DNA from: Candidatus Iainarchaeum sp.
Lineage (GTDB): Archaea > Iainarchaeota > Iainarchaeia > Iainarchaeales > GCA-2688035
Reading direction: 5' to 3'
Assembly (NCBI GenBank): GCA_017610205.1
Contig: JAFCCL010000001.1
Coordinates: forward strand, 157,199-221,198
Length of the DNA: 64,000 nucleotides
Shown here piece by piece: positions 1 to 64,000 of the stretch. A program made the translations under genes and the position numbers. Every line of letters starts with the position of its first letter. Position 1 is the first letter of the stretch. The notes beneath the pieces are model-generated. The model was not told the origin of the DNA. It searched no databases and worked only from the letters and a program-made list of their open reading frames with translations.

Positions 1-947
1 TCAACAGTTGTTTTATTGCGTTCAAACAACCGGTTTTTGTTCTCCAGTCTTTCCGCAGCCAGTGCCTTTCCTGTTCTGGCCTCTTCAAGCTGTGCTCCAA
101 CTGTTGCATAGGTTTCTTTTCTTTGAGAAAGAATAAGCTTGTTTAATCTTTCTGATTCGTCTTTTAGTTTTTTCTTTTCTAAAGAATCTTTATCTGTTTT
201 GGATTCAAGCTCTTTTTTTTCAGCCTCAAGCACTTCAAGTTTTTCAGAACACTCTTTTTCACTTTTTTCAAGCTTTTCAATTTCTGAAAAAATAATTGTT
301 GCCTTTATTTTTCTGTTTTCGTCCTGCAAGCTTTCAAATTCTGCAGCAGAATCCTTGTCTTTTCTCATTTGTTCAAGATAATTTTCTCTCTCCTGCAAAA
401 CAATGCCTGCATCCCTTAGCTTGTTGTCAACTTTTTGCAATTCCTTCAAAGCCTCGTCCTTTTTTGCATCAAATTCCTGAAGCCCTGCAAGCTCGTCAAT
501 TATTTGCCTTCTTTCAATTGGGCTCATTTCAATAACTCTTGTGGTATCGCCCTGTACAACAATGTTGTGCCCATCTGGCTTTATGCCAAGTTCAAGGAGC
601 AATGATACAATTTCGTTTCTTGTCTTTCTTTTGCCGTCGAGTCTGAAAACACTTTTGCCCTTTTTGTCAATCATTCTTTGCACAAGGTATGTTTTGTCAC
701 CTTCCTTAATGGACAATTCTACTTTGGCGTAGTTTTCAACAGCATTATTGTTTACAAGCTCGTCAATTCTGCTTACCCTGAGCATTTTCATGCTTGAAGT
801 GCCAAGTACAAAAAGCAATGCGTCCAAAATATTTGTTTTGCCTGAACCATTGCTTCCAACAATTGCAGTAAAACCATTGCTTAACGGAATGTCAGCCTTC
901 TTAAAAGACTTAAAATTTCTTAAAACAAGCTTTTGCAATTTAACCAT
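1..947 (-). CDS. smc: SMC chromosome-segregation ATPase, N-terminal part (gene runs off the left window edge)
   Basis: Absent from the ORF track because it is open-ended. My minus-strand translation from ATG 947 reads MVKLQKLVLRNFKSFKKADIPLSNGFTAIVGSNGSGKTNILDALLFVLG (Walker A), then VVQGDTTRVIEMSPIERRQIIDELAG, then coiled coil. The S/F-rich + strand ORFs here are its antisense shadows. Confidence 0.85.
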   Translation of the reverse strand, partial: MVKLQKLVLRNFKSFKKADIPLSNGFTAIVGSNGSGKTNILDALLFVLGTSSMKMLRVSRIDELVNNNAVENYAKVELSIKEGDKTYLVQRMIDKKGKSVFRLDGKRKTRNEIVSLLLELGIKPDGHNIVVQGDTTRVIEMSPIERRQIIDELAGLQEFDAKKDEALKELQKVDNKLRDAGIVLQERENYLEQMRKDKDSAAEFESLQDENRKIKATIIFSEIEKLEKSEKECSEKLEVLEAEKKELESKTDKDSLEKKKLKDESERLNKLILSQRKETYATVGAQLEEARTGKALAAERLENKNRLFERNKTTV

Positions 948-1011
948 AAAAAATCCCCTTTAAGCAAAAAAGGTTTGTTATATAAAAAAAGGTGAATTAC
1001 TTTAAATTCTT

Positions 1012-1803
1012 TTACTTGGATTTTTTGCCATAATAAACTGCAAGAGCAAGCCCTGAAAAGGCCAAAAACAGTGCCCAAAACAATGCAAAAACAATCGCTG
1101 ACTCAATTTCCCCCTCAAAAAAGTCCGAGGCCATACTTCCAACACTCATAAGAATTCCGTAAATTGCAGTAACAATAATTACAAAAAGCAACACTTGCCA
1201 AAATCTGCTCTGGGAAAACATCCATGATTTCTCCAAAGCCTTTCTTACATTGCTTTTATCAAAAGCAAGCGCCTGCAAAACAAAAACAAATTTTACCGCA
1301 ACATAAAAGCCAGCAAGTACAAACAATACAAACAACACAAGTCCAGCCAGCTCAAAAAGCAATGTTACTATTAGTGAAAACCAAAGCAGAATTGCAAGCA
1401 AAAACCCAAAAATTGTTATAAAAACCGCAAAAGAAATAATTTGTCCAATTGCACGAAGTGTTTCACTGCAAGCCATTCCAATGCCTGCCTTTCCCTTAAC
1501 TTCAAGCCTTTCATAGGCAGCATACCAATAATTTAAAGCCGCAAAAAGAATTCCTGAAAGCACAACAAAAACAAGCACTGCTGCTATTTGCAAACCATAC
1601 AATCCAATCAACTGAAAAGGCAATACATTAAGTGCTGTATCCGGAACATTTTCTAAAATCATTATTTCTACTACAAGTTCTATCAAAAAAGGCGAAAAAA
1701 TGTAGGCTAGAATAAAAAAGATTGCAATTGATGCCAAAGCAGGCAGCAAAACCAAGGGATTTTTTACAAGCCTTTTTGCAGTATTCAAAAGTGCGTTAAT
1801 CAA
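1012..1803 (-). CDS. polytopic membrane protein, family not recognised
   Basis: 263-aa ORF with multiple long hydrophobic segments (LLPALASIAIFFILAYIF, LLAILLWFSLIVTLLFELAGLVLFVLFVLAGFYV). No catalytic motif seen. Confidence 0.6.
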   Translation of the reverse strand: MINALLNTAKRLVKNPLVLLPALASIAIFFILAYIFSPFLIELVVEIMILENVPDTALNVLPFQLIGLYGLQIAAVLVFVVLSGILFAALNYWYAAYERLEVKGKAGIGMACSETLRAIGQIISFAVFITIFGFLLAILLWFSLIVTLLFELAGLVLFVLFVLAGFYVAVKFVFVLQALAFDKSNVRKALEKSWMFSQSRFWQVLLFVIIVTAIYGILMSVGSMASDFFEGEIESAIVFALFWALFLAFSGLALAVYYGKKSK

Positions 1804-1980
1804 TTTAATTCACTGTTCTCCAATTATATCCACTATTATTATCTTCTTCTTATTTTTAATGCTTTTCTTTGACAATTTATGCCCTAGAGTAAGACATTTA
1901 AAGCTTGCTAAGCACAATTAATTCACTGGAGAAGACCTATTTTTCCTGCTTTTAAGAAGCTAAAATTAGGTGTTTTTTTT

Positions 1981-2037
1981 GAATTAAAAAGTGTTATTTG
2001 AATTAAAAAGTGTTATTTGAATTAAAAAGTGTTATTT
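1981..2037 (+). repeat. perfect 3 x 19-bp tandem repeat (gaattaaaaagtgttattt) ending 2 nt before the rpl44e ATG; likely reiterated promoter/TATA-like element
   Basis: Units at 1981-1999, 2000-2018 and 2019-2037 are identical. A partial copy (gtgttttttt) precedes them. Each unit contains an A/T box, ttaaaaa. Confidence 0.9.
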
Positions 2038-2039
2038 TT

Positions 2040-2327
2040 ATGAATGTTCCAAAGGTAACCAAGGATTACTGCAAGAAGTGCAACAAGCACACAGAGCACA
2101 AGCTAAAACTCTTTAAAGCAGGTTCATCCAGGGGTTTGGCTGAAGGAAACAGGAAAAACATTGAAAAAAAGAAGGGTTACAAGGGAAAATACCAGTTTCC
2201 AGCAACAATAAAAAAGCAAAACAAAAAGCCAACCTTTGTTGCAGAATGCGAAGTTTGCAAGGCAAAACACTACTACGTTATTCCAAAGAGAATGAAGAAA
2301 GTAGAGCTTGTGGCAAAAGCAGCTTAA
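2040..2327 (+). CDS. rpl44e: 50S ribosomal protein L44e (eL42)
   Basis: MNVPKVTKDYCKKCNKHTEHKL...FVAECEVCKAKHYYV has the CxxC...CxxC zinc ribbon, size and basic composition of archaeal/eukaryotic L44e. The track start (TTG 2010) lies inside the tandem repeat, so I trimmed to ATG 2040. Confidence 0.85.
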   Translation: MNVPKVTKDYCKKCNKHTEHKLKLFKAGSSRGLAEGNRKNIEKKKGYKGKYQFPATIKKQNKKPTFVAECEVCKAKHYYVIPKRMKKVELVAKAA

Positions 2328-2368
2328 TTTTTCCAAATTCTATTTTATTTTCTAAATTCTTTTTGTTT

Positions 2369-2629
2369 TCAAAATTTTTTTATTAACTTTTCTTTGTAAA
2401 TTTTAACTAATTGGTCTAAAGATTTAGCTTCTCTTTCCAAATCAAGTATTTTTATTTGAGTTTGGGTTATTGGAATTCCAGCAACTTTTAGCAGGACATA
2501 GCTCATTGCATCAGGTCTCTTTTTCTCAGAAACCCAAATTATTTTCCCACCTAACATTTCTCCAACTATTATTTCAGCAAATCCTCTTCTTTTTTTTTCA
2601 TTCAGTTTACTAAACGCTTCCATTTCCAA
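2369..2629 (-). CDS. hypothetical protein
   Basis: 86-aa ORF with a TTG or ATG (2623) start. No recognisable motif. Confidence 0.35.
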   Translation of the reverse strand: MEMEAFSKLNEKKRRGFAEIIVGEMLGGKIIWVSEKKRPDAMSYVLLKVAGIPITQTQIKILDLEREAKSLDQLVKIYKEKLIKKF

Positions 2630-2818
2630 TTCATTTAACTCTAGCCATTTTTCGCGACGGTTTTGAATTTCTTTAGCAACTAGCTTTTCCCGTCGCTTTT
2701 TTGCAAATTTTGTACTAAATTTGCTTTCAATAATAGAACAAACAGTTCTAATTTTTCTAAATCACATAAATTATTTTTGGTTATATCTTTTTAAAAACAA
2801 ACCTGCTATTTTGTTAAC

Positions 2819-3643
2819 ATGACTGCCCGAAACAGTATTTTGTTAATAATAAAGCAGCAGCCTGGAATTGAATACAATTCTCTTTTGAACAAAATTGTAG
2901 GAAGCTATGGCAGCATTGAGTCTGCAAGAGCTGCCTTAAGCAGAAGCATTCGTTACCTTTCGGCCCTTGGTCTTGTTGCAAGGCGTGGCAACAAGCTTTT
3001 TGCCACCGGAAAAGGAATGGCTCTTTTGAGTAATGAAATGCAAAACAAGCTTCTTTTGAAACTAAATGATTTAATAGGAAAAAAGGATGCCTCAATTCGT
3101 TTTGAAACAGTTGTTGAATTGCTTCAAACACTTATTGAAAGAAGCAAGCAAGACAAGGACCTTTTGCTTGCGGCAAAGGGAAGCGTTGACTTTTACATTT
3201 CAAACCTTGCTTTTTTGGAAAAAGACGTTGAGAAAAGAATCCACCGCATGCAATACCTGCACAAGATTTTTAAACAACAGGTTTCTTCCCTAAAAGAACT
3301 GGGCTTTTCTGACTTCAGGGAACTGGTTTGGAATCCTGCTTCAAAAAAAACCCTTAAAGCAATTGCAAAAAAATCAAAAGCCAGGGCTTTTACTGTTGAA
3401 TGCCTGGACAACGGGTTTAGAAAAAAGGCAGCAGAACATTTTTCGGCAAAGGGAAGACAAAACGATTTGTTTCTTGAAGCAAAACAGTTTGGTTCTTTTC
3501 TGAACTTTGTTGAAAACAATTCAAAAATTGAAAGAAACACAGTAAACCTTTTTCTCGGAGGCATTAAAATTAAAATAGATTTCCCACACATTTTTGTAAC
3601 AGCTCCCTGCAAGCAACTGCAGGAACTGCTTGAAGAAAAATAA
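2819..3643 (+). CDS. hypothetical protein with N-terminal winged-helix-like DNA-binding region
   Basis: N-terminus ILLIIKQQPGIEYNSLLNKIVGSYGSIESARAALSRSIRYLSALGLVARRG resembles MarR/ArsR-type wHTH. The rest is helical and unassigned. Confidence 0.5.
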   Translation: MTARNSILLIIKQQPGIEYNSLLNKIVGSYGSIESARAALSRSIRYLSALGLVARRGNKLFATGKGMALLSNEMQNKLLLKLNDLIGKKDASIRFETVVELLQTLIERSKQDKDLLLAAKGSVDFYISNLAFLEKDVEKRIHRMQYLHKIFKQQVSSLKELGFSDFRELVWNPASKKTLKAIAKKSKARAFTVECLDNGFRKKAAEHFSAKGRQNDLFLEAKQFGSFLNFVENNSKIERNTVNLFLGGIKIKIDFPHIFVTAPCKQLQELLEEK

Positions 3644-3646
3644 AAC

Positions 3647-3718
3647 GCGTCCGTGGTCTAGTGGTTAGGATTCAAGCTTCCCAAGCTTGCTACCCGGGTT
3701 CGAGTCCCGGCGGACGCA
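3647..3718 (+). tRNA. tRNA-Gly(CCC)
   Basis: Acceptor GCGTCCG/CGGACGC. Anticodon stem CAAGC/GCTTG with loop TTCCCAA. T arm CCGGG-TTCGAGT-CCCGG. 72 nt, no encoded CCA. Confidence 0.9.
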
Positions 3719-3729
3719 ATTATTTTTTT

Positions 3730-4980
3730 TTAAACTATTTTTAATCTATTTGTTTTTGGTTGCTGTTTTCTTTTTCTCCTTATTCCACTTCTGATTACTT
3801 TGGCATATTCCCTTGCTCTTTTCTTTAATGTTATTCCTTTTGCTGTTTCCAATGCGCCTTGGTAAAGTTTTGTTCTTACACTTTTTCCTGACATCAAAGC
3901 CATCCTGTTAGCTAACTGAGAAATATTTCCTGGTTCCACAAGAAGTCCATTTCTGCCATTTTTAACGATTTCTGGTATTCCGCCAACATTGCTTGCAATT
4001 ACCGGTTTCCCGCAGGCAAAAGATTCAAGAATGACAAGAGGCATTCCTTCTCTTTGTGAAGGGAGAAGCAGTGCATTGGAAGCATTCAAGTATAAGTTTA
4101 CCTGCTTTTGGCTTACCATGCCTGTAAAAGTAAACTTTTTGGCAATACCCAGCTCTTTTAGCCTGTTAATCATAACAGGCTTTAGTGGACCGTTTCCAAC
4201 TATTAAAAAGTGAAGATTTGGTGCTTTTTGTAAGGCTATTGCAGCGGCTTCAACTATATCCATTGGTCTTTTTATAGGCCTTAAGGTTGAAACATGAGTA
4301 AGCAGAACTGCTTCTTTTGGTATGCCCAGCTTGACTTTTGTCCTTACTCTGCGGGAAAGGGAACCTGGCTTAAAAGTGGACATATCTATGGCATTTGGAA
4401 TCACAGTTACTCCGTTAACTCCCATTTTTTGAAGGGTATTCTTTAAATAATTGGATACTGATATCTTTGCATCAGGATTATGGTATGATCTGATAATTGT
4501 TTTTTTTACAGTTGCAAATTCAGATGTGGTAAGGTTGTGAACATCACTTCCATGAAATACTGAGACTAAAGCAATGTTATTTTTTTTTGCAAGATTTTGC
4601 ACAAAAGAAAGGTAAGGAACATTAAAATTCACCATTATTGCATCTGGCTTGCTTTTTTTGAGTTCCTTTGATATAGCATCAGTAAAAGGCTTTCTTGCTA
4701 TGCCTCCGCCAAGACCAACAATCTGCCTCAATGGCTTTGCAAGCTTGTAGGTTTCAAGGTTTGGAACACTTAACATCCTTTTTACCGGAATTTGAATAAC
4801 CTTCAAATTCTTTGGCTCTCTCAAAGTTTTTCCAGGAACGGCTTCCGTAAAAATAGTTATTTTGTGACCAAGCCTTGCCAGTTGTTTTGCAATATTCCAG
4901 CCGGCTTGTTGACCTCCGCCAAATCTTGGTGGATAAGCGCCAACCGCAAATATATTCATATTTCTTAAACTTTTTGACAT
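3730..4980 (-). CDS. glycosyltransferase, GT-B fold, group 1 (GT4-like)
   Basis: N-terminus NIFAVGAYPPRFGGGQ. C-terminal LLLPSQREGMPLVILESFACGKPVIASNVGGIPEIV is the E-x7-E signature region of group-1 glycosyltransferases. The start could be ATG 4959 instead. Confidence 0.85.
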   Translation of the reverse strand: MSKSLRNMNIFAVGAYPPRFGGGQQAGWNIAKQLARLGHKITIFTEAVPGKTLREPKNLKVIQIPVKRMLSVPNLETYKLAKPLRQIVGLGGGIARKPFTDAISKELKKSKPDAIMVNFNVPYLSFVQNLAKKNNIALVSVFHGSDVHNLTTSEFATVKKTIIRSYHNPDAKISVSNYLKNTLQKMGVNGVTVIPNAIDMSTFKPGSLSRRVRTKVKLGIPKEAVLLTHVSTLRPIKRPMDIVEAAAIALQKAPNLHFLIVGNGPLKPVMINRLKELGIAKKFTFTGMVSQKQVNLYLNASNALLLPSQREGMPLVILESFACGKPVIASNVGGIPEIVKNGRNGLLVEPGNISQLANRMALMSGKSVRTKLYQGALETAKGITLKKRAREYAKVIRSGIRRKRKQQPKTNRLKIV

Positions 4981-5022
4981 TAGCCAAATTAGGTTTAAAG
5001 AAGAATTTAAACCTTGCTGTTT

Positions 5023-5472
5023 TTAAACTTCTTCAATTTCAACCATTTCTTTTTTTATTGCAAGTTCTTTTTCAAGCCTTTTTTGGAGGGCTTGGTTGAA
5101 TGTTGTGGTTCCTGCAATTATGAAAAAGAATTCTTGTTCGTTGTCCAGGTGTCTTTTAATCATTTTTCTGTCAACAAAGCCTGATTCACCCTGCCACTTT
5201 TCCTTTTCCTCTTGGTTAAGGTTTGTGAGCACGTGCACTATTTGCAGTTTTGGATTTTGCTCTGCAAGCAATTCAAGTTCTTCCTTGAACAGAATTTTTT
5301 CCTGGTTTTTGCAGCAGTAAAAAACAATTATTTCAAGCTCTTTTAGCTTTTTTTCCTTTGCAAGTTCTTCCAAAAGGCTTTTGACTTGTTCAATTGCCTT
5401 GCTTTTTACAAGGAATGCAATTTTGTCGCTTTTCCTTTTGTCAAATTTCTTGCCTAAATTTGTTTCGAACAT
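5023..5472 (-). CDS. stand-alone ferredoxin-reductase-type NAD(P)-binding domain protein (no FAD/FMN-binding half)
   Basis: IAFLVKS...LEIIVFYCCKNQEKILFKEELELLAEQNPKLQIVHVLTN...FFFIIAGTTTFNQAL resembles the C-terminal NAD-binding module of the FNR family. Trimmed to ATG 5472 to avoid overlap with the divergent gene. Confidence 0.5.
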   Translation of the reverse strand: MFETNLGKKFDKRKSDKIAFLVKSKAIEQVKSLLEELAKEKKLKELEIIVFYCCKNQEKILFKEELELLAEQNPKLQIVHVLTNLNQEEKEKWQGESGFVDRKMIKRHLDNEQEFFFIIAGTTTFNQALQKRLEKELAIKKEMVEIEEV

Positions 5473-5552
5473 TGATAAAATAATGAAGCAAACCCTATTT
5501 ATTAAGGTTTTTCCCCTCTTTTTTTGAAAGAACGTACACGGAGTTTTTTTCA

Positions 5553-7256
5553 ATGGCTAAAATTAAGGCTGTTTTTTTTGATTTGGATGACACATTGTTT
5601 GACTGCAGCGGTTCGCTTATTGACAATGCAAGAAAAAGAGCTGCTAAGGCAATGGTTAAAGCAGGATTGCCTTGTTCTTCAAAAAAGGCTTACAGCCTGC
5701 AGGTTGAGCTTTTTAAACAGCTTGGTCCAATGGAAAACATTTTTGACAGAATGTGCAACCTGTTTAATTGTCCAAAGGATGAAAGGCGAAAGTTTGTAAA
5801 AGCCGGCTTTAAAGCCTACAACAGTGACGACGTTGAAAAAATAAAGCCCTTTCCTGATGCAATTCCCACTTTGAAAAAACTTAGAAAAAAGGGCTTAAAG
5901 CTTGTTTTGATTACAAGCGGAATTTATGAAAGACAGTCAAAAAAAATAAAGATTCTTGGCTTGAAAAAAATGTTTGACTTGATTTTAATACACGATTTTG
6001 AAAAGGATGTTAGCAAGTTTAAGAAATTTGAAAAAGCTATGAAGGAACTTAACCTTAGTTCAAGAAAAGTTATTGCTGTTGGTGATAAGGTTTCAAGTGA
6101 GATAAGAATGGCAAACAGGCTTGGAATGATTAGTGTAAGAGTTTTAAGGGGTCGTTTTAGTAAAATTAAGCCAAGGAACGAATTGGAGGAACCTGATTAC
6201 TCAATTAAAAATATTGAATTGCTGCTTCCCTTGCTTAAAAAAGTTGAAAAAAGGCTTCCGAAAGAAAACGGGCTTAAGGTTGTTGCAATAGGTGGTGGAA
6301 CTGGCTTGCCAAGCGTTCTTGAAGGACTTAAACAGTATACTAGGAATATCACTGCAATTGTTACAGTAACTGATTCAGGACGAAGCACTGGTGAGCTAAG
6401 GAAAGAATTTGGAATTCCTGCACCTGGTGATTTAAGAAACTGTCTTGTTGCATTAAGCGAATCAGAAAAACTAATGCTTGATTTGTTCAATTACCGGTTT
6501 GAAGGGCATTTGCTTAAAGATATGAGCTTTGGCAATCTTTTAATAGTTGCTTTGGCAAAAAGCACTGGAAGTTTTATGAAGGGGATTAGAGCTGCAAGCA
6601 AAATTCTTGCAATTAAAGGAAAGGTACTGCCTTCAACAGCTCAAAGCGTGCATGTTTGCACAGAACTAACCAATGGAACGCTTTTTACAAACGAAGACGC
6701 TCTTATCCAGCGTGATGTTTTGCCTGAAAAGATTGCCAAAAGACCTCCAATTAAAAGGGTTTTTTTAAAACCTGAGGCAAAAATTTTGCCAGAGGCAAAA
6801 AAGGCAATTTTGGAAGCCGACTTGATTGTTTTGGGACCAGGAAGCCTTTACACAAGTATTGTAACAAATTTGCTGGTTAATGGAATGAAGGAAACAATCA
6901 AAAAAAGCAGTGGGAAAAAGGTTTACATTGCAAATGTCATGACTCAGGTAAATCAAACTCATGGTTTTACTCTTTCAAAACACGTGGAAGAAATTGAAAA
7001 ATATTTGGGCAAAAGAGTTTTAGACTTTGTTGTCTTTAATAGCAAAAAGCCTTCTAAGAAAATTCTTGAAAAATATTTTGCAGAACAAAGTTTTTTTGTA
7101 AAAAATGATGTTAGTTTAAATACAAAAAAGCCAAGGGCAGTTGGGGCTGATATTCTTGAAAAGCCTGTTTTTTCAAATAAGAATTTAACCAAACAGCAGC
7201 TGTTAAGGCATGATTCGAAAAAGCTTGGCGCGGTTTTAATACGGCTTATAACCTAG
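5553..7256 (+). CDS. fusion protein: N-terminal HAD-superfamily hydrolase + C-terminal YvcK/CofD (UPF0052, 2-phospho-L-lactate-transferase-like) domain
   Basis: HAD motif I FFDLDDTLFD, motif II LITSG, motif IV AVGDKVSSEI. Then VVAIGGGTGLPSVLEGLKQYTRNITAIVTVTDSGRSTGELRKEFGIPAPGDLRNCLVAL and LGPGSLYTSI, typical of the YvcK/CofD family. Confidence 0.8.
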   Translation: MAKIKAVFFDLDDTLFDCSGSLIDNARKRAAKAMVKAGLPCSSKKAYSLQVELFKQLGPMENIFDRMCNLFNCPKDERRKFVKAGFKAYNSDDVEKIKPFPDAIPTLKKLRKKGLKLVLITSGIYERQSKKIKILGLKKMFDLILIHDFEKDVSKFKKFEKAMKELNLSSRKVIAVGDKVSSEIRMANRLGMISVRVLRGRFSKIKPRNELEEPDYSIKNIELLLPLLKKVEKRLPKENGLKVVAIGGGTGLPSVLEGLKQYTRNITAIVTVTDSGRSTGELRKEFGIPAPGDLRNCLVALSESEKLMLDLFNYRFEGHLLKDMSFGNLLIVALAKSTGSFMKGIRAASKILAIKGKVLPSTAQSVHVCTELTNGTLFTNEDALIQRDVLPEKIAKRPPIKRVFLKPEAKILPEAKKAILEADLIVLGPGSLYTSIVTNLLVNGMKETIKKSSGKKVYIANVMTQVNQTHGFTLSKHVEEIEKYLGKRVLDFVVFNSKKPSKKILEKYFAEQSFFVKNDVSLNTKKPRAVGADILEKPVFSNKNLTKQQLLRHDSKKLGAVLIRLIT

Positions 7257-7311
7257 TTGGGTTAAAAGAAAGGCATTGGTGTTTGTTTCATAACTAGTTG
7301 AAAGAAAGGCT

Positions 7312-10300
7312 TTAGTGCTTGTTTCCTAATTTTATTAAATTTCCTGTTACTCCTTCAATAAAAATCTTTCTTACACTGCCGTTCTTTTTTCTCAAAAATG
7401 TTTCGTAAACAGGAAGATAAACAAGATCCATTTTTTTAACAACAATATTTTCCCAAAGCTTTTGCATAATCTTTCCAAGTTTTTCCCTGTTAATTCCTTC
7501 CCTCATAAGACTCATAGCCTCAATGTTTAAAACAGGAATTTGTTCCAAAGATGAAAGCATTGGATGTGTTGGAGCAGGCGGAAGTTCAAGGGCTCTTGCA
7601 AGACTATAAAAGTCTGTTCCGTTTATTTTTTCTTTTAATACAAAACCCTTTTCTTCAAGGCTTTGCAGAATTCTTTTTACAAGCGAATTGCTTTCACCAA
7701 GCCCTTCAACAATTGCTGCAAATTCTTTTTTTCTGTCAAGCAACATCAAAAGCTTTAATTCATTTTTGCTTAAATTTTCAATCAATGCAAGACCATTGCT
7801 TTCAATAAACCCATTTTTTTTCCCGCTGAAATGAATAAATTCTCCGGTAATGCTGTTGACAAAGGCAACCAATTTCCTAAAAGTCTTTTTTGTATCAAAT
7901 GCATTGTATTCAACCCTGTAAATTGGCATATACCGCAACTGCATGTTTTCAATAGCTTCCTCGCTTCCAAAAATTCCCAAAAGCCGTTTTTTCCTTACCT
8001 TGTTGAACATTTGCATTGCTTTCTCTTCATTAACTGAAGCAGGAAAGGCAAGCAATTCAATGCTTTCCTCAGGAAAAACAGCTTTGGCTTCTTTTTCAAC
8101 CTCTTTTTCTGCTTCGCCAACAAGTTCTTCCGCAAGGGCTTCATCCTGTAATTCTCCAGGAATGCTTACAGTGCTGTTTTCATCATCCATTACTGCCCCT
8201 ATTTCCTCAAGCTTTTCAAGAACTTTTCCAAGTTCAACGCCTGATTTGTATTTTGCATTCAGGGTTTCAACAACCTGATTAATTGTAGAAGTTGGCAGGC
8301 TTCCAACCTGGTCAAGCTTGCTTTTTGACATTTCAACCGCCAGCAATAAAACTTTTTCGTCGTCAAGCTTTAAATTTCTTTCAACTGTTTCAGCTTCCCG
8401 TCCCTCATGCTGTGACATTCTGGGCCTTATTCTTAGTACAAATGCTCTGGTTGTTTCTTCCCTTCGGTCTCCTGTTAGGGCAATTCCCACAGGCAGTGTT
8501 TTGATAAAATTGCTTTTTTTGTACTGTTTTGGAACCATTGTCGGAACCCTTTTGTAAAATGCTTTGACGTCATCATCAAAAACAAGCTTGTGTGATATTA
8601 CTATATCAAGCTGGCTCAGAACCTTTGTATTAATTGCACTTGGTTGCTGTGTTGCAAAAACAAGAGAACATCCTGGCCGCCTTCCCTGTTTTACATACTC
8701 AATAAGGGAATTGCTTGCAGGCGTCATCACATTTCCGCTTGGAATAAGGGTGTGGGCTTCATCAATAAAAAGCCAGGTTGGAGGAACTCCAAATTCAAGC
8801 AAGTTGTCAACATTTTTCTCTTTTCCAAATCGTCCGGCACTCTCTCTTCTTGTGCTAACCTTTCTTGCAGCCAAAATCCTTCTTGCAAGAATTCCAATAA
8901 CCAATGCTGAAACATTGTCTTCAAGGAAAGAGGTGTCAATTACTGTCATTTGTCCTTCCCTGCTTAGTTCCACAAGAGGCGTTCCAAGGCTGTTAAAAAC
9001 ACCCCAGTTTTTTGCAGCATCAAACCTGCTTACAAGCGCTCTGATGCTGTCAGGCTTGTAGCCTCTTTCACCACTATTGATCTCTTCGTCTGTTTGCAGG
9101 CATCTAATAAAGTCTTCTAATGAAAACAAATCTTTTTTTGCCCTGATTTTTTTGCCGTCCTTGTTTGTATATCCTTTTTTGACCTTTTCAAGACCTTTTT
9201 CCATCAACAAACCGCTTGGACTAAATCTTTCAATTCCAAAAGTAAGACACCAATCCTCTGTTGTCAAAAGAGAAGGAGGCATGCTAAAGGTTGCGTCATA
9301 AGTTGATTTTGGAACCTGGTCTGCAACCCCTTCAGGAATAAACACTCTTAAATTTTCAAGACCCTGCGGCAACAAATCCCATTTTGCAAGCGACTCAAGT
9401 TCCCTTGTTTCCCTGTTTGGATATCGCATTCCCCAAAAAACACCAACCGGGTCAACCACAATTACTCCTACGTTTTTGTTTTTTACTGCAAGCTCTTCTG
9501 CAATTACTCCAAGGACATAGCTGTTGTGTACAATTATATCATTTGCAACAAAGTTGTGCACATTCGGTATTTCAATATCATAAACATCTGTTTCGCCTAT
9601 TATTTCTTCCACTAAAGTTATTTCGTCCCAGAAAATTTCTGATTGTGCAAGCATTTGGATGCCCTTGTTTTCATCTACTAATGCAATTTTAAGTAGTTTT
9701 TCTCTTGAGGGAGCATAGCTTATACTGCTGTGAACCCAGTTTGACTTATACTCTAAAGCTCTCGATGTCGCTTTAGCATTTTTTGGCCTATAGCAGTCCC
9801 AAACTTCTTTTGGGATTGTGTCAATGTTTGGATTTCTATTCACGCTAAAAGCTTCCTCAATCGCTTTCTCTTGCCTTAGCTCTTTTGTTCCAAAAAAGCC
9901 AATTTCTGAAATAAATTTGATTACATTTTCCCCATATAACACAACTTCGAATGTATCAAATTTCTTGCCTCTGCATTTTACTTTTTTTTCTCTCATTCTA
10001 GACATTATCCCAAATCTTAAAAGTAAATGCTGGACTTGTTTTGCCAGTTTTTTGGAAGACGAAGCATAGCAAGCTCCCCATGTTTTGCCTTTACTAATCC
10101 TATAAATGCTTCCATCACAGCTGAACATTCTGTTCAAAAACAATGCAATCTGATGCTTTTCCAGCTGCAGTACTTCTTTTGGAATAAACTTTTCTTTTGA
10201 TAACTTATTGTAGAGTCCAAGCGATTCAACAAACTGCATCAGACTGCTTTTTTGTGCAACAACAAAACCCCTGTTTGTAAACTGTCCTTTTTCATTTCTT

Positions 10301-11658
10301 ACAACATGACTTGTATCAATTTTTTTCTTTTGTTGAATTATTCTAAAACAGTCTGGATGGCTGTGAGATTTTATTTTGAGGTCCTGATCAAATTCCATAA
10401 CACTTTTTTTAAAATCTTTAACTATTTTTGGATCCTTGTTACTAAACAATACAAACTGATTGCCTAAATGTCCTTCTGCAATTAAATATGCAAGCAGCTT
10501 CACATCGCATTCTTTCATTTTTGTTTTTCCAAAATTGTTTAAAATTCGAGGAGTGGCTATTCTACTTCCTAAGCCTAATTCACCAGCCTGTTTCCATCCA
10601 TTGACGGTAAGCAAAGGGTGTTCAGGAGTAAGCTTTATTTCCTTACCTGTTCCCAGTTTAATGTTAAGTATTTTATTCACTTTCCTTTTTGAAAAAGCAA
10701 TTTTATCAACCTGTTTCACTTTGAGATTGTGGTCTAAAGCGCAAACTTTTGCACTCTCTTCTTTCAATTCCTTTATAGGAACAACACGTCCATCGCCAAG
10801 CGGAATTAATGTATCTCCATGAAGGCATTTTCCACTTCCCCTTGCACCACATACAAAAACAACGTGGGGATTAAGACTGTCAAGGTAAATATCCTTGTCA
10901 TACAAATCTTTTTCTCCAATCCTTCCAATAAAAAGCGAGGCCTCATCACCATATTTTTGAAAAACACTTTTCTTTCTTCCAATAAACGCCTTTCCGTTTT
11001 CATTCTGCAAAAACTTCAATTCAGGCTTTACAAAAGGACCATGTGGGAGCTCTTTAGCAACCTCTCCTTCTGCCATTTTTTCTCCTTCTTTTACTCCAAT
11101 TTCCTTTGTTCCAGTCTCTTTTTCAACCAAAACACTGTCCTTTTCAGGAGGAGTAATGTCCTTTTTAGCGGCTTTTACTGCCTTTGCAAACACGATTTTT
11201 TTTATTTTTTCCTTCAAAGGTCTTTCTTCAACAGCCCTAATTTTTGACCTTTTTCGGCTTTTACCTGCTGTTTTTTTGCTATCTTGCCCTGTTTTTGCCT
11301 CTTTTTTGGCATCTTTTACTGGCTTTTCCTCTTCTTTTGGCTTTTCTTCCAGTTCCTCAGGCATTTTGGGCGGAGGCGCAGGTTCCAGAGGATCGTCTTC
11401 CTCAGAATCCTCTTCTTTTGGCTTTTCTTTCCCATTTTCCTCAGAATCGCTTACTTTGTCAGAATCTGTTTCTTCTTCCGAATCTGTTTCTTTTTCAGAA
11501 TCAGACTCTTCCTCTCCTTTCACTTTGTTTTGCCCTCCAAATACTTTTGCCGGCTTTTTCTCATTCTCTGCTTTCTCAGCATCCACTGCCTTTTCAGAAT
11601 CTGCTTTTTTTGGGTCTTCTCCAAAAGCATCGTCAAACAGGTCTTTTTCTTCAGCCAT
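7312..11658 (-). CDS. HerA/FtsK-superfamily P-loop ATPase (DUF87-like) with acidic/Lys-rich N-terminal low-complexity region, an intein in the Walker A loop and a C-terminal winged-helix-like region
   Basis: Extein Walker A VFVCGARGSGK|...|SYVLGVIAEEL, Walker B WLFIDEAHTLIP, and GCSLVFATQQPSAINTKVLSQLDIVISHKL. Residues 1-200 are E/D/K/S-rich (SDSEKETDSEEETDSDKVSDSEE). Confidence 0.8.
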   Translation of the reverse strand: MAEEKDLFDDAFGEDPKKADSEKAVDAEKAENEKKPAKVFGGQNKVKGEEESDSEKETDSEEETDSDKVSDSEENGKEKPKEEDSEEDDPLEPAPPPKMPEELEEKPKEEEKPVKDAKKEAKTGQDSKKTAGKSRKRSKIRAVEERPLKEKIKKIVFAKAVKAAKKDITPPEKDSVLVEKETGTKEIGVKEGEKMAEGEVAKELPHGPFVKPELKFLQNENGKAFIGRKKSVFQKYGDEASLFIGRIGEKDLYDKDIYLDSLNPHVVFVCGARGSGKCLHGDTLIPLGDGRVVPIKELKEESAKVCALDHNLKVKQVDKIAFSKRKVNKILNIKLGTGKEIKLTPEHPLLTVNGWKQAGELGLGSRIATPRILNNFGKTKMKECDVKLLAYLIAEGHLGNQFVLFSNKDPKIVKDFKKSVMEFDQDLKIKSHSHPDCFRIIQQKKKIDTSHVVRNEKGQFTNRGFVVAQKSSLMQFVESLGLYNKLSKEKFIPKEVLQLEKHQIALFLNRMFSCDGSIYRISKGKTWGACYASSSKKLAKQVQHLLLRFGIMSRMREKKVKCRGKKFDTFEVVLYGENVIKFISEIGFFGTKELRQEKAIEEAFSVNRNPNIDTIPKEVWDCYRPKNAKATSRALEYKSNWVHSSISYAPSREKLLKIALVDENKGIQMLAQSEIFWDEITLVEEIIGETDVYDIEIPNVHNFVANDIIVHNSYVLGVIAEELAVKNKNVGVIVVDPVGVFWGMRYPNRETRELESLAKWDLLPQGLENLRVFIPEGVADQVPKSTYDATFSMPPSLLTTEDWCLTFGIERFSPSGLLMEKGLEKVKKGYTNKDGKKIRAKKDLFSLEDFIRCLQTDEEINSGERGYKPDSIRALVSRFDAAKNWGVFNSLGTPLVELSREGQMTVIDTSFLEDNVSALVIGILARRILAARKVSTRRESAGRFGKEKNVDNLLEFGVPPTWLFIDEAHTLIPSGNVMTPASNSLIEYVKQGRRPGCSLVFATQQPSAINTKVLSQLDIVISHKLVFDDDVKAFYKRVPTMVPKQYKKSNFIKTLPVGIALTGDRREETTRAFVLRIRPRMSQHEGREAETVERNLKLDDEKVLLLAVEMSKSKLDQVGSLPTSTINQVVETLNAKYKSGVELGKVLEKLEEIGAVMDDENSTVSIPGELQDEALAEELVGEAEKEVEKEAKAVFPEESIELLAFPASVNEEKAMQMFNKVRKKRLLGIFGSEEAIENMQLRYMPIYRVEYNAFDTKKTFRKLVAFVNSITGEFIHFSGKKNGFIESNGLALIENLSKNELKLLMLLDRKKEFAAIVEGLGESNSLVKRILQSLEEKGFVLKEKINGTDFYSLARALELPPAPTHPMLSSLEQIPVLNIEAMSLMREGINREKLGKIMQKLWENIVVKKMDLVYLPVYETFLRKKNGSVRKIFIEGVTGNLIKLGNKH
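9523..10827 (-). mobile_element. intein (435 aa) with LAGLIDADG homing-endonuclease domain, inserted after GARGSGK of the host ATPase
   Basis: N-terminal splice block CLHGDTLIPLGDGRVV (Cys1 codon 10825-10827). LAGLIDADG blocks LLAYLIAEGHL and FLNRMFSCDGSI. C-terminal block VYDIEIPNVHNFVANDIIVHN followed by +1 Ser (Asn codon 9523-9525). Confidence 0.9.
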
Positions 11659-11807
11659 TTAAAATCACTTAATTAAATAACGCAATTCAAGTATTTTAAG
11701 GTAATGTTCTTAAATTAATTTGCATCCACTCTAAAAAACCAAGCCAATGTTTTAAATTCTAATCATTCACCTATATTTAAAAGAGCCTTAATAAAATTCT
11801 CTTAAAA

Positions 11808-11880
11808 GGGGTTATAGCATAATCTGGTAGTGCAGTTGGCTCCAGACCTTCTGATCAGGGTTCAAATCCCTGTAACCCCA
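11808..11880 (+). tRNA. tRNA-Trp(CCA), with an unusual anticodon stem
   Basis: Acceptor GGGGTTA/TAACCCC. D stem GCAT/GTGC. T arm CAGGG-TTCAAAT-CCCTG. Anticodon loop CTCCAGA. The anticodon stem GTTGG/CCTTC has two U-U oppositions. Confidence 0.7.
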
Positions 11881-12236
11881 TTTTTTTAATTCAAAAAAGT
11901 GAAAAAAATGCGCAAAAAACGATGTGTAATTCTTGCAAACGAAGCTAAAAAAAATACAAGACCAAATTGTACAATTGGCATAGAATTACCCTGCAAGTCT
12001 GTAAAATGCAGGCAAACAGAAGGCAAAACAAAACTTACACAAATGATGCTGAACCAAGGAATTCCAGTTGGAAAGCACGAAATGAATGTAATAAGACAGG
12101 CGGCAGAGCACTATTTTTGCTCAACTGCCCTGGGAAAAAACCAAGGAACTTTGGCTTTTTCAAAATAAAAGAAATTGAAAATGGAAAGTTTGAAATAAAA
12201 TTCAAAAAAGAAAAATATGAACTAATGCTTTTGTAG

Positions 12237-12308
12237 GGGCCCTTCGTCTAGTGGCAGGATAATTCCTTCGCAAGGAATAGATCGCGAGTTCGATTCTCGC
12301 AGGGTCCA
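12237..12308 (+). tRNA. tRNA-Ala(CGC)
   Basis: Acceptor GGGCCCT/AGGGTCC with the G3-U70 alanine identity pair. Anticodon stem ATTCC/GGAAT with loop TTCGCAA. T arm GCGAG-TTCGATT-CTCGC. Confidence 0.9.
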
Positions 12309-12320
12309 CTTTTTAATTAC

Positions 12321-12812
12321 TTAAACTTGCAAACCTCTTTTTCTAAGTTCTTTAGTTTTTTTAATTGAACAGGATTCACATCTGAATTCTGGAGATTTTT
12401 CTTTTCGCCTGTTATAGTTTAAAGCAAGTACTAATCTATATCCTCTTACTGATTTTTTTTTACAATCAACACAAACAATATCTTCAGAAACTTCCCACAA
12501 TGGCGGAAGTGTTTTGCCTGTAAAAATCCACCTGTCTACCCAGAAAAATATCAATCCGCCTATTAGGTTAGCTAATAAAACTCCAATTAATCCTGGCCCA
12601 AAAAGTTGAATTACTGAATAAAGGGTAATGCTTGTTAGTTGCCATCTTCCAAGATACATTAAATACTTTTTGACAAGTTTGTCTTGTTTTTCTTCAAGAA
12701 TTATTCGATCTACCCAAAAGAAAACAAGTCCTCCAATAAGGTTTGCAGTAACAACTGCAATAATACTGTCGCCAAGAAAAAAGAATACAAACGCAAGAAG
12801 CGGGGTTGACAA
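12321..12812 (-). CDS. membrane protein with internally duplicated 2-TM module and C-terminal Cys4 zinc-ribbon
   Basis: Repeat ANLIGGLVFFWVDRIILEEK / ANLIGGLIFFWVDRWIFTGK (GtrA-like flavour). C-terminus CVDCKKK...FRCESC. Confidence 0.55.
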   Translation of the reverse strand: MSTPLLAFVFFFLGDSIIAVVTANLIGGLVFFWVDRIILEEKQDKLVKKYLMYLGRWQLTSITLYSVIQLFGPGLIGVLLANLIGGLIFFWVDRWIFTGKTLPPLWEVSEDIVCVDCKKKSVRGYRLVLALNYNRRKEKSPEFRCESCSIKKTKELRKRGLQV

Positions 12813-12906
12813 TTGCTACCTAATCAGGTATAATAAATATTTTGTACTAAATCGCTGAAGCATAGAAAAAAATAGGGTGAGTCTTTTTTTATATTTATTG
12901 CAATTT

Positions 12907-13431
12907 TTAATGCTTTGTTAGTGCCTTTGCTATTACTTCACCAAATTGTTTTGCTGCATCAGGACCGTTTGCAGTAATTATTTTTCCATCAATTGTGACA
13001 TTCTTTCCAGTATAATTTGCGCCTTTTTCATGCAGGTTTTCTGCCTGACTGCTAAAAGCGGTTGCCTTTTTTCCCTTAAGCAATCCAGCGTTTGCAAGAA
13101 TGCTTGGCGCAATGCATATTGCTGCAACAACTTTTTTTTCTTCAACAGCCTGTTTTGCAATCTGCCTTGCTTTTGCGTCATCAAAATAAGCCGCTGCTCC
13201 AAGGCCTCCAACAAAAACAATTGCATCATAGTCCTTGATTTTAAGATTGTTAAGTGTAATGCTTGCCTTTGCAGTTTCTCCCCCTATTCCCATAATTGTT
13301 CCGGCTTTCCTACTTGCTATAAATGTTTCAGCACCTGCTTTTTCAAGCACTTCCTTTGGTTCAAAAAGCTCTTCTTCTCTAAAATTTTTTGGAGCAATTA
13401 CAAACAACACTTTTTTTTTCTTAAGCACCAT
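12907..13431 (-). CDS. DJ-1/PfpI family protein
   Basis: YDAIVFVGGLGA and nucleophile-elbow VVAAICIAPSILANAGLLKGKKATAF. Length 174 aa. Confidence 0.85.
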   Translation of the reverse strand: MVLKKKKVLFVIAPKNFREEELFEPKEVLEKAGAETFIASRKAGTIMGIGGETAKASITLNNLKIKDYDAIVFVGGLGAAAYFDDAKARQIAKQAVEEKKVVAAICIAPSILANAGLLKGKKATAFSSQAENLHEKGANYTGKNVTIDGKIITANGPDAAKQFGEVIAKALTKH

Positions 13432-13501
13432 GGTTAAGTTTAATGCAGAACTTTTTTAATGAGTTTCGGCTAAATAAATATCATTTTGAAGGTTTTCAAT
13501 C

Positions 13502-13828
13502 ATGCTTGTAGCAACATCTGAACATCTTAAAGGGCGAGAAATTGTAGAAACATTTGGACTTGTAATTGGAAGTACTACCAGAGCTCAATGGGTTGGCGAA
13601 GAAGTAGTTTCAAATATTAGAAAATTTATCGGCGGAGAAGCAATTGAATATACTGATGCTATTGCAAACGCAAGGGAAGAGGCAGTTGAACGCATGATAA
13701 AAGAGGCAAAGCAATTGAAAGCAAATGCAATTGTTGGCATGCGCTTTTTTACAATGCCTGTTACGCCAACCGTTCTTGAAATAGTAGCATATGGCACAGC
13801 AGTTAATGCAAAAAAGTCAAAAAAATAA
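13502..13828 (+). CDS. YbjQ/UPF0145 family protein
   Basis: 108 aa. GREIVETFGLVIGSTTRA...IGGEAIEYTDAIANAREEAVERMIKEAKQLKANAIVGMRF matches the YbjQ-type pattern. Confidence 0.75.
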   Translation: MLVATSEHLKGREIVETFGLVIGSTTRAQWVGEEVVSNIRKFIGGEAIEYTDAIANAREEAVERMIKEAKQLKANAIVGMRFFTMPVTPTVLEIVAYGTAVNAKKSKK

Positions 13829-13836
13829 TTTTTGTT

Positions 13837-14706
13837 TTAGGTCTTTAATATAAAATGAATCAAGCCGCGTATTGAAAACTTTTTACCATACATTAAAACT
13901 TCGGCTCTGAAAATTTTTGCAGTTATATAAATTAAGGCAGCGGTAGTAATGCACAAAATTCCAAGGCACAGTGCTATTTCTAAAGGAGATATTGTTCCGA
14001 GGAAAATTCTAATCATTGCAGTTATTGGCGCAGTTAGGGGAAAATATGTAATTATTTGTGAAAAAAGATCTGTTGAGTTGGTTGTAAGAAACATACTGCT
14101 CAGTGCAGGAATCAATACAAATCCTGTAAGAAGGGTTCCAATTTGCTGAGCTTGACTTCTTGTTTCTGTAAGCACTCCAATTGCAGCCAAAAGCGAGGCA
14201 TAAAGAAGATAACCTAGTATAAAAAACAAAAAATATAGCACTATTATCTGAGTTCCCAAAAATGATGAAAAGATTTCTAAAAATATTTCCGGAGCAATCA
14301 AAAAAATAGTAATCACGCCCACAATAACCCATGTAAAGAACTGTATTAATCCAAGCATTGAAAGCCCAAGTATTTTGCCTGTTAAAAGTTGTTTAAATGA
14401 AACAGACGAAACAAGTATTTCGAGAATTTTGTTTTCTTTTTCTTTTGCAATTCCCTGGAGCATAAAATTTGCAGAGAGGAATATTGCAAGCGAAAACACC
14501 ATTGCAATTGTGGAGGGGAATGCAAAAAAGTAAAAGCTTTTTTCCATTAATTTGAATTGCATTAAGCTAAATTGCAGACCAAAAAAAGACATGGCTATTG
14601 TAATTATTAAAAGAAGTCCAGGCAGGGCAAATGCAAAAAACTTGTATTCCAATCTTGCAAAATTCATCTTGAATTCCTGCAATGCCACCCTTATTGTTTT
14701 ATCCAT
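13837..14706 (-). CDS. ABC-2 type transporter permease
   Basis: 289-aa polytopic protein overlapping the upstream ABC ATPase gene by 16 nt. Six or more hydrophobic helices. Confidence 0.7.
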   Translation of the reverse strand: MDKTIRVALQEFKMNFARLEYKFFAFALPGLLLIITIAMSFFGLQFSLMQFKLMEKSFYFFAFPSTIAMVFSLAIFLSANFMLQGIAKEKENKILEILVSSVSFKQLLTGKILGLSMLGLIQFFTWVIVGVITIFLIAPEIFLEIFSSFLGTQIIVLYFLFFILGYLLYASLLAAIGVLTETRSQAQQIGTLLTGFVLIPALSSMFLTTNSTDLFSQIITYFPLTAPITAMIRIFLGTISPLEIALCLGILCITTAALIYITAKIFRAEVLMYGKKFSIRGLIHFILKT

Positions 14707-15596
14707 TTTTCACCCTCCGCAACCTTAATAAAAATTTGATTCAATGAAAGTTCTTTGACAGCAAATCTTGTAAGATCCAAGTCTGCATTAACAAGCTGCT
14801 TTAAAATCTTTTTTGGTGTAGAATCAACCCTTAAAAAGAGTTGAGCAGAATTGTTTGTAACACTTGACCGCTCAATACCATCAAGCTTTGGCAAAACGCC
14901 TTCAAATCCAACAAAAACACAATTGCTTGCATACCGCTTTTTAATATCATCAATTCTACCATACAAAACTCTCTTGCCATGGTTTATCATTAAGCACCTG
15001 TCACACAACTCTTCAACTTCATTCATCATATGTGTACTTAGAATTATTGTTTTGCCTTCCTTTTTTTCTTCAAGAATAATGCTCTTAACAAGTTCCCTGT
15101 TTGTTGGATCAAGACCTGAAAAGGGTTCGTCAAGGATTAAAAGTGTTGGATGATGAATAAGGGTTACGCACAATTGCACAAGCTGCCTTTGCCCCTTGCT
15201 TAATTTACTAACCTTTACATTTGCCTTTTTAATTAAACCAACTCGATTGAGAAGTGCTAGTCCCTCCATATTTGCCTCTTTTACGGCTGAACCCTTAAGC
15301 GTTGCAAGATAGCAAAGGTTATCCATTACACTTAAATTGTCATAAAGGCCTCTTTCTTCAGGAAGATATCCAAGTATTTCCTTTGTTTTTTCACTAAACA
15401 ATTTTCCAAAAATAGTTATTGTTCCCTTATCCGGTTTTATAAAATCCAAAAGCATCCTTATTATAGAACTTTTTCCAGCACCGTTTGGCCCAAGCAAGCC
15501 AAAAATTTTGCCTTCTGACACTTTGAAGCTTACTCCATCCACTGCTTCAACTTGATTATACGATTTGAAAATATTATCAACAAAAATGCAATCCAT
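14691..15596 (-). CDS. ABC transporter ATP-binding protein
   Basis: Walker A GPNGAGKSS, signature LSKGQRQ, Walker B LLILDEPFSGLD, H-loop LSTHMM. Confidence 0.9.
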   Translation of the reverse strand: MDCIFVDNIFKSYNQVEAVDGVSFKVSEGKIFGLLGPNGAGKSSIIRMLLDFIKPDKGTITIFGKLFSEKTKEILGYLPEERGLYDNLSVMDNLCYLATLKGSAVKEANMEGLALLNRVGLIKKANVKVSKLSKGQRQLVQLCVTLIHHPTLLILDEPFSGLDPTNRELVKSIILEEKKEGKTIILSTHMMNEVEELCDRCLMINHGKRVLYGRIDDIKKRYASNCVFVGFEGVLPKLDGIERSSVTNNSAQLFLRVDSTPKKILKQLVNADLDLTRFAVKELSLNQIFIKVAEGEKWIKQ

Positions 15597-15647
15597 TTCA
15601 GGTAATTTAAAGAGTTAAACTTATTTAAAAGCGCTTTGGTGACTGGC

Positions 15648-16748
15648 CTATTTTGCCTTAAGCTCATTTGCTGCCCTAATAAAAAAGCCAGCTGTCCAGG
15701 AAAAAGGCCTTTCGCTTTTCAAAAACAAGCCGTTTACTGGTTTTCCTTTTTCGTTAAAAACCTCGTGGGCTATGCCGTTTTGATTTATTAAAAACGCAAC
15801 ATCCCTTAGTGCATGCTTTGCATCCTTTTTCCACCCAACTTTCTGCAATGCAATTGCATTTAGGCAACCAAGCCAGGGCCAACTAAAACCATTATGATAA
15901 TGGTATTCAAGCAACGGTAGCAAAGTTGGAGGAATTCTCCACACAGGGTAAGTTGGGTAATTTGTTTTCAGAGGAATTTTGTTAAGCTGGTGCTGTTTTA
16001 TTTTGTTTAAAATCATTTGACCCTGGGCCTTGTCAGCTATTCCAAAATCTATTGCAAGCAAATTTCCGTCGCTTGAAAAAAAATCGTGCCTTCTAAAATC
16101 AATCCAGTCAATGTAGTAGTTTCCATCCCAAAACAATTGGTTTATTTTGTTCTTGGTTTTTTTTGCAAACCCTTCAAACTTTTTTTGCAGTTTTTCGTTT
16201 TTTTGCAGAGATGCAAGCCAGGAAAATTCCTTTAATGCCTTGTAAAAGCAGCAATTTGTGTAAAGGACGTTTCCAAATTTTAGCACGGTTTCAGCCCAGT
16301 TTGCAAAAACCCTTTCTTCAATTAAGGCATTGTTGTCCCGGTCTTTGCTTAAAAGAAAATCAACTGCTTTTTTTGCCTTTGGAAACATTTTTGCAGCAAA
16401 GGCTTTGTCGTTTGTTTTCTTAACATATTCTGAAAGTGAAATAACAAACAAAGCAGTTGAGTCAATTACAGACCCGACCAAAAGCCTGTACCTTGGCTTT
16501 AAATCAAGGCTTATTTGGTTGGGAATTACTCCGTTCCTTTTCTGCAATGAGGCAAAGAGTTCAAGGTTTTGCTTTACCTGCTGTGTATCTCCTAATACAA
16601 GTGCTCCAACTGACGCAAAAAAACTGTGCCTTGCCCAATACTGGTTAAATCGCTTGCTTTTTCTTCCGGCAACAATTCCCCTGTTTGTATAACATCTCCT
16701 CAAATCATTTAAGGAAATCTCATAAGCAGACTTAACACCCGGATGCAT
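15648..16748 (-). CDS. (alpha/alpha)6-barrel glycoside hydrolase, glycogen-debranching (GDE_C)/GH63-like
   Basis: 366 aa. RGIVAGR...YWARHSFFA, DGNYYIDWIDF and YHNGFSWPWLG...FSWTAGFFI are typical of amylo-alpha-1,6-glucosidase-like barrels. Confidence 0.65.
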   Translation of the reverse strand: MHPGVKSAYEISLNDLRRCYTNRGIVAGRKSKRFNQYWARHSFFASVGALVLGDTQQVKQNLELFASLQKRNGVIPNQISLDLKPRYRLLVGSVIDSTALFVISLSEYVKKTNDKAFAAKMFPKAKKAVDFLLSKDRDNNALIEERVFANWAETVLKFGNVLYTNCCFYKALKEFSWLASLQKNEKLQKKFEGFAKKTKNKINQLFWDGNYYIDWIDFRRHDFFSSDGNLLAIDFGIADKAQGQMILNKIKQHQLNKIPLKTNYPTYPVWRIPPTLLPLLEYHYHNGFSWPWLGCLNAIALQKVGWKKDAKHALRDVAFLINQNGIAHEVFNEKGKPVNGLFLKSERPFSWTAGFFIRAANELKAK

Positions 16749-16823
16749 TTACTCCTACCTTAAATAATAAGGCATTCCAGGAATATTAAGTTATTGGTTT
16801 TTTTGCTTCCTTAAACAGGAAAT

Positions 16824-17267
16824 TTACAGGTTTTGCGCTTCTACTATCAATTTTCTTAATTTCTCTGCCAGTTTCCGCATTTTTGGATGGCTTAAGGCAT
16901 GCCCTTTAACAGACAAAATTTGCATCTCAACTTTTGCCAGATTTTGGTCCAGCCCATTTAAAGTGCCAGCTTCTTCCCTTGAAAAATTTTCCTGTTTGGT
17001 TCTTCCCTTGCACAATTTAATTCTTTTATTTTTTAGGTCCTTTTTTCTTGACGGCAACATAACCAAAAGCTCTTTTTTAGCAGATGCCCTCAAAGCAGGG
17101 GTTCCAGAACGCATTGTTTCAAAAAGCCGAGGAATTCTTTCAGACGGTTCTACTCGTTGGTCTCTAACCTTTGAACCTATTTTAGGTGGACACGAAAACC
17201 TTCTGACACGCGTTGAACTAGGTCCCCTTCCTCTTGCCTGTCGGTTTGAGCCCTTGTATTTGGTCAT
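16824..17267 (-). CDS. hypothetical basic protein
   Basis: 147-aa K/R-rich ORF with no recognisable domain. Confidence 0.4.
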   Translation of the reverse strand: MTKYKGSNRQARGRGPSSTRVRRFSCPPKIGSKVRDQRVEPSERIPRLFETMRSGTPALRASAKKELLVMLPSRKKDLKNKRIKLCKGRTKQENFSREEAGTLNGLDQNLAKVEMQILSVKGHALSHPKMRKLAEKLRKLIVEAQNL

Positions 17268-17330
17268 AACTTGTAATAAATTAGAGCCTTTAAAGAATTT
17301 AAATATTATGCCTTTGACTCTGCAATTGAA

Positions 17331-17974
17331 TTAATTTTTCACACTATTGTTTTGGCTTTTTTCAAAGAATTCCAATAGTATTTGACCTGCCTCTTTAAGG
17401 TTTTTTCCAAAAGATATTACACCTTCTTCATGCCCTGGCATTACAAGTATTTTCTTCTTTTTAACATCTGTTTCCTTAAACAATCTGATTACTTCTTCTG
17501 CCATTTCAGGCGTGCCATATTTTGCATCTTTTTTGCAGTTGGCACTTTTTCCAGTAGCCTTTTCCAAAAATCAAGGTTGTGAACATGAATTACTCCATTA
17601 ATACTTTTATCAGCTTGATAAATTACCGCATGAGTCATTGACTCTGAAGAAGCCTTAATTGGTCCTTTACATTCAACATAGTTTTTTTCAATATCGTAAT
17701 CTGTTACAACCGTATAATGTTCAACACCTAATAAAGCAATCCCTCCTGTTGCCGTGCCAGAAATAATAAATTGGTTTTTTTTAGGACCTCTTACACTAAT
17801 ATTTCCAAAACCAATTCCATTTTCAAAAACTCCTATCAGTCCACGCTGGAACATTTTGTCACGCCAAGAATTAATTTCAATTAAATCACTTTCAGAAACA
17901 GGTTCTGCTTTAATCCAGTCACAATTAAACGTTACATAGCCTTCTTCAGTTATCAGATTCACTTTTTCATTCAT
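17331..17974 (-). pseudogene. class II aldolase/adducin-domain protein interrupted by a frameshift in an A6 (T6 on +) run
   Basis: ORF 17489-17974 carries SSESMTHAVIY and VIHVHN (metal-binding His). The family continues in another frame in ORF 17331-17567 (KDAKYGTPEMAEEVIRLF...ILVMPGHEEGVISFGKNLKEA). The frames switch at the T-run 17529-17534. Confidence 0.7.
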
Positions 17975-18046
17975 TTCAATAAAAATTTATTGCGAAAATC
18001 TTAAAAGCTAAAACTTTTGCATAAATTTTTTCTTGAAAGTGGATTT

Positions 18047-18379
18047 TTATTCTCTAATTATTGAGCAGACTTTTTCAGCCACTTGCTTTGTTTTTGCTTC
18101 TTTCAGCGAACCAATTTTGTAGTCAATGATTGAATTGTCTGAAGTAAAAATCTTGTTTGGCCTAATGTTGCTGTCTTGTTTTAATGTCCCTTTCTTGAAT
18201 TCTTTTCCAAGAAGAGGGATAGAGTATCTGTCACTTGTGCCCTTGCTTGTAATCTGGCAAAGAATTAAATCTTCTCCCCGCAATTTTGTTAAAACCATCG
18301 CAGGCCTTCTCTTTGCTTTGCTCAAATCAGAGAAAGGAAAAGGAATTACTACAATGTCACCCTTTACAAATTTTTCTAT
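18047..18379 (-). CDS. mazF: MazF/PemK-family type II toxin (5' end extended beyond the first canonical start)
   Basis: SKAKRRPAMVLTKLRGEDLILCQITSK...IRPNKIFT. The conserved N-terminal strand KGDIVVIPFPFSD lies in frame upstream of the track start (TTG 18325). The only plausible start is ATA 18377-18379, overlapping the antitoxin stop. Confidence 0.7.
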   Translation of the reverse strand: MEKFVKGDIVVIPFPFSDLSKAKRRPAMVLTKLRGEDLILCQITSKGTSDRYSIPLLGKEFKKGTLKQDSNIRPNKIFTSDNSIIDYKIGSLKEAKTKQVAEKVCSIIRE

Positions 18380-18609
18380 GCTTCTTCCTCTTCCTTTGAA
18401 AGCCAGTCTTTTGCCAACGATTTTTCGGAAGCAAGCATTGTAGAAAACTCTTCCTCAAGCAATTGGTCAACCTTGGTTAAAATTATTTTTCCACTCTTTT
18501 CAACTAACAGCAATTTGCTTCCCTGTTCAATAGCCATTTCTTCCCTTGTTTTCTTTGGCAAAACAACCTGTCCCTTCTTGCTTACAGTTATTATTTCCAC
18601 TTGTGTCAT
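18376..18609 (-). CDS. AbrB/MazE/SpoVT-type antitoxin
   Basis: VEIITVSKKGQVVLPKKTREEMAIEQGSKLLLVEKSGKIILTKV is a swapped-hairpin AbrB-type motif. It sits directly upstream of the MazF-like gene. Confidence 0.8.
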   Translation of the reverse strand: MTQVEIITVSKKGQVVLPKKTREEMAIEQGSKLLLVEKSGKIILTKVDQLLEEEFSTMLASEKSLAKDWLSKEEEEA

Positions 18610-18736
18610 ACTACTATTACCCCAACAAACAATTTATAAATGTAAGTCCAAACTTACTTGTAAGCCTCCTTCTTATTCTTAGAATATATTCTCTGAAATT
18701 TTTCTCCTTATATTTTATACAATTTTTGACTTTTTT

Positions 18737-20035
18737 TTATACTCTCCCTTCAAGTAACTTATTAAGTTTTGGAAAAATTTCTTTTCTGAATTGCTGGTAT
18801 GAAAGGCGACTATTTTTTAGTACCAATTTTCTTATCCTCTCTTGTATAATATCACTAGTTATTGTTGGAAGAACATCCTCTAGCCAATACTCTATTTCCT
18901 CCTTCATTTGGTTTTTAGCAAAATTTTTTCCAGCAGCAGCTCTTTGTTTTCTTGTACGTTGTTTGATTTTTGGTAGCTTACCGCCCCTTTCTTCAAATCG
19001 CTTCCTAGCTATGACCGCATCGGCTTTAGGAACATAGGTGTTTTGTCCAATTCTAGTTCTAGGCACTTGTCTTCTATACAAATAAGAAACTGTTACCCCA
19101 AGTTCTTTTGCTAATTGAGAAAATGGAATAAGCTCACCTTTTTTTAGTAAGTCTGGAACTTTTTTTCTGAGTCTTGCTTCCTTAAGCATTAAATTTGCAA
19201 ATTCTTGTGGGTAAATCCACTGGTGCTTGCGATTAACAATGTCTCTTGCAAGGCCTTTAATTGGCGGATTATAACTATACCACTTGCCTTCAATTCTATT
19301 TCTGCCTTGTTTTTTTGCTAATTCTTCGTTATGCCACATATAATCTATTTTTTTCCGAATCTGTATTGCTGTTATCTTCAAACCCTGTTTTTTGGCAAGA
19401 CTCATTAAGTCCTTCGCAGTAAAGTAACCTCTGGGTGTAATAAGTGTTGCGCTGGAATCAGCAATAATTCTATGCAATTTTTCCTCAGGGAACAGCCATC
19501 CTTTTGGTCTATTTGGGTTTCTTTCTTTATCACGTATTTGTTCCAGTTTCCCTCGGTTAATTAAGTAACCTTTTTCCTTTGCTCTTTCAATGAGTTGGCT
19601 GGTACTTAAATAACCTGTTTCAGCTGAACTCCTTGTTTTAACCACTGGGGCTGTTGGCTTTACCCTTTTTGCACTTTTAGCAGTTGCTTTCAGTCTCTCA
19701 ATTCTTGCTTCCCTTTTTTCCAATGCTTTAAACGCAATTAAATCCCGGCCTTTAAGTGATAATTTTGCTTTGCCGCCTAACAGTTCCATTTTAGCTGCTT
19801 TAATTGCCCTTTTTTCACCAGCTACTAATCTAAATAATGTATTTCTAGCAGTATTTTTTAAAGCAACTTGTTCTGGACCAGCTTCCGAAATAGTTTTCAA
19901 AAGCCTGGGCGCTCTTACAAAAAAGGATTCTTCTTTATCACGAATATTTCTCTGAATATTATCACCCATGACAAACCAGCCCTTAGGCCTTAGGTCTATA
20001 TCGTGTCTAGTACTCCTCCTTTTTTTTGTAGCCAT
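18737..20035 (-). CDS. hypothetical basic protein with three excisionase/MerR-like HTH-looking modules
   Basis: Repeated pattern YLSTSQLIERAKEKGYLINRGKL / YFTAKDLMSLAKKQGLKITAIQI / LIPFSQLAKELGVTVSYLYRRQV. Confidence 0.5.
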   Translation of the reverse strand: MATKKRRSTRHDIDLRPKGWFVMGDNIQRNIRDKEESFFVRAPRLLKTISEAGPEQVALKNTARNTLFRLVAGEKRAIKAAKMELLGGKAKLSLKGRDLIAFKALEKREARIERLKATAKSAKRVKPTAPVVKTRSSAETGYLSTSQLIERAKEKGYLINRGKLEQIRDKERNPNRPKGWLFPEEKLHRIIADSSATLITPRGYFTAKDLMSLAKKQGLKITAIQIRKKIDYMWHNEELAKKQGRNRIEGKWYSYNPPIKGLARDIVNRKHQWIYPQEFANLMLKEARLRKKVPDLLKKGELIPFSQLAKELGVTVSYLYRRQVPRTRIGQNTYVPKADAVIARKRFEERGGKLPKIKQRTRKQRAAAGKNFAKNQMKEEIEYWLEDVLPTITSDIIQERIRKLVLKNSRLSYQQFRKEIFPKLNKLLEGRV

Positions 20036-20216
20036 AATAAAAATAAGCTCTTTGGGGAATTTAATTGTTTTCTTTTTTTAAGTGTTAATAAAATTATTAG
20101 TTAAATTACATTTTTTTCCAAGAGTTTATCCTAATTGTTGAATTAGTTTGGGGGTTGTTACACTTATGTTATTATTCCTGTCATTCCCACTCAATTGTTC
20201 CTGGTTGGTTTTCAAC

Positions 20217-21155
20217 TTAAATATACTCAATTGTTGCAGGGGGCTTTCCTGTTATCTCGTACAAGACACGCGTAACAGAGGGGATCTCAGCAACGATTCT
20301 TTCAGAAATCTTTTTCAAAACAGGCATTGGAACATCTGTTGCCGTTCCTTCCATTGCATCTTTGGAGTCAATAACCCTTACTGCAATTATGTTGCCAAAA
20401 TTCCTGTTTCCTTCTTTGTCAATCCCTGTCCCCCTGTCCTCAAACAGGACGGCAAATGCCTGAAATGGCTTAAGTCTGGCATTTTTTATTTCTTCTTCTA
20501 CAACAATGTGTGCTTTTCTTAAAATGTCTGCCTTTTCAGGGGTTACCTCTCCAATGCACCTTGCCATAAGGCCTGGTCCGGGAAACGGCATTCTTTCGCT
20601 TATTTCTTCCGGCAATCCCAGAGCCCTTCCAACTTCTCTTACGCCTGGCTTAAACAGCTCAGCGACAGGTTCAAGGATTGTAAGCTTGTACTTGCCTGGA
20701 TCCAGTCCAACCTGTTCCAGTGGATTGTGGTGTGTTTTTACCCCTTTATTGGTTTCAAGGATGTCAGGCTTTATTGTTCCCTGAATCATAAACTTTGCAT
20801 TGCTTTCCTTTACTGCGTCCCTCAAAGTCTTAAAAAAAGTGTCTCTAAATGCCTTTCTTTTTTCTTCAGGGTCAGTCAAACCCTTTAATGCATCAAAAAA
20901 TTCTTTTCTAACATCCCTTATCTTTAAATCAATTTCAACCTTTGCAAAAATTTCCTTAAGATCTGGGCCTTCATTTTCCCTCATTACACCTGTGTCCAAA
21001 AAAACACATTCAAGCCTGTTTCCAATAGCCTTGTAGCCAAGCATGGCACAAACACTTGAGTCAACCCCACCGCTTAATGCAACAATTGCCTTTTCTTCCC
21101 CGATTGCTTCCTTTAGCTTTTTTGTTTCTTCTTCAATAAATGTATTGGCATCCAT
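20217..21155 (-). CDS. guaA: GMP synthase (glutamine-hydrolysing) subunit B, ATP-pyrophosphatase domain
   Basis: PP-loop ALSGGVDSSV and C-terminus GKPPATIEYI. 312 aa without a GATase domain, which is the archaeal split form. Confidence 0.9.
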   Translation of the reverse strand: MDANTFIEEETKKLKEAIGEEKAIVALSGGVDSSVCAMLGYKAIGNRLECVFLDTGVMRENEGPDLKEIFAKVEIDLKIRDVRKEFFDALKGLTDPEEKRKAFRDTFFKTLRDAVKESNAKFMIQGTIKPDILETNKGVKTHHNPLEQVGLDPGKYKLTILEPVAELFKPGVREVGRALGLPEEISERMPFPGPGLMARCIGEVTPEKADILRKAHIVVEEEIKNARLKPFQAFAVLFEDRGTGIDKEGNRNFGNIIAVRVIDSKDAMEGTATDVPMPVLKKISERIVAEIPSVTRVLYEITGKPPATIEYI

Positions 21156-21348
21156 TTCAAACTACCCCCTAATGTAAATTTAAAAAAAAGAAAGAAATTC
21201 TTTTAAACTGCCCCAGTGCTATTTTATGTAGCAAATTTCGCGAAAGATATTTAATAAGAAAACAAGTATTTGAATACGTGTTGGGAGTTAAGGAGGCAAG
21301 CTAAACTGTTTAAACAGTTCCCTAGCTTGCTTTCCTTACACTTATTTT

Positions 21349-21687
21349 TTGGCAATTCAAAAGTATTTTAAACATCAAATGCAATATATTTTTATGACTC
21401 CAGCAAAAGCTGTAAGGAATTTGGCAAAGCGTTACACCATTACTCACAAAAAAACGCAGGGTGACTTTAATGATGTACTCCAACGCGGTAGGTTGCAAAA
21501 ACATAGGGTTGCAAAAGACGCGCAAGGCAAGGAATTTTTTCCTGACAGGCGCAGGATGAAACCATCAACTGCAGGTTCTCTTGGCAAAAGTAAGGAAATA
21601 ACTGGTACAGCCAAGAAACTTTATGTTAACCATGGTGTTGAAGCAAGGGGCCTTGGTGGCAGAGGTCGAAGAAGAAGCAAGCACTAA
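21349..21687 (+). CDS. hypothetical small basic protein
   Basis: 112-aa ORF ending GGRGRRRSKH. No motif, so coding status is uncertain. Confidence 0.3.
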   Translation: MAIQKYFKHQMQYIFMTPAKAVRNLAKRYTITHKKTQGDFNDVLQRGRLQKHRVAKDAQGKEFFPDRRRMKPSTAGSLGKSKEITGTAKKLYVNHGVEARGLGGRGRRRSKH

Positions 21688-21815
21688 AATAGTTAAAAAA
21701 ACCGCTTGGAAATAGTTTAAATACATTCCATTCCAGCTAATCTTATAGAACATTTTTTTTCCTCGAAAAATAAAGCGGCAAAAAGCAAACGCTATCTTGT
21801 CGCAAAAAAAATTAT

Positions 21816-21899
21816 GCCAACGTGGCGGAGTGGTCAAACGCGCTCGCCTTGAGAGCGAGAGTCCGAGAGGGCACGCAGGTTCAAATCCTGTCGTTGGCG
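21816..21899 (+). tRNA. tRNA-Ser(TGA), integration target
   Basis: Acceptor GCCAACG/CGTTGGC. Anticodon stem CTCGC/GCGAG with loop CTTGAGA. Long variable arm. T arm GCAGG-TTCAAAT-CCTGT. 84 nt. Confidence 0.9.
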
Positions 21900-21958
21900 T
21901 CTTTCTCCAATTCAATCGCCCTTGCCCCCTGCATTTAAATGGGTTTCGGTTGAGGGAG

Positions 21959-23164
21959 ATGAAAAGTATGAGGGAATACATTCACCCCTACAAGAAAAAC
22001 CTTGAAAGGGAAATTCAACGAATAAAGGAATCTGAGCTGCTTGGGGATAACAAGCAGTTGATTCTGAAATTCTATCAGCACAACATGGCTCAAGAGCACA
22101 GCCTTCCGAGAATGGAACGGCAAGCCTGTGTTCTAAGAAAGGTTGCCGAGTGGCAGAAAAAGGATTTCAGGCAGTTAACCAAAGAAGACTATGTGGCTTT
22201 CATTGCCTGGATGCGCGAAAAAGAATACAAAGACGGAACCATCTGGACATACAAACAAATACTTATGGTCTTTCACAAATGGCTCAACAACGGAGTAAAG
22301 CCAGAGTGCATTGCATGGTTCAAGCTCAAAAAGCTGTTCAATAATACCTTGCCAGAGAACCTAATTACGCCGGAAGAAGCCAAAAGGCTGATTAAAGGAG
22401 CGGATAAAAAGCGTGACAAGGCATTGATTGCCTCTCTTTGGGAAACAGGAGCGCGTATCGGTGAGCTTGGGTGCCTGAAAATAAGGGACGTTACCTTTGA
22501 TGAATTTGGTGGAAGAGTTCTCCTAAACGGCAAAACAGGTATGAGAAAAGTCAGAATTGTTCACAGCGCACCATACATTTTGGACTGGCTTAACGAACAC
22601 CCTTTTAGCAAGGACGTTGATGCCCCACTTTGGATTTGCTTTGGGCAAAAGACCTGTGAAAGGGTTTGCTACAACACAATAGTCAAAGTGCTTTTGATGG
22701 CAAAGGCAAGAGCAGGAATAAGCAAGCCTGTCAACCCACATCATTTCAGGCACAGCAGGGCAACATACATGGCTCAGCATCTAACAGAAGCCCAGATGAA
22801 AGAATACTTTGGATGGGGGCAGGATAGTAGAATGGCTGCACGATATGTTCACCTTTCAGGCAAGCAGGTTGACGACGCAGTTCTGAGAATGTGCGGCCTG
22901 AAGAAAAGAGAGGAAGAAAAGGATATCCTAAAGCGCGAACCTTGTCCCAGATGCAAATTCCTGAACGAAATTAACTCAGATTACTGCCAAAAATGCTGGA
23001 TTCCTCTAAGTCCACAAGCTACAAATGAAATTCAGGAAACAGAAGACAAAAGCCAAGAAAGCGTAATCAGCCTAATGAAATTGCTTGAATTAGTTGGAAA
23101 CAACCCGGGAAAAGTGCGGCAGGCACTCACAATCCTGCAACAAGACACTACAAGGAGGTTTTAG
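21959..23164 (+). CDS. int: tyrosine recombinase / integrase
   Basis: ASLWETGARIGELGCL (box I Arg), HHFRHSRATYMA (HxxR) and GW...MAARYVH (catalytic Tyr). Trimmed from the track start 21797, which reads through the tRNA. Confidence 0.9.
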   Translation: MKSMREYIHPYKKNLEREIQRIKESELLGDNKQLILKFYQHNMAQEHSLPRMERQACVLRKVAEWQKKDFRQLTKEDYVAFIAWMREKEYKDGTIWTYKQILMVFHKWLNNGVKPECIAWFKLKKLFNNTLPENLITPEEAKRLIKGADKKRDKALIASLWETGARIGELGCLKIRDVTFDEFGGRVLLNGKTGMRKVRIVHSAPYILDWLNEHPFSKDVDAPLWICFGQKTCERVCYNTIVKVLLMAKARAGISKPVNPHHFRHSRATYMAQHLTEAQMKEYFGWGQDSRMAARYVHLSGKQVDDAVLRMCGLKKREEEKDILKREPCPRCKFLNEINSDYCQKCWIPLSPQATNEIQETEDKSQESVISLMKLLELVGNNPGKVRQALTILQQDTTRRF

Positions 23165-23333
23165 AATGGGAATGGGAACATTTTTACAGCAAAATAAGAC
23201 AAAAAACCAATTGGTAGAAACAAACAGATTATTGAAAGAGCAAAACCAATTGCTAAAAGAAATCAAGGAATTACTGGAAAGAAGACAATAGAATTTTAAT
23301 AGGGTTTTTGAGTATTCAACTAGTAGGCACACT

Positions 23334-24074
23334 GTGGCGAATATGGTTAGAGGTAATGAGGCAATGGAAAGCAAGCAAAAACCCGACAAAGCAGAACATA
23401 ATGATGGTCTTTGTATAGACTGGTCTAAATGCAAGTATAAGTCTGTGAGGAGTTGCTCACTTTCGTTTTATGCAAGAAATTTAGAGATTAAACTAAGCGA
23501 AAATCATTTTTTGTCTTTTAGCGAAGAACTAAAAAAATTTTATCAGAGTTATTTAGAAGAAATGAAAAAGTCAATCAAGCAGTGTTGTAAAAATGACAAG
23601 CCGCCTTCACCCGGTGACCGAAAGAAAAATACTCAAATATTTACCAAGGCCCTGATAGGTCTAATATCGGATGTTATTGACGTTCCAAAAGACGAGATAA
23701 TATCAGAAAAGCGCGTAACATTTATGGATAAGAGAAAACTAGAGAAACCAATAGACCTCTACATACCTAAAATAAATACTTTTATTGAAATAAAATATGT
23801 CTTAGACTTCAATCATGTTGGTTCGGCTCTATTTGAAGCAATTCTCTGCAAAAAGTTGAAAAATATAAGGTTCCTAGTAGTCGGATGGTATGATTCCGCG
23901 CAAGAAAGAAAAGATTGCTTTGCTTATAACGAAATACTAGATAACGAAAAACTACCGGAGCTAAAGAACTACATAGACGGAATATTTGCACTAAACCCGA
24001 AATATGGAACAAAGCAAGCTGAAAAGTTTGTATCCAAACTAAAGGAGTATGCCAAGGGCCAAGCAGTTGTCTAA
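23334..24074 (+). CDS. PD-(D/E)xK-like nuclease candidate (possible restriction endonuclease)
   Basis: KPIDLYIPKINTFIEIKYVLDF fits the hhD...ExK core. It lies next to the methyltransferase genes. ATG alternatives are at 23343 and 23364. Confidence 0.45.
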   Translation: MANMVRGNEAMESKQKPDKAEHNDGLCIDWSKCKYKSVRSCSLSFYARNLEIKLSENHFLSFSEELKKFYQSYLEEMKKSIKQCCKNDKPPSPGDRKKNTQIFTKALIGLISDVIDVPKDEIISEKRVTFMDKRKLEKPIDLYIPKINTFIEIKYVLDFNHVGSALFEAILCKKLKNIRFLVVGWYDSAQERKDCFAYNEILDNEKLPELKNYIDGIFALNPKYGTKQAEKFVSKLKEYAKGQAVV

Positions 24075-24604
24075 TCTTATAACTGAATTTTGTTCAACCT
24101 GACGATTGCTTCAATCAACCCTTGCTCCAGCTTATTCAATTTACCTTCAAGGTTTTCAATTCGCTCACTCAAATTGTAAAAGCTTCTCTGCGGTGAATTA
24201 GTGCTAAACCCTATCTTTGTCAAGTCCCTCATCCTTCCTTCCCTCCAAAATTTTTTCCAACTGCTGTAGCGCAAAAACAAAGGCTTTCCCGTGCACCTGT
24301 TCAAAGTGCCGCAAGTTTCGATAACGCACAACTAACAGCACCCCCTTCTCCTTTCTTGCCCTTTTCTTTCAATTCCTTCCACTGCTTATATTTTTCAAGC
24401 AGATAACACAGTGGGGCAGCGTTGTCCTTTTTGAACTCCTCAAGCTTTGGAGCACACCCTACCTGCAAAATTGTCTGGATTCCATCCACAATCAACCACC
24501 TCAAACAGAAACCTGTTCCCAGCGTTTAAATAGGTTTTGTGAAAAAATTAAGCAGAAAGCATTGCAAGCTTTATTTAAAAATAGTTTCAAATAGGCTTAT
24601 TCTT

Positions 24605-25987
24605 ATGGCTAAGGAAGAAAGAAACTGGCATCCAAATTTCAAAAAATACATGGAAAAAATAATACAACATCCTAACTACACAGGAATGCCCGAAATTCAC
24701 AAAAAAGATGGTTCTATCCTATGGATTACTGCAGGCAAAGGCAGAATAGGCAAAGAACGCACTAAATGGTGGGACAAAAAAAGAGAAGAGCTAGGAATAG
24801 ATAAAAAAATCAAATGGATATCAGAAACAGCAAAAAAAAATCATCCAACCGGGAGAAAACCTTGCCAAATCTGTGGCGAGGAAATGGAATTGGCTTATGT
24901 TTATCCATACGTAGGCGTTCTCGCAAAAATTAATGCAATTCCAAAAATAAATGGTTTTTTTGATGTATATTATTCCATTAATGATATAATCAAAGAAGGT
25001 GCAAAGCTTGGAGGAGAAGAATTCTTCAAGGAACTGAGGAAAATATTTAAAATTCCTGCAAAAGTTAAGGATTCTGTTGAAGCATTTCAATCTTATATAA
25101 CCGAAAATTGTAAAACCAAGCTCAGTCCAGGTGCAATGAGCAACGCTCCAGACAGGCTTGATGGCTTTCACACTTACAATAAATGTTGCAGAGCAACGCA
25201 TGACACTGGAAGACATAAGTCTAACCTGCAACGTTATGTCCAAGACAGAAGAGCATATGAAAACTGGGCCGAAGGAGATTGGAAAGCCGCTGAAAGGCTG
25301 ATGGGAGAATTCCATAAACATGGTTTAAGCGCTGACCATATAGGGCCCATATCGCTTGGCTTCTGTCACCGAGCAAAGTTCCAGCCTATGAGTAGAGAAG
25401 CAAACTCTGCTAAAAACAATCGCATGTCATTGAACGATGTTCAAATCCTTCTTGCAGACGAAGCAAAAGGCCAAAAGGTTGTTTCATGGCACTCCAAATT
25501 CGTTTGGGATGCATTGAAAAGTAGAGTGAAAACAGATGCGCAAGCCAAACTTGTGAGCAGGCTAATGAGAAAAAATCTTCATCACGTGCTCAGCATTTTT
25601 GCAAAAATAAATGCCGAGGACGGGAAAGAATTCCTAATTAGGAACTTTCTACACCCAGAACATTCCTATTATGATGTAAAGTTCACTGGATTTAATCCAG
25701 AAACAGGCGGGTTTGAAAAGATGAAAAAAATCGAGGGCGATAAGAAGCAATACAAAAATAATGTTCAACGGTACATTCGCATATCGTTTGAATCACTGGG
25801 CCATTATATTGACAAAGACAATCGTGTCGTTAGCAGCTGGAACAATCTTAAAGTGGATGAGGTGCTTTCAAAAGCAGTGGCTTCATTGAAAGCAGGGAAT
25901 GAAGATACTTGCAAGGAAAACCTTTCAAATACACTGAAACTATTAGCGGAAGATGCAGTGAAAGAATTTGAATCAGAACAAGTATGA
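24605..25987 (+). CDS. candidate restriction endonuclease (zinc-ribbon CxxC + HNH/beta-beta-alpha-Me-like motif)
   Basis: CQICGEEMEL, and LSADHIGPISLGFCHRAKFQPMSREANSAKNNRMSLNDV (DH...N...N spacing). Converges on and overlaps the C5-methyltransferase gene by 15 nt. Trimmed to ATG 24605. Confidence 0.5.
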   Translation: MAKEERNWHPNFKKYMEKIIQHPNYTGMPEIHKKDGSILWITAGKGRIGKERTKWWDKKREELGIDKKIKWISETAKKNHPTGRKPCQICGEEMELAYVYPYVGVLAKINAIPKINGFFDVYYSINDIIKEGAKLGGEEFFKELRKIFKIPAKVKDSVEAFQSYITENCKTKLSPGAMSNAPDRLDGFHTYNKCCRATHDTGRHKSNLQRYVQDRRAYENWAEGDWKAAERLMGEFHKHGLSADHIGPISLGFCHRAKFQPMSREANSAKNNRMSLNDVQILLADEAKGQKVVSWHSKFVWDALKSRVKTDAQAKLVSRLMRKNLHHVLSIFAKINAEDGKEFLIRNFLHPEHSYYDVKFTGFNPETGGFEKMKKIEGDKKQYKNNVQRYIRISFESLGHYIDKDNRVVSSWNNLKVDEVLSKAVASLKAGNEDTCKENLSNTLKLLAEDAVKEFESEQV

Positions 25988-27148
25988 GGGCAGCTTCTTT
26001 TTAATACACACTTCATAAAATTGAGCAAACGTCTTTTTTCCCATCAGAAATTCTTGGTAAGGAGAATAAAGCTCGCCGTCAAACAAAACTTCCATTTCGC
26101 CACTGTTTGGCTTTAAAGCAGGCAAGCCGTAAATAGCATCCTTGACTGTTATAAATGAAGGCAAACCATCAGAGCCATCAGAAAATAGTGGCTTAGGTGA
26201 AGCCAACTTTGTTTCAGTTCTAAACCCAGTAATGAAAACTCTTCTCCTCCTCTGAGGAACACCATATTCTTCAGCCTTAAGTTTCCAAGGCTCATTAACA
26301 TGATAACCAATGCCCTCAAAAGCCTCAACTATTTCTTTAAGAGCTGCTCCTTTTCTCATAGAAAGTATGCCTGGAACATTTTCCATCACAAAAGCTTCAG
26401 GTTTTATTTTTTTGACTAAGTCAACAAAGTGAACAAAAAGGTCATTGCGTGCATCCTTTGGATTCCTCCAACCAGCATGAGAAAATCCTTGGCAGGGTGG
26501 ACCTCCAACCACTACACCAATTTTGTATTTTTTTGCTAGACTGGAAAGTCTTTCTTTATTTTTATTTTCGCGAATATCGCCTAGTATACAGAAAGCAGGA
26601 TCTATTTCAGGATTGTTTTTGAGGAATGTTTCAAAAAAGCGTTTTTCTATTTCAATGGCTCCAACAACATCAAAGCCCGCTAGTTTAAATCCTTCAGAAA
26701 AACCACCTGCACCGGAAAAAAGGTCGATTGTTTTGTCGCTATTAACATGCTTCTTGACTTCTGTTGCAACTGCTCTTGCTAAGAGTGGAGGAACAGCATT
26801 GCCTATTTGTTTAAACTGTGAAGTTTTTGCGCCATGAAAAATGAAATTGTCTTTGAATGATTGCAGTCTTGCACCTTCTCTTAGAGAAATAAGTCTGTTT
26901 TGGGAAGGGTGTATATGGCAACCGTTTCCAATTCTGTTAAAGTATGTTGAAATAGTGTAACTTGGTTTGTCATATCGTAAACGACCATAATAAGTGGTTC
27001 TGCCACCGCTTTCTCTTATTTGCTTTAAACGTTGTGAAGGAATGTGCGGAGGGATGCTTGCCCAATTTCCCCCCGGCGGGATGTGGTTAACCATCTGCAT
27101 TTCTAATTGGCTAAAGCCGGGCGTTATATGGTTATGTAGTTTTCTCAT
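25973..27148 (-). CDS. DNA (cytosine-5)-methyltransferase with circularly permuted motif order (IX-X before I-VIII)
   Basis: N-terminal RLISLREGARLQSFKDNF (IX) and QIGNAVPPLLA (X). Then DLFSGAGGFSEGF (I), GGPPCQGFS (IV), FVMENVPGIL (VI) and GVPQRRRRVFITG (VIII). Confidence 0.85.
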   Translation of the reverse strand: MRKLHNHITPGFSQLEMQMVNHIPPGGNWASIPPHIPSQRLKQIRESGGRTTYYGRLRYDKPSYTISTYFNRIGNGCHIHPSQNRLISLREGARLQSFKDNFIFHGAKTSQFKQIGNAVPPLLARAVATEVKKHVNSDKTIDLFSGAGGFSEGFKLAGFDVVGAIEIEKRFFETFLKNNPEIDPAFCILGDIRENKNKERLSSLAKKYKIGVVVGGPPCQGFSHAGWRNPKDARNDLFVHFVDLVKKIKPEAFVMENVPGILSMRKGAALKEIVEAFEGIGYHVNEPWKLKAEEYGVPQRRRRVFITGFRTETKLASPKPLFSDGSDGLPSFITVKDAIYGLPALKPNSGEMEVLFDGELYSPYQEFLMGKKTFAQFYEVCIKKKLPSYLF

Positions 27149-29099
27149 TGTAAAACAGCCTAATATAGTTAATTTCTCTAGAATTTAAACCATACTGTTT
27201 GAAAATCTCTTCCTCAAGTTTTTCATTATTTTTTGCATCTAAAAGCCCTTTTTGCGGGAGGATGATGGGCAATTCTCCTAGTTCGTAGTTACTTATATGA
27301 TTGTTGTAGTTTGATATTTTGAATCGCCAGTTCAATAATTTTGAGTTCAACAGCTTTACGAGAACCTCGTTAGAGATTCTTTTATCTTCACTCAAAAGGT
27401 AATTGCAAGAATTTGCAACAATAGTACTTTCTGGCACCATTCTAAAATTTAGTTTTTTAACTAAATCCACGTTAGCAATTTGCTGGCCGGCAATTCTCTC
27501 CTTTTGGATGTCCTCTATTTTGTTTGAACTGACTTTAGTTAGAAAGTTTTTTTGAACGAAAGCTTTTTTCGCAGTGCTTTTTATATCTTTTCCTCTAACC
27601 AAAGACAGGAGCGTTTCTCTCTCCGTTATATACTTTTTGTCCTGAGTTAGGTCTAATTCGCCTCGTTTGTTTCTGATTAGCGTAAATTCTTTTAGTTTTT
27701 TGAAAGAGTTGAGCTTTTTTAGAACAGACCATCCAACTGAATCTAACAACGGTATTTCTAATTTTGAGAAATTTTCTTTTATGTCGTTTATGTCAATCAG
27801 AACCTTTTCATCGTTTTTATTATGAAGTATTGATTCCATTTTACTTGTTTTCTCACCCTTTTTTACTTGAATTATCACTAATGATTGATTAACATTTTGA
27901 AAAAGCTGATTCTGTTCTTTGAAAAAATGCACTTTACTCAAATTACATTCAAGCAAAAGAGCTTTTCTTAAATCATAGGCACTGGAATCCCCTAGTAAAG
28001 TTGAAGGTATTATGGCTCCAATTGAACCTTGACTATTTGTTATCTTCAAGGCAATTTCTAAAAACAAACGATAATAGTTCAACATTCCTTTAGCTGAAAG
28101 AGGATATAGCTTTGAATTGTGAATAAAATTCTTTTCCTCTTCTACTCTATCCTTTTCCTGTTGATAAATTTCATTCAAGATTTTGGGCGAAATTTCTTTT
28201 GTTGATGCCGTGAAAAAATCACTTCTGTTTATTTTCAAAACTTTGTAAGGAGGATTCATAACAACCGCGTCAAATCCGCCTTGATTTTCAAAAACGTTTT
28301 TGAACGCGCTAAAGAAAGAGAATCGCTTTTTAGGGGATTTGCTTAAACCATAAATAGCGTTCCCAACAACTATCTGCTTCTGCAACTTCTTTATAGCCTC
28401 TAATCTTTGTTCTTTGGGAAATTCGTTTGCAAGTCTTAGGATTGTTATATCAACGGAAATAGAATCAATATCAGTACCATACAAGTTATTCAAAGCTTTG
28501 TCTTTATCTTTTGCTAAAGCCAGACAGGAAAGGAGGAAACGGCCAGTACCACAACCTAAGTCAATCACTTTGTTGTTCTCCACATCCTCCACAGTTTCAC
28601 TACAAATAAGATTAGAAATTTCTTTTGGAGTAAAAAATAGACCTTTTCCTTTTAGTCCTGTTTTCTTTTTCTTAATCTTTCCATTCTCAAAAAACTTTGA
28701 GTTAAACCATTGCTGTTGTTCAACCAGCGTATCCAAAACATTAGAAAAGTGGTTTTTAGTTTTTTTCTCAAGTTTATCTACAAGGAGTGAAGTAGAAGAA
28801 GAATCAAAGGTATTGAAGAGCCCTTCCTTTTTAACAAAATTCTCAAACTCAGAATATGTTTTAAATTCCATATTCCAGCTATTAAACCACCGATAAATCA
28901 AAAATTTTACAATAGTTTCATGCACCCTTCTATGCGATTCCTTAAATTTTGCTAGAATAGGCTCTTGTAAAAGCTCTTCCTGTTCCAGAGATTCTAATAA
29001 CTGCAAATCCTCAACCACCGTATTATAGATGGAAATACCGCTTTTAAATCTATCAAGAGAGAGGGTTTCCGGTGAAATATTAAAAAGTGCGGCAGTCAT
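27132..29099 (-). CDS. N6-adenine DNA methyltransferase (gamma-class, Eco57I/TaqI-like) with large target-recognition C-terminus
   Basis: GLFFTPKEISNLI (motif X), VIDLGCGTGRFLL (motif I), AVVMNPPY (motif IV). Trimmed to ATG 29099, which overlaps the upstream small ORF stop (ATGA). Confidence 0.85.
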   Translation of the reverse strand: MTAALFNISPETLSLDRFKSGISIYNTVVEDLQLLESLEQEELLQEPILAKFKESHRRVHETIVKFLIYRWFNSWNMEFKTYSEFENFVKKEGLFNTFDSSSTSLLVDKLEKKTKNHFSNVLDTLVEQQQWFNSKFFENGKIKKKKTGLKGKGLFFTPKEISNLICSETVEDVENNKVIDLGCGTGRFLLSCLALAKDKDKALNNLYGTDIDSISVDITILRLANEFPKEQRLEAIKKLQKQIVVGNAIYGLSKSPKKRFSFFSAFKNVFENQGGFDAVVMNPPYKVLKINRSDFFTASTKEISPKILNEIYQQEKDRVEEEKNFIHNSKLYPLSAKGMLNYYRLFLEIALKITNSQGSIGAIIPSTLLGDSSAYDLRKALLLECNLSKVHFFKEQNQLFQNVNQSLVIIQVKKGEKTSKMESILHNKNDEKVLIDINDIKENFSKLEIPLLDSVGWSVLKKLNSFKKLKEFTLIRNKRGELDLTQDKKYITERETLLSLVRGKDIKSTAKKAFVQKNFLTKVSSNKIEDIQKERIAGQQIANVDLVKKLNFRMVPESTIVANSCNYLLSEDKRISNEVLVKLLNSKLLNWRFKISNYNNHISNYELGELPIILPQKGLLDAKNNEKLEEEIFKQYGLNSREINYIRLFYNEKTT

Positions 29100-29305
29100 C
29101 TGACCACCGCTAAAATCTTTGTTTTTTCCCTGTTTACTTCTTCTTCGAGAAGTTGATTGAGTTTGGCTGCAAGCTCTGCCTTGCATTCAACTAAGTCGTC
29201 TGACTCGTCAAGCTCAACAGAAGCTCCGAGGCAGATACCTTTAGTTTCGTAGTTCCCAAGATTCACTTTCTGGGAAAGGTTCATGGAAAGGCTTCTCACA
29301 TTCAT
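29096..29305 (-). CDS. small hypothetical protein, first gene of the methyltransferase operon
   Basis: 69-aa ORF whose stop overlaps the N6-MTase ATG by 4 nt. No known motif. Confidence 0.45.
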   Translation of the reverse strand: MNVRSLSMNLSQKVNLGNYETKGICLGASVELDESDDLVECKAELAAKLNQLLEEEVNREKTKILAVVR

Positions 29306-29657
29306 CTTTTCATCCCCTTCAAAATCTGGTCAAAGGTAAAACCCTGACTAAAAGGGTTACCTTTGTTGGACACCTGTGTATCCGAATGACTAATTCTTGA
29401 AAACCTCATTTGCAAATCACCTCCAGCGTTTAAACGAAGTTTTTTCTGAAAGCGTCTTGCGGGTTTTGAACGTATTAAAACCCTAAAGGCAACAGCCGTC
29501 CCTCTAACAAGAGGGTTAGGGTTTAAACGGGCAAAAACCGAGCTGTAAGAAAAAACTGAGTAAGCTGGAGGTGTGGGAAAATGAAGGGGAAAAATTTCGG
29601 AATTAAGGGGAATTGTCATGCCCTTAAAAACATTTATTTCAATAAATACCCTGTAGA

Positions 29658-30521
29658 ATGAAACTAGCTTTAGCATTCGGTAAAAAAACCAAAAAAATAA
29701 TTATCATGCTAGCAATTCTAATGCTAGGAATACTCATTGGCACATCAATACCAACAACCCAAGAAATAGCACCAACAACAGCCCAGGAAACAGCATCAAC
29801 AACTACTGTGCTACCAAATTACTACAATGAATACCAACAAACATTAAACCTATACAATCAAGCATTGCAACAAAACCAGCAATTAACAAACCGATTAACA
29901 ACTGCAAAAGAACCGCCCTACATTATAATGGAAGGAAGAACAGTTACAACAGCCTTCAAAAAAACAGACGGAACAACAATCCTCTGGGAATGGCCCGCAG
30001 ACACATACCAATCATGGGTAATACAAGGATATCTAACTCGAAAATCAGGAATGCAATATGTAACACTAGCAATGGAAAACGGAAAAAGACCTACAATGGT
30101 AGACTACACAAAATTCGTCGACGCAGACACATTCGGCAAAGTAATTCCTCCAATCTATGATGCCAGCCTAAGCGATGAAGAATTCATCAAAGAAGCATGG
30201 AACCTAGTAACACAACTAACAACATATTCGGCTGACATTCAAGAAACTCCGAGATATCCAATAGAAACAATAACGGAAGGCGGAGGCGACTGCGAAGATA
30301 TGGCAATATTAATGGCAAGCCTGCTAAAAGCAGCAGACAAAAATTGGAAAGTACAATTAGTATACATGGATGCAGACAACCCAGAAAACCCTACCACTAT
30401 AAACCATGCATTAGTATATGTTGACACAGGAATATACTCAACCTTTATAGACACAACACAAAACATCCAAATGAACCCATACCTCTACGACACAGTTTCC
30501 GGATTCTATTTCGATGCCTAA
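29658..30521 (+). CDS. membrane-anchored transglutaminase-fold cysteine peptidase-like protein (paralog A)
   Basis: N-terminal TM IIIMLAILMLGILIG. Cys-His-Asp candidates in EGGGDCEDMAILMASLLKA, INHALVYVD and FIDTT. Clear paralog of 39182-40084. Confidence 0.75.
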   Translation: MKLALAFGKKTKKIIIMLAILMLGILIGTSIPTTQEIAPTTAQETASTTTVLPNYYNEYQQTLNLYNQALQQNQQLTNRLTTAKEPPYIIMEGRTVTTAFKKTDGTTILWEWPADTYQSWVIQGYLTRKSGMQYVTLAMENGKRPTMVDYTKFVDADTFGKVIPPIYDASLSDEEFIKEAWNLVTQLTTYSADIQETPRYPIETITEGGGDCEDMAILMASLLKAADKNWKVQLVYMDADNPENPTTINHALVYVDTGIYSTFIDTTQNIQMNPYLYDTVSGFYFDA

Positions 30522-30613
30522 CCAAACAAGTAACAACCCCGAAGAAAAAACCGAGTAAACTGGAGGTGAGAAAAAGGGATTATTAAAAAACGTTATAGAA
30601 GAATAATGTTTCT

Positions 30614-31675
30614 ATGGATGCGCTTGAACTATCAGATAGGATCAATACAATATTTAGTAAAGAACTACGAAATATGCAAGTTGCTTTTCCTCAAAACAAA
30701 TTTTTGGGCTCAAGAAAATATCTTTGCAGTCTACAGATTGCTGGGAGTCAAGGGAACATTACAGAAGTGTTTTGTGGTTCGAAGTTGGGCCCACTAAACG
30801 ATTACTATGATAAAACAGAACTATGCTTTGAAAATTTGCAATTACTTCTAAGACTATATAATCTAATAAAAGAAAATGGTTTCTTGGAAAGGGAATTTAC
30901 ATCCATTTTAACCGCAAGATTAAATGAAGGCATTCCTCAGATAGCCTATCTTTCCTTCGAAACATTAATAAAAATGGGAAAACTGGATGATGCTCTATTA
31001 CTTTTGACAGGTCTAAGAGATGAATCAGCTATGCATTGTTGTCTGCTAGACTTAAACGCACTTTTGAGATTTGAAACAAACCAATTTTTGCCCACTGATC
31101 TTAAAAAAATTGAAAATTCGCTACAAAACATAAAACATCTTAGCGGCGTTTGTAGAATAATAATAAGCGGGATTTACGAACAAATAAATGAAATAAAACA
31201 CCGTGCACTAAAAAAAGAATTAAGTGAAACTAATAGTTTTGAAATAGAACGAAACAAAGAAGAAGTAAAACAAAAATTGAAAGAGCAAAAATTTGATACT
31301 CAACTAATCAAAGCAATAGACAGAGCAGGTCAGAAGTACAACACAGCGAAAACAGAGGAGGAATTCTGTGAATGTCTTGACATAACAAGAAAAGTTTTAG
31401 ACAACCTAACAAAAGAAATGGCAAAAAGAATCATTAAAACAGACAAACCAATAAAAGGAAAATTAACCAACGCGGCAGATGTAAGAGATTACCTAAGAGA
31501 TCAAAAGCTAATAACAGAAAAACAACATGGTCTAGTGAGGGGGGTTTACGGGTTCATTAGTGACGAAGGCACACATAAATTAATTAGCACAGGAGATCAA
31601 GCAAGACTAGGAAAAAATATGCTCATAGAAGTATCACTCCTTCTACTAAAAAACAGTGAAAAATACAAGCTATAA
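30614..31675 (+). CDS. hypothetical protein (helical; no confident domain)
   Basis: 353-aa ORF. The C-terminal helices ...EKQHGLVRGVYGFISDEGTHKLIS... are only vaguely HEPN/Abi_C-like. Confidence 0.55.
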   Translation: MDALELSDRINTIFSKELRNMQVAFPQNKFLGSRKYLCSLQIAGSQGNITEVFCGSKLGPLNDYYDKTELCFENLQLLLRLYNLIKENGFLEREFTSILTARLNEGIPQIAYLSFETLIKMGKLDDALLLLTGLRDESAMHCCLLDLNALLRFETNQFLPTDLKKIENSLQNIKHLSGVCRIIISGIYEQINEIKHRALKKELSETNSFEIERNKEEVKQKLKEQKFDTQLIKAIDRAGQKYNTAKTEEEFCECLDITRKVLDNLTKEMAKRIIKTDKPIKGKLTNAADVRDYLRDQKLITEKQHGLVRGVYGFISDEGTHKLISTGDQARLGKNMLIEVSLLLLKNSEKYKL

Positions 31676-31878
31676 CTAAAAATTGAAATTAAAAAACAGA
31701 AAAATTACATACTTTGTTCCTTCAACTAGCCCTCAAACCAAGCTCCGTTCACCCAATCCAAGCCGTCTACAGCCTCCGCGAGCTAATTTTTTAGGTCAAT
31801 TGGGCTTGGTTTTGAAAATTTGGATTTGCTACAAGCTTTAAAATATGACAAAAAAGCAAAACTAAAACCTAAATAGGT

Positions 31879-32574
31879 TTATTTAGAGTTCCATAATTTA
31901 GGCTCATCGAGCAATATTTCAAAATGTTTTTTTAGAGCTAATCCACGTGCTATCCATGCAAGTTGGAGTGCATAGGTTAACTCTTTAAATAAAGCCATTA
32001 TAAATTTTTCTTTTTCTTTCCCATGGTATTCTTCTAAAATTTCTGTTTTTTTATCATCTTTAAACAGTACAAGATGGTCTTTTCCTAACCAGTATAATTG
32101 GTGAGCTATCTTGTTGCGTTCATCTCTAGAATTTTTATTTAATATGTCAGTTAACCCATCTCTCTTAAGAACAGAAAAGGCATCTGAATAAAATTTTAGG
32201 ATAAGATATGATTTTTTAGTATCGTCCTGTAATTCTTGGCGAAAAGTGATAATATTTAAGCTAAGTTGAGTATAATCTCTAGCAACATCTAATGGGGCAA
32301 TGGCAGTTAAAGTTTTTTTTCCATAGACTTTTTTAAAAAAGAGGCTCGAGAGGCCATTTGCAACGTTTCTTATTTTTCTTTCGTCAAAACCCATTTTTTT
32401 TAACAGCAAGATTTGTTTTTCAGATTTCTTTTCCAGTTCATCTAGCTGCTTTTGGATTTGCTGTCTAGGAAGTAGACTATTAAATTTGCCAGGGGGGCTA
32501 TTTGTATTTCCTACTAAAAATCTCTTAACTTCTTTGTCAAGTTTTAATATTTCTTCAAAATTTGCTATTTTCAT
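31879..32574 (-). CDS. HEPN-domain candidate (R-x4-H motif)
   Basis: 231 aa. NSRDERNKIAHQLYW contains RNKIAH (RNxxxH), the canonical HEPN RNase motif, in an all-helical context. Confidence 0.55.
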   Translation of the reverse strand: MKIANFEEILKLDKEVKRFLVGNTNSPPGKFNSLLPRQQIQKQLDELEKKSEKQILLLKKMGFDERKIRNVANGLSSLFFKKVYGKKTLTAIAPLDVARDYTQLSLNIITFRQELQDDTKKSYLILKFYSDAFSVLKRDGLTDILNKNSRDERNKIAHQLYWLGKDHLVLFKDDKKTEILEEYHGKEKEKFIMALFKELTYALQLAWIARGLALKKHFEILLDEPKLWNSK

Positions 32575-32749
32575 ATTGTACTAATTTTTAAACGCCAAAG
32601 TTGTTTTTAAACAAAGGTCTTTTTGTGCAGAATGAGGATTTTATTTGATTTTTTTTATTAGCCCCTTTTCCGCATAATACTTTCACTAAACCCTTTTATA
32701 CTGCTTCGGCAGAGTAGTTTGCTTTAAGTCATTAAAGAGGTGATTTGAA

Positions 32750-33049
32750 TTGAACAAAAAATTAACAATACTGTTCCTGGCCCTGCTATTAGTTCTGCCA
32801 ATCGCTTTCGCTGAAGGCGATGTAACAGCCATAACAGAGCCATTGACCAGAATCTATGACTTGCTGAAAGGAGTTGTTTCAGTCGTGGCAGTCATAGCCA
32901 TAACAATTGCCGGTGCCAGATTTATGTTCTCAGGCGACAACATCCAGCAAAGAGAAGCAAGCAAAACAATGGTAGGCTACTGCATAATGGGCTTGGTAGT
33001 CGTATGGGTTGCACCATTAATGGTCAGTTACTTAACAGCCCCAATATAA
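32750..33049 (+). CDS. TrbC/VirB2-like pilin
   Basis: 99 aa. Signal peptide LLLVLPIAFA|EGD, then two hydrophobic helices (VVSVVAVIAITIAGARFMF, MVGYCIMGLVVVWVAPLMVSYL) separated by the charged loop SGDNIQQREASKT. TTG start with SD aagaggtga upstream. Confidence 0.7.
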   Translation: MNKKLTILFLALLLVLPIAFAEGDVTAITEPLTRIYDLLKGVVSVVAVIAITIAGARFMFSGDNIQQREASKTMVGYCIMGLVVVWVAPLMVSYLTAPI

Positions 33050-33065
33050 AAGGAGGAATGTACAA

Positions 33066-34055
33066 TTGAACAGAAAAATTTACGAAGTGTGCGTTCCCTT
33101 CCTTTTTCTGATGTTTCTCGGCAGAGCCTTTGCATTAAATGAACCAATGCCGCCGCCAATAGTAAATATTGACTTGGGAATAATATCAGAAGCAATAAAC
33201 CAAATGTTCACAGGACTAACCCAGTCACTAACAGAACTGCCCGCCGCCGTAGTAAACCAATTCCTTGCCTCACTACAAAGCCTTACCGCAAACTTTCTTA
33301 CAACCCTACTGTTAATAGCAAAAGAGTTTATAACAACAAACCCAGACATCGCACCAATGTTTCCACTATGGCAAACAATAGTTTACATAATTTCACTATT
33401 CTACCTAATACTCTTTCTCATAGTAGGCTTCTTTTTCTTATTCAGCTCAATTGACGCAGAAAAAAGAACAAGCGCAAAAAAATGGTTCAAAAGCACAATC
33501 ATAATGATTGCCGCAGTCGGCGCATCCTTCCAACTATACGAAATATTTCTAGCAATAGGAGCAGGAGTAGCTACATATTTATGGGCATCAGAATTCGAAG
33601 TACTATTCCAAGCAAGCGAACTCACAGCACTAAACCTAATCCTGCTAACAGTTTACAGTGGAGCAGTCCTCGCCGCATTCATAACACTTTTCATCAGACA
33701 CCTGTTCCTTGTAATGGGCGCAGCAATATTTCCAATAGCCCTATTCTTCTACTTTATAGAACCGCTAAAACCCTGGGGGAAAATGCTGCTCGAAATTCTC
33801 TTCGCCGCAGTCCTCATGCAAATAATTGATGTAATAATCTTCATCGGCTCACAAATTGTCTGGGAACAATTCATAGGTCTGCCAGACATTGCAGGCTGGG
33901 CGCCAACAATGGCCTTTGGCTTAGTCGCAATCATAAACACAATAATAATTGCATTCGCAGTAATAAAAGCATCAAAAACAGTAACCCAACAACTACCAGA
34001 AGTAGTCGCCGTAGCAAAAATGGCAGGCACAGCCGCAATAGGAGCAATAGCATGA
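33066..34055 (+). CDS. polytopic membrane protein, VirB6/TrbL-like by position and topology
   Basis: 329 aa with 6 or more TM helices, immediately after the pilin gene. TTG start preceded by aaaggagg. Confidence 0.55.
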   Translation: MNRKIYEVCVPFLFLMFLGRAFALNEPMPPPIVNIDLGIISEAINQMFTGLTQSLTELPAAVVNQFLASLQSLTANFLTTLLLIAKEFITTNPDIAPMFPLWQTIVYIISLFYLILFLIVGFFFLFSSIDAEKRTSAKKWFKSTIIMIAAVGASFQLYEIFLAIGAGVATYLWASEFEVLFQASELTALNLILLTVYSGAVLAAFITLFIRHLFLVMGAAIFPIALFFYFIEPLKPWGKMLLEILFAAVLMQIIDVIIFIGSQIVWEQFIGLPDIAGWAPTMAFGLVAIINTIIIAFAVIKASKTVTQQLPEVVAVAKMAGTAAIGAIA

Positions 34056-34074
34056 ATAAAGAGGTGAAAGAAAA

Positions 34075-34383
34075 ATGAGTTTATGGTTTTTTTCTTCTGT
34101 CTTCGCCGCTTCTCCGTTCCGAAAATTCTCCAGGGTAGTTTTCTGCAGGTTTTGGTTTTTTAAGTTTCTTAAAAACCTTTTGTCGCAACATGCCTGGCAA
34201 GGTAAACCACTCCACGCGTTCTTTTGCATGAGGAGGAGTACTGTGCCTTCTTTCTTGTCCTGTTCTTCTCTCTTTTCCACTTCTCCTTTCCGGACCGGTA
34301 TATTTAGGTTTTGGTCTTGGCATCCAATTTCACCTATAAACTCTACACATTCAAAGAATTTAAACCTTTGCAGGTGTGACTAA
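34075..34383 (+). CDS. small hypothetical protein (aromatic/Cys-rich), translationally coupled to the next gene
   Basis: SD agaggtga sits 7 nt upstream of ATG 34075. The stop TAA shares one nt with the next ATG (TAATG). The composition is odd, and an antisense ORF (34081-34323) with ERRSGxxRR repeats also exists. Confidence 0.4.
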   Translation: MSLWFFSSVFAASPFRKFSRVVFCRFWFFKFLKNLLSQHAWQGKPLHAFFCMRRSTVPSFLSCSSLFSTSPFRTGIFRFWSWHPISPINSTHSKNLNLCRCD

Positions 34384-35321
34384 TGCCTTACGAAATACCC
34401 CAAAACCTAAAATACAAAGAAAAAATTGCCTTCAACCTCACATTCGAACAAATGGCCTGGCTTGGAGTGTTCGGAACAATAGCCGCAATAATTTACCTAA
34501 AAACAGGCCTGCCTTTTCCGATAAAAGAAGGAATTGCACTATTGATTGCATCAATTGGATGCGGGTTTGCATTCCTAAACTTTACAGAACACCTAAAAAC
34601 ATTCAGAACCTACAAAAAAAGCATTAACAAAGCAGGCTATTTTGACCCAAAAATGCGCCAGCTCGTCGACGTCAAAAAAATAGAAAAGGACGTAATCTTC
34701 TTGAAAGACGGTTCAATGAGAGCCTTGCTGCAAATTACGCCATTGAACTTTTCAATGCTTTCAAAAAACGAACAGCAGGCAATAATAAAAGCCTACAAAG
34801 ACTTTCTCAACAGCATGGACTTCACAGTACAAATAGTTGCAAGAACAGTAAACCTCTCACTCGAAAGCTACCTCAGAACACTTCACGAAAAAGCAGTTCA
34901 ATCAAAAAACGAAAAATTAGTCGAACAATTCGAATCATTCAGAGAATTCCTAAACCAATTCATAGAACAAAACGCAGTCAAAGACCGGCTGTTCTATTTG
35001 GTAATTCCAAACAGCCAAGAAAACGGAATTTTCCTATTTAAAAGCCAGCAAAAAACAGAACAATCCCTAAAAGAATTAGACATCAGAGTAAAGTTATGCC
35101 AGCAAAAACTCAAAAAATGCAACCTCCTCACAAAACACCTGAACTCGGAAGAGCTCACCTCACTTATGGCTAGCTTCTTTCACGGATTCATAGAAGCCCA
35201 AAACGAATACTTCTTCCCAACAACAATGCTAAAAAAATTCGAAAAACAAAACCCAATTAGAAAATGGATTGACCTAAACGGTTCAGAACAAACAATCCAA
35301 AACGCAGGAGTGACAGCATGA
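34383..35321 (+). CDS. PrgI/VirB3-like 2-TM segment fused to a VirB4 N-terminal domain
   Basis: YEIPQNLKYKEKIAFNLTFEQMAWLGVFGTIAAII (PrgI-like), then IEKDVIFLKDGSMRALLQITPLNFSMLSKNEQQAIIKAYKDFLNSMDFTVQIVARTVNL, as in the N-domain of Gram-positive-type VirB4 (PrgJ/TcpF-like). Confidence 0.65.
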   Translation: MPYEIPQNLKYKEKIAFNLTFEQMAWLGVFGTIAAIIYLKTGLPFPIKEGIALLIASIGCGFAFLNFTEHLKTFRTYKKSINKAGYFDPKMRQLVDVKKIEKDVIFLKDGSMRALLQITPLNFSMLSKNEQQAIIKAYKDFLNSMDFTVQIVARTVNLSLESYLRTLHEKAVQSKNEKLVEQFESFREFLNQFIEQNAVKDRLFYLVIPNSQENGIFLFKSQQKTEQSLKELDIRVKLCQQKLKKCNLLTKHLNSEELTSLMASFFHGFIEAQNEYFFPTTMLKKFEKQNPIRKWIDLNGSEQTIQNAGVTA

Positions 35322-35500
35322 ACGAAACACTTGATAGCAAATGGAAAAAAGCAATAATACAAATAGCAACAGAACTTCGCAAGGCTAATCAAATAAGTGC
35401 GGTAATCGGAAATGGGCTATTAGGAAAAGAGATTGGTCAAATAAAAGAAAAAAAGAAAAGATTCAGCGAAATAGAAAAAATAAGAAAAGGCGTTAGCTAA
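35318..35500 (+). CDS. small hypothetical protein
   Basis: 60 aa. Its ATG overlaps the preceding stop (ATGA). Confidence 0.4.
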   Translation: MNETLDSKWKKAIIQIATELRKANQISAVIGNGLLGKEIGQIKEKKKRFSEIEKIRKGVS

Positions 35501-35513
35501 TTATTGTTTTTAA

Positions 35514-36824
35514 ATGGTTTCTTGCTCATTTAAGAATATGGAGTTAGATGAAGATGAAACAATTACTCTGAAAGATGCTGTTTCTCGAGAAGGAGCTTTT
35601 CTTAGAGATAAATTAGCGGAACATTTTAGTGATGACAACCTTTTAGAAGTACATGCAATAGAACATCCTGTTTGTTTTGATGGTCAAAAAAGAAGAATTG
35701 ATCTTATTCTAAAAACTAGGAAAAGAGGTATATGCCCGTTTGAAATTTTTTTTGTAATCGAAGTGAAGAAGCTAAACCGCAAACATTCTGCAATAATAAG
35801 CTTTGGCGATCAAGAGAAAAGAGATTTTTTCTATGCAAGTGTTTTAGGCGCTGACCCGGAAGTAAAAATTATTCGAGAAAAGCAAAGAAACGTAATTGAA
35901 ACAACCAATAAAATAGACTTTTTTAGTGATTTTTGTGCCTTTGACAAAAAAATTTTAGAAAAAGTAAAGAAACAGAAACCAAAAGCAATACTTTCTAATG
36001 TAAGACTAAATCGTAAAGACGAAACCAATCAAGCTTTGCAACAAGCATATCAAGGAACCTGTGGATTTCTAAAAGAATTAGAAACCAAATATGGCGTTGG
36101 TTTTAAGCGACTTTCAGGTGGAAAATTAGAAATTGACAGAAACCGGTATATTATCCCTGTTGTAATAACTACTGCTGAGTTTACTCTTGCATTATTGGAT
36201 TTGAATAAATATTCTCTAGAAACAGGCGAATTCAAAAACGAAAGCCTAAAGTTAAAACCAAGTAGTTGGCACGCTATAAAATATTCAGAAGCCCGATTAA
36301 CAGCTATTGAAGACCCATTTGTTGAACAAGAAATATTTGTTGTGAATACAAGCAATCTTGACAAGTTCTTTAAAGAAATAGTCGCCTCTGTATTGCGCCA
36401 CCATTTCAAATTTACTCAATTAACTCAAAGGAATAAAAAAATAGGGCCCTTAATTAAAAACCATAATGACAAAATAAAATCTATAAAATATGTCGATATC
36501 CTGCATTTAGTTACCAAAAAGAACCTGTGGGGCAGATTTAGAGATTGGTTTAAATCGGATTTGATAAATGATGAAAATCCATTCGGTTTGGAACGACTTA
36601 AAACCGATTTAGACGATAGAATAAATTCAGATCCAGATCTTTTCAAGCTTACAGTATACTTAGTTTCTATTTACTACAATGACAAATGGGTGTCTGGTTC
36701 ACCGCAGTCCTTAGAACTTTGGCTAGGAGCGAACTACTATCGGCATATTATAGAATTTTTCGATTTTTTGAAGCTTTCCGATATACAAGAGCTTGTCTTT
36801 GAAAAGAAAAATTATTCTGTATAA
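35514..36824 (+). CDS. PD-(D/E)xK (NERD-like) nuclease-domain protein sitting between the two VirB4 parts
   Basis: EHPVCFDGQKRRIDLILKT...FEIFFVIEVKKLN fits E...D...ExK. The C-terminal ~250 aa are unassigned. Confidence 0.55.
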   Translation: MVSCSFKNMELDEDETITLKDAVSREGAFLRDKLAEHFSDDNLLEVHAIEHPVCFDGQKRRIDLILKTRKRGICPFEIFFVIEVKKLNRKHSAIISFGDQEKRDFFYASVLGADPEVKIIREKQRNVIETTNKIDFFSDFCAFDKKILEKVKKQKPKAILSNVRLNRKDETNQALQQAYQGTCGFLKELETKYGVGFKRLSGGKLEIDRNRYIIPVVITTAEFTLALLDLNKYSLETGEFKNESLKLKPSSWHAIKYSEARLTAIEDPFVEQEIFVVNTSNLDKFFKEIVASVLRHHFKFTQLTQRNKKIGPLIKNHNDKIKSIKYVDILHLVTKKNLWGRFRDWFKSDLINDENPFGLERLKTDLDDRINSDPDLFKLTVYLVSIYYNDKWVSGSPQSLELWLGANYYRHIIEFFDFLKLSDIQELVFEKKNYSV

Positions 36825-36872
36825 CCTTTTCACTCCTCCTTTTTATACTCCTTGAGTTGAGTAATAAGGCTT

Positions 36873-39101
36873 ATGTCAAAGCAGACTCAAAGTATCTTGG
36901 AGCCTTTACTAAAGCCTTCTTTTGTCAAGAATTCGCCGGACTGCATTCAGATAAACGAAAACTATAATCGCATTATAATGGCTGTCGGCTACCCGCGACA
37001 AATAGAAGAAGGCTGGCTTGACCGAATAATTTCTTCGGAGGGAAGCTTTGATTTAAGCATGTTTATTGAACCTGCCTCAATTGAATTCATTTTAGGGGAA
37101 TTAAACAAAGAGCTTGTGAAACAGAAAAGCGACATCATGGCAGCTGAACTAAAAGGAATTGTAAACCCCATCCTGCGCGTTCAGTATGAAGACACCTACA
37201 CAACACTGCAAAGACTACAGACCGGTGAAGAAAAGTTATTCAACTTTTCTTTTTATGTAAATGCAAGAAGCTATGACAAAAACGAACTGAACTTGTTGAG
37301 CAAAAAGATTGAATCAGAACTCAATAGCATAATGATTATTCCAAAAACACCCTATCTCAAAATGCAACAAGGCATCCAGTCAATTGTGCCAGTCTGCAAG
37401 GACAGACTTCGCGCTCAAAGAAACATTCCAAGCAACGCACTCTCAGCCTGCTTTCCGTTCACCTCGCGCTTTTTGAACCTTGACGAAGACGGAGTAATGT
37501 TTGGTGTAAACCAATCAAACAACATTCCAATAATCCTAAACCAATACAAGTTCACAAATTACAACGGTATTGTTTTAGGAAGCAGTGGTGGAGGAAAAAG
37601 CTTCTTTGTCAAGCTTTACATTATCCGCAATCTTTTGAAAGGAATGCAGACATACATAGTGGACCCGCAAGGGGAATACTCAGAACTGACACAAAAATAT
37701 GATGGTCAGATTGTAAGCATTTCAAGAAAAAGCAAAACCATAATCAACCCATTGGACTTAATGGACCGTGATTTTGGCGACAAAATGCTTTCTTTAATGG
37801 ACTTGTTCAAAATAATGTTCGGCGAACTAACAGAAGTGCAAAAAAATGTTCTGGACAAAGCACTAATCAAAACATATGAGCAAAAACACATTTTACCAAA
37901 CCAGCCTGAAACATGGAACGCAAAACCACCAATCCTGGAAGACTTGTACAATGTTTTGGAAAAAGAATCAAAGAGCACAAACAAAATTGAAAAAATGACA
38001 TATGATGCTTTACTCAACAGGCTGAGAATTTATGCAAAAGGAAGCTTCTCATTCCTAAACAAGCACACCTACCTTAACCTTGAAAAAAAGCTTATCTCAT
38101 TTAACATAAAAGAAATGCCTACCCAAGTCAAGCCCCTAATGATGTTTCTTATACTTGACTTTATTTACGAAAAAATCCAAAAAGACCACGAAAGAAAACT
38201 TATTGTTGTGGATGAAGCATGGCAGCTGCTCAGATACGGAGAACACGCAGAATACCTGTTTAAAATATGCAAAACAGCAAGAAAATTTGGTGCGGGACTA
38301 GCAATAATTACCCAAGAAGTCAACGACTTACTAAATTCACAGGCTGGAAAGACCATTTTAGCTAATACTGCCTGGAAACTGTTAACAAGACAAGAACCAG
38401 CAGTAATAAACGAGCTAATAGAAAAATTCAACTTAAACAAAGAAGAAAAAAACTTTCTGCTGACAGTTGATGCCGGCGAAGGCCTGCTGTTTGCAATGAA
38501 TGACAGAATTCCAATCAAAGTTGTGGCATCTGAAAAAGAATACGACATTATCACAACAAACCCAGAAGACCTGAAGAAAAGGCAAGTGTTAAGAGAAAAA
38601 ATTTCACTAGAAGAAGACTTCAACGAAGAAGTCTACGGACTAAAAAAAAGCTATTATCAAGTTAACGAGTTAAACGAAAAGCAAATTGCGTTCCTAAAAG
38701 CAAACGGCTATAAAGAATCAAGACAGCTTGGTTTAGAACCAGGAGGCGCACACAAATACCTAATAGGCATGCAACCAGAAAATGAAGGAACAGACCACGC
38801 ATTTCTTGTGCAACTACTTTACGAGGAAATCAGCAAAAAAACAGACAAAGTAATGCGCTACGCCGTTCAAAAACCAGACCTTGTTTTTGTAGCAAACGAA
38901 AAAAGATACGCAATCGAAGTAGAAACAGGAAAAAACCTCTCAGACAAAAACAAAATGAAAGAAAAATCAAAAAAACTAAAAGAATTTGAACAAGGACTAT
39001 TCGTAGTAACCGACTGGAAACTAAAAACAAAATACAAACAATACGGAAAAACACTCGGAAGATTCGAAGTAAAAAAAGAATTAGAAAAATTGTTTCGCTG
39101 A
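36873..39101 (+). CDS. virB4: VirB4-family T4SS ATPase (middle + ATPase domains) with C-terminal PD-(D/E)xK-like extension
   Basis: IIMAVGYPRQIEEGWLDRII, Walker A LGSSGGGKSFFVK, Walker B KLIVVDEAWQLL, and AGLAIITQEVNDLL. The tail (38625-39098) has GTDHAFLV...KPDLVFVANEKRYAIEVETGKN. Confidence 0.85.
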   Translation: MSKQTQSILEPLLKPSFVKNSPDCIQINENYNRIIMAVGYPRQIEEGWLDRIISSEGSFDLSMFIEPASIEFILGELNKELVKQKSDIMAAELKGIVNPILRVQYEDTYTTLQRLQTGEEKLFNFSFYVNARSYDKNELNLLSKKIESELNSIMIIPKTPYLKMQQGIQSIVPVCKDRLRAQRNIPSNALSACFPFTSRFLNLDEDGVMFGVNQSNNIPIILNQYKFTNYNGIVLGSSGGGKSFFVKLYIIRNLLKGMQTYIVDPQGEYSELTQKYDGQIVSISRKSKTIINPLDLMDRDFGDKMLSLMDLFKIMFGELTEVQKNVLDKALIKTYEQKHILPNQPETWNAKPPILEDLYNVLEKESKSTNKIEKMTYDALLNRLRIYAKGSFSFLNKHTYLNLEKKLISFNIKEMPTQVKPLMMFLILDFIYEKIQKDHERKLIVVDEAWQLLRYGEHAEYLFKICKTARKFGAGLAIITQEVNDLLNSQAGKTILANTAWKLLTRQEPAVINELIEKFNLNKEEKNFLLTVDAGEGLLFAMNDRIPIKVVASEKEYDIITTNPEDLKKRQVLREKISLEEDFNEEVYGLKKSYYQVNELNEKQIAFLKANGYKESRQLGLEPGGAHKYLIGMQPENEGTDHAFLVQLLYEEISKKTDKVMRYAVQKPDLVFVANEKRYAIEVETGKNLSDKNKMKEKSKKLKEFEQGLFVVTDWKLKTKYKQYGKTLGRFEVKKELEKLFR

Positions 39102-39181
39102 TTGCAACGAGCAAGCAATAATCCCGCACTTTTTTCTTTTTTTATTAAGTTTTTAATTGTTTTCTGAGTTAATATTTTTAT

Positions 39182-40084
39182 ATGAAAAGAATTGGTTTTT
39201 GTTTATTTCTAATTGTAGTAATCTTGTTTAGTGGCTGTATAAAACAAACCTCTGAACAAAATGATAATTCTAATCAAAATTTTCTTGAAGAGCTTGAAAC
39301 ATGTAAAAACCAAAAATTGAAACTGGGCGTAGATTTAAAAGAATGTCAAAATTCTCTTTCTGAAGCAAATTTTTCTTTGTCAAATTATAAATTATCTCAT
39401 TTGGATTCTTTTACTCCTCCATATACTTATATTGAAGGAAGGACAATCCATACTGTTTTCAAGCTAAGTAATGGACAATTATCTCATTGGACTACTCCTG
39501 CAAATAGTTATGACTATTTTGTAACAACAGAATATTTTATGAACGAATTCGATTTAGCAACACTTCGTTGGCTCAAGGTTTCCCGAGCAACTGACTATTA
39601 TGATAACTATGCTGGAAAATATGTAAAATTATCTCCTGCGGGGCAGATTAAGGAAACGATAAATGCTGTTGACTACCGGCCATTTGTTGAAACTAAAACA
39701 ATAAAATCAATAGCTGATGAATTATATAACATGAGTTCAACGGATGAAGAATTTGTTAAAGAAGTTTTTAATATGTTAAAACAAATTACAACATATACTG
39801 AAGACGTTGACGGAGAAGCACATTTTCCTATAACAACACTTCTTTCTGCAGGTGGCGACTGTGAGGACACTGCAATTTTGACAGCAAGTCTACTAAAAGC
39901 ACCACGTCCCGATTGGCGAGTAGACCTTGTTTATATGGATGCAAACAATCCAGAAAACCCAGCAGAATTTAATCATGTAGCAGTTTATGTAGACACTGGA
40001 GAGTATGCAACTTTTATTGAAACAACTTCCACAAGCGAAATGAGTCCTTATACAAAAGTTGTTGGATGGTACTTTACTGTATAA
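39182..40084 (+). CDS. transglutaminase-fold cysteine peptidase-like lipoprotein (paralog B)
   Basis: Lipobox-like LFSGC. SAGGDCEDTAILTASLLKA, FNHVAVYVD and FIETT. Colinear with 29658-30521, including PPY.YIEGRT and SDEEFVKE. Confidence 0.75.
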   Translation: MKRIGFCLFLIVVILFSGCIKQTSEQNDNSNQNFLEELETCKNQKLKLGVDLKECQNSLSEANFSLSNYKLSHLDSFTPPYTYIEGRTIHTVFKLSNGQLSHWTTPANSYDYFVTTEYFMNEFDLATLRWLKVSRATDYYDNYAGKYVKLSPAGQIKETINAVDYRPFVETKTIKSIADELYNMSSTDEEFVKEVFNMLKQITTYTEDVDGEAHFPITTLLSAGGDCEDTAILTASLLKAPRPDWRVDLVYMDANNPENPAEFNHVAVYVDTGEYATFIETTSTSEMSPYTKVVGWYFTV

Positions 40085-40098
40085 AAAAGTGATTTGCT

Positions 40099-40278
40099 TT
40101 GAACAGAAAAGGACAAAGTAATGTTATTGGAATACCAATTGGAATGATTTTAATTGGGATAATATCGTTGCTTATAGGACAAGGCTTGGCACCAATGCCT
40201 TATAGCGAGTTATTTGATATTGTTGGTGTAATTTCAATGATAATTGGATTACTAGCCTTCATTCCAACTCTTCGCTGA
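40099..40278 (+). CDS. small 2-TM membrane protein (59 aa, below the ORF-track cutoff)
   Basis: TTG-AAC-AGA-AAA start, the same opening as the VirB6-like gene. Reads LNRKGQSNVIGIPIGMILIGIISLLIGQGLAPMPYSELFDIVGVISMIIGLLAFIPTLR. Confidence 0.4.
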   Translation: MNRKGQSNVIGIPIGMILIGIISLLIGQGLAPMPYSELFDIVGVISMIIGLLAFIPTLR

Positions 40279-40547
40279 TTGCCTGAACCTTGCAAACCTT
40301 TTTATTTGCCAGCAAACGCCTTTTATTTTATGTATTGGATTGCTATACAACGCCGGCTTTTACAGGAAGCAGAAGAAATAATGGAAGGAGAAGCAAGCTG
40401 AAAATTCCTTTACCGAAAGAATAAAATAGAAATTTGAAAAAAATGGTGTTGCAAGCTCCAATCTAGGAAATAAGACATTTTCACTGATTTTAAGAGAGTG
40501 TTACAAATAGTGTAGGATTTTATAGGTTTTGTAGTGAATATCAATTA

Positions 40548-41462
40548 ATGAAACAACTCACAAAATACAATATGTTTGCCATTGGATTTATGTTACTGTT
40601 GCTTATCCTGGCTAGCGGATGTGTTAAGGTCGAAAAGCCGACTGGACAGCTTCAAAATTATTCTAATTCACAAAGCAGTGACAATCAGCCACCTACTGAA
40701 ATAAATTTAGAAATCGGTGAAACAGCCAAAACAAGTAAGATCGAGGTAACAGTTATAAGTGCTGAAATTGGATCGGAGTTAAATTATAATTCCGAATATT
40801 TTGGACCAAGTCAAAAAACCGCCCCCGCAGGCAAAAAGTTCTTATTGGTCAAAGCTAGGATAAAGAATGTTAACTCCGACAGTATATATGTTGGATCATG
40901 GGAATTTAGTGCAACAGACGGCGAAGGAAATGCCTATGATACTGAAATTAATCCATCACAGGACAGTATGCCATCCAGTCGCAAATTATATAAAAACCAA
41001 AAGATAGAAGGAACAATTCTATTTGAGTTGAATGCCAATGCAAAAGATGTAAAAGTACTGTTTGATTTTGGAAATATGTTTACAGGGACCAGTTTGGCTT
41101 CATGGGAGTTTCCAAAAGAAGGCAAACCAGAAATTCGCATAGACCTAGATTCTGAAAACTCAATTTTTGAAAATTCTGAAAAAATAGAAATTGGTTATTA
41201 TGTGGATGGTGTAACTCACGACAGCCAATATGATATACATATTTATGAAAAACTCCTCAACGAAGATGCTGAGAATATGTGGCCTGACAGCTACGACATT
41301 GGACAAAAAGCAGGCGAAAAAACAGGCTCATTTAATTACAGTCTTAATTTCACGCCAACACCCGACAATTATCCCTTGGGAAAATATACGCTGGAAATAA
41401 CCGTAATTGATAACATCAGTGACAAAACTGCGAAAGAAGAGATTGAAATTGAAATAACTTAA
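40548..41462 (+). CDS. lipoprotein with DUF4352-like immunoglobulin-fold domain
   Basis: Lipobox LASGC. KIEVTVISAEIG...KFLLVKARIKNVNSDSIYVGSWEFSATDGEGNAYD...GTILFEL. Confidence 0.6.
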   Translation: MKQLTKYNMFAIGFMLLLLILASGCVKVEKPTGQLQNYSNSQSSDNQPPTEINLEIGETAKTSKIEVTVISAEIGSELNYNSEYFGPSQKTAPAGKKFLLVKARIKNVNSDSIYVGSWEFSATDGEGNAYDTEINPSQDSMPSSRKLYKNQKIEGTILFELNANAKDVKVLFDFGNMFTGTSLASWEFPKEGKPEIRIDLDSENSIFENSEKIEIGYYVDGVTHDSQYDIHIYEKLLNEDAENMWPDSYDIGQKAGEKTGSFNYSLNFTPTPDNYPLGKYTLEITVIDNISDKTAKEEIEIEIT

Positions 41463-41626
41463 GCAATTCCTATTTTGCAAAACGATAACTCATTACAACT
41501 GTCAATTGCCTTAATCAGCACAACGCTTTTAAACCCTTGAAGCCACTTGCTTGTTATGGATTTGGATGAATGGCAGGCTAAGCAAATTGCTATAGTGTTG
41601 AAAGATTATAAGGAAGCAAGTTAATG

Positions 41627-42305
41627 TTATGGCAAGCTTTCGCAGGCTATTCCATCATTGTCGCCATCTAGCCAATGAACATCGTTTGCTGTTCCACCAC
41701 AGGCCACAAATACTGCTTGTGCTTCTGCTCGTGTCCTAAAATCACTGCAATTGTAAGCGTTGTATGAGCAAATATAAGTTGGGCTATTGGTTTTTGGTGT
41801 TTCTTCGGCTTCCCAGATTCCAATATTTAGAACTTTGGCTTCTGTTTCCATTTCTTCTAAATCATTACACAATTTTGTATCAGGAGGAAAGCGGTACACT
41901 CTACCAAAACCATTTTTTTACGAGTTCACCATTCACAAACAAGTCTTCAAGATAAACATATCTCAAAAGCCTGCCATACATATCAATTTCGCTTACGTCT
42001 TTTTCAAGCAGAACGCTTTTGCCTAAAACCAAACTGGTAAGATAGTCTTTTGCTTCTTGGTAGCCTGCTTCGCCCTGCTCAGGAGTATCAATGCATATCA
42101 GCCTTACCCTTTCATCCGTATTTAGCACTATTGTGTCGCCATCAATTATTCGAGAAACTATGAGTTCCAGTGGAATTACTGGGTTTTCTTTCTCAACAGG
42201 TTTTTCTTCTACAGGACGCTCTTCAGTTGTTTTCTCTTCACCTTCTGAAACCCCTTGTTCTTCTTCATTTGACGGTTGCTCTCCAGGCACAATAAAAGTT
42301 TTCAA
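41627..42305 (-). pseudogene. thermonuclease (SNase) fused to Excalibur Ca-binding domain, frameshifted in an A7 run
   Basis: IIDGDTIVLNTDERVRLICIDTPE...MYGRLLRYVYL...[10 protein letters not shown]. Removing one A from the run (T7 at 41913-41919 on +) gives [15 protein letters not shown]...[10 protein letters not shown], then [16 protein letters not shown]...[13 protein letters not shown]. Confidence 0.75.
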
Positions 42306-42395
42306 AAAACAAATAGGATGGGCAAAAAACCTGTTTGAATAACTATTTTATTGAAATGAAAAAGAAAAAGTTAAGCCAATACTGCAAAAACAGCA

Positions 42396-42956
42396 TTAGC
42401 TTCTTTCCAAAACAAAAGCACAGCATTTGCCCTTACCTTCACATACTCTACAAGCATCCTTAATGCTTGTACCTTCCCAACCCCCCTCACCATTTTCAAG
42501 CTTGTATTCTTCAATGCCATTATTAAGCTCTTCCAAGTTAACATCGCAGACAACTGCAATCCTTGTGACCTGGTTGCTTGAACCATGGTATACAAGCCTT
42601 TGATTATCACTAGCATCTTCGCATCCAATACATTCAAAACCATTTACAAAATCTTCCGCAAACTGACCAGTACTCATACAAATCTGGTCCTGACTTATTG
42701 ACAGCCTCTCCACTAGAGTGCTTGCTGTAAGCACATCACCTGGCCTGAAAACAACCTCTGACGAGTATTTTAATGCACCAGACGAATCATCAAGGTCTAT
42801 AAGCAAAGACCTTATTTTACTCAAGGGGGTGCCCCAATCATCTGTTTGAATTGGTAGATTCAAGATTCCAAAAATTACTATTACAAGAAGTACTACTGCA
42901 ACAATCACTACAATAAGCAACTTAAAAGCTTTGTGCACTTGCTCTTTGTTATTCAA
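42396..42956 (-). CDS. membrane-anchored/secreted Cys-rich hypothetical protein
   Basis: N-terminal TM LLIVVIVAVVLLVIVIFGIL. C-terminus has multiple Cys (CRVCEGKGKCC). Confidence 0.5.
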   Translation of the reverse strand: MNNKEQVHKAFKLLIVVIVAVVLLVIVIFGILNLPIQTDDWGTPLSKIRSLLIDLDDSSGALKYSSEVVFRPGDVLTASTLVERLSISQDQICMSTGQFAEDFVNGFECIGCEDASDNQRLVYHGSSNQVTRIAVVCDVNLEELNNGIEEYKLENGEGGWEGTSIKDACRVCEGKGKCCAFVLERS

Positions 42957-43158
42957 AAAAAACCACCTAACTAAAAAAAAAGACTTCCTTGTATTTAAAG
43001 GTTATTTTACTGGGTTACCCACCGATTGCTTATAAGACAACAAAAGAATTCTAAATAACAACCCCAAACAGAAAGTAAACCTTTTGGTTGAACTTTTTTC
43101 AACCGCTAGTATATAAGTCTGCAACTAAGAGTTATTTTAGGGGTATAGGTGAATTGGG

Positions 43159-43671
43159 ATGGAGCAGCAAGCTCTTGAACTGAAAAAGATATTTAATGGA
43201 GTAATTGACAGCTTTGGATTAAACCACGCACGCGTATACTATACTCTGCTGTCAAGTGAAGTTAAAACCGCAAAACAATTGATTGAAACAACAAACGTAA
43301 ACCAGGCAACCACTTACGCAGTACTACGTGAACTGCTTAAATGGGAGCTAATCAAGCACAGCAACACAAACCCGACAAGCTATTTTATTGACAACCCAAT
43401 GAAAACCTTTGAACAACAAGTCAAAAGAAAAGAAAAAATAATCAACACCAAACGAAAACAACTAGAAAACCTAATAGCATCAGACACAGACGAAACAGAA
43501 AAATACATAATCAAAATAGGAAAAGGGCAACAAACAAAACTCGTGAACGTGCTTACAAAAAAAGAAATCAAATACAAAGGAGAACTAATAAAAATAAAAG
43601 AATCGCTGGACAAAATGCTGAAAGAGGCGCCGGAAAAAGAAAAGAGGTACGCTTTCGCTTACTACAAATAA
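43159..43671 (+). CDS. TrmB-like winged-helix transcription regulator
   Basis: ARVYYTLLSSEVKTAKQLIETTNVNQATTYAVLRELLKWELI resembles the TrmB N-terminal HTH. Confidence 0.55.
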   Translation: MEQQALELKKIFNGVIDSFGLNHARVYYTLLSSEVKTAKQLIETTNVNQATTYAVLRELLKWELIKHSNTNPTSYFIDNPMKTFEQQVKRKEKIINTKRKQLENLIASDTDETEKYIIKIGKGQQTKLVNVLTKKEIKYKGELIKIKESLDKMLKEAPEKEKRYAFAYYK

Positions 43672-43715
43672 AATCAACTAAATGCTTATATTGATTACCT
43701 AATTATAATCTTGGG

Positions 43716-44813
43716 ATGGATATAGAAAAGCTAAAAACACTTGCCCTTAAACTTCAGGGCGAATTATTAACTTCGAGTAGAAAATATTTGTCAGATGAAA
43801 AAATATCACATACCAAATTGATAGACCTTCACGAAAATGCGCAAAAAATACTGCCGGACCATAAAACCCTTTTTGAAAGACATATAGAAACTTTAAAAGA
43901 TCCAATTCTGTATATAACAACAAAAGAAGCAGCCGATTTATGTAAAGATATTTTTGAATATGCTATTTTAGAAGACGATAAAAAGGAAAAAAGTGAAACA
44001 CTCGCTAAAGACCCACTTACTGATTTATTTGAAAAGAATAAATTAGCGGAGTTAGATTTTTCTAAATATAAAGAACTTTCAATTGCCTTTCTTGATTTAG
44101 ATAATTTCAAAAAAATAAACGACAAATACAAACATAATAAAGGCGATCTTGCACTAATACAAGTTGCCTCTGCACTAAAGGAAATTGTAGGAAAAAATCA
44201 TTGGGTTTTAAGAAACCACGGCAGTCGAGGAGATGAGTTTATAGTTGTTTTTTTAGATTTAGAGAAAGAAAAAGCATTTAGATTAATTGAAGAATGCAGA
44301 AAAAAAATAGAACACAATAAAGTTGAAAATTTCAACATAACAGTTAGCATCGGTATTGCATCATATCCTAATGATGGAAAAACTCTAAATGAGATTATAG
44401 AAAAAGCCGATGAAGCAATGTATCTTTCTAAAGAAAACGGAAGAAATTGCACGACTCTCTATGATGAAAGCATGGTAAATGAAATAGAAACTATTAATTT
44501 TAGACTTGAGGAAATTGCTAATATAAAAAATGGGGCTAAAGTCATTGTAAAAAGTTGGAAGTGTCATCAGGCTCCTAATATAACTAATTTAGAAGCAATC
44601 GAACTAAGAGACTTAGATGAAGATATCCTGTATACTAGTAGAAATAAAGGCGGAATGGCGACTATTATAACCATTGAAAAAGAAATTCGTGGCGTTGTTA
44701 GAGGGGTTAAAAGGCCACCAGGGCAAACGTTATTTGAATTAGTGGTTCAAAAAAAGCAACTAGAAGGAATTTCATCAGATCCAAAGGATTTTTTGAGTCC
44801 TTTAGTTAGATAA
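43716..44813 (+). CDS. GGDEF-domain (diguanylate-cyclase fold) protein with RGDEF motif and unknown N- and C-terminal domains
   Basis: DPLTDLFEKNKL, IAFLDLDNFKKINDKYKHNKGD, HGSRGDEFIVVF (RGDEF at 44226-44240), VSIGIASYP, and ADEAMYLSKENGRNC. Confidence 0.8.
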   Translation: MDIEKLKTLALKLQGELLTSSRKYLSDEKISHTKLIDLHENAQKILPDHKTLFERHIETLKDPILYITTKEAADLCKDIFEYAILEDDKKEKSETLAKDPLTDLFEKNKLAELDFSKYKELSIAFLDLDNFKKINDKYKHNKGDLALIQVASALKEIVGKNHWVLRNHGSRGDEFIVVFLDLEKEKAFRLIEECRKKIEHNKVENFNITVSIGIASYPNDGKTLNEIIEKADEAMYLSKENGRNCTTLYDESMVNEIETINFRLEEIANIKNGAKVIVKSWKCHQAPNITNLEAIELRDLDEDILYTSRNKGGMATIITIEKEIRGVVRGVKRPPGQTLFELVVQKKQLEGISSDPKDFLSPLVR

Positions 44814-44943
44814 CTAATAGTAATCCATATCTCATTAAGACCACCTTGCCGAAAAGTTAATTAACTTCCTTGCACTATACTGTTTCTGCATAATAAATTC
44901 AGCCGGCCAAGGCAGTGGTGGGCGTTTGATTTTGGGGAAGAAG

Positions 44944-44956
44944 CCTGTCGTTGGCG
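44944..44956 (+). repeat. attR-like copy of the tRNA-Ser(TGA) 3' end
   Basis: Exact 13-nt match, cctgtcgttggcg, to 21887-21899. Confidence 0.75.
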
Positions 44957-44984
44957 AAAAAAATAATTATTTAAACGAGATATT

Positions 44985-45416
44985 CTATTGTTTCGGTGGC
45001 TGAAAGGTTTCCAAGTATTTTTTGACTTCTGACTGACAGTTCTGTAAAAAAGAATCTATGTTTTGGGTTGGGTTGATAAAAGAAGTAATAGATAAAATTA
45101 GTGGGTTTTCTGCTTGAATTCTTTCAGATTTTTGTTTCGCAGTATCGAAAGCATAAAGACAGGTTTCTTTAACGACTTCGGTTGGAGCATATTTTTCAAT
45201 ACAAGCCCTGTACTCATGCTGGCATAAGCTGGTGGCAATATCTTCTTCCCTGTGGAGAGGAGCGTAAAGAGAAATCATTTGATAGGATAAGACCTTACCC
45301 CGATTGTCGACAGTTTTCCTTGCATCCTGCTGGATACTCAATCCGTGTAAATAAAGTGCTGAAAGTAAGGCAACAACAAGTAGGGCAGATACAAAAACAA
45401 TTCTTTTTGAAAGCAT
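44985..45416 (-). CDS. secreted/membrane-anchored hypothetical protein
   Basis: 143 aa with N-terminal hydrophobic segment IVFVSALLVVALLSAL. Confidence 0.45.
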   Translation of the reverse strand: MLSKRIVFVSALLVVALLSALYLHGLSIQQDARKTVDNRGKVLSYQMISLYAPLHREEDIATSLCQHEYRACIEKYAPTEVVKETCLYAFDTAKQKSERIQAENPLILSITSFINPTQNIDSFLQNCQSEVKKYLETFQPPKQ

Positions 45417-45517
45417 TTAGTTTCTTAGGCACTTTCCCCTATTTTATTCTTTTGCTTTGATTTAAATTGTTTTGCCTGCAAAAGTAACTAAAGCTTAAAG
45501 CGTTTACATAACAACAG

Positions 45518-45532
45518 TTAGCGTGTCGTTGG
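45518..45532 (+). repeat. degenerate att-core copy (ttagcgtgtcgttgg)
   Basis: Shares tgtcgttgg with the tRNA-Ser(TGA) end. Identical over 15 nt to 47109-47123. Confidence 0.6.
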
Positions 45533-45589
45533 TGTGATATCATAAGATATCTTTAAATATCTTTTGCTTTTTATTCTATTTGTGGTTGC

Positions 45590-45823
45590 TTGAGGAAAGA
45601 ACAGTACAAAATAGTGTTGACGCGGCATGCCTTTATTAGAGCAATGCAGCGTAAGGTAAGCCCTGACTTAATTGAGGATACCCTGCAAACTGGAAAAATG
45701 AAAAAACATGGTAAAGGCAGAGTAAAGTTTGAGAAGCGTTTCAAGCAATTCGCAGTAATATGTGTTGATGAAATAACTGGAAATGTGATTAAGATTGTTA
45801 CAATTGAAAAAAAGAGGTGGTAA
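45590..45823 (+). CDS. DUF4258-like toxin candidate
   Basis: IVLTRHAFIRAMQRKVSPDLIEDTLQTG...VICVDEITGNVIKIVTI. TTG start. Followed immediately by the antitoxin-like gene. Confidence 0.5.
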   Translation: MRKEQYKIVLTRHAFIRAMQRKVSPDLIEDTLQTGKMKKHGKGRVKFEKRFKQFAVICVDEITGNVIKIVTIEKKRW

Positions 45824-45825
45824 TT

Positions 45826-46122
45826 ATGAACTGTACAAAATGTGTTGGAAAAATGGTTGAAAGAAAAGGCAGCACGCCTGAAGGGATTGAATACGCATAC
45901 TTCAAATGCAGAAAATGCGGTGAAGAAATAGTTGATATGAAGCAATTGCATTCAGTTGCCCAAAAATACAGGGAAATGAAGAAATACACTGCCAAAATCA
46001 GCAAGTGGGGCGAAAGCTTTGCAGTAAGAATACCAAAAGAACTAGTCAAACAATACAAACTAAAGCAAAACGAAGACGTAACACTTGTTCCGGAAAAGAA
46101 AGGAATAAAGATAGTGGCCTAA
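45826..46122 (+). CDS. zinc-ribbon + AbrB/SpoVT-domain antitoxin candidate
   Basis: CTKCVGKM...FKCRKCGEE (MqsA/YgiT-like ribbon), then KISKWGESFAVRIPKELVKQYKLKQNEDVTLVP (AbrB-type). SD gaggtgg is 5 nt upstream of ATG 45826. Confidence 0.6.
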   Translation: MNCTKCVGKMVERKGSTPEGIEYAYFKCRKCGEEIVDMKQLHSVAQKYREMKKYTAKISKWGESFAVRIPKELVKQYKLKQNEDVTLVPEKKGIKIVA

Positions 46123-46129
46123 AGTCAAA

Positions 46130-46309
46130 TCATTTCTTTTCCACCACTACTTTTCCTTTGTCAAGCTTCCACGCCAGTTTTTGTTTTTTGCCGTCTGTGT
46201 TTAACTCAAGCACGTTTAGGGCAATGTCTCTTGGAATAGCTGTTCTGAAATAGGCTTTGTTTTGGCTCCAGTGTGGAGTTACTGTGCTCTGGGTTTCAAG
46301 CTTTGGCAT
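46130..46309 (-). CDS. small AbrB-like protein (59 aa, below the ORF-track cutoff)
   Basis: My translation is MPKLETQSTVTPHWSQNKAYFRTAIPRDIALNVLELNTDGKKQKLAWKLDKGKVVVEKK. Its ATG shares one nt with the stop of the upstream methyltransferase gene (TAATG). Confidence 0.45.
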   Translation of the reverse strand: MPKLETQSTVTPHWSQNKAYFRTAIPRDIALNVLELNTDGKKQKLAWKLDKGKVVVEKK

Positions 46310-46992
46310 TAGCTTCTCCCTTTTTGAATTGGTTTTTGGGGAATAAAAATACTACGGCCTGATAGCATATTTTGCAACCCATAAGTGGAAAATAAATCTG
46401 AAGCATCCAAGATTATCTTGAACCCAGCTTGTGTTAAATCTTCTCTTCTAATATCACCAACCCTGTCTGTTGAAACAATTAAGTATCCGCCTGATTTAAG
46501 TGAAGCAAGAATGCCTTCCAAAGCAATTTTGTTGTTTGCCCGATAGTTTCCCAAACTCCAATTAGAAACTATTGCATCAAAATTTCTTCCATTAAATAAT
46601 CTTCCAACATCTTCAAATTCGCCCTGTTTGCCTTCAATAGGAGCCCTTTCGTTCACTTCAAACCTATCCATTACAGTCATTTTTGCTCCTAAGCTATGAA
46701 GCACTGTAGTAAAGTCGGCGGTTGGTGAATCAACTTCAAGAATCCTTTTTCCTTTGAAAGAACCAAACATTTTTCTCATAGAACAAAATAATGGAGCATA
46801 ACCCGCGCAATTGTTTACCTTCAACCTATCTAATCTTTCACTAGCAGTACCCAAACGCCGTACAGTTAAACCAAACTTTGACACAAGCTTTTTTCTACCC
46901 TTAATAGTAAGACCAATTCTTCTCTCAGGCCCACAAACTTGTGCAAGCTCTCTATTCTGAATTGTCTTTTTTTTCTTTTTTGCTCTTTGCAC
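46309..46992 (-). CDS. class I SAM-dependent methyltransferase with basic N-terminal extension
   Basis: ILEVDSPTADFTTVLHSLGAKMTVMD (motif I region), FDAIVSNWSLGNY, LKSGGYLIVS. Confidence 0.6.
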   Translation of the reverse strand: MQRAKKKKKTIQNRELAQVCGPERRIGLTIKGRKKLVSKFGLTVRRLGTASERLDRLKVNNCAGYAPLFCSMRKMFGSFKGKRILEVDSPTADFTTVLHSLGAKMTVMDRFEVNERAPIEGKQGEFEDVGRLFNGRNFDAIVSNWSLGNYRANNKIALEGILASLKSGGYLIVSTDRVGDIRREDLTQAGFKIILDASDLFSTYGLQNMLSGRSIFIPQKPIQKGRS

Positions 46993-47108
46993 CTAAGTTA
47001 CCAACTAAATGCCATAACAAAACTTTTGTTAACAATTATTTTTAAATCTATTTTTTAAATAGAACAAAGGCATTATTTGATTAGGTTTAGCGTTGAACTC
47101 ACTGGCTA

Positions 47109-47123
47109 TTAGCGTGTCGTTGG
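47109..47123 (+). repeat. degenerate att-core copy (ttagcgtgtcgttgg)
   Basis: 15-nt identity with 45518-45532. With the following c it matches tgtcgttggc of the tRNA end. Confidence 0.6.
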
Positions 47124-47155
47124 CAATTCAATAGAATTAAATAGAAGAAAACAAT

Positions 47156-47437
47156 ATGTTATTTATGAATGTAAAATCAAGGAATCTAGGAATAAAATAT
47201 AGGGTTAAAAGGAATCCTGGGCGTAGAACAAAAACAGTCTCTATTCTAAGCGGTCCGAATAAAGGTAGGCAAATTATTGAAAGAAGGGGTCTAAAAGCAG
47301 GCTCGGCAGGACACTTGGGTAAACCCTCTGGCGTAACAGGATTAGGTGGACAAATACACGAAAATTTTGGTGTAACACATCGCGGAACAACAAAAGCAGC
47401 GCTAAGAAGAATCAGGGGATTAAAAGAAAATAAGTAA
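47156..47437 (+). CDS. hypothetical small basic protein
   Basis: 93-aa K/R/G-rich ORF with no motif. Confidence 0.35.
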   Translation: MLFMNVKSRNLGIKYRVKRNPGRRTKTVSILSGPNKGRQIIERRGLKAGSAGHLGKPSGVTGLGGQIHENFGVTHRGTTKAALRRIRGLKENK

Positions 47438-47471
47438 AAAAACGCGATAAAAACAATTTTAGAAAAGAATA

Positions 47472-47481
47472 GTGTCGTTGG
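47472..47481 (+). repeat. degenerate att-core copy (gtgtcgttgg)
   Basis: 10-nt identity with the cores at 45523-45532 and 47114-47123. Confidence 0.4.
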
Positions 47482-47505
47482 AAACGCCCTATTCGGTTAA
47501 AATTC

Positions 47506-47829
47506 TTATTTTTTTTGTTTTGACTCAAGTTTTTGAATAAGACCATCAATTGCTCCTTCAATGAAAGAATCCCTGTCTCTTTGAAGTTTTCTCAATCCCC
47601 TTGAAACAATTTCAGAGTCTTTTCGATTTAAAGCAGGAGCGTAAGAATGCAATTCTAAAGTTGCTTTTCTGCGTTGCTGCAGTGTTCCATTTTTTAATAC
47701 AGCTATTCGGCTTTGGACTACTTGCAATAGCTTGCCCCCTGAAATTTTTTTCAGAGGTGCTTGTTGAGACACTTTATTTTTTTCGGATTTTAGATACCTT
47801 CTAAAAACCGAGGTAATGTTTTTAATCAC
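47506..47829 (-). CDS. hypothetical protein
   Basis: 107-aa helical ORF with no motif. Confidence 0.4.
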   Translation of the reverse strand: MIKNITSVFRRYLKSEKNKVSQQAPLKKISGGKLLQVVQSRIAVLKNGTLQQRRKATLELHSYAPALNRKDSEIVSRGLRKLQRDRDSFIEGAIDGLIQKLESKQKK

Positions 47830-47939
47830 AATAATAACGGTGTCTTTTCATCTATTTTAGTTTTTCGGTAAAGCTTTTTTCCTTTTTTATAGTTTCGGTT
47901 ATTTAATTTTATATAGTTCTAATTAGAAGTGATTTCAAA

Positions 47940-48524
47940 ATGCCAAAGAAGCAAGAGCCTGTCAAAGAAGAGCAAATGCCTGATTCCCTTGAGGAAATTG
48001 TCGATGACATCCACGAGACAAGCAAGGATATTGACGAAATTCAGGAAGACGTTGACGAAATTCAAAGCGATGTCAAGGAAATCAAAAAAAGCCAAAAGTC
48101 TTTGCTTAAAAGAATGTCTTCAAGGCTTGTACCAGACGAATTTGCATGGGACGACCTTGCACAGCAAATTGTTGGAGCAATGATTCTTTCAACACCACTT
48201 GCAGTAACACAGGAAGTTTGGGTTCTTTCACAACAGCTTGACATTTTAAGGCTTTTTGCAATTATTATTATAACACTTGTATTTGACATTTTGCTGATTT
48301 ACCACACAAAATACCAGCTTGTAAAAGAACAAAAAATCCTTTCATTTATTCCACTAAGACTGGCTTCTCTGCTGATTGTTTCCTATACAAGCGCAGCCTT
48401 AATGCTGTTGATTTTTGGAGTAATAGGATACGAAATAACAAGCCCTTTTGGCATACTAAAACTAGTAATCCTCGTAGGATTGTTTGCAAACATTGGAGCA
48501 GGAACAGCAGACCTGTTAAAATAA
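47940..48524 (+). CDS. integral membrane protein (DUF2391-like by recollection) with acidic repeat N-terminus
   Basis: DIDEIQEDVDEIQSDVKEIKK, then 4-5 TM helices (AQQIVGAMILSTPLAVTQEVW...). Confidence 0.55.
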   Translation: MPKKQEPVKEEQMPDSLEEIVDDIHETSKDIDEIQEDVDEIQSDVKEIKKSQKSLLKRMSSRLVPDEFAWDDLAQQIVGAMILSTPLAVTQEVWVLSQQLDILRLFAIIIITLVFDILLIYHTKYQLVKEQKILSFIPLRLASLLIVSYTSAALMLLIFGVIGYEITSPFGILKLVILVGLFANIGAGTADLLK

Positions 48525-48567
48525 ACCATTCTTTAAAAGGCTTTTCAGCCACTTTCTTTTTACCCCT

Positions 48568-48651
48568 GCAGGGGTGGCTGAGCGGTCTAAAGCGCACGCT
48601 TGGAAAGCGTGTTTCTTCACAGAAGCGCGAGTTCGAATCTCGTCCCCTGCG
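48568..48651 (+). tRNA. tRNA-Ser(GGA), second integration target
   Basis: Acceptor GCAGGGG/CCCCTGC. Anticodon stem CACGC/GCGTG with loop TTGGAAA. Long variable arm. T arm GCGAG-TTCGAAT-CTCGT. 84 nt. Confidence 0.9.
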
Positions 48652-48702
48652 ATATTTATTTTAATCGATTGGTTTAAATTAGTTAATAGACTATATGTTA
48701 AT

Positions 48703-48840
48703 ATGGAAACTGTTACTATTATGAAAAAAGAATATGATTTGCTTAAGAAAAAGGCAAATCTTGCTGATGATGTCCTGCTACAATTGAAGGCAAGTCTTAA
48801 AGACATTCAAGCTGGCAGAATCAAACCGTTTGACCACTAG
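48703..48840 (+). CDS. small hypothetical protein (45 aa)
   Basis: METVTIMKKEYDLLKKKANLADDVLLQLKASLKDIQAGRIKPFDH. The track ORF start reads through the tRNA, so I trimmed to ATG 48703. Confidence 0.35.
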   Translation: METVTIMKKEYDLLKKKANLADDVLLQLKASLKDIQAGRIKPFDH

Positions 48841-49142
48841 ATTTGTTCAACGAATTTCATATACTTTTTCTTATTCTGCAAAATATGGTTTATTATCTCT
48901 TGTTGTTCTTTTTTTAATCCAAAAGCCACCAAAAGGACAAGACCGGTTTTTTTGTAAACAAGATAGTATAATCGCTTTCCGCCAAATTTTTTTTCCCGAA
49001 ACCAGTTGAATTTCAATGGTTTTCCAACTAAGAAACTTTCCTTTAACTGCTGAGCCACTTTCTTAATCCATTCTTGTTCACTCTTTTCAAGCGTCTCAAA
49101 CAAGCGGGAAAATTCTTCGGTCTCCAAAACCTGGTTTGGCAT
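48837..49142 (-). CDS. RelE/ParE-like toxin candidate
   Basis: FREKKFGGKRLYYLVYKKTGLVLLVAFGLKKEQQ resembles RelE-superfamily addiction-module toxins. Confidence 0.5.
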   Translation of the reverse strand: MPNQVLETEEFSRLFETLEKSEQEWIKKVAQQLKESFLVGKPLKFNWFREKKFGGKRLYYLVYKKTGLVLLVAFGLKKEQQEIINHILQNKKKYMKFVEQI

Positions 49143-49192
49143 ATTATTATTGAATTCAAAGTTTATTTAAGACAAACGCGATAAAGTTTCAA

Positions 49193-49208
49193 AATCTCGT
49201 CCCCTGCG
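49193..49208 (+). repeat. 16-nt direct repeat of the tRNA-Ser(GGA) 3' end (aatctcgtcccctgcg)
   Basis: Exact match to 48636-48651. Confidence 0.8.
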
Positions 49209-49276
49209 TATTAACCTTATGACGGCACACCAACGGAAAGCCTTTAAACGTTTTTCGATTGAGGAGGTGCTGTCAT

Positions 49277-49503
49277 ATAAAAACATACATTCACGATTAC
49301 GACAGAAGTCTTGAACGAGAAATACTCAACCTCAAGCCTTCTCAAGTATCGGAACACAACAAGAAGCTCATTATTGAGTTCTAAGACTATAACTATACAA
49401 GAAAAATTTCCAAGCCAAGAATGGTTAGGCAAATAAGCATACTAAAAATGACTGGCAGTTCATGCAAAAGGAATTAAAAGAGGTATTTGTAAAATTATGT
49501 TAA
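49277..49503 (+). pseudogene. decayed 5' fragment of a tyrosine integrase gene (paralog of 21959-23164)
   Basis: Translation IKTYIHDYDRSLEREILNLKPSQVSEHNKKLIIEF*DYNYTRKISKPRMVRQISILK aligns with REYIHPYKKNLEREIQRIKESELLGDNKQLILKFYQHNMAQEHSLPRMERQACVLRK of the intact integrase. It has an in-frame stop, then a frameshift, and the catalytic half is absent. Confidence 0.7.
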
Positions 49504-49586
49504 AAGTTGTTTGAAAAGCAGGCGCTCATTCCATAAACAGTATTGGGTGTTTTTTTTGGAAAGTTTATAAAAAAACGTGTTCAAAG

Positions 49587-50717
49587 ATGAACTTTGATAT
49601 TGACGCAAAATTCTTGAAGCATTTTCGAAATCTTCGCCAAGTGTTTTTATATATCACAGATGAATGCAATCTTAGGTGTGTTCAGTGTATTTATAAGCCC
49701 AGCATTACATACCAACTTGGGCGCAAAGAGATTGGTTTAGAAACTGCACTTGCTCTTATATCTGATTTCAGAGAACTTGAAGCTTCTAAATTATCAATCT
49801 TGGGCGGGAAACCAACATTGTACGGGTCTTCCCAGAATTGGAAACCATTGTTGCGAGTAATTGTCAAAGCCAAAGAGTTAGGGTATGAATATGTTCGACT
49901 TGATACTAATGGCGCCACAGAAAAATTCTCTTCGCTTCTGCTCAAAAAGGACTTCAAAAAATTGGATGAAATATCATTCAGTATTGATGGCCCCACTGCT
50001 GAGATAAATGATCCAATCAGGGGGAAAGGAACATTCGATGAATGTGTATCAAATGTCAAAAAAGCAGTGCGACTGGGCTATAATGTTAACATTACTTGTT
50101 GCATCCATAGGAATCTTGTAACGAGGGGCGCATCCGGTGACTTATTAGTTGAGTGCATGATTCGATTTGCCACTTCTCTAGGCGCAAAGCGGATAAATTT
50201 TCATGTCCTTTTTGACAGAGGCACGCCAGAAGATACATGGACAACGCCTGAAGTACATATATCGCCTCAAGAATGGATGGGTATATACTCCGAGATTAAC
50301 AAAAATATTGAAGCCGGCAAATATCAAATCCCTGTTAGGATTCCCCAGTCTTTTATAGCTTGGGAAGAATTTGAAAGAAACCCGGATTATTATGGATTCT
50401 GTCCTGCCAAATTGGGTGAAAGGGTTCTGGTTCATCCTAATGGCATAATCAGAATCTGCTCTTCGTTGCTATCCACTCCATATGGTGTTGCAAGATATTC
50501 CAATGATAAAATTGTCTGGGACGACGGTTTAACTAATGAGCTTCAGGACCACCAACTTAATAAACCAACCCCTTGCACAAACCAGAGTAAAAAATATTCT
50601 GATGAAAAATTTGTTCCATTATGTTTCTCGTTTAAATCCAAGCAAGATGAATTCATTTGGAGGCAAAAACCGGGCTGGGAAAAAATAAGGACCTTTAAAG
50701 AGGGAAAAAATGAATAA
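49587..50717 (+). CDS. radical SAM enzyme with Cys-containing C-terminal (SPASM/twitch-like) region
   Basis: FLYITDECNLRCVQCIY (CxxxCxxC), SILGGKPTL (GGE-like), later FCPAKLGERVLVHPNGIIRICSS and PCTNQ. Confidence 0.8.
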   Translation: MNFDIDAKFLKHFRNLRQVFLYITDECNLRCVQCIYKPSITYQLGRKEIGLETALALISDFRELEASKLSILGGKPTLYGSSQNWKPLLRVIVKAKELGYEYVRLDTNGATEKFSSLLLKKDFKKLDEISFSIDGPTAEINDPIRGKGTFDECVSNVKKAVRLGYNVNITCCIHRNLVTRGASGDLLVECMIRFATSLGAKRINFHVLFDRGTPEDTWTTPEVHISPQEWMGIYSEINKNIEAGKYQIPVRIPQSFIAWEEFERNPDYYGFCPAKLGERVLVHPNGIIRICSSLLSTPYGVARYSNDKIVWDDGLTNELQDHQLNKPTPCTNQSKKYSDEKFVPLCFSFKSKQDEFIWRQKPGWEKIRTFKEGKNE

Positions 50718-51486
50718 AAATTTTAGCATATTAACATGGAATATTGGAGGACCGTCACTTGAACGGGCTAAAAAACAGTTCCAATGGCTTGAAAAACAGC
50801 CTTTTGATGTCTTCGTTCTCACTGAATGCAAAAACAGTAACGGCTGCCTATTTTTAGAAACGTCCTTTAAAAACAAAAACATGTTTCCCAAAAATAACGC
50901 CAACAATGTTATTTTTCCAAAACCCTCAGGGAATGGATATGGCGTCCTTATTGCTAGCAAACATAAAATAGCGCCCAGTCCCTTTGCAGACCGCGTTAAT
51001 TTTTTACGCCCTCGAGTAAACTCAGCAATTATATCTTACGGCAATGAAAAGATTGAAATCCTTGGAGTATACACACCATCCCGCGGTTCTGAAAAAAATG
51101 AGAGACGCCAAAAAAAGAAACGTTTCATAGGAAGCTTTCTCCAGGCCTTGGAAAAGGCGCCTGTTCATTCTCCCAGAATTTTAATAGGGGACTACAATGT
51201 CTTAGAACCGAATCACATTCCCAAGTATCCTGGGTTTGAAAAATGGGAATATGACTTTTATTGCATTCTAAAAAACTATCAGTTACAGGATGCCTTCCGC
51301 CATCTGCATCCGACAACAAGGGCGTACAGTTGGTTTGGTTTAACAGGCCGACCCTACAGGTATGACCATTGTTTTGTGTCCACAGACATTCTTCCCTTAG
51401 TTGACAAATGCTATTATTTTCACGAACCCAGGGGACTAAAACTCAGCGACCATTCTGCCCTTGTCACTACTATAAAAATAGGGTAA
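50710..51486 (+). CDS. endonuclease/exonuclease/phosphatase (EEP) family protein
   Basis: ILTWNIGG...DVFVLTECKN, ILIGDYNV, YRYDHCFVS, LSDHSALV. Overlaps the radical SAM gene by 8 nt. Confidence 0.8.
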   Translation: MNKNFSILTWNIGGPSLERAKKQFQWLEKQPFDVFVLTECKNSNGCLFLETSFKNKNMFPKNNANNVIFPKPSGNGYGVLIASKHKIAPSPFADRVNFLRPRVNSAIISYGNEKIEILGVYTPSRGSEKNERRQKKKRFIGSFLQALEKAPVHSPRILIGDYNVLEPNHIPKYPGFEKWEYDFYCILKNYQLQDAFRHLHPTTRAYSWFGLTGRPYRYDHCFVSTDILPLVDKCYYFHEPRGLKLSDHSALVTTIKIG

Positions 51487-51498
51487 TGCAATTAATAA

Positions 51499-51987
51499 AT
51501 GTGTAATATTATGACAAAAGAAAGAGTAAAAATAATTCCTGCAGTTTACCTCGTGCTAATAAAAAACAAAAAGATTCTTTTAGCCCAAAGGCAAAACACA
51601 GGATTTTGCGACTGTTGCTACAGTTTCCCAGCTGGTCATCTAGAGGAAGACGAAACATTACTAGAAGCAATAATAAGAGAAGCAAAAGAAGAAATCAACC
51701 TTGAACTGAACCAACAAGACCTAACACTGGCTCACACAATGCATAGAAAAGAAACAAATGAAAACAGAGCCAGCTTTTTCTTCACAGCAAAAAAATGGAA
51801 AAACACGCCAAAAATAATGGAACCGAACAAATGCAATGACTTAAATTGGTTTGATATAAACACCCCTCCAAAAAACACAATTCCCTACATAAAACAGGCA
51901 ATACAAAACATACTACAAAACAAAAACTATAGTGAATATCCACAAAAAAAACAAGTAGCCAAAAAAAATGTTCAAGACCAATGTTGA
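51499..51987 (+). CDS. NUDIX hydrolase
   Basis: Nudix box GHLEEDETLLEAIIREAKEEINL (Gx5Ex7REx2EE). Confidence 0.85.
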   Translation: MCNIMTKERVKIIPAVYLVLIKNKKILLAQRQNTGFCDCCYSFPAGHLEEDETLLEAIIREAKEEINLELNQQDLTLAHTMHRKETNENRASFFFTAKKWKNTPKIMEPNKCNDLNWFDINTPPKNTIPYIKQAIQNILQNKNYSEYPQKKQVAKKNVQDQC

Positions 51988-52239
51988 TAAAAAAAAACTC
52001 GTAAAAAATTGCTCTTTCTTATAAACAAAGGCTATGATGAATCAATTCTACCGCACCCCTAATATTGCTACTCAATAACTACCTATAGTCATTTTTCTTC
52101 TAGACAATCAATTTAAAAGATATTTTGAAAATAAAATATATCGTTAGTGCGTTTCACTTCTGGGTAGTGTAACAAAGTTGGTTAACTTTATATTTTGAAA
52201 GTGAGTTTAACCACCTAAGAAAGGAGGTGAGTTAAACTC

Positions 52240-52767
52240 ATGTATTCTGTAGAGCAAGAAGCATATATTTCTTTCCTCCAGCAAAAAGAACAAGATTTGC
52301 TGGAGAAACAGTGCGGTTGCAAATACTCCGAGGTCAAAGCTGCCTGCAAACGGGTTAAGACAGCAGTAAAGTATATTTGTACTCGGTTTGGTAAAATCAA
52401 GTACAGATTCACATACATCAAAGATGAAGTCGGGCGATTGTTTTCTCCACTGCTTGAATATCTTGGGATTGAAAAGTATCAACACATGTCTCAAGACTTA
52501 AAGAACCGGTTGAAAGATAAAGCCAGCAAAATGACCTACGCTGACGCAGCAGAAGATATTGGCAACTCTTTCGGTTTCCTGATAACCAGACAAGGGCTTT
52601 GGAGAATAAACCAGGAAACACAAAAGACCGGTTTCAGCAAACCGGACAAAAGCCATTCTATATTGTTGGCTGACGGGACAAAAGTTCGTTCCAACAAAGG
52701 AGGACATCACGAACCCAGAGTGGCACTCGCACCAGCCGGGCGTGACGGCTTGACAAAAGAGATTTAA
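52240..52767 (+). pseudogene. truncated transposase (N-terminal ~175 aa, ISLre2/UPF0236-like by recollection)
   Basis: GKIKYRFTYIKDEVGRLFSPLLEYLGIEKYQHMS...MTYADAAEDIGNSFGFLITRQGLWRINQE. No catalytic half. araD starts 24 nt downstream. Confidence 0.5.
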
Positions 52768-52790
52768 ACTATTCCGGCTTTGATATTCTA

Positions 52791-53491
52791 ATGTTGGAAG
52801 AATTAAAGGAACGGGTTTGCAGCGGAAACAAGGACTTGGAAAGGTATGGTCTGGTTATTTTCACCAGGGGTAATTTGAGTGAAATTGATTTTGAAAAAAA
52901 GGTTGTTGGAATAAAACCAAGCAGGTCTCCTTCGAAGCCCTAACTCCTGAAGACATTGTTTTGCTTGATTTGGATGGAAATCTTGTAGAAGGCGACAAGA
53001 GACCAAGCTCTGATACCCCAACACACTTAGAGATTTATCGCAATTATCCAAAAATAAAGTCAATTGTTCACACCCACTCAATCTTTGCAACAGCATTTGC
53101 CCAGGCATTGAAGGAAATTGAGTGCTTTGGAACAACACCTGCTGATCATTTTTTTGGAAAGGTTCCGGTTACAAGAAAACTCTTAAAGGAAGAAATTGTC
53201 AAAGACTACGAAGCAAACACAGGCAAGGTAATTCTTGAAACACTTGAAGAAAAAATGATTAATCCACTGCAAGTGCCGGCCTGCCTTGTTGCAAACCATG
53301 GTCCGTTTGTGTTCGGAAACTCTCCTGAGAATGCAATTCAAAACGCAGTTGTTTTAGAACAGGTTGCAAAAACGAATATTGAAACATTGAAGATTAATCC
53401 TGAAACAAAAGCAATTGACAGGTCCTTGCTGGACAAGCACTTTTTGCGAAAGCATGGAAAAAACGCTTACTATGGCCAGCGCTTACCATAA
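52791..53491 (+). pseudogene. araD: L-ribulose-5-phosphate 4-epimerase (class II aldolase family) with a frameshift near 52921-52925
   Basis: Frame 1 reads MLEELKERVCSGNKDLERYGLVIFTRGNLSEIDFEKKVVGIKPS, then a premature stop. Frame 2 continues VSFEALTPEDIVLLDLDGNLVEGDKRPSSDTPTHLEIY...VHTHS...LDKHFLRKHGKNAYYGQ, colinear with AraD. Confidence 0.8.
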
Positions 53492-53518
53492 AAAACCTTT
53501 CCCAATTAAACTAGTTGA

Positions 53519-54328
53519 ATGATTCTAGGAATTGACTTTGGAGCAACAACGACAGACGTTGTTCTATTCAATGGAAAAAGGATTTTGAGAAAGGAAAGTT
53601 CTGCAAAGCAACTTGGTTCAGAAAAGAAACTGAATTCATTTCTCAAAAAAAAAGACTTTGCCTCAAAAAAAATAAGTGCAGTTGCAGTAACAGGTGGCAA
53701 GAACTCTTTCTTTAAGGGAAAAGTTCTTGGAAATAAGCCAACGCACGTTGAAGAGATTGAGGCAATTGGTTTTGGCGGCTGTTTTCTCGCAGGCTTAAAG
53801 CATTGCCTTGTTGTTTCAATGGGAACAGGAACCTGCATTGTTTCTTTTGACAGGGGAAAAGCAAGGCATGTTGCAGGCACTGCCCTTGGAGGTGGAACAA
53901 TTGTTGGCCTTTCAAAAAGGCTTTTTGGAGAAGGAAACCCTGAAAAGCTTGGAAAGATGGCGTTGAATGGCTCTCTTAAGAAAATTGATTTGAGTGTTGA
54001 GGAAATTGTTGGAAAAGGCATTGGAATAATTCCGGCAAAGGCTGCTGCAAGCAATTTTGCAAAGAATGGAAAGGCAAGCAAGGCAGACCTTGCCCTGGCT
54101 GTCCAAAACACTGTTGCTGAAAGCAATGCAATTATTGCTGCCTTGTCAGCAAAATACTCCTGCAGGAAAAAGATTGTTTTTGTAGGAAAGACTGCTGCAT
54201 TCCCTGCAGTAAAAGCAACTGTTAGGCGTGTTTTGGGATATTATGGTTTTAAGCCAATTTTTTCAGGCCTTGGAGAGCACGCTACTGCAATAGGTGCAGC
54301 ATACTGTCTTTGGAAAAAAAGTGCCTGA
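53519..54328 (+). CDS. coaW: type II (staphylococcal/fumble-like) pantothenate kinase
   Basis: GIDFGATTTDVV, VTGGKN, VSMGTGTCIVSFDRGKARHVAGTALGGGTIVGLSKRLF, IVFVGKTAA and GEHATAIGAAYCL are colinear with the S. aureus type II PanK pattern as I recall it. Confidence 0.7.
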   Translation: MILGIDFGATTTDVVLFNGKRILRKESSAKQLGSEKKLNSFLKKKDFASKKISAVAVTGGKNSFFKGKVLGNKPTHVEEIEAIGFGGCFLAGLKHCLVVSMGTGTCIVSFDRGKARHVAGTALGGGTIVGLSKRLFGEGNPEKLGKMALNGSLKKIDLSVEEIVGKGIGIIPAKAAASNFAKNGKASKADLALAVQNTVAESNAIIAALSAKYSCRKKIVFVGKTAAFPAVKATVRRVLGYYGFKPIFSGLGEHATAIGAAYCLWKKSA

Positions 54329-54333
54329 ATTTT

Positions 54334-55563
54334 TTACTTTTGTTTTTTGAGCAGGAAAACATGGTCGTTTTTTCTGGCTTTTTCCAAAACCTTTAATCCA
54401 ACTGTTTTTCCCTTTAGTGCTTTTTTTATCTGTTGGTGATTTATCTCCATTGATTCAACAACCTGTTTTGAAAAAGTTGTTTTGCCCTCTATAAGAATAG
54501 TGTCGCCCAAAGAAATGGTTTTGAAAAGCCTTACTTCTGCAACCATTGCATTTGAATAAAATTTTTTAACCTTTCCAATAGGAATGCGCTTTTGCTTTTG
54601 GCTGCTCCCCTGCTTTTTTGCCAAATCGCTTTTACCTGGTTTTGAAAAGAAAAAGCCGTTTGAAAATCCCCTGTTAAAAACGTTTTCAAGCTGCTTGTTC
54701 CAGGAAGTAATTTTTGTTTTTGTAAAAGTTTTGTTTGCAATTGAATCAATTGCTTCCCTATAACATTTTGTTGTTACTGCAATATAGTGCGCTGGCTTGT
54801 TTCGTCCCTCAATTTTAATTGAATCAAGACCTGTGTTAATTACTTTGTCCAAGAAGCCAATTGTTTTAAGGTCTTTTGGTGAAAGAATCAGGTTTCCCTG
54901 CAGAAGAATGTCCTTTTTTTTGTAATCTGGTGCAGCTCCGTCCAAAAAGAAAGCGCGTCTGCAGGGCTGAAGACACTTTCCTCTGTTTGCACTTGTTCCA
55001 AAAAGTTCGTGGCTGAGAAAACATCTTCCTGAAACAGAAATGCACATTGCCCCGTGAACAAAACACTCTATTTCAATATTTTTTACTGATTTTTTTATTT
55101 CTGCAATTTGCTTTAAGTTAAGTTCTCTTGCAAGAATAACTCTTTTGATTCCAAGCTTTTTAAATTCCTTCAAAGCAAGAGTGTTTGCAGTGCTTGCCTG
55201 AGTACTTAGAAACGGAATTAAACCGTGCTTTTTTACAAGTGAAAGCACTCCAAGGTCTGAAAGAATTACTGCATCAACCTTTTCCTGCTTTGCCTTTTTC
55301 AAAATGCTTTCAACTTTTTTTAGTTCCTTGTCAAAAACAATTGTGTTCAAAGCAAGATATCCTTTCACATTGTTTTTGTGCAAAAAAGCCATTAGCTTTT
55401 TTAGTTCACTTGGTTTGAAATTTGTTCCAAGGTCACGCATGCTAAAGCCTTTTACTCCAAAATAAACAGCGTTTGCGCCATTTTTTACGGCAGCAATTGC
55501 AGATGCAAAATTTCCTGTTCCAACCAAAAGCTCTGGTTTTTTTCCAGCAGGATGTTTTTTCAT
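54334..55563 (-). CDS. peptidase U32 family protein
   Basis: PELLVGTGNFASAIAAVKNGANAVYFG, YLALNTIVFDKEL, IECFVHGAMCISVSGRCFLS. Confidence 0.85.
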   Translation of the reverse strand: MKKHPAGKKPELLVGTGNFASAIAAVKNGANAVYFGVKGFSMRDLGTNFKPSELKKLMAFLHKNNVKGYLALNTIVFDKELKKVESILKKAKQEKVDAVILSDLGVLSLVKKHGLIPFLSTQASTANTLALKEFKKLGIKRVILARELNLKQIAEIKKSVKNIEIECFVHGAMCISVSGRCFLSHELFGTSANRGKCLQPCRRAFFLDGAAPDYKKKDILLQGNLILSPKDLKTIGFLDKVINTGLDSIKIEGRNKPAHYIAVTTKCYREAIDSIANKTFTKTKITSWNKQLENVFNRGFSNGFFFSKPGKSDLAKKQGSSQKQKRIPIGKVKKFYSNAMVAEVRLFKTISLGDTILIEGKTTFSKQVVESMEINHQQIKKALKGKTVGLKVLEKARKNDHVFLLKKQK

Positions 55564-55714
55564 AATTAAATTAAACAGGAAAACAATTAATTAACTGACA
55601 TTTAAAAAAAAATTCTTTTTGCTTTGAAAAAAAGCTTTTTATATTAAAAAAAAAGTCTAAAGTAAACAGATTTTTTATTAAATTTTTGGAGGCGAAAAAA
55701 TAGCACTTAAACCA

Positions 55715-55939
55715 ATGGCATTTGCTATGGCAGGCGGAATAATCTGGGGAATTGCAGTGTTTTTAATGGCAATAATTTCAGGTGACACAGGATACAGTAT
55801 TGGTTTTGTTCATGCAATTGGAACAATATACATTGGCGTACAACCAGGTATAGTTGGCGCAATACTTGGACTTGTTTACGGCTTTATTGGCGCTTTCATC
55901 GGTTGTTTTATCTTTGCATGGCTTTATAAACGTACTTGA
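55715..55939 (+). CDS. small membrane protein
   Basis: 74 aa with three Gly-rich hydrophobic helices. Confidence 0.5.
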   Translation: MAFAMAGGIIWGIAVFLMAIISGDTGYSIGFVHAIGTIYIGVQPGIVGAILGLVYGFIGAFIGCFIFAWLYKRT

Positions 55940-56050
55940 AATCAAATGTATAGCACGAACTGCAAAATAAAAAATGCAACGCAGGCAAGTTAACAAGGGC
56001 AAAAAAACGCCCTTGCTTTTTTTGTTTAATTTCAACAAAAAAAAAAAGAA

Positions 56051-56596
56051 TTATTTAATTTGCAGTGTTTTTCCAACGCTTTCAAGCTCTTCCTGAATAG
56101 TCTTGATTTCATTTTCAATTTTCTTTGTTTGCTTTTCAAGAGATTGCTTTGAAATAAGTTCCTTTAATTCAAGCAGTTGAATCTGCAAAACCATGATTTC
56201 TTTTTCAGCCTTTTTGTCAATATAATAATCTTTAGCAACATGCATTCTGTCCCTTTCACTTGACCTGTTTTGAGACATTAAAATAACTGGGGCCTGAATT
56301 GCTGCAAGGCAGCTTAATGTAAGATTTAGTAAAATAAAAGGGTAAGGGTCCCATTTTTGAACAAAAAATAATTCAATGTTTAGTGCAATCCATACTCCCA
56401 AAAAAGTGAAAAAGATAATTATAAATCCCCAGCTTCCCATTGTACCAGTAAGCTTGTCCGCTGCCCATTGCCCAAAAGTAAGCCTGCACCTTGACCAAGG
56501 AGGCCTGTGATTCTTTGGCTTTTTTGCAGAATTGTTCTTTCCAACATTTCCAAAATCATTCTTTCCAGCATTTCTAACAGTATTTTTTCCAGACAT
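56051..56596 (-). CDS. DUF1003-family membrane protein
   Basis: FGQWAADKLTGTMGSWGFIIIF...DPYPFILLNLTLSCLAAIQAPVILMSQNR, then a C-terminal coiled coil. Confidence 0.7.
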   Translation of the reverse strand: MSGKNTVRNAGKNDFGNVGKNNSAKKPKNHRPPWSRCRLTFGQWAADKLTGTMGSWGFIIIFFTFLGVWIALNIELFFVQKWDPYPFILLNLTLSCLAAIQAPVILMSQNRSSERDRMHVAKDYYIDKKAEKEIMVLQIQLLELKELISKQSLEKQTKKIENEIKTIQEELESVGKTLQIK

Positions 56597-56683
56597 TCAA
56601 TGAAAATAGGTCTTTTTTCTATTTAATTCTTTTGGCTTGCAAAAGTCAAAGGCATTATAAACTTTGCTTGTCAAAATTTGTAA

Positions 56684-57220
56684 ATGATGAAAAACTTTTT
56701 TGAAATTTTAGGCATTGTGCTTGCAGTTGCACTTTTAAGCGGATGTGTACAACCTGAAGAAGGCGATAGCATAGACGATGAAAACGGAGGCAATAACATG
56801 GTTGAAAAAGTTGAAACAGGAAATAGCATTTCGGTTGAATACAGAGGAACACTGGAAGACGGAACACAATTTGATGCAAGCGAAGGAAGAGGACCATTGG
56901 TGTTTACAGCAGGAGCAGGCCAGATGATTAAGGGGTTTGATGCAGCAGTAATTGGAATGGGTTTGAATGAAGAAAAAACTATTACTTTGCAGCCATCTGA
57001 AGCATATGGTGAAAGTGACCCTAGCAAAATTGTGGAAATTCCAAAAGCAAACATTGGTGATGCAAACAGCCTTGAAGTTGGAATGTCTGTTACAAGCAGT
57101 CAAGGAGTTAATGGCATTGTTAAAGAAATAAAAGAAAATGCAGTAATAATTGACTTCAACCACGCACTTGCAGGAAAAAAACTTACTTTTTGGATAAAGG
57201 TTGTTGCAATCAAAAAATAA
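56684..57220 (+). CDS. FKBP-type peptidyl-prolyl cis-trans isomerase (SlyD-like, with lipoprotein-type signal)
   Basis: LLSGC lipobox. VEYRGTLEDGTQFDAS...FTAGAGQMIKGFDAAVIGM...IDFNHALAGKKLTFWIKV. Confidence 0.85.
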   Translation: MMKNFFEILGIVLAVALLSGCVQPEEGDSIDDENGGNNMVEKVETGNSISVEYRGTLEDGTQFDASEGRGPLVFTAGAGQMIKGFDAAVIGMGLNEEKTITLQPSEAYGESDPSKIVEIPKANIGDANSLEVGMSVTSSQGVNGIVKEIKENAVIIDFNHALAGKKLTFWIKVVAIKK

Positions 57221-57266
57221 AAAAAAGCAAGCATTTAAATCCTTTTTTTAGGCTTTTTTCTTTAAC

Positions 57267-57350
57267 GCGGGAGTCCGATAGCGGTCAATTCGGCAAGGTT
57301 GAGGGCCTTGTGGCTTAGTGCCTTCGGGAGTTCAAATCTTCCCTCCCGCA
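57267..57350 (+). tRNA. tRNA-Leu(GAG)
   Basis: Acceptor GCGGGAG/CTCCCGC. Anticodon stem CAAGG/CCTTG with loop TTGAGGG. Long variable arm. T arm GGGAG-TTCAAAT-CTTCC. 84 nt. Confidence 0.9.
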
Positions 57351-57409
57351 ATATTTTTCGTTTTTAGCAAAATTTAATAAACTATTTTGTGTTTAGATAA
57401 TGTGATTAG

Positions 57410-57925
57410 ATGGGCTTTTTTTCAAATGTGTGGAATTTGCTTGTAAGGAAAAAGACCTTGCTTTATTTAAGAAAACATGTGCTTGCAGACCGTTCAGTTG
57501 TGCTTTCACACCCTGAAAAAATAAAGCTTGCTTTTGGAGTAAAAATAAACAGTTACACTGTATTAAAACCAGGGGAAGGGTGGATAAAGGTTGGAAAAAA
57601 TGTTGTTATAGGAGAGCATTGTGTTTTTTATGGAAACAACGGAATTGAAATAGAAGAGCGCTGCATTATTGCTCCACAGGCCTCAATAATGGCTGGGGGC
57701 CACAAGTTGGTAAAAAATGGAAAACTTTACTTTGAACACCCTAAAAAGGATAGGGGAATAAGTCTTGGAAAAAATGTTTGGATTGGAGCAAATGCAACTG
57801 TTTTATCAGGAGTGACAATTGGAGACAACAGCGTGGTTGCAGCAGGAAGCGTTGTCACAAAAGATGTTCCGGTAAACACTGTTGTTGCAGGCTGTCCTGC
57901 AAAAGAAATTGAAAAACAGCACTAA
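57410..57925 (+). CDS. hexapeptide-repeat (LbH) acetyltransferase
   Basis: ISLGKNVWIGANATVLSGVTIGDNSVVAAGSVVTKDVPVNTVVAGCPAKEI. Confidence 0.8.
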   Translation: MGFFSNVWNLLVRKKTLLYLRKHVLADRSVVLSHPEKIKLAFGVKINSYTVLKPGEGWIKVGKNVVIGEHCVFYGNNGIEIEERCIIAPQASIMAGGHKLVKNGKLYFEHPKKDRGISLGKNVWIGANATVLSGVTIGDNSVVAAGSVVTKDVPVNTVVAGCPAKEIEKQH

Positions 57926-58150
57926 TCGTAACTGCTAATGGTTTTTCAATTTCTTGCAAAAGCTGAAATGCTGAATTTGTGGTTTAACTTACGAAAGAAC
58001 ACAAAATAGGAAAAACAAAACAGCACAGGATAAAAAATAGGACACGATTAAATCAGCTATTAAACGCATTACACGCCAATTTTCAGGGGGTGTTAGCAGT
58101 TACCCACTAATCCAAATCCTTTTATTCCAGTTAGGACTTCTTTTTTGCAA

Positions 58151-59284
58151 ATGGACCTGATTTGGACCTCAATAATGTTTTGCTTTGGAATAGGATTGCT
58201 TGTAAAAGGAAGCGACTGGCTTGTTGACTCAGCAGCAAGAATTGCAAAACAGTTTGGATTAAGCAATTTTATCGTTGGACTTACTATTGTAGCAATTGGA
58301 ACATCTCTTCCAGAGCTTGCAACAGCAGTTACAGCATCACTTTTGGGTGACAACGATCTTATTTTGGGAACCATTATTGGAAGCAATGTTGCAAACCTTG
58401 CTCTTGTTCTTGGAATTGCAGCACTTCTTGTCCCAATAGGCATTAAAAAAGACCTTTACAACAGAGACGGAACAATGCTTTTTATTGTAACAATTTTATT
58501 CTATCTCTTTTGCTTAAACGGAATTCTCACAAGCTGGGAAGGTGGATTTTTTCTGTTTATTTTTATTTCATACGTCCTTTACTTTATTGCAACCAAAAGG
58601 CGCTTCAAAAAAGAATTTCAGTTCAAAAATTATCTTGAAGAGTATTCAGATGTAAAAAGAAAAGAAAAATTTGACAAGGTTCCTGAAATAACTAAAAGCG
58701 TAAAAAAAGCGTTTCACAAACACTTGTTTGAAAAAATGATTTCGCTCGAAAACAATTTTTCAGAAATTGCAAAAAAAACACGCAACTCAATTAAAAGAAA
58801 CTGGAAAAAGGCAGTAGGAAAAAAAGCGGCCTTTTTTTACTTATTCAAACAGCTTGGAATAATTTTAATTGGCGCAGCCTGTATTTTCTTTGGTGCAAAT
58901 TTGGTTATTACAAGCGCATTAAATCTTCCAATAAGCCAACTTGCCATTGGTTCAGTGTTTGTAGCAATTGGAACTTCCCTGCCGGAATTGGCAATAACTG
59001 TATCAAGTCTTAGAAAAGGCCTGCCACAAATAATGGTTGGCAATCTTATTGGAAGCAATATTGCAAACATTCTTTTGGTTGGAGGAATTGCTGCAGTACT
59101 AAACCCATTAAATGTTTCAATTGGCGCAATACAGCTTAGTTTTATTTTGCTCATTCTGATTACCTGGATGTTCCTTGTTTTCCTAAGAAATGACTCAAAA
59201 ATAACACCCATTGAAGCTCTTACACTGTTACTGCTTTACTTTTTGTTTATAATCACTTCTTTAGGGTTAAGATTTGGTGTTTGA
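58151..59284 (+). CDS. Ca2+/cation antiporter (CaCA, YrbG-like)
   Basis: Two alpha-repeats, GTSLPELATAV and GTSLPELAITV, each in a 5-TM half. Trimmed to ATG 58151. Confidence 0.85.
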   Translation: MDLIWTSIMFCFGIGLLVKGSDWLVDSAARIAKQFGLSNFIVGLTIVAIGTSLPELATAVTASLLGDNDLILGTIIGSNVANLALVLGIAALLVPIGIKKDLYNRDGTMLFIVTILFYLFCLNGILTSWEGGFFLFIFISYVLYFIATKRRFKKEFQFKNYLEEYSDVKRKEKFDKVPEITKSVKKAFHKHLFEKMISLENNFSEIAKKTRNSIKRNWKKAVGKKAAFFYLFKQLGIILIGAACIFFGANLVITSALNLPISQLAIGSVFVAIGTSLPELAITVSSLRKGLPQIMVGNLIGSNIANILLVGGIAAVLNPLNVSIGAIQLSFILLILITWMFLVFLRNDSKITPIEALTLLLLYFLFIITSLGLRFGV

Positions 59285-59340
59285 AAAAATCTTTTGGGTT
59301 TTTTAAATGATTTTGACAAAAATTAAAACAGGGTAGTTGA

Positions 59341-59820
59341 ATGAAAATACTTATTGCATATTACAGCAAAACCGGTTCGACAGAAAAGGTTGCAGAAATG
59401 ATAAAACAAGAATTTGAAGAAAAAGGACACAAAATAGAAATTACAAAAATTGCCCCTATTAATAAACTTAAAGCATACCAGTACAAAAAAAACGGAAAAG
59501 ACCTTAAATTGAAAAAGTCAGTAGCAAACGTTAAAAAATTCGATTTAATACTGGTTGGAACACCAGTGTGGAATTTTTGCCCCACCCCAATGGTATTAGC
59601 TTATCTTAGAAATTTAATTAATGCAAAGAACAAAAAGTTTGCATTGTTTGCAACCTGCACAGCTTTGCCAGGAACAACAATTCAAAGAATGAGCAGCATT
59701 CTTTTAACAAAAGGCGGCAAAGTAATAGCAAGCAATACCATCAGAAGTATCTTTCCACTGGATAGAAAAAAACTCGAAACAGCAAAAGAGTTTGCCAAGC
59801 AACTTTCAGCAAAGAGTTAG
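59341..59820 (+). CDS. flavodoxin-like protein
   Basis: MKILIAYYSKTGSTEKVAEMI and LILVGTPVWN. Confidence 0.75.
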   Translation: MKILIAYYSKTGSTEKVAEMIKQEFEEKGHKIEITKIAPINKLKAYQYKKNGKDLKLKKSVANVKKFDLILVGTPVWNFCPTPMVLAYLRNLINAKNKKFALFATCTALPGTTIQRMSSILLTKGGKVIASNTIRSIFPLDRKKLETAKEFAKQLSAKS

Positions 59821-59836
59821 CTTTTTAGCAAAAGAA

Positions 59837-60616
59837 TTACTTCCCTTTTTTTGAAACCTGTTCTGCAAGTTCGTTTGCGATTTCAATCTGTCTCTCTGCA
59901 TCAGTTTTAGACTTCTTTTTCTTTACCTTTTTCTTTTTATTTTCAAGACTTGAAAGTCTTTTCTTTAAATTACCCATTATTTTTGAAATGCTTGCCTCGT
60001 CATACAATCCTTTGATTTCTGCTTCAATATCTATAAGTTTCTGCTGCTTCTTTTGCACAAGCGACTGATAAGTTTTTACATCAATTTTTCTTCTAAGATA
60101 CCTTTTTTCGGCAAGATCCATTTCCTTAATAAGCGACCTTTTTTCGGCAAACTTCTGCTGCAAAATATGCCTTTTTTTGGTTTGCACAGCCAAAAGCCTT
60201 TTGTCAATCTTTTCCTTTTTTTCCTTGTTGTAAAGACGGTCAATTAAGGCTTCAACTTCAATCAGCCTTTTTTGCTTTTCCTTAAAAATTTTGTTAAAAT
60301 CCTTTTCACTAAGTTTTCTTCGCATATACTGCTTTTCAGCAATTTTAATTGCTGAAAGAAGCCGCTTCTTTTCAGAAAAAAGCTTTTTCAAAGAAGGACG
60401 CCTGTAATGAAACTTTGCCCAAACCAAAATAACCACAATTATTGCAGCAAGAGCAATTGTTGCATAAAGCAAACCCTGAAAAATAAGCAGTAAAATTCTC
60501 CAAAAAACAGCTGCAAGAAAAAGAATTACCACAATTGCAGCCAAAATCAAAGGATTTTCTTTTACAAAATCTTTTAACAATTCAACAATTTTTAAAAATT
60601 TAGCAGTTGTGTCCAT
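59837..60616 (-). CDS. membrane-anchored coiled-coil protein with two ~60-aa internal repeats
   Basis: Two N-terminal TM helices. Repeats AEKQYMRRKLSEKDFNKIFKEKQKRLIEVEALIDRLYN / AEKRYLRRKIDVKTYQSLVQKKQQKLIDIEAEIKGLYD. Confidence 0.55.
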   Translation of the reverse strand: MDTTAKFLKIVELLKDFVKENPLILAAIVVILFLAAVFWRILLLIFQGLLYATIALAAIIVVILVWAKFHYRRPSLKKLFSEKKRLLSAIKIAEKQYMRRKLSEKDFNKIFKEKQKRLIEVEALIDRLYNKEKKEKIDKRLLAVQTKKRHILQQKFAEKRSLIKEMDLAEKRYLRRKIDVKTYQSLVQKKQQKLIDIEAEIKGLYDEASISKIMGNLKKRLSSLENKKKKVKKKKSKTDAERQIEIANELAEQVSKKGK

Positions 60617-60659
60617 TCAATAAAAAAAGGCTTTATCCAAATAAAAAGCTTTGTGCAGG

Positions 60660-60842
60660 TTATTTTTTCCAAATGCTGCTAAAAAGATAGATAAGACCGC
60701 CTCCAAAAATAAGCACTGCCAAAAGAACATCAACCTGAACACGCCTTGTAAGAGCATCATAAATGTACATAAATGACGCAACCACAATAGCCAACGCAAT
60801 TATTGTTTCAAAAGTCCTTGTTTCCTTAACACTATCTTCCAT
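60660..60842 (-). CDS. small 2-TM membrane protein
   Basis: 60 aa, IIALAIVVASFMYIY and VLLAVLIFGGGLIYLF. Preferred over the overlapping ORF 60617-60799. Confidence 0.4.
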   Translation of the reverse strand: MEDSVKETRTFETIIALAIVVASFMYIYDALTRRVQVDVLLAVLIFGGGLIYLFSSIWKK

Positions 60843-61002
60843 AGTACTAATTTACCCTACAAGAATATTTAAATATTACTTTTAAGAGTTAATTAGTTAA
60901 TTAGCAATTTTTGCCACAATTTCCACAACTTTTTGCAATAGGCCTTTAAACAAAAAAAAATACAATTAAATTAAAGTGATTGCCTTAAAGAAATGTGATT
61001 AA

Positions 61003-61507
61003 ATGCTGCAACAAAAAATCATTGTAAGAAAAAACAAAACAGGCTACACTGTTTACACTGGGCACTATAGAATAAGAGTAATTATCTCTACTAGCCAAAA
61101 AAATCTTAATCATATTAATGCAATGGTCTATAAAGGCAAAGAATATCAGGGCTATTTCGAGGCAAGTGGAAGAGGAAACAGACTTGAAATATACGCAATT
61201 TATCCTGCTTGGAGGCGTGATACCAGAAAAACCGAGACAATCAGGGCGTTTGGAATGCTTGTTCCAAGTAGCGAAATTGCATTAAAAAAAGCAGGATTTG
61301 AAAGCCTTTTTGTTGAAACAAACCCATCAGTTGCAAAACTTTTTAAAAAAAATGGGTTACTCTGTCAAAGATCTTGACGGTGGAGAAATAAAAGCAGAAA
61401 AAAGCATTCTGAAAAAGAGACCTGTCTTTCCATATACTAAAATGCCTGTTACAAAAAAAATCTTAAAAAGCTCGCCTAGAAGGCTAAGAAAGCCTCCAAG
61501 GCCCTAA
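61003..61507 (+). CDS. hypothetical protein (GNAT-like C-terminal flavour), apparently frameshifted in an A8 run
   Basis: ORF 61003-61377 ends ...ETNPSVAKLFKKNGLLCQRS*. The overlapping frame reads ...FLKKMGYSVKDLDGGEIKAEK... to 61507. The switch is at the A8 run 61345-61352. Confidence 0.35.
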
Positions 61508-61546
61508 CCCAAATCCTTAATAACAATTCAGACCTAATTTTCTTAG

Positions 61547-61619
61547 GGGCCCGTAGCCTAGTGGATAGGGCATCTGCCTTCTAAGCAGAGGGTCGCCGGT
61601 TCGAATCCGGCCGGGCCCG
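61547..61619 (+). tRNA. tRNA-Arg(TCT)
   Basis: Acceptor GGGCCCG/CGGGCCC. Anticodon stem TCTGC/GCAGA with loop CTTCTAA. T arm GCCGG-TTCGAAT-CCGGC. 73 nt. Confidence 0.9.
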
Positions 61620-61677
61620 ATTTTAAATAACCAAATAATTTGAATTAAAATGTAATAAACCGGATTAATGAAATGGA

Positions 61678-61932
61678 TTGAATGCAATGATTAGAAAAGC
61701 AAAAATGTCAGATGTTAAAAAAATAAAAAAGCTTCTTGAAATTTATGCAAAAAAAGAAATTTTGCTCAACAGAAGCCTGTTTAGTATCTACGAGTCATTG
61801 CGTGACTTTTTTGTTTTTGAAAAAAACGGAAAAGTTGTAGGCTGTTGTGCAATGCATTTCTGGAAAGATTGCCTTGATTGCCTGGATTTTCCAAATTGCT
61901 CCGAAATCGCAATGCAAAAGAAGATAAAATAG
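61678..61932 (+). pseudogene. truncated GNAT (amino-acid N-acetyltransferase-like) gene
   Basis: IRKAKMSDVKKIKKLLEIYAKKEILLNRSLFSIYESLRDFFVFEKNGKVVGCCAMHFW matches the first half of ArgA-like GNATs. The acetyl-CoA-binding motif A is missing (84 aa only). Confidence 0.5.
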
Positions 61933-61940
61933 TTTTACAT

Positions 61941-62000
61941 TAATACTTGGTTAATTGAAATAATATTTGGTTGATTAAAATAATACTTAGTTGGTTAAAA
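61941..62000 (+). repeat. imperfect 3 x 20-bp tandem repeat ending at the A of the argS ATG
   Basis: The units are taatacttggttaattgaaa, taatatttggttgattaaaa and taatacttagttggttaaaa, with 3 mismatches between neighbouring units. Confidence 0.85.
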
Positions 62001-63724
62001 TGGCAGAATTTAAAGAATTAATTGCAGAAGTATTGGAACAGGCTCTTGACAGCAAACTAAAGAAAGACGAAATAATTGAACTTTTAGAAGTTCCTCCAAT
62101 ACCCAAAATGGGCGATTATGCATTTCCCTGCTTTAAGCTTGCAGAAATTCTGGGGAAAAAACCGGCAAAAATTTCATTTGAACTAGCAGAAAAAATCTTT
62201 TTACCAGATGGCATTGAAGGAATGAATCCAAACGGACCATACCTGAATTTTTTTGCAGCAAAAGACATTGTTGCCAGAGACACAATCAACAAGGTAATAA
62301 AAAATGGCAACGAATTTGGAAGACACGATTTTGGCAAAGGCCAAAAAATCATGGTAGAATACAGTGCACCAAACTCAAACAAGCCACTGCATTTAGGGCA
62401 TTTGAGAAACAACTGCATTGGAATGGCAATTTCAAACATTTTTGAATCAGCAGGAATGAAAGTTATAAAAGCAAGCCTTGTCAACGACAGAGGAATTCAC
62501 ATCTGCAAAAGCATGCTTGCATACAAGCTCTTTGGAAACAACGCAACACCTGAAAGCGCAAAGGAAAAACCAGACCACTTTGTAGGAGACTATTATGTAA
62601 TGTACAATCAAATGGTCAAAGAAACCCCTGATTTGGAAAAACAAGCTTACGACATGCTGCAAAAATGGGAAAAGGGAGACAAGGAAACAAAAAACCTGTG
62701 GAAAAAAATGACTTCCTGGGCAGTTAAAGGATTTAAGGAAACTTATACAGAATTTGGAAGCATATTTGACGAATGGTTTTTTGAATCACAATACTACAAC
62801 AAAGCAAAACAAATCCTAAAACTTGGAGAAGAAAAGGGACTGTTCAAAAAAAACAGCGACGGAGCCCTTGTTGCAGAACTTGAAAACCAGGGACTTTCAA
62901 ACAAAACAGTTTTGAGGTCGGACGGAACCTCAATTTATATCACAAACGATTTGGCTTTAACAAAACACAAATTTGAGCACTTTAAACTTAACGAAAGCGT
63001 TTGGGTTGTGGGAAACGAACAAGACCTTTACTTCAGACAACTTTTTAAAATATTTCAACTCCTTGGATTTAAATGGGCAAAAAATTGCATGCATTTAAGC
63101 CACGGAATGGTAAACCTGCCTTCAGGAAAACTTAAAAGCAGGGAAGGCAAAGTTGTTGACGCAGACGACATAATTAAGGAATTGGAAGACCTTGCAACAG
63201 AAGAAATAAAAAAAAGAAACAAAAAGATTAATGAAAAAGAACTTGCAGCAAGAAGCAGGGCAATTGGCCTGGCTGCAATAAAATTCCACATGCTAAAGGT
63301 CGCAGTACACAAAGACATAATGTTTGACCCAAAGAAAAGCATTTCATTCGAAGGAGAAACAGGCCCATATATTCAATACACTTATGCCAGGGCAAAAAGC
63401 ATTCTTGCAAAAGCAGGCAAAATGAAAATAAAAAAATCCGGATTTGAAAGATTAATTGGACCGGAAGAGCAAAAACTTTTGAAACTGCTTGCAAACTACC
63501 CCGACGCAGTAAAAAAAAGCTTTAAACAACTAAGCCCGCACATCATCTGCCAATCAATGATTGAAATTGCTGAAGCATTCAACACATTTTACCAAAAGCA
63601 CAAAGTACTAAAAGCAGGAAGCGAAGAAATCAAAATCGAAAGAATTTCCCTAGTACAAGCAACAGCCCAAGTGCTAAAAAACGGTTTGGAATTGCTTGAC
63701 ATTGAAGCAATTGAAAAGATGTGA
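62000..63724 (+). CDS. argS: arginine--tRNA ligase
   Basis: SAPNSNKPLHLGHLRN (HIGH region), class I Rossmann fold, and C-terminal DALR-type anticodon-binding helices. Trimmed from TTG 61991 to ATG 62000. Confidence 0.9.
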   Translation: MAEFKELIAEVLEQALDSKLKKDEIIELLEVPPIPKMGDYAFPCFKLAEILGKKPAKISFELAEKIFLPDGIEGMNPNGPYLNFFAAKDIVARDTINKVIKNGNEFGRHDFGKGQKIMVEYSAPNSNKPLHLGHLRNNCIGMAISNIFESAGMKVIKASLVNDRGIHICKSMLAYKLFGNNATPESAKEKPDHFVGDYYVMYNQMVKETPDLEKQAYDMLQKWEKGDKETKNLWKKMTSWAVKGFKETYTEFGSIFDEWFFESQYYNKAKQILKLGEEKGLFKKNSDGALVAELENQGLSNKTVLRSDGTSIYITNDLALTKHKFEHFKLNESVWVVGNEQDLYFRQLFKIFQLLGFKWAKNCMHLSHGMVNLPSGKLKSREGKVVDADDIIKELEDLATEEIKKRNKKINEKELAARSRAIGLAAIKFHMLKVAVHKDIMFDPKKSISFEGETGPYIQYTYARAKSILAKAGKMKIKKSGFERLIGPEEQKLLKLLANYPDAVKKSFKQLSPHIICQSMIEIAEAFNTFYQKHKVLKAGSEEIKIERISLVQATAQVLKNGLELLDIEAIEKM

Positions 63725-63988
63725 CTAAGGCAACTTCATACCGCGCTTTGCAGCAATCTTTTTCATATTGACATAATCCGCCTGCGTAAGTCTTGTATCA
63801 TATACAGAATCAGAAACCTTTTTCTGAATGCGCCTCAAGATATCCTTTTCTCCAAGGGTAAAAGTTGCCTCAGGCGATTCCCTCAGCAAATCAAGGCCTT
63901 TGGAAATTTTAAGCTTTAGCCTTTGACCACTCGGCTTTCTCCTAACAACCCTTTTAATCGGCTTTCTGACCATAATATAAAAACGCAC
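63725..63988 (-). CDS. hypothetical small basic protein
   Basis: 87 aa, MVRKPIKRVVRRKPSGQRLKLK.... No motif recognised. Confidence 0.4.
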   Translation of the reverse strand: MRFYIMVRKPIKRVVRRKPSGQRLKLKISKGLDLLRESPEATFTLGEKDILRRIQKKVSDSVYDTRLTQADYVNMKKIAAKRGMKLP

Positions 63989-64000
63989 TCCGGCAATTTA

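Follow-up and report, generated by a model that had tools for sequence, protein, structure and literature searches.

A GGDEF-domain protein with a remodelled signature hairpin and an undescribed C-terminal domain at the edge of a probable archaeal mobile element

Analysis of a 64,000-nucleotide stretch of the genome of Candidatus Iainarchaeum sp., a tiny archaeon of the DPANN group (contig JAFCCL010000001.1; hereafter the window), revealed, in the list of open reading frames, a gene (43716-44813; all features described here lie on the + strand) encoding a three-part protein of 365 amino acids, in which a GGDEF domain of bacterial type is flanked by an N-terminal helical domain and by a C-terminal domain, designated here as C-dom. 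Structure prediction and homology searches identify C-dom as an undescribed, predictedly well-folded domain that has been exchanged between GGDEF enzymes and TIR enzymes of the immune type. The cyclase domains linked to it define a clade of archaeal GGDEF proteins that is found mainly in mobile-element contexts and does not reside in core genomes. C-dom, its GGDEF/TIR exchange and the hairpin-lengthened mobile clade are what the locus adds; activity in archaeal GGDEF proteins was already known.

The central domain adopts the diguanylate-cyclase fold and spans residues 96-250 (44001-44465), as delimited by Pfam, Foldseek and sequence alignment. An earlier note on this DNA had recognized a GGDEF domain here, and both the profile scores, far above their cut-offs, and the presence of the catalytic residues support that assignment. 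The Pfam GGDEF model (PF00990; cut-off 23.8 bits) matches residues 116-244 with 103.5 bits (E = 1.3e-29), and TIGR00254 (cut-off 37.4 bits) yields 111.8 bits; against NCBIfam models, the protein scores 92-98 bits to active cyclases, 27 bits to LapD and 19 bits to CsrD. In the Pfam search, the GdpP-type GGDEF model came up as a secondary hit (35.3 bits). All the motifs quoted in the note were located in the protein: DPLT (residues 99-102), LDLDNFKKIND (126-136), RGDEF (171-175), SIGIA (211-215) and SKENGRN (238-244). Foldseek comparison of the AlphaFold2 (AF2) model with solved diguanylate cyclases gave E-values of about 1e-9 to 1e-10, with stand-alone solved GGDEF domains aligning at a target-normalised TM of ~0.7 and an rmsd of 3.1-3.7 Å.

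The signature hairpin of this domain, R166-N-H-G-S-R-G-D-E-F175 (44211-44240), is remodelled. Its sequence, R-NHG-SRGDEF, extends 2-3 residues beyond the canonical R-x-G-G-D/E-E-F and carries an Arg at the position of the first Gly. In a MAFFT alignment of 105 GGDEF domains, 98 of them outside the family, columns 167-169 (N167-H168-G169, following the invariant R166) are filled in none of the 98 non-family domains, and column 171 is occupied by Gly in 97 of these 98 and by Arg, Lys or Asn in the clade, generating the variants RGDEF, KGDEF and NGDEF. The corresponding gap is also seen in HMMER alignments to solved cyclases. The Arg noted previously in place of the first Gly is thus at that position, but it is not a plain swap, as the hairpin is also 2-3 residues longer; the reading of RGDEF as a simple point variant was rejected, the alignments showing both an insertion and a substitution.

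Outside of these positions, D127, D129, K132, N135, G143, D144, G172, D173, E174, F175 and K239 do not vary within the clade, and residue 243 is Arg, Lys or Gly. We take D127, N135 and D144 to be the counterparts of D327, N335 and D344 of PleD, D173/E174 those of E370/E371, and K239 and R243 those of K442 and R446. The alignment indicates that the metal, guanine and transition-state residues are all retained in the window protein, and that the position of D144 does not hold the Ser found in the cGAMP-making Hypr GGDEFs; the RxxD I-site is absent from the protein. Judged from its sequence, therefore, the GGDEF domain has every residue for Mg2+ and GTP binding and for transition-state stabilisation.

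The N-terminal domain (residues 1-95; 43716-44000) is modelled by AF2 as four helices (residues 3-18, 29-45, 47-61 and 69-91), with pLDDT values of 83-93 over residues 1-80. The last helix heads for the wide DPLT turn of the cyclase domain, and the DxLT turn is the usual site of the dimerising stalk in GGDEF proteins. The N-terminus differs among relatives, being hydrophobic and membrane-anchor-like in P0004 and Cys-rich and zinc-ribbon-like in P0122. As the earlier note had stated, both flanking domains are unassigned, residues 1-95 and 250-365 lying outside all matches to the models of Pfam, NCBIfam, PHROGs and PADLOC.

C-dom itself (residues 252-365, ~114 aa; 44469-44810), delimited with AF2 and Foldseek, is predicted to fold into some six β-strands and two short C-terminal helices. 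The structure prediction that the note had proposed for this region returned a confident β-domain from 12 sequences (pLDDT 92.5, pTM 0.85). Foldseek searches with the model yielded no PDB or BFVD match at E ≤ 0.001, arguing against a known fold: the best PDB hit had an E-value of 0.05 with TM at most 0.26, and BFVD gave a best E-value of 0.011 at TM 0.22 and a best TM of 0.37. Nor was a PDB profile match or a Pfam relative detected. Assignment to PilZ was discarded (no Pfam match, and no RxxxR motif in the sequence), as was assignment to DUF1883 (hhalign probability 0.2%), and PADLOC matched neither the GGDEF protein nor C-dom.

The distribution of C-dom is extremely narrow. A phmmer search of 1.84e9 representative proteins detected it in only nine clusters, comprising the GGDEF fusions, one 89-aa remnant and three TIR fusions, and no haloarchaeal GGDEF-C-dom fusion. 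Outside the GGDEF clade, and the 89-aa remnant aside, C-dom was found only at the C-terminus of TIR proteins of the ThsB/PDC-S66 type, the TIR part of which scores 197 bits against PADLOC PDC-S66 and 124 bits against ThsB. Relatives of these TIR-C-dom genes reside on plasmids of Natronomonas marina and Halorarius halobius. In the contexts inspected, TIR versions neighbour E2/E1-like genes or Orc1 and a transposase, and a tblastn search of plasmids with the haloarchaeal C-dom returned TIR fusions only. Decayed copies were also identified, in the form of a 66-aa C-dom remnant in a Woesearchaeota metagenome-assembled genome and a split copy in Salinigranum. The earlier note had reasoned that close homologs widespread in archaeal core genomes would speak against its interpretation; across 215 genomes of the phylum, C-dom occurs in just one, that of the window.

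Phylogenetic inference placed the C-dom-linked cyclase domains in a single, very small clade (SH-aLRT 99), apart from the phylum's resident genes with the canonical R[WY]GG[DE]EF motif. This monophyly suggests a single origin of both the C-dom fusion and the hairpin insertion, followed by their retention. Full-length relatives (P0002-P0005 and P0121) share 45-67% identity with the window protein, and the most divergent members of the clade lie 0.86-1.15 substitutions per site away, yet their catalytic residues (D127, N135, D144, D173, E174 and K239) are unchanged. The tree does not resolve the sister group of the clade, and for this reason a bacterial donor cannot be named; the matches from a scan of contigs were all generic bacterial GGDEFs, 30-43% identical. 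The bacterial donor that the earlier note had considered is thus not supported.

Among the gene contexts long enough to judge, four out of five correspond to islands bearing integrase or restriction-modification (RM) genes. The P0122 gene immediately follows an integrase gene, P0121 and P0128 are found in an island with GIY-YIG, RM and integrase genes (the integrase being seen in locus L103), and P0002 is flanked by radA and fic/CYTH genes, with no integrase seen within 18 kb. All-against-all BLAST identified no neighbour common to the window and loci L001 and L103-L105, and Pfam searches on the neighbours were uninformative. Since no neighbour is conserved, the GGDEF-C-dom gene is indicated to be a single-gene unit. 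No conserved effector gene was detected beside GGDEF-C-dom genes, unlike in the signal-based defence operons of CBASS, Pycsar, type III CRISPR, Thoeris and Panoptes, where the gene for the signal synthase has a conserved effector or receptor gene as its genetic partner. Searches of IMG/VR, phage records and two metagenome scans yielded nothing specific in the way of further family members or contexts.

In the window, the gene is part of a probable 23-kb integrated element. A tRNA-Ser(TGA) gene (21815-21901; ARAGORN, Rfam) provides attL with its last 13 nt (21887-21899), which recur in the window only at 44944-44956 (attR), with zero matches in 100 shuffles; with its flanks, the attR repeat extends to 15 of 16 nt. 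The repeat begins 130 nt past the stop codon of the GGDEF gene, which is hence the last cargo gene before attR, as previously proposed. A tyrosine recombinase gene (21968-23164) starts ~65 nt after the tRNA, and its product has recomb_XerA_Arch as its best NCBIfam match (92.6 bits). The cargo includes an Alw26I-type RM system and a VirB4-like ATPase. Synteny of guaA and tRNA-Ser with the window is preserved in the closest genome (G069), where no integrase follows on a contig that stops 540 nt past the tRNA; the flanking gene there differs and has no homolog in the genome of the window. The location on a mobile element is in itself equally compatible with a defence module and with ordinary cargo.

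A gene for a 170-aa TrmB-type winged-helix protein (43159-43671) precedes the GGDEF gene by 44 nt on the same strand, confirming the neighbour noted earlier; its Pfam TrmB match (residues 22-76) scores 38.5 bits against a cut-off of 25.6. The two genes are possibly co-transcribed, because no run of five or more T separates them, although AT-rich boxes just before the ATG (43686-43709), TTATAT (43686-43691) and TAATTATAAT (43700-43709), could constitute a putative archaeal TATA element of the GGDEF gene's own. The pairing of both genes as a unit was not upheld, as tblastn detected no TrmB-type relative in six related loci (L001 and L102-L106).

The genome is archaeal: ribosomal protein L21e is encoded on the contig, and the L21e family matched only the four archaeal control genomes. 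The assembly contains no SSU rRNA, and none of the public sequencing runs searched for expression contained the stretch. Screening for EAL, HD-GYP and PilZ genes, as the earlier note had advised, revealed no EAL, HD_5 or PilZ domain in this genome (92% complete). Among the 215 genomes of the phylum, EAL is absent above the cut-off, PilZ is absent and HD_5 occurs in 17-20. As read from its gene content, the host lacks a complete recognisable c-di-GMP network, having neither an EAL or HD-GYP-like phosphodiesterase nor a PilZ receptor. GGDEF genes themselves are present in 69 of the 215 genomes, and cyclase activity has been reported for archaeal GGDEF proteins (PMC13725321), so that the rarity in Archaea previously assumed for this domain does not hold for this lineage.

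The window protein resembles the bacterial cyclases PleD, WspR, DgcZ and DosC in fold, profile, Mg2+ ligands, guanine readers and transition-state residues, and likewise in its DxLT turn and the N-terminal helix running into the domain. It differs from them in its longer hairpin, the Arg in place of the first Gly and the absence of an I-site, in having a β-domain instead of EAL or HD-GYP as C-terminal partner, and in its setting, an archaeal mobile element within a host devoid of known turnover and receptor domains. Sidorov et al. (2026) have described archaeal GGDEF proteins, including DPANN ones, with cyclase activity and odd hairpins, in a set derived from metagenome-assembled genomes mainly of DPANN and class II archaea (PMC13725321). 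Two of these proteins, UCD02967.1 (RYGGDKGDEF) and MBI503694.1 (RIFHPSGDEF), compared here by their published motif only, present an R-x5-GDEF hairpin of the same length as that of the window protein, and the haloarchaeal GGDEF_KLK7, encoded on a plasmid, and GGDEF_E3, compared by description, combine GQGDEF with a C-terminal DUF in a similar layout (PMC13725321). UCD02967.1 and the GQGDEF proteins of two haloarchaea displayed no cyclase activity in Salmonella and E. coli assays, and no TIR link or mobile-element pattern was reported for such proteins, save for the plasmid location of GGDEF_KLK7 (PMC13725321).

The closest parallels in genomic setting and in architecture come from two further systems. 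The SXT/R391 integrative conjugative elements of Vibrio carry the diguanylate cyclases DgcK and DgcL (PMC2791158) and, compared by description, share with the window the placement of a cyclase as variable cargo of an integrated conjugative-type element together with RM and Fic-type genes. Those enzymes feed an existing c-di-GMP network, whereas the window host has no recognisable one, and the window protein features a remodelled hairpin and an attached C-dom. The only other carriers of C-dom, in turn, have a TIR of the kind seen in PDC-S66 (DUF1883-TIR) and in ThsB of Thoeris. Like PDC-S66, which is itself only a candidate defence system, the window protein joins a small β-domain to an oligomerisation-dependent, nucleotide-consuming enzyme in one polypeptide encoded on mobile DNA, but it has GGDEF in place of TIR, and its C-dom is C-terminal where DUF1883 is N-terminal. 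In architecture, context and patchiness, GGDEF-C-dom agrees with the single-gene sensor-plus-enzyme type of defence, of which it may be a putative member. The resemblance to Cas10 of type III CRISPR and to mCpol of Panoptes (PMC12657218), GGDEF-like palm folds with a modified signature hairpin that signal in conflict systems, is more distant: both are homologs below the Pfam GGDEF level attained here, use ATP and have dedicated effector genes adjacent, whereas no such partner is conserved here.

The presence of C-dom on immune-type TIR enzymes and at the edge of a mobile element suggests that the window protein might take part in conflicts of genetic elements with one another, as opposed to ordinary signalling. 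Because both GGDEF and TIR domains require dimerisation or oligomerisation for activity, the most likely role of C-dom would be to sense a trigger or to self-associate. We tentatively propose that the gene is a defence or exclusion module of mobile elements, complete in one gene, in which C-dom governs a cyclase that uses GTP. By analogy with the TIR fusions, C-dom would sense a trigger or self-associate and thereby activate its nucleotide-consuming fusion partner, be it cyclase or TIR. The activated cyclase would convert GTP into c-di-GMP or a close relative free of product inhibition and, in a host without EAL, HD-GYP-like or PilZ domains, the product might serve as an alarm or the reaction as a GTP drain. 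What the element would gain is the defence against, or exclusion of, viruses or rivals of its own kind, and not a c-di-GMP network for housekeeping; the TrmB-type gene would be a local neighbour outside the module, perhaps regulating its expression. The patchy distribution, decayed copies, mobile contexts and invariant catalytic residues are consistent with this proposal. Of the three roles contemplated in the earlier note, the best fit is a messenger synthase employed in defence or in interaction with the host, because C-dom is shared only with TIR proteins of the defence type and its GGDEF relatives lie mostly in integrase or RM islands; the defence function itself stays conjectural. We know of no GGDEF domain proper shown to be a defence enzyme. 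For archaeal proteins with comparable hairpin changes, moreover, assays in Salmonella and E. coli gave no indication that they act as cyclases (PMC13725321), which argues against activity. A bolder version, which we consider improbable, holds that a true GGDEF cyclase here forms, for the first time, the core of immune proteins, with C-dom as a portable archaeal immune sensor that recognises an invader and drives cyclase assembly; the assembled cyclase would then drain GTP or emit a non-canonical nucleotide enabled by the longer hairpin, and C-dom would arm a TIR NADase in haloarchaea.

The protein could instead be ordinary signalling cargo, an active diguanylate cyclase that reprogrammes the host through c-di-GMP (attachment, surface structures or element transfer) via receptors of other archaeal types, possibly including the adjacent TrmB-type regulator or C-dom itself. 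The intact catalytic and guanine-specifying residues, the VirB4-type transfer module of the element and the published activity of archaeal GGDEF proteins (PMC13725321) agree with such a role, as does the finding that bacterial integrative conjugative elements carry cyclases in their variable regions, once beside Fic and RM genes (PMC2791158), a setting comparable to those of L001 and the window. Some c-di-GMP biology is also probably present in the lineage, given the GGDEF genes in 69 of 215 genomes and HD-GYP-like ones in 17-20. We nonetheless regard this explanation as rather doubtful: the genome lacks EAL, HD_5 and PilZ, relatives do not share the TrmB neighbour, the phylum's resident canonical genes fall outside the clade, and the restriction of C-dom to defence-type TIR proteins is left unexplained.

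Alternatively, the GGDEF domain could be degenerate and, in the manner of GdpP, LapD or CsrD, act without cyclisation as a sensor of GTP or another nucleotide or as a protein-interaction scaffold. Such domains normally lose their metal, guanine and transition-state residues, which here are invariant in a clade diverged to ~45% identity and beyond, and the protein scores far higher to active cyclases (92-98 bits) than to LapD and CsrD. The loss of the first Gly, the 2-3 residues inserted in the catalytic hairpin and the secondary GdpP-type match point in the direction of degeneracy, together with the lack of a catalytic phenotype in the GQGDEF and RYGGDKGDEF archaeal proteins and the independence of the biofilm effect of the GQGDEF proteins from their DEF residues (PMC13725321). 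Those negative assays, however, relied on mesophilic bacterial hosts and a c-di-GMP-specific reporter (PMC13725321), and degeneracy appears unlikely on balance. That same reporter would be blind to any alternative to 3'3'-c-di-GMP that the longer hairpin might generate (linear pppGpG, a cyclic oligonucleotide of mixed composition or larger size, or a different linkage) and that a receptor encoded by the element or elsewhere in the host would read. Related palm-domain enzymes of defence systems whose hairpins are altered (Cas10 and mCpol) do make other products (PMC12657218), and a longer hairpin is the conserved character that defines the clade. In the structures of PleD and WspR, the hairpin is the meeting place of two substrate-loaded domains, and a change at this site would bear on the chemistry of the reaction. 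The canonical N135 and D144, in place of a Hypr-type Ser, and the absence of a candidate receptor gene conserved nearby make altered chemistry very unlikely.

The use of c-di-GMP by archaea was in doubt until the 2026 study, whose authors single out receptors, partners and odd catalytic motifs as the remaining questions (PMC13725321). The lengthened hairpin, in a domain with its other catalytic residues intact, offers a natural test of the role of the hairpin. If C-dom is a trigger sensor, nucleotide-based immunity would come to include the only major family of cyclases proper that has so far had no connection with it, and would extend to the DPANN archaea, about whose defence repertoire little is known. 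If the gene is ordinary cargo, the locus would still demonstrate that c-di-GMP enzymes move between archaeal genomes.

The gene at 43716-44813 (+) encodes a 365-aa protein that scores 103.5 bits against the Pfam GGDEF model (cut-off 23.8; residues 116-244) and 111.8 bits against TIGR00254, in agreement with its earlier description as a GGDEF-domain protein; the motifs quoted in that description were all found, at residues 99-102, 126-136, 171-175, 211-215 and 238-244, and many solved diguanylate cyclases align to the protein in HMMER searches. A TrmB-type winged-helix gene (43159-43671, +; 38.5 bits) lies 44 nt upstream, as the earlier note had it, and the GGDEF gene is indeed the last cargo gene ahead of attR (44944-44956), the sole recurrence in a repeat search of the last 13 nt of tRNA-Ser(TGA) (attL, 21887-21899), with zero matches expected by shuffling. 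A XerA-type tyrosine recombinase begins ~65 nt past the tRNA, and the 23 kb between the tRNA and attR also carry a VirB4-like ATPase and an Alw26I-type restriction-modification system, which at 24539-29186 comprises a full Alw26I/Eco31I/Esp3I-type set of endonuclease (403.6 bits), cytosine-5 methylase and adenine methylase. Near the element's end, a staphylococcal-nuclease-like gene (41627-42305, -) is apparently split into ORFs of 134 and 90 aa, the first part matching Pfam SNase, the PADLOC 'SNc+LTD' model and phage nuclease families. Just beyond attR (45590-46122), a DUF4258-like ORF (77 aa) and a following zinc-ribbon and MazE/AbrB-type antitoxin-like ORF (101 aa) overlap at their ends and look like a toxin-antitoxin pair. 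The tRNA-Ser(TGA) serving as integration site (21815-21901) is intron-free, whereas its ortholog in the closest genome, of the same genus (L115:545-730), has a ~97-nt intron after the anticodon loop; ARAGORN in bacterial mode did not detect the intron-bearing tRNA. Elsewhere in the window, a 1448-aa ORF (7312-11658, -), judged from translation alone, is apparently a large ATPase interrupted by an insertion resembling an intein: the block opens with Cys, ends in VHN and is followed by Ser. The host genome (1.37 Mb, 24 contigs, 92% complete) is archaeal, since ribosomal protein L21e is encoded on the window's own contig and its family matches only the archaeal ones among the control genomes.

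Full-length relatives are very few, comprising P0002 (63% identical, labelled as a Nanoarchaeota MAG), P0003, P0004, P0005 and P0121/P0128, plus fragments; beyond these, scores fall to generic GGDEF-domain matches. The seven cyclase domains linked to the C-terminal domain (C-dom, residues 252-365) group together on a long stem (SH-aLRT 99) in a 105-domain tree. The clade's sister group is not resolved among bacterial and archaeal sequences, so that the phylogeny names no donor, bacterial or otherwise, of the kind the earlier note envisaged. Cyclase and C-dom form the constant core of the family, and the N-terminal module varies: in our protein and four others it forms a confident helical bundle, whereas P0004 has a hydrophobic, membrane-anchor-like segment and P0122 a Cys-rich one.

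Alignment with 98 other GGDEF domains, drawn from bacterial matches, from named genomes and from resident genes of the phylum, revealed that D127, D129, K132, N135, G143, D144, R166, G172, D173, E174, F175 and K239 are invariant in the clade, with R, K or G at position R243. As aligned, the residues known to matter for catalysis are all in place, their PleD counterparts being, we take it, D327, N335, D344, R366, E370, E371, K442 and R446; neither the sub-threshold profile score nor the missing metal- or substrate-binding residues that might have undone the assignment were found. After R166, the clade has 2-3 additional residues (N-H-G) seen in 0/98 of the other domains, and the first signature Gly is replaced by R, K or N where 97 of the 98 have G. 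HMMER alignments to crystal-structure sequences open a gap at the same hairpin position, and the AF2 model places a turn at S170-R171, flanked by strands 163-169 and 172-180; 'RGDEF' is therefore read as an extended hairpin, and the 2-3-residue extension rules out a point change. At the RxxD feedback site, where 78/98 others have Asp, this protein has His, and hence no I-site is present. The protein has the profile score, fold and residues of the GGDEF family and lacks the canonical signature. The analysis thus shows a genuine GGDEF domain whose catalytic residues are intact and whose hairpin extension is conserved within, and specific to, its clade.

Structure prediction, which the earlier note had proposed for the C-terminal domain, yielded a very confident model from 12 sequences (pLDDT 92.5, pTM 0.85), with a predicted fold of roughly six β-strands and, at the C-terminus, two short helices. 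Nothing was retrieved at E <= 0.001 among PDB (best E 0.05, TM no higher than 0.26) or BFVD structures (best E 0.011), and there was no match in Pfam, PADLOC or PHROGs, nor by PDB sequence profile. When all 1.84 billion representatives were searched by phmmer, C-dom turned up in nine clusters only: five GGDEF fusions, three TIR fusions and one 89-aa remnant. The TIR fusions are 270-275 aa long; a TIR domain (Pfam TIR_2 at 64-73 bits) makes up their N-terminal half and scores 197 bits against PDC-S66, a PADLOC candidate, and 124 bits against ThsB. These results establish C-dom as a new domain; defence-type TIR proteins are the only others to share it. The TIR part belongs to a large subfamily with bacterial members fused to DUF1883; a relationship of C-dom to DUF1883 was ruled out (hhalign probability 0.2%). 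In P0145 and P0141 (haloarchaea, e.g. Salinarchaeum chitinilyticum), the same subfamily is fused to TATA-box-binding-protein-like (PF00352) domains, another unusual partner. TIR-C-dom genes carry plasmid annotations in Natronomonas marina and Halorarius halobius, and on Salinigranum rubrum plasmid NZ_CP026311.1 (L117:5393-6216) TIR and C-dom are overlapping ORFs (WP_103428113.1 and WP_103428112.1), probably a frameshifted, decaying fusion gene.

Most copies reside in mobile-element contexts, and the C-dom family presents a patchy distribution, decayed copies and no conserved partner. P0122 lies directly 3' of an integrase gene with a PD-(D/E)xK-type nuclease nearby; P0121 and P0128 occupy an island with integrase (seen in locus L103), GIY-YIG and AccI/Eco57I-type RM genes; P0002 is flanked by radA and fic/CYTH genes; and TIR-C-dom versions adjoin E2/E1-like genes, or Orc1 and a transposase. 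In one such locus (L102:3474-4845), an adjacent Prok-E2_E and ThiF (E1-like) pair for ubiquitin-like conjugation, such as occurs in conflict systems, sits ~5 kb upstream of the TIR-C-dom gene. In Woesearchaeota MAG JACPMY010000031.1 (L118:8001-8270), an 89-aa ORF retains no more of C-dom than its final 66 residues; a 90-aa ORF, apparently for a small winged-helix protein, precedes it, and nothing of the cyclase lies upstream. The 89-aa ORF is a family remnant in a chromosomal setting. No neighbouring gene was common to different loci among those compared, and the proposed TrmB pairing did not extend beyond the window, TrmB-type relatives being absent from every other related locus screened. 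The alternative that homologs are widespread in archaeal core genomes was not borne out: C-dom occurs in 1/215 genomes of the phylum, the window's own.

The premise that GGDEF proteins are rare or absent in Archaea fails for this lineage, because 69 of the 215 phylum genomes carry them; the best-scoring ones read are mostly canonical R[WY]GG[DE]EF, with 26-38% identity to our domain. GGDEF proteins of archaea, several of them encoded in DPANN MAGs, were already described in a 2026 paper, and some showed cyclase activity in bacterial reporter strains (PMC13725321). Our gene is the only GGDEF gene in the host genome, where a search for EAL, HD_5 (HD-GYP-like) and PilZ, as previously suggested, found none at 92% completeness. 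Across the phylum, HD_5 is present in 17-20 of 215 genomes, with EAL above cut-off and PilZ each in 0/215; c-di-GMP use in this lineage, if any, relies on HD-GYP and unknown receptors.

GGDEF and TIR activity both require dimers or oligomers, and C-dom is for this reason best explained as a module that would sense a trigger or self-associate and in this way turn on the enzyme fused to it. GTP would then be converted, uninhibited, to c-di-GMP or a related product. We tentatively favor defence or exclusion in the element's service as the use of this activity; the protein falls within no defence system described so far. That it is ordinary signalling cargo, paralleled by the cyclases carried by SXT/R391 ICEs (PMC2791158), is a possible, somewhat less likely account, set beside the sharing of C-dom with TIR proteins and a host devoid of EAL, HD_5 and PilZ matches. 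RYGGDKGDEF and RIFHPSGDEF hairpins, which from their published description equal ours in length, have been noted in archaeal GGDEF proteins, and two haloarchaeal GQGDEF proteins, one plasmid-borne, resemble ours by published description in having an extra C-terminal domain, of unknown type; those assayed showed no catalytic phenotype (PMC13725321). With such results on one side and the retained catalytic residues on the other, it seems unlikely that the domain has lost catalysis and serves as a scaffold or GTP sensor. Altered product chemistry in this non-canonical domain is more improbable still.

The 2026 publication (PMC13725321) lessens the novelty of an archaeal GGDEF protein as such. What is new is the exchange of GGDEF and TIR domains via C-dom, together with the domain itself, predicted to be well folded and without detectable relative. 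The protein is best filed in an archaeal GGDEF clade borne on mobile elements, with a new accessory domain.
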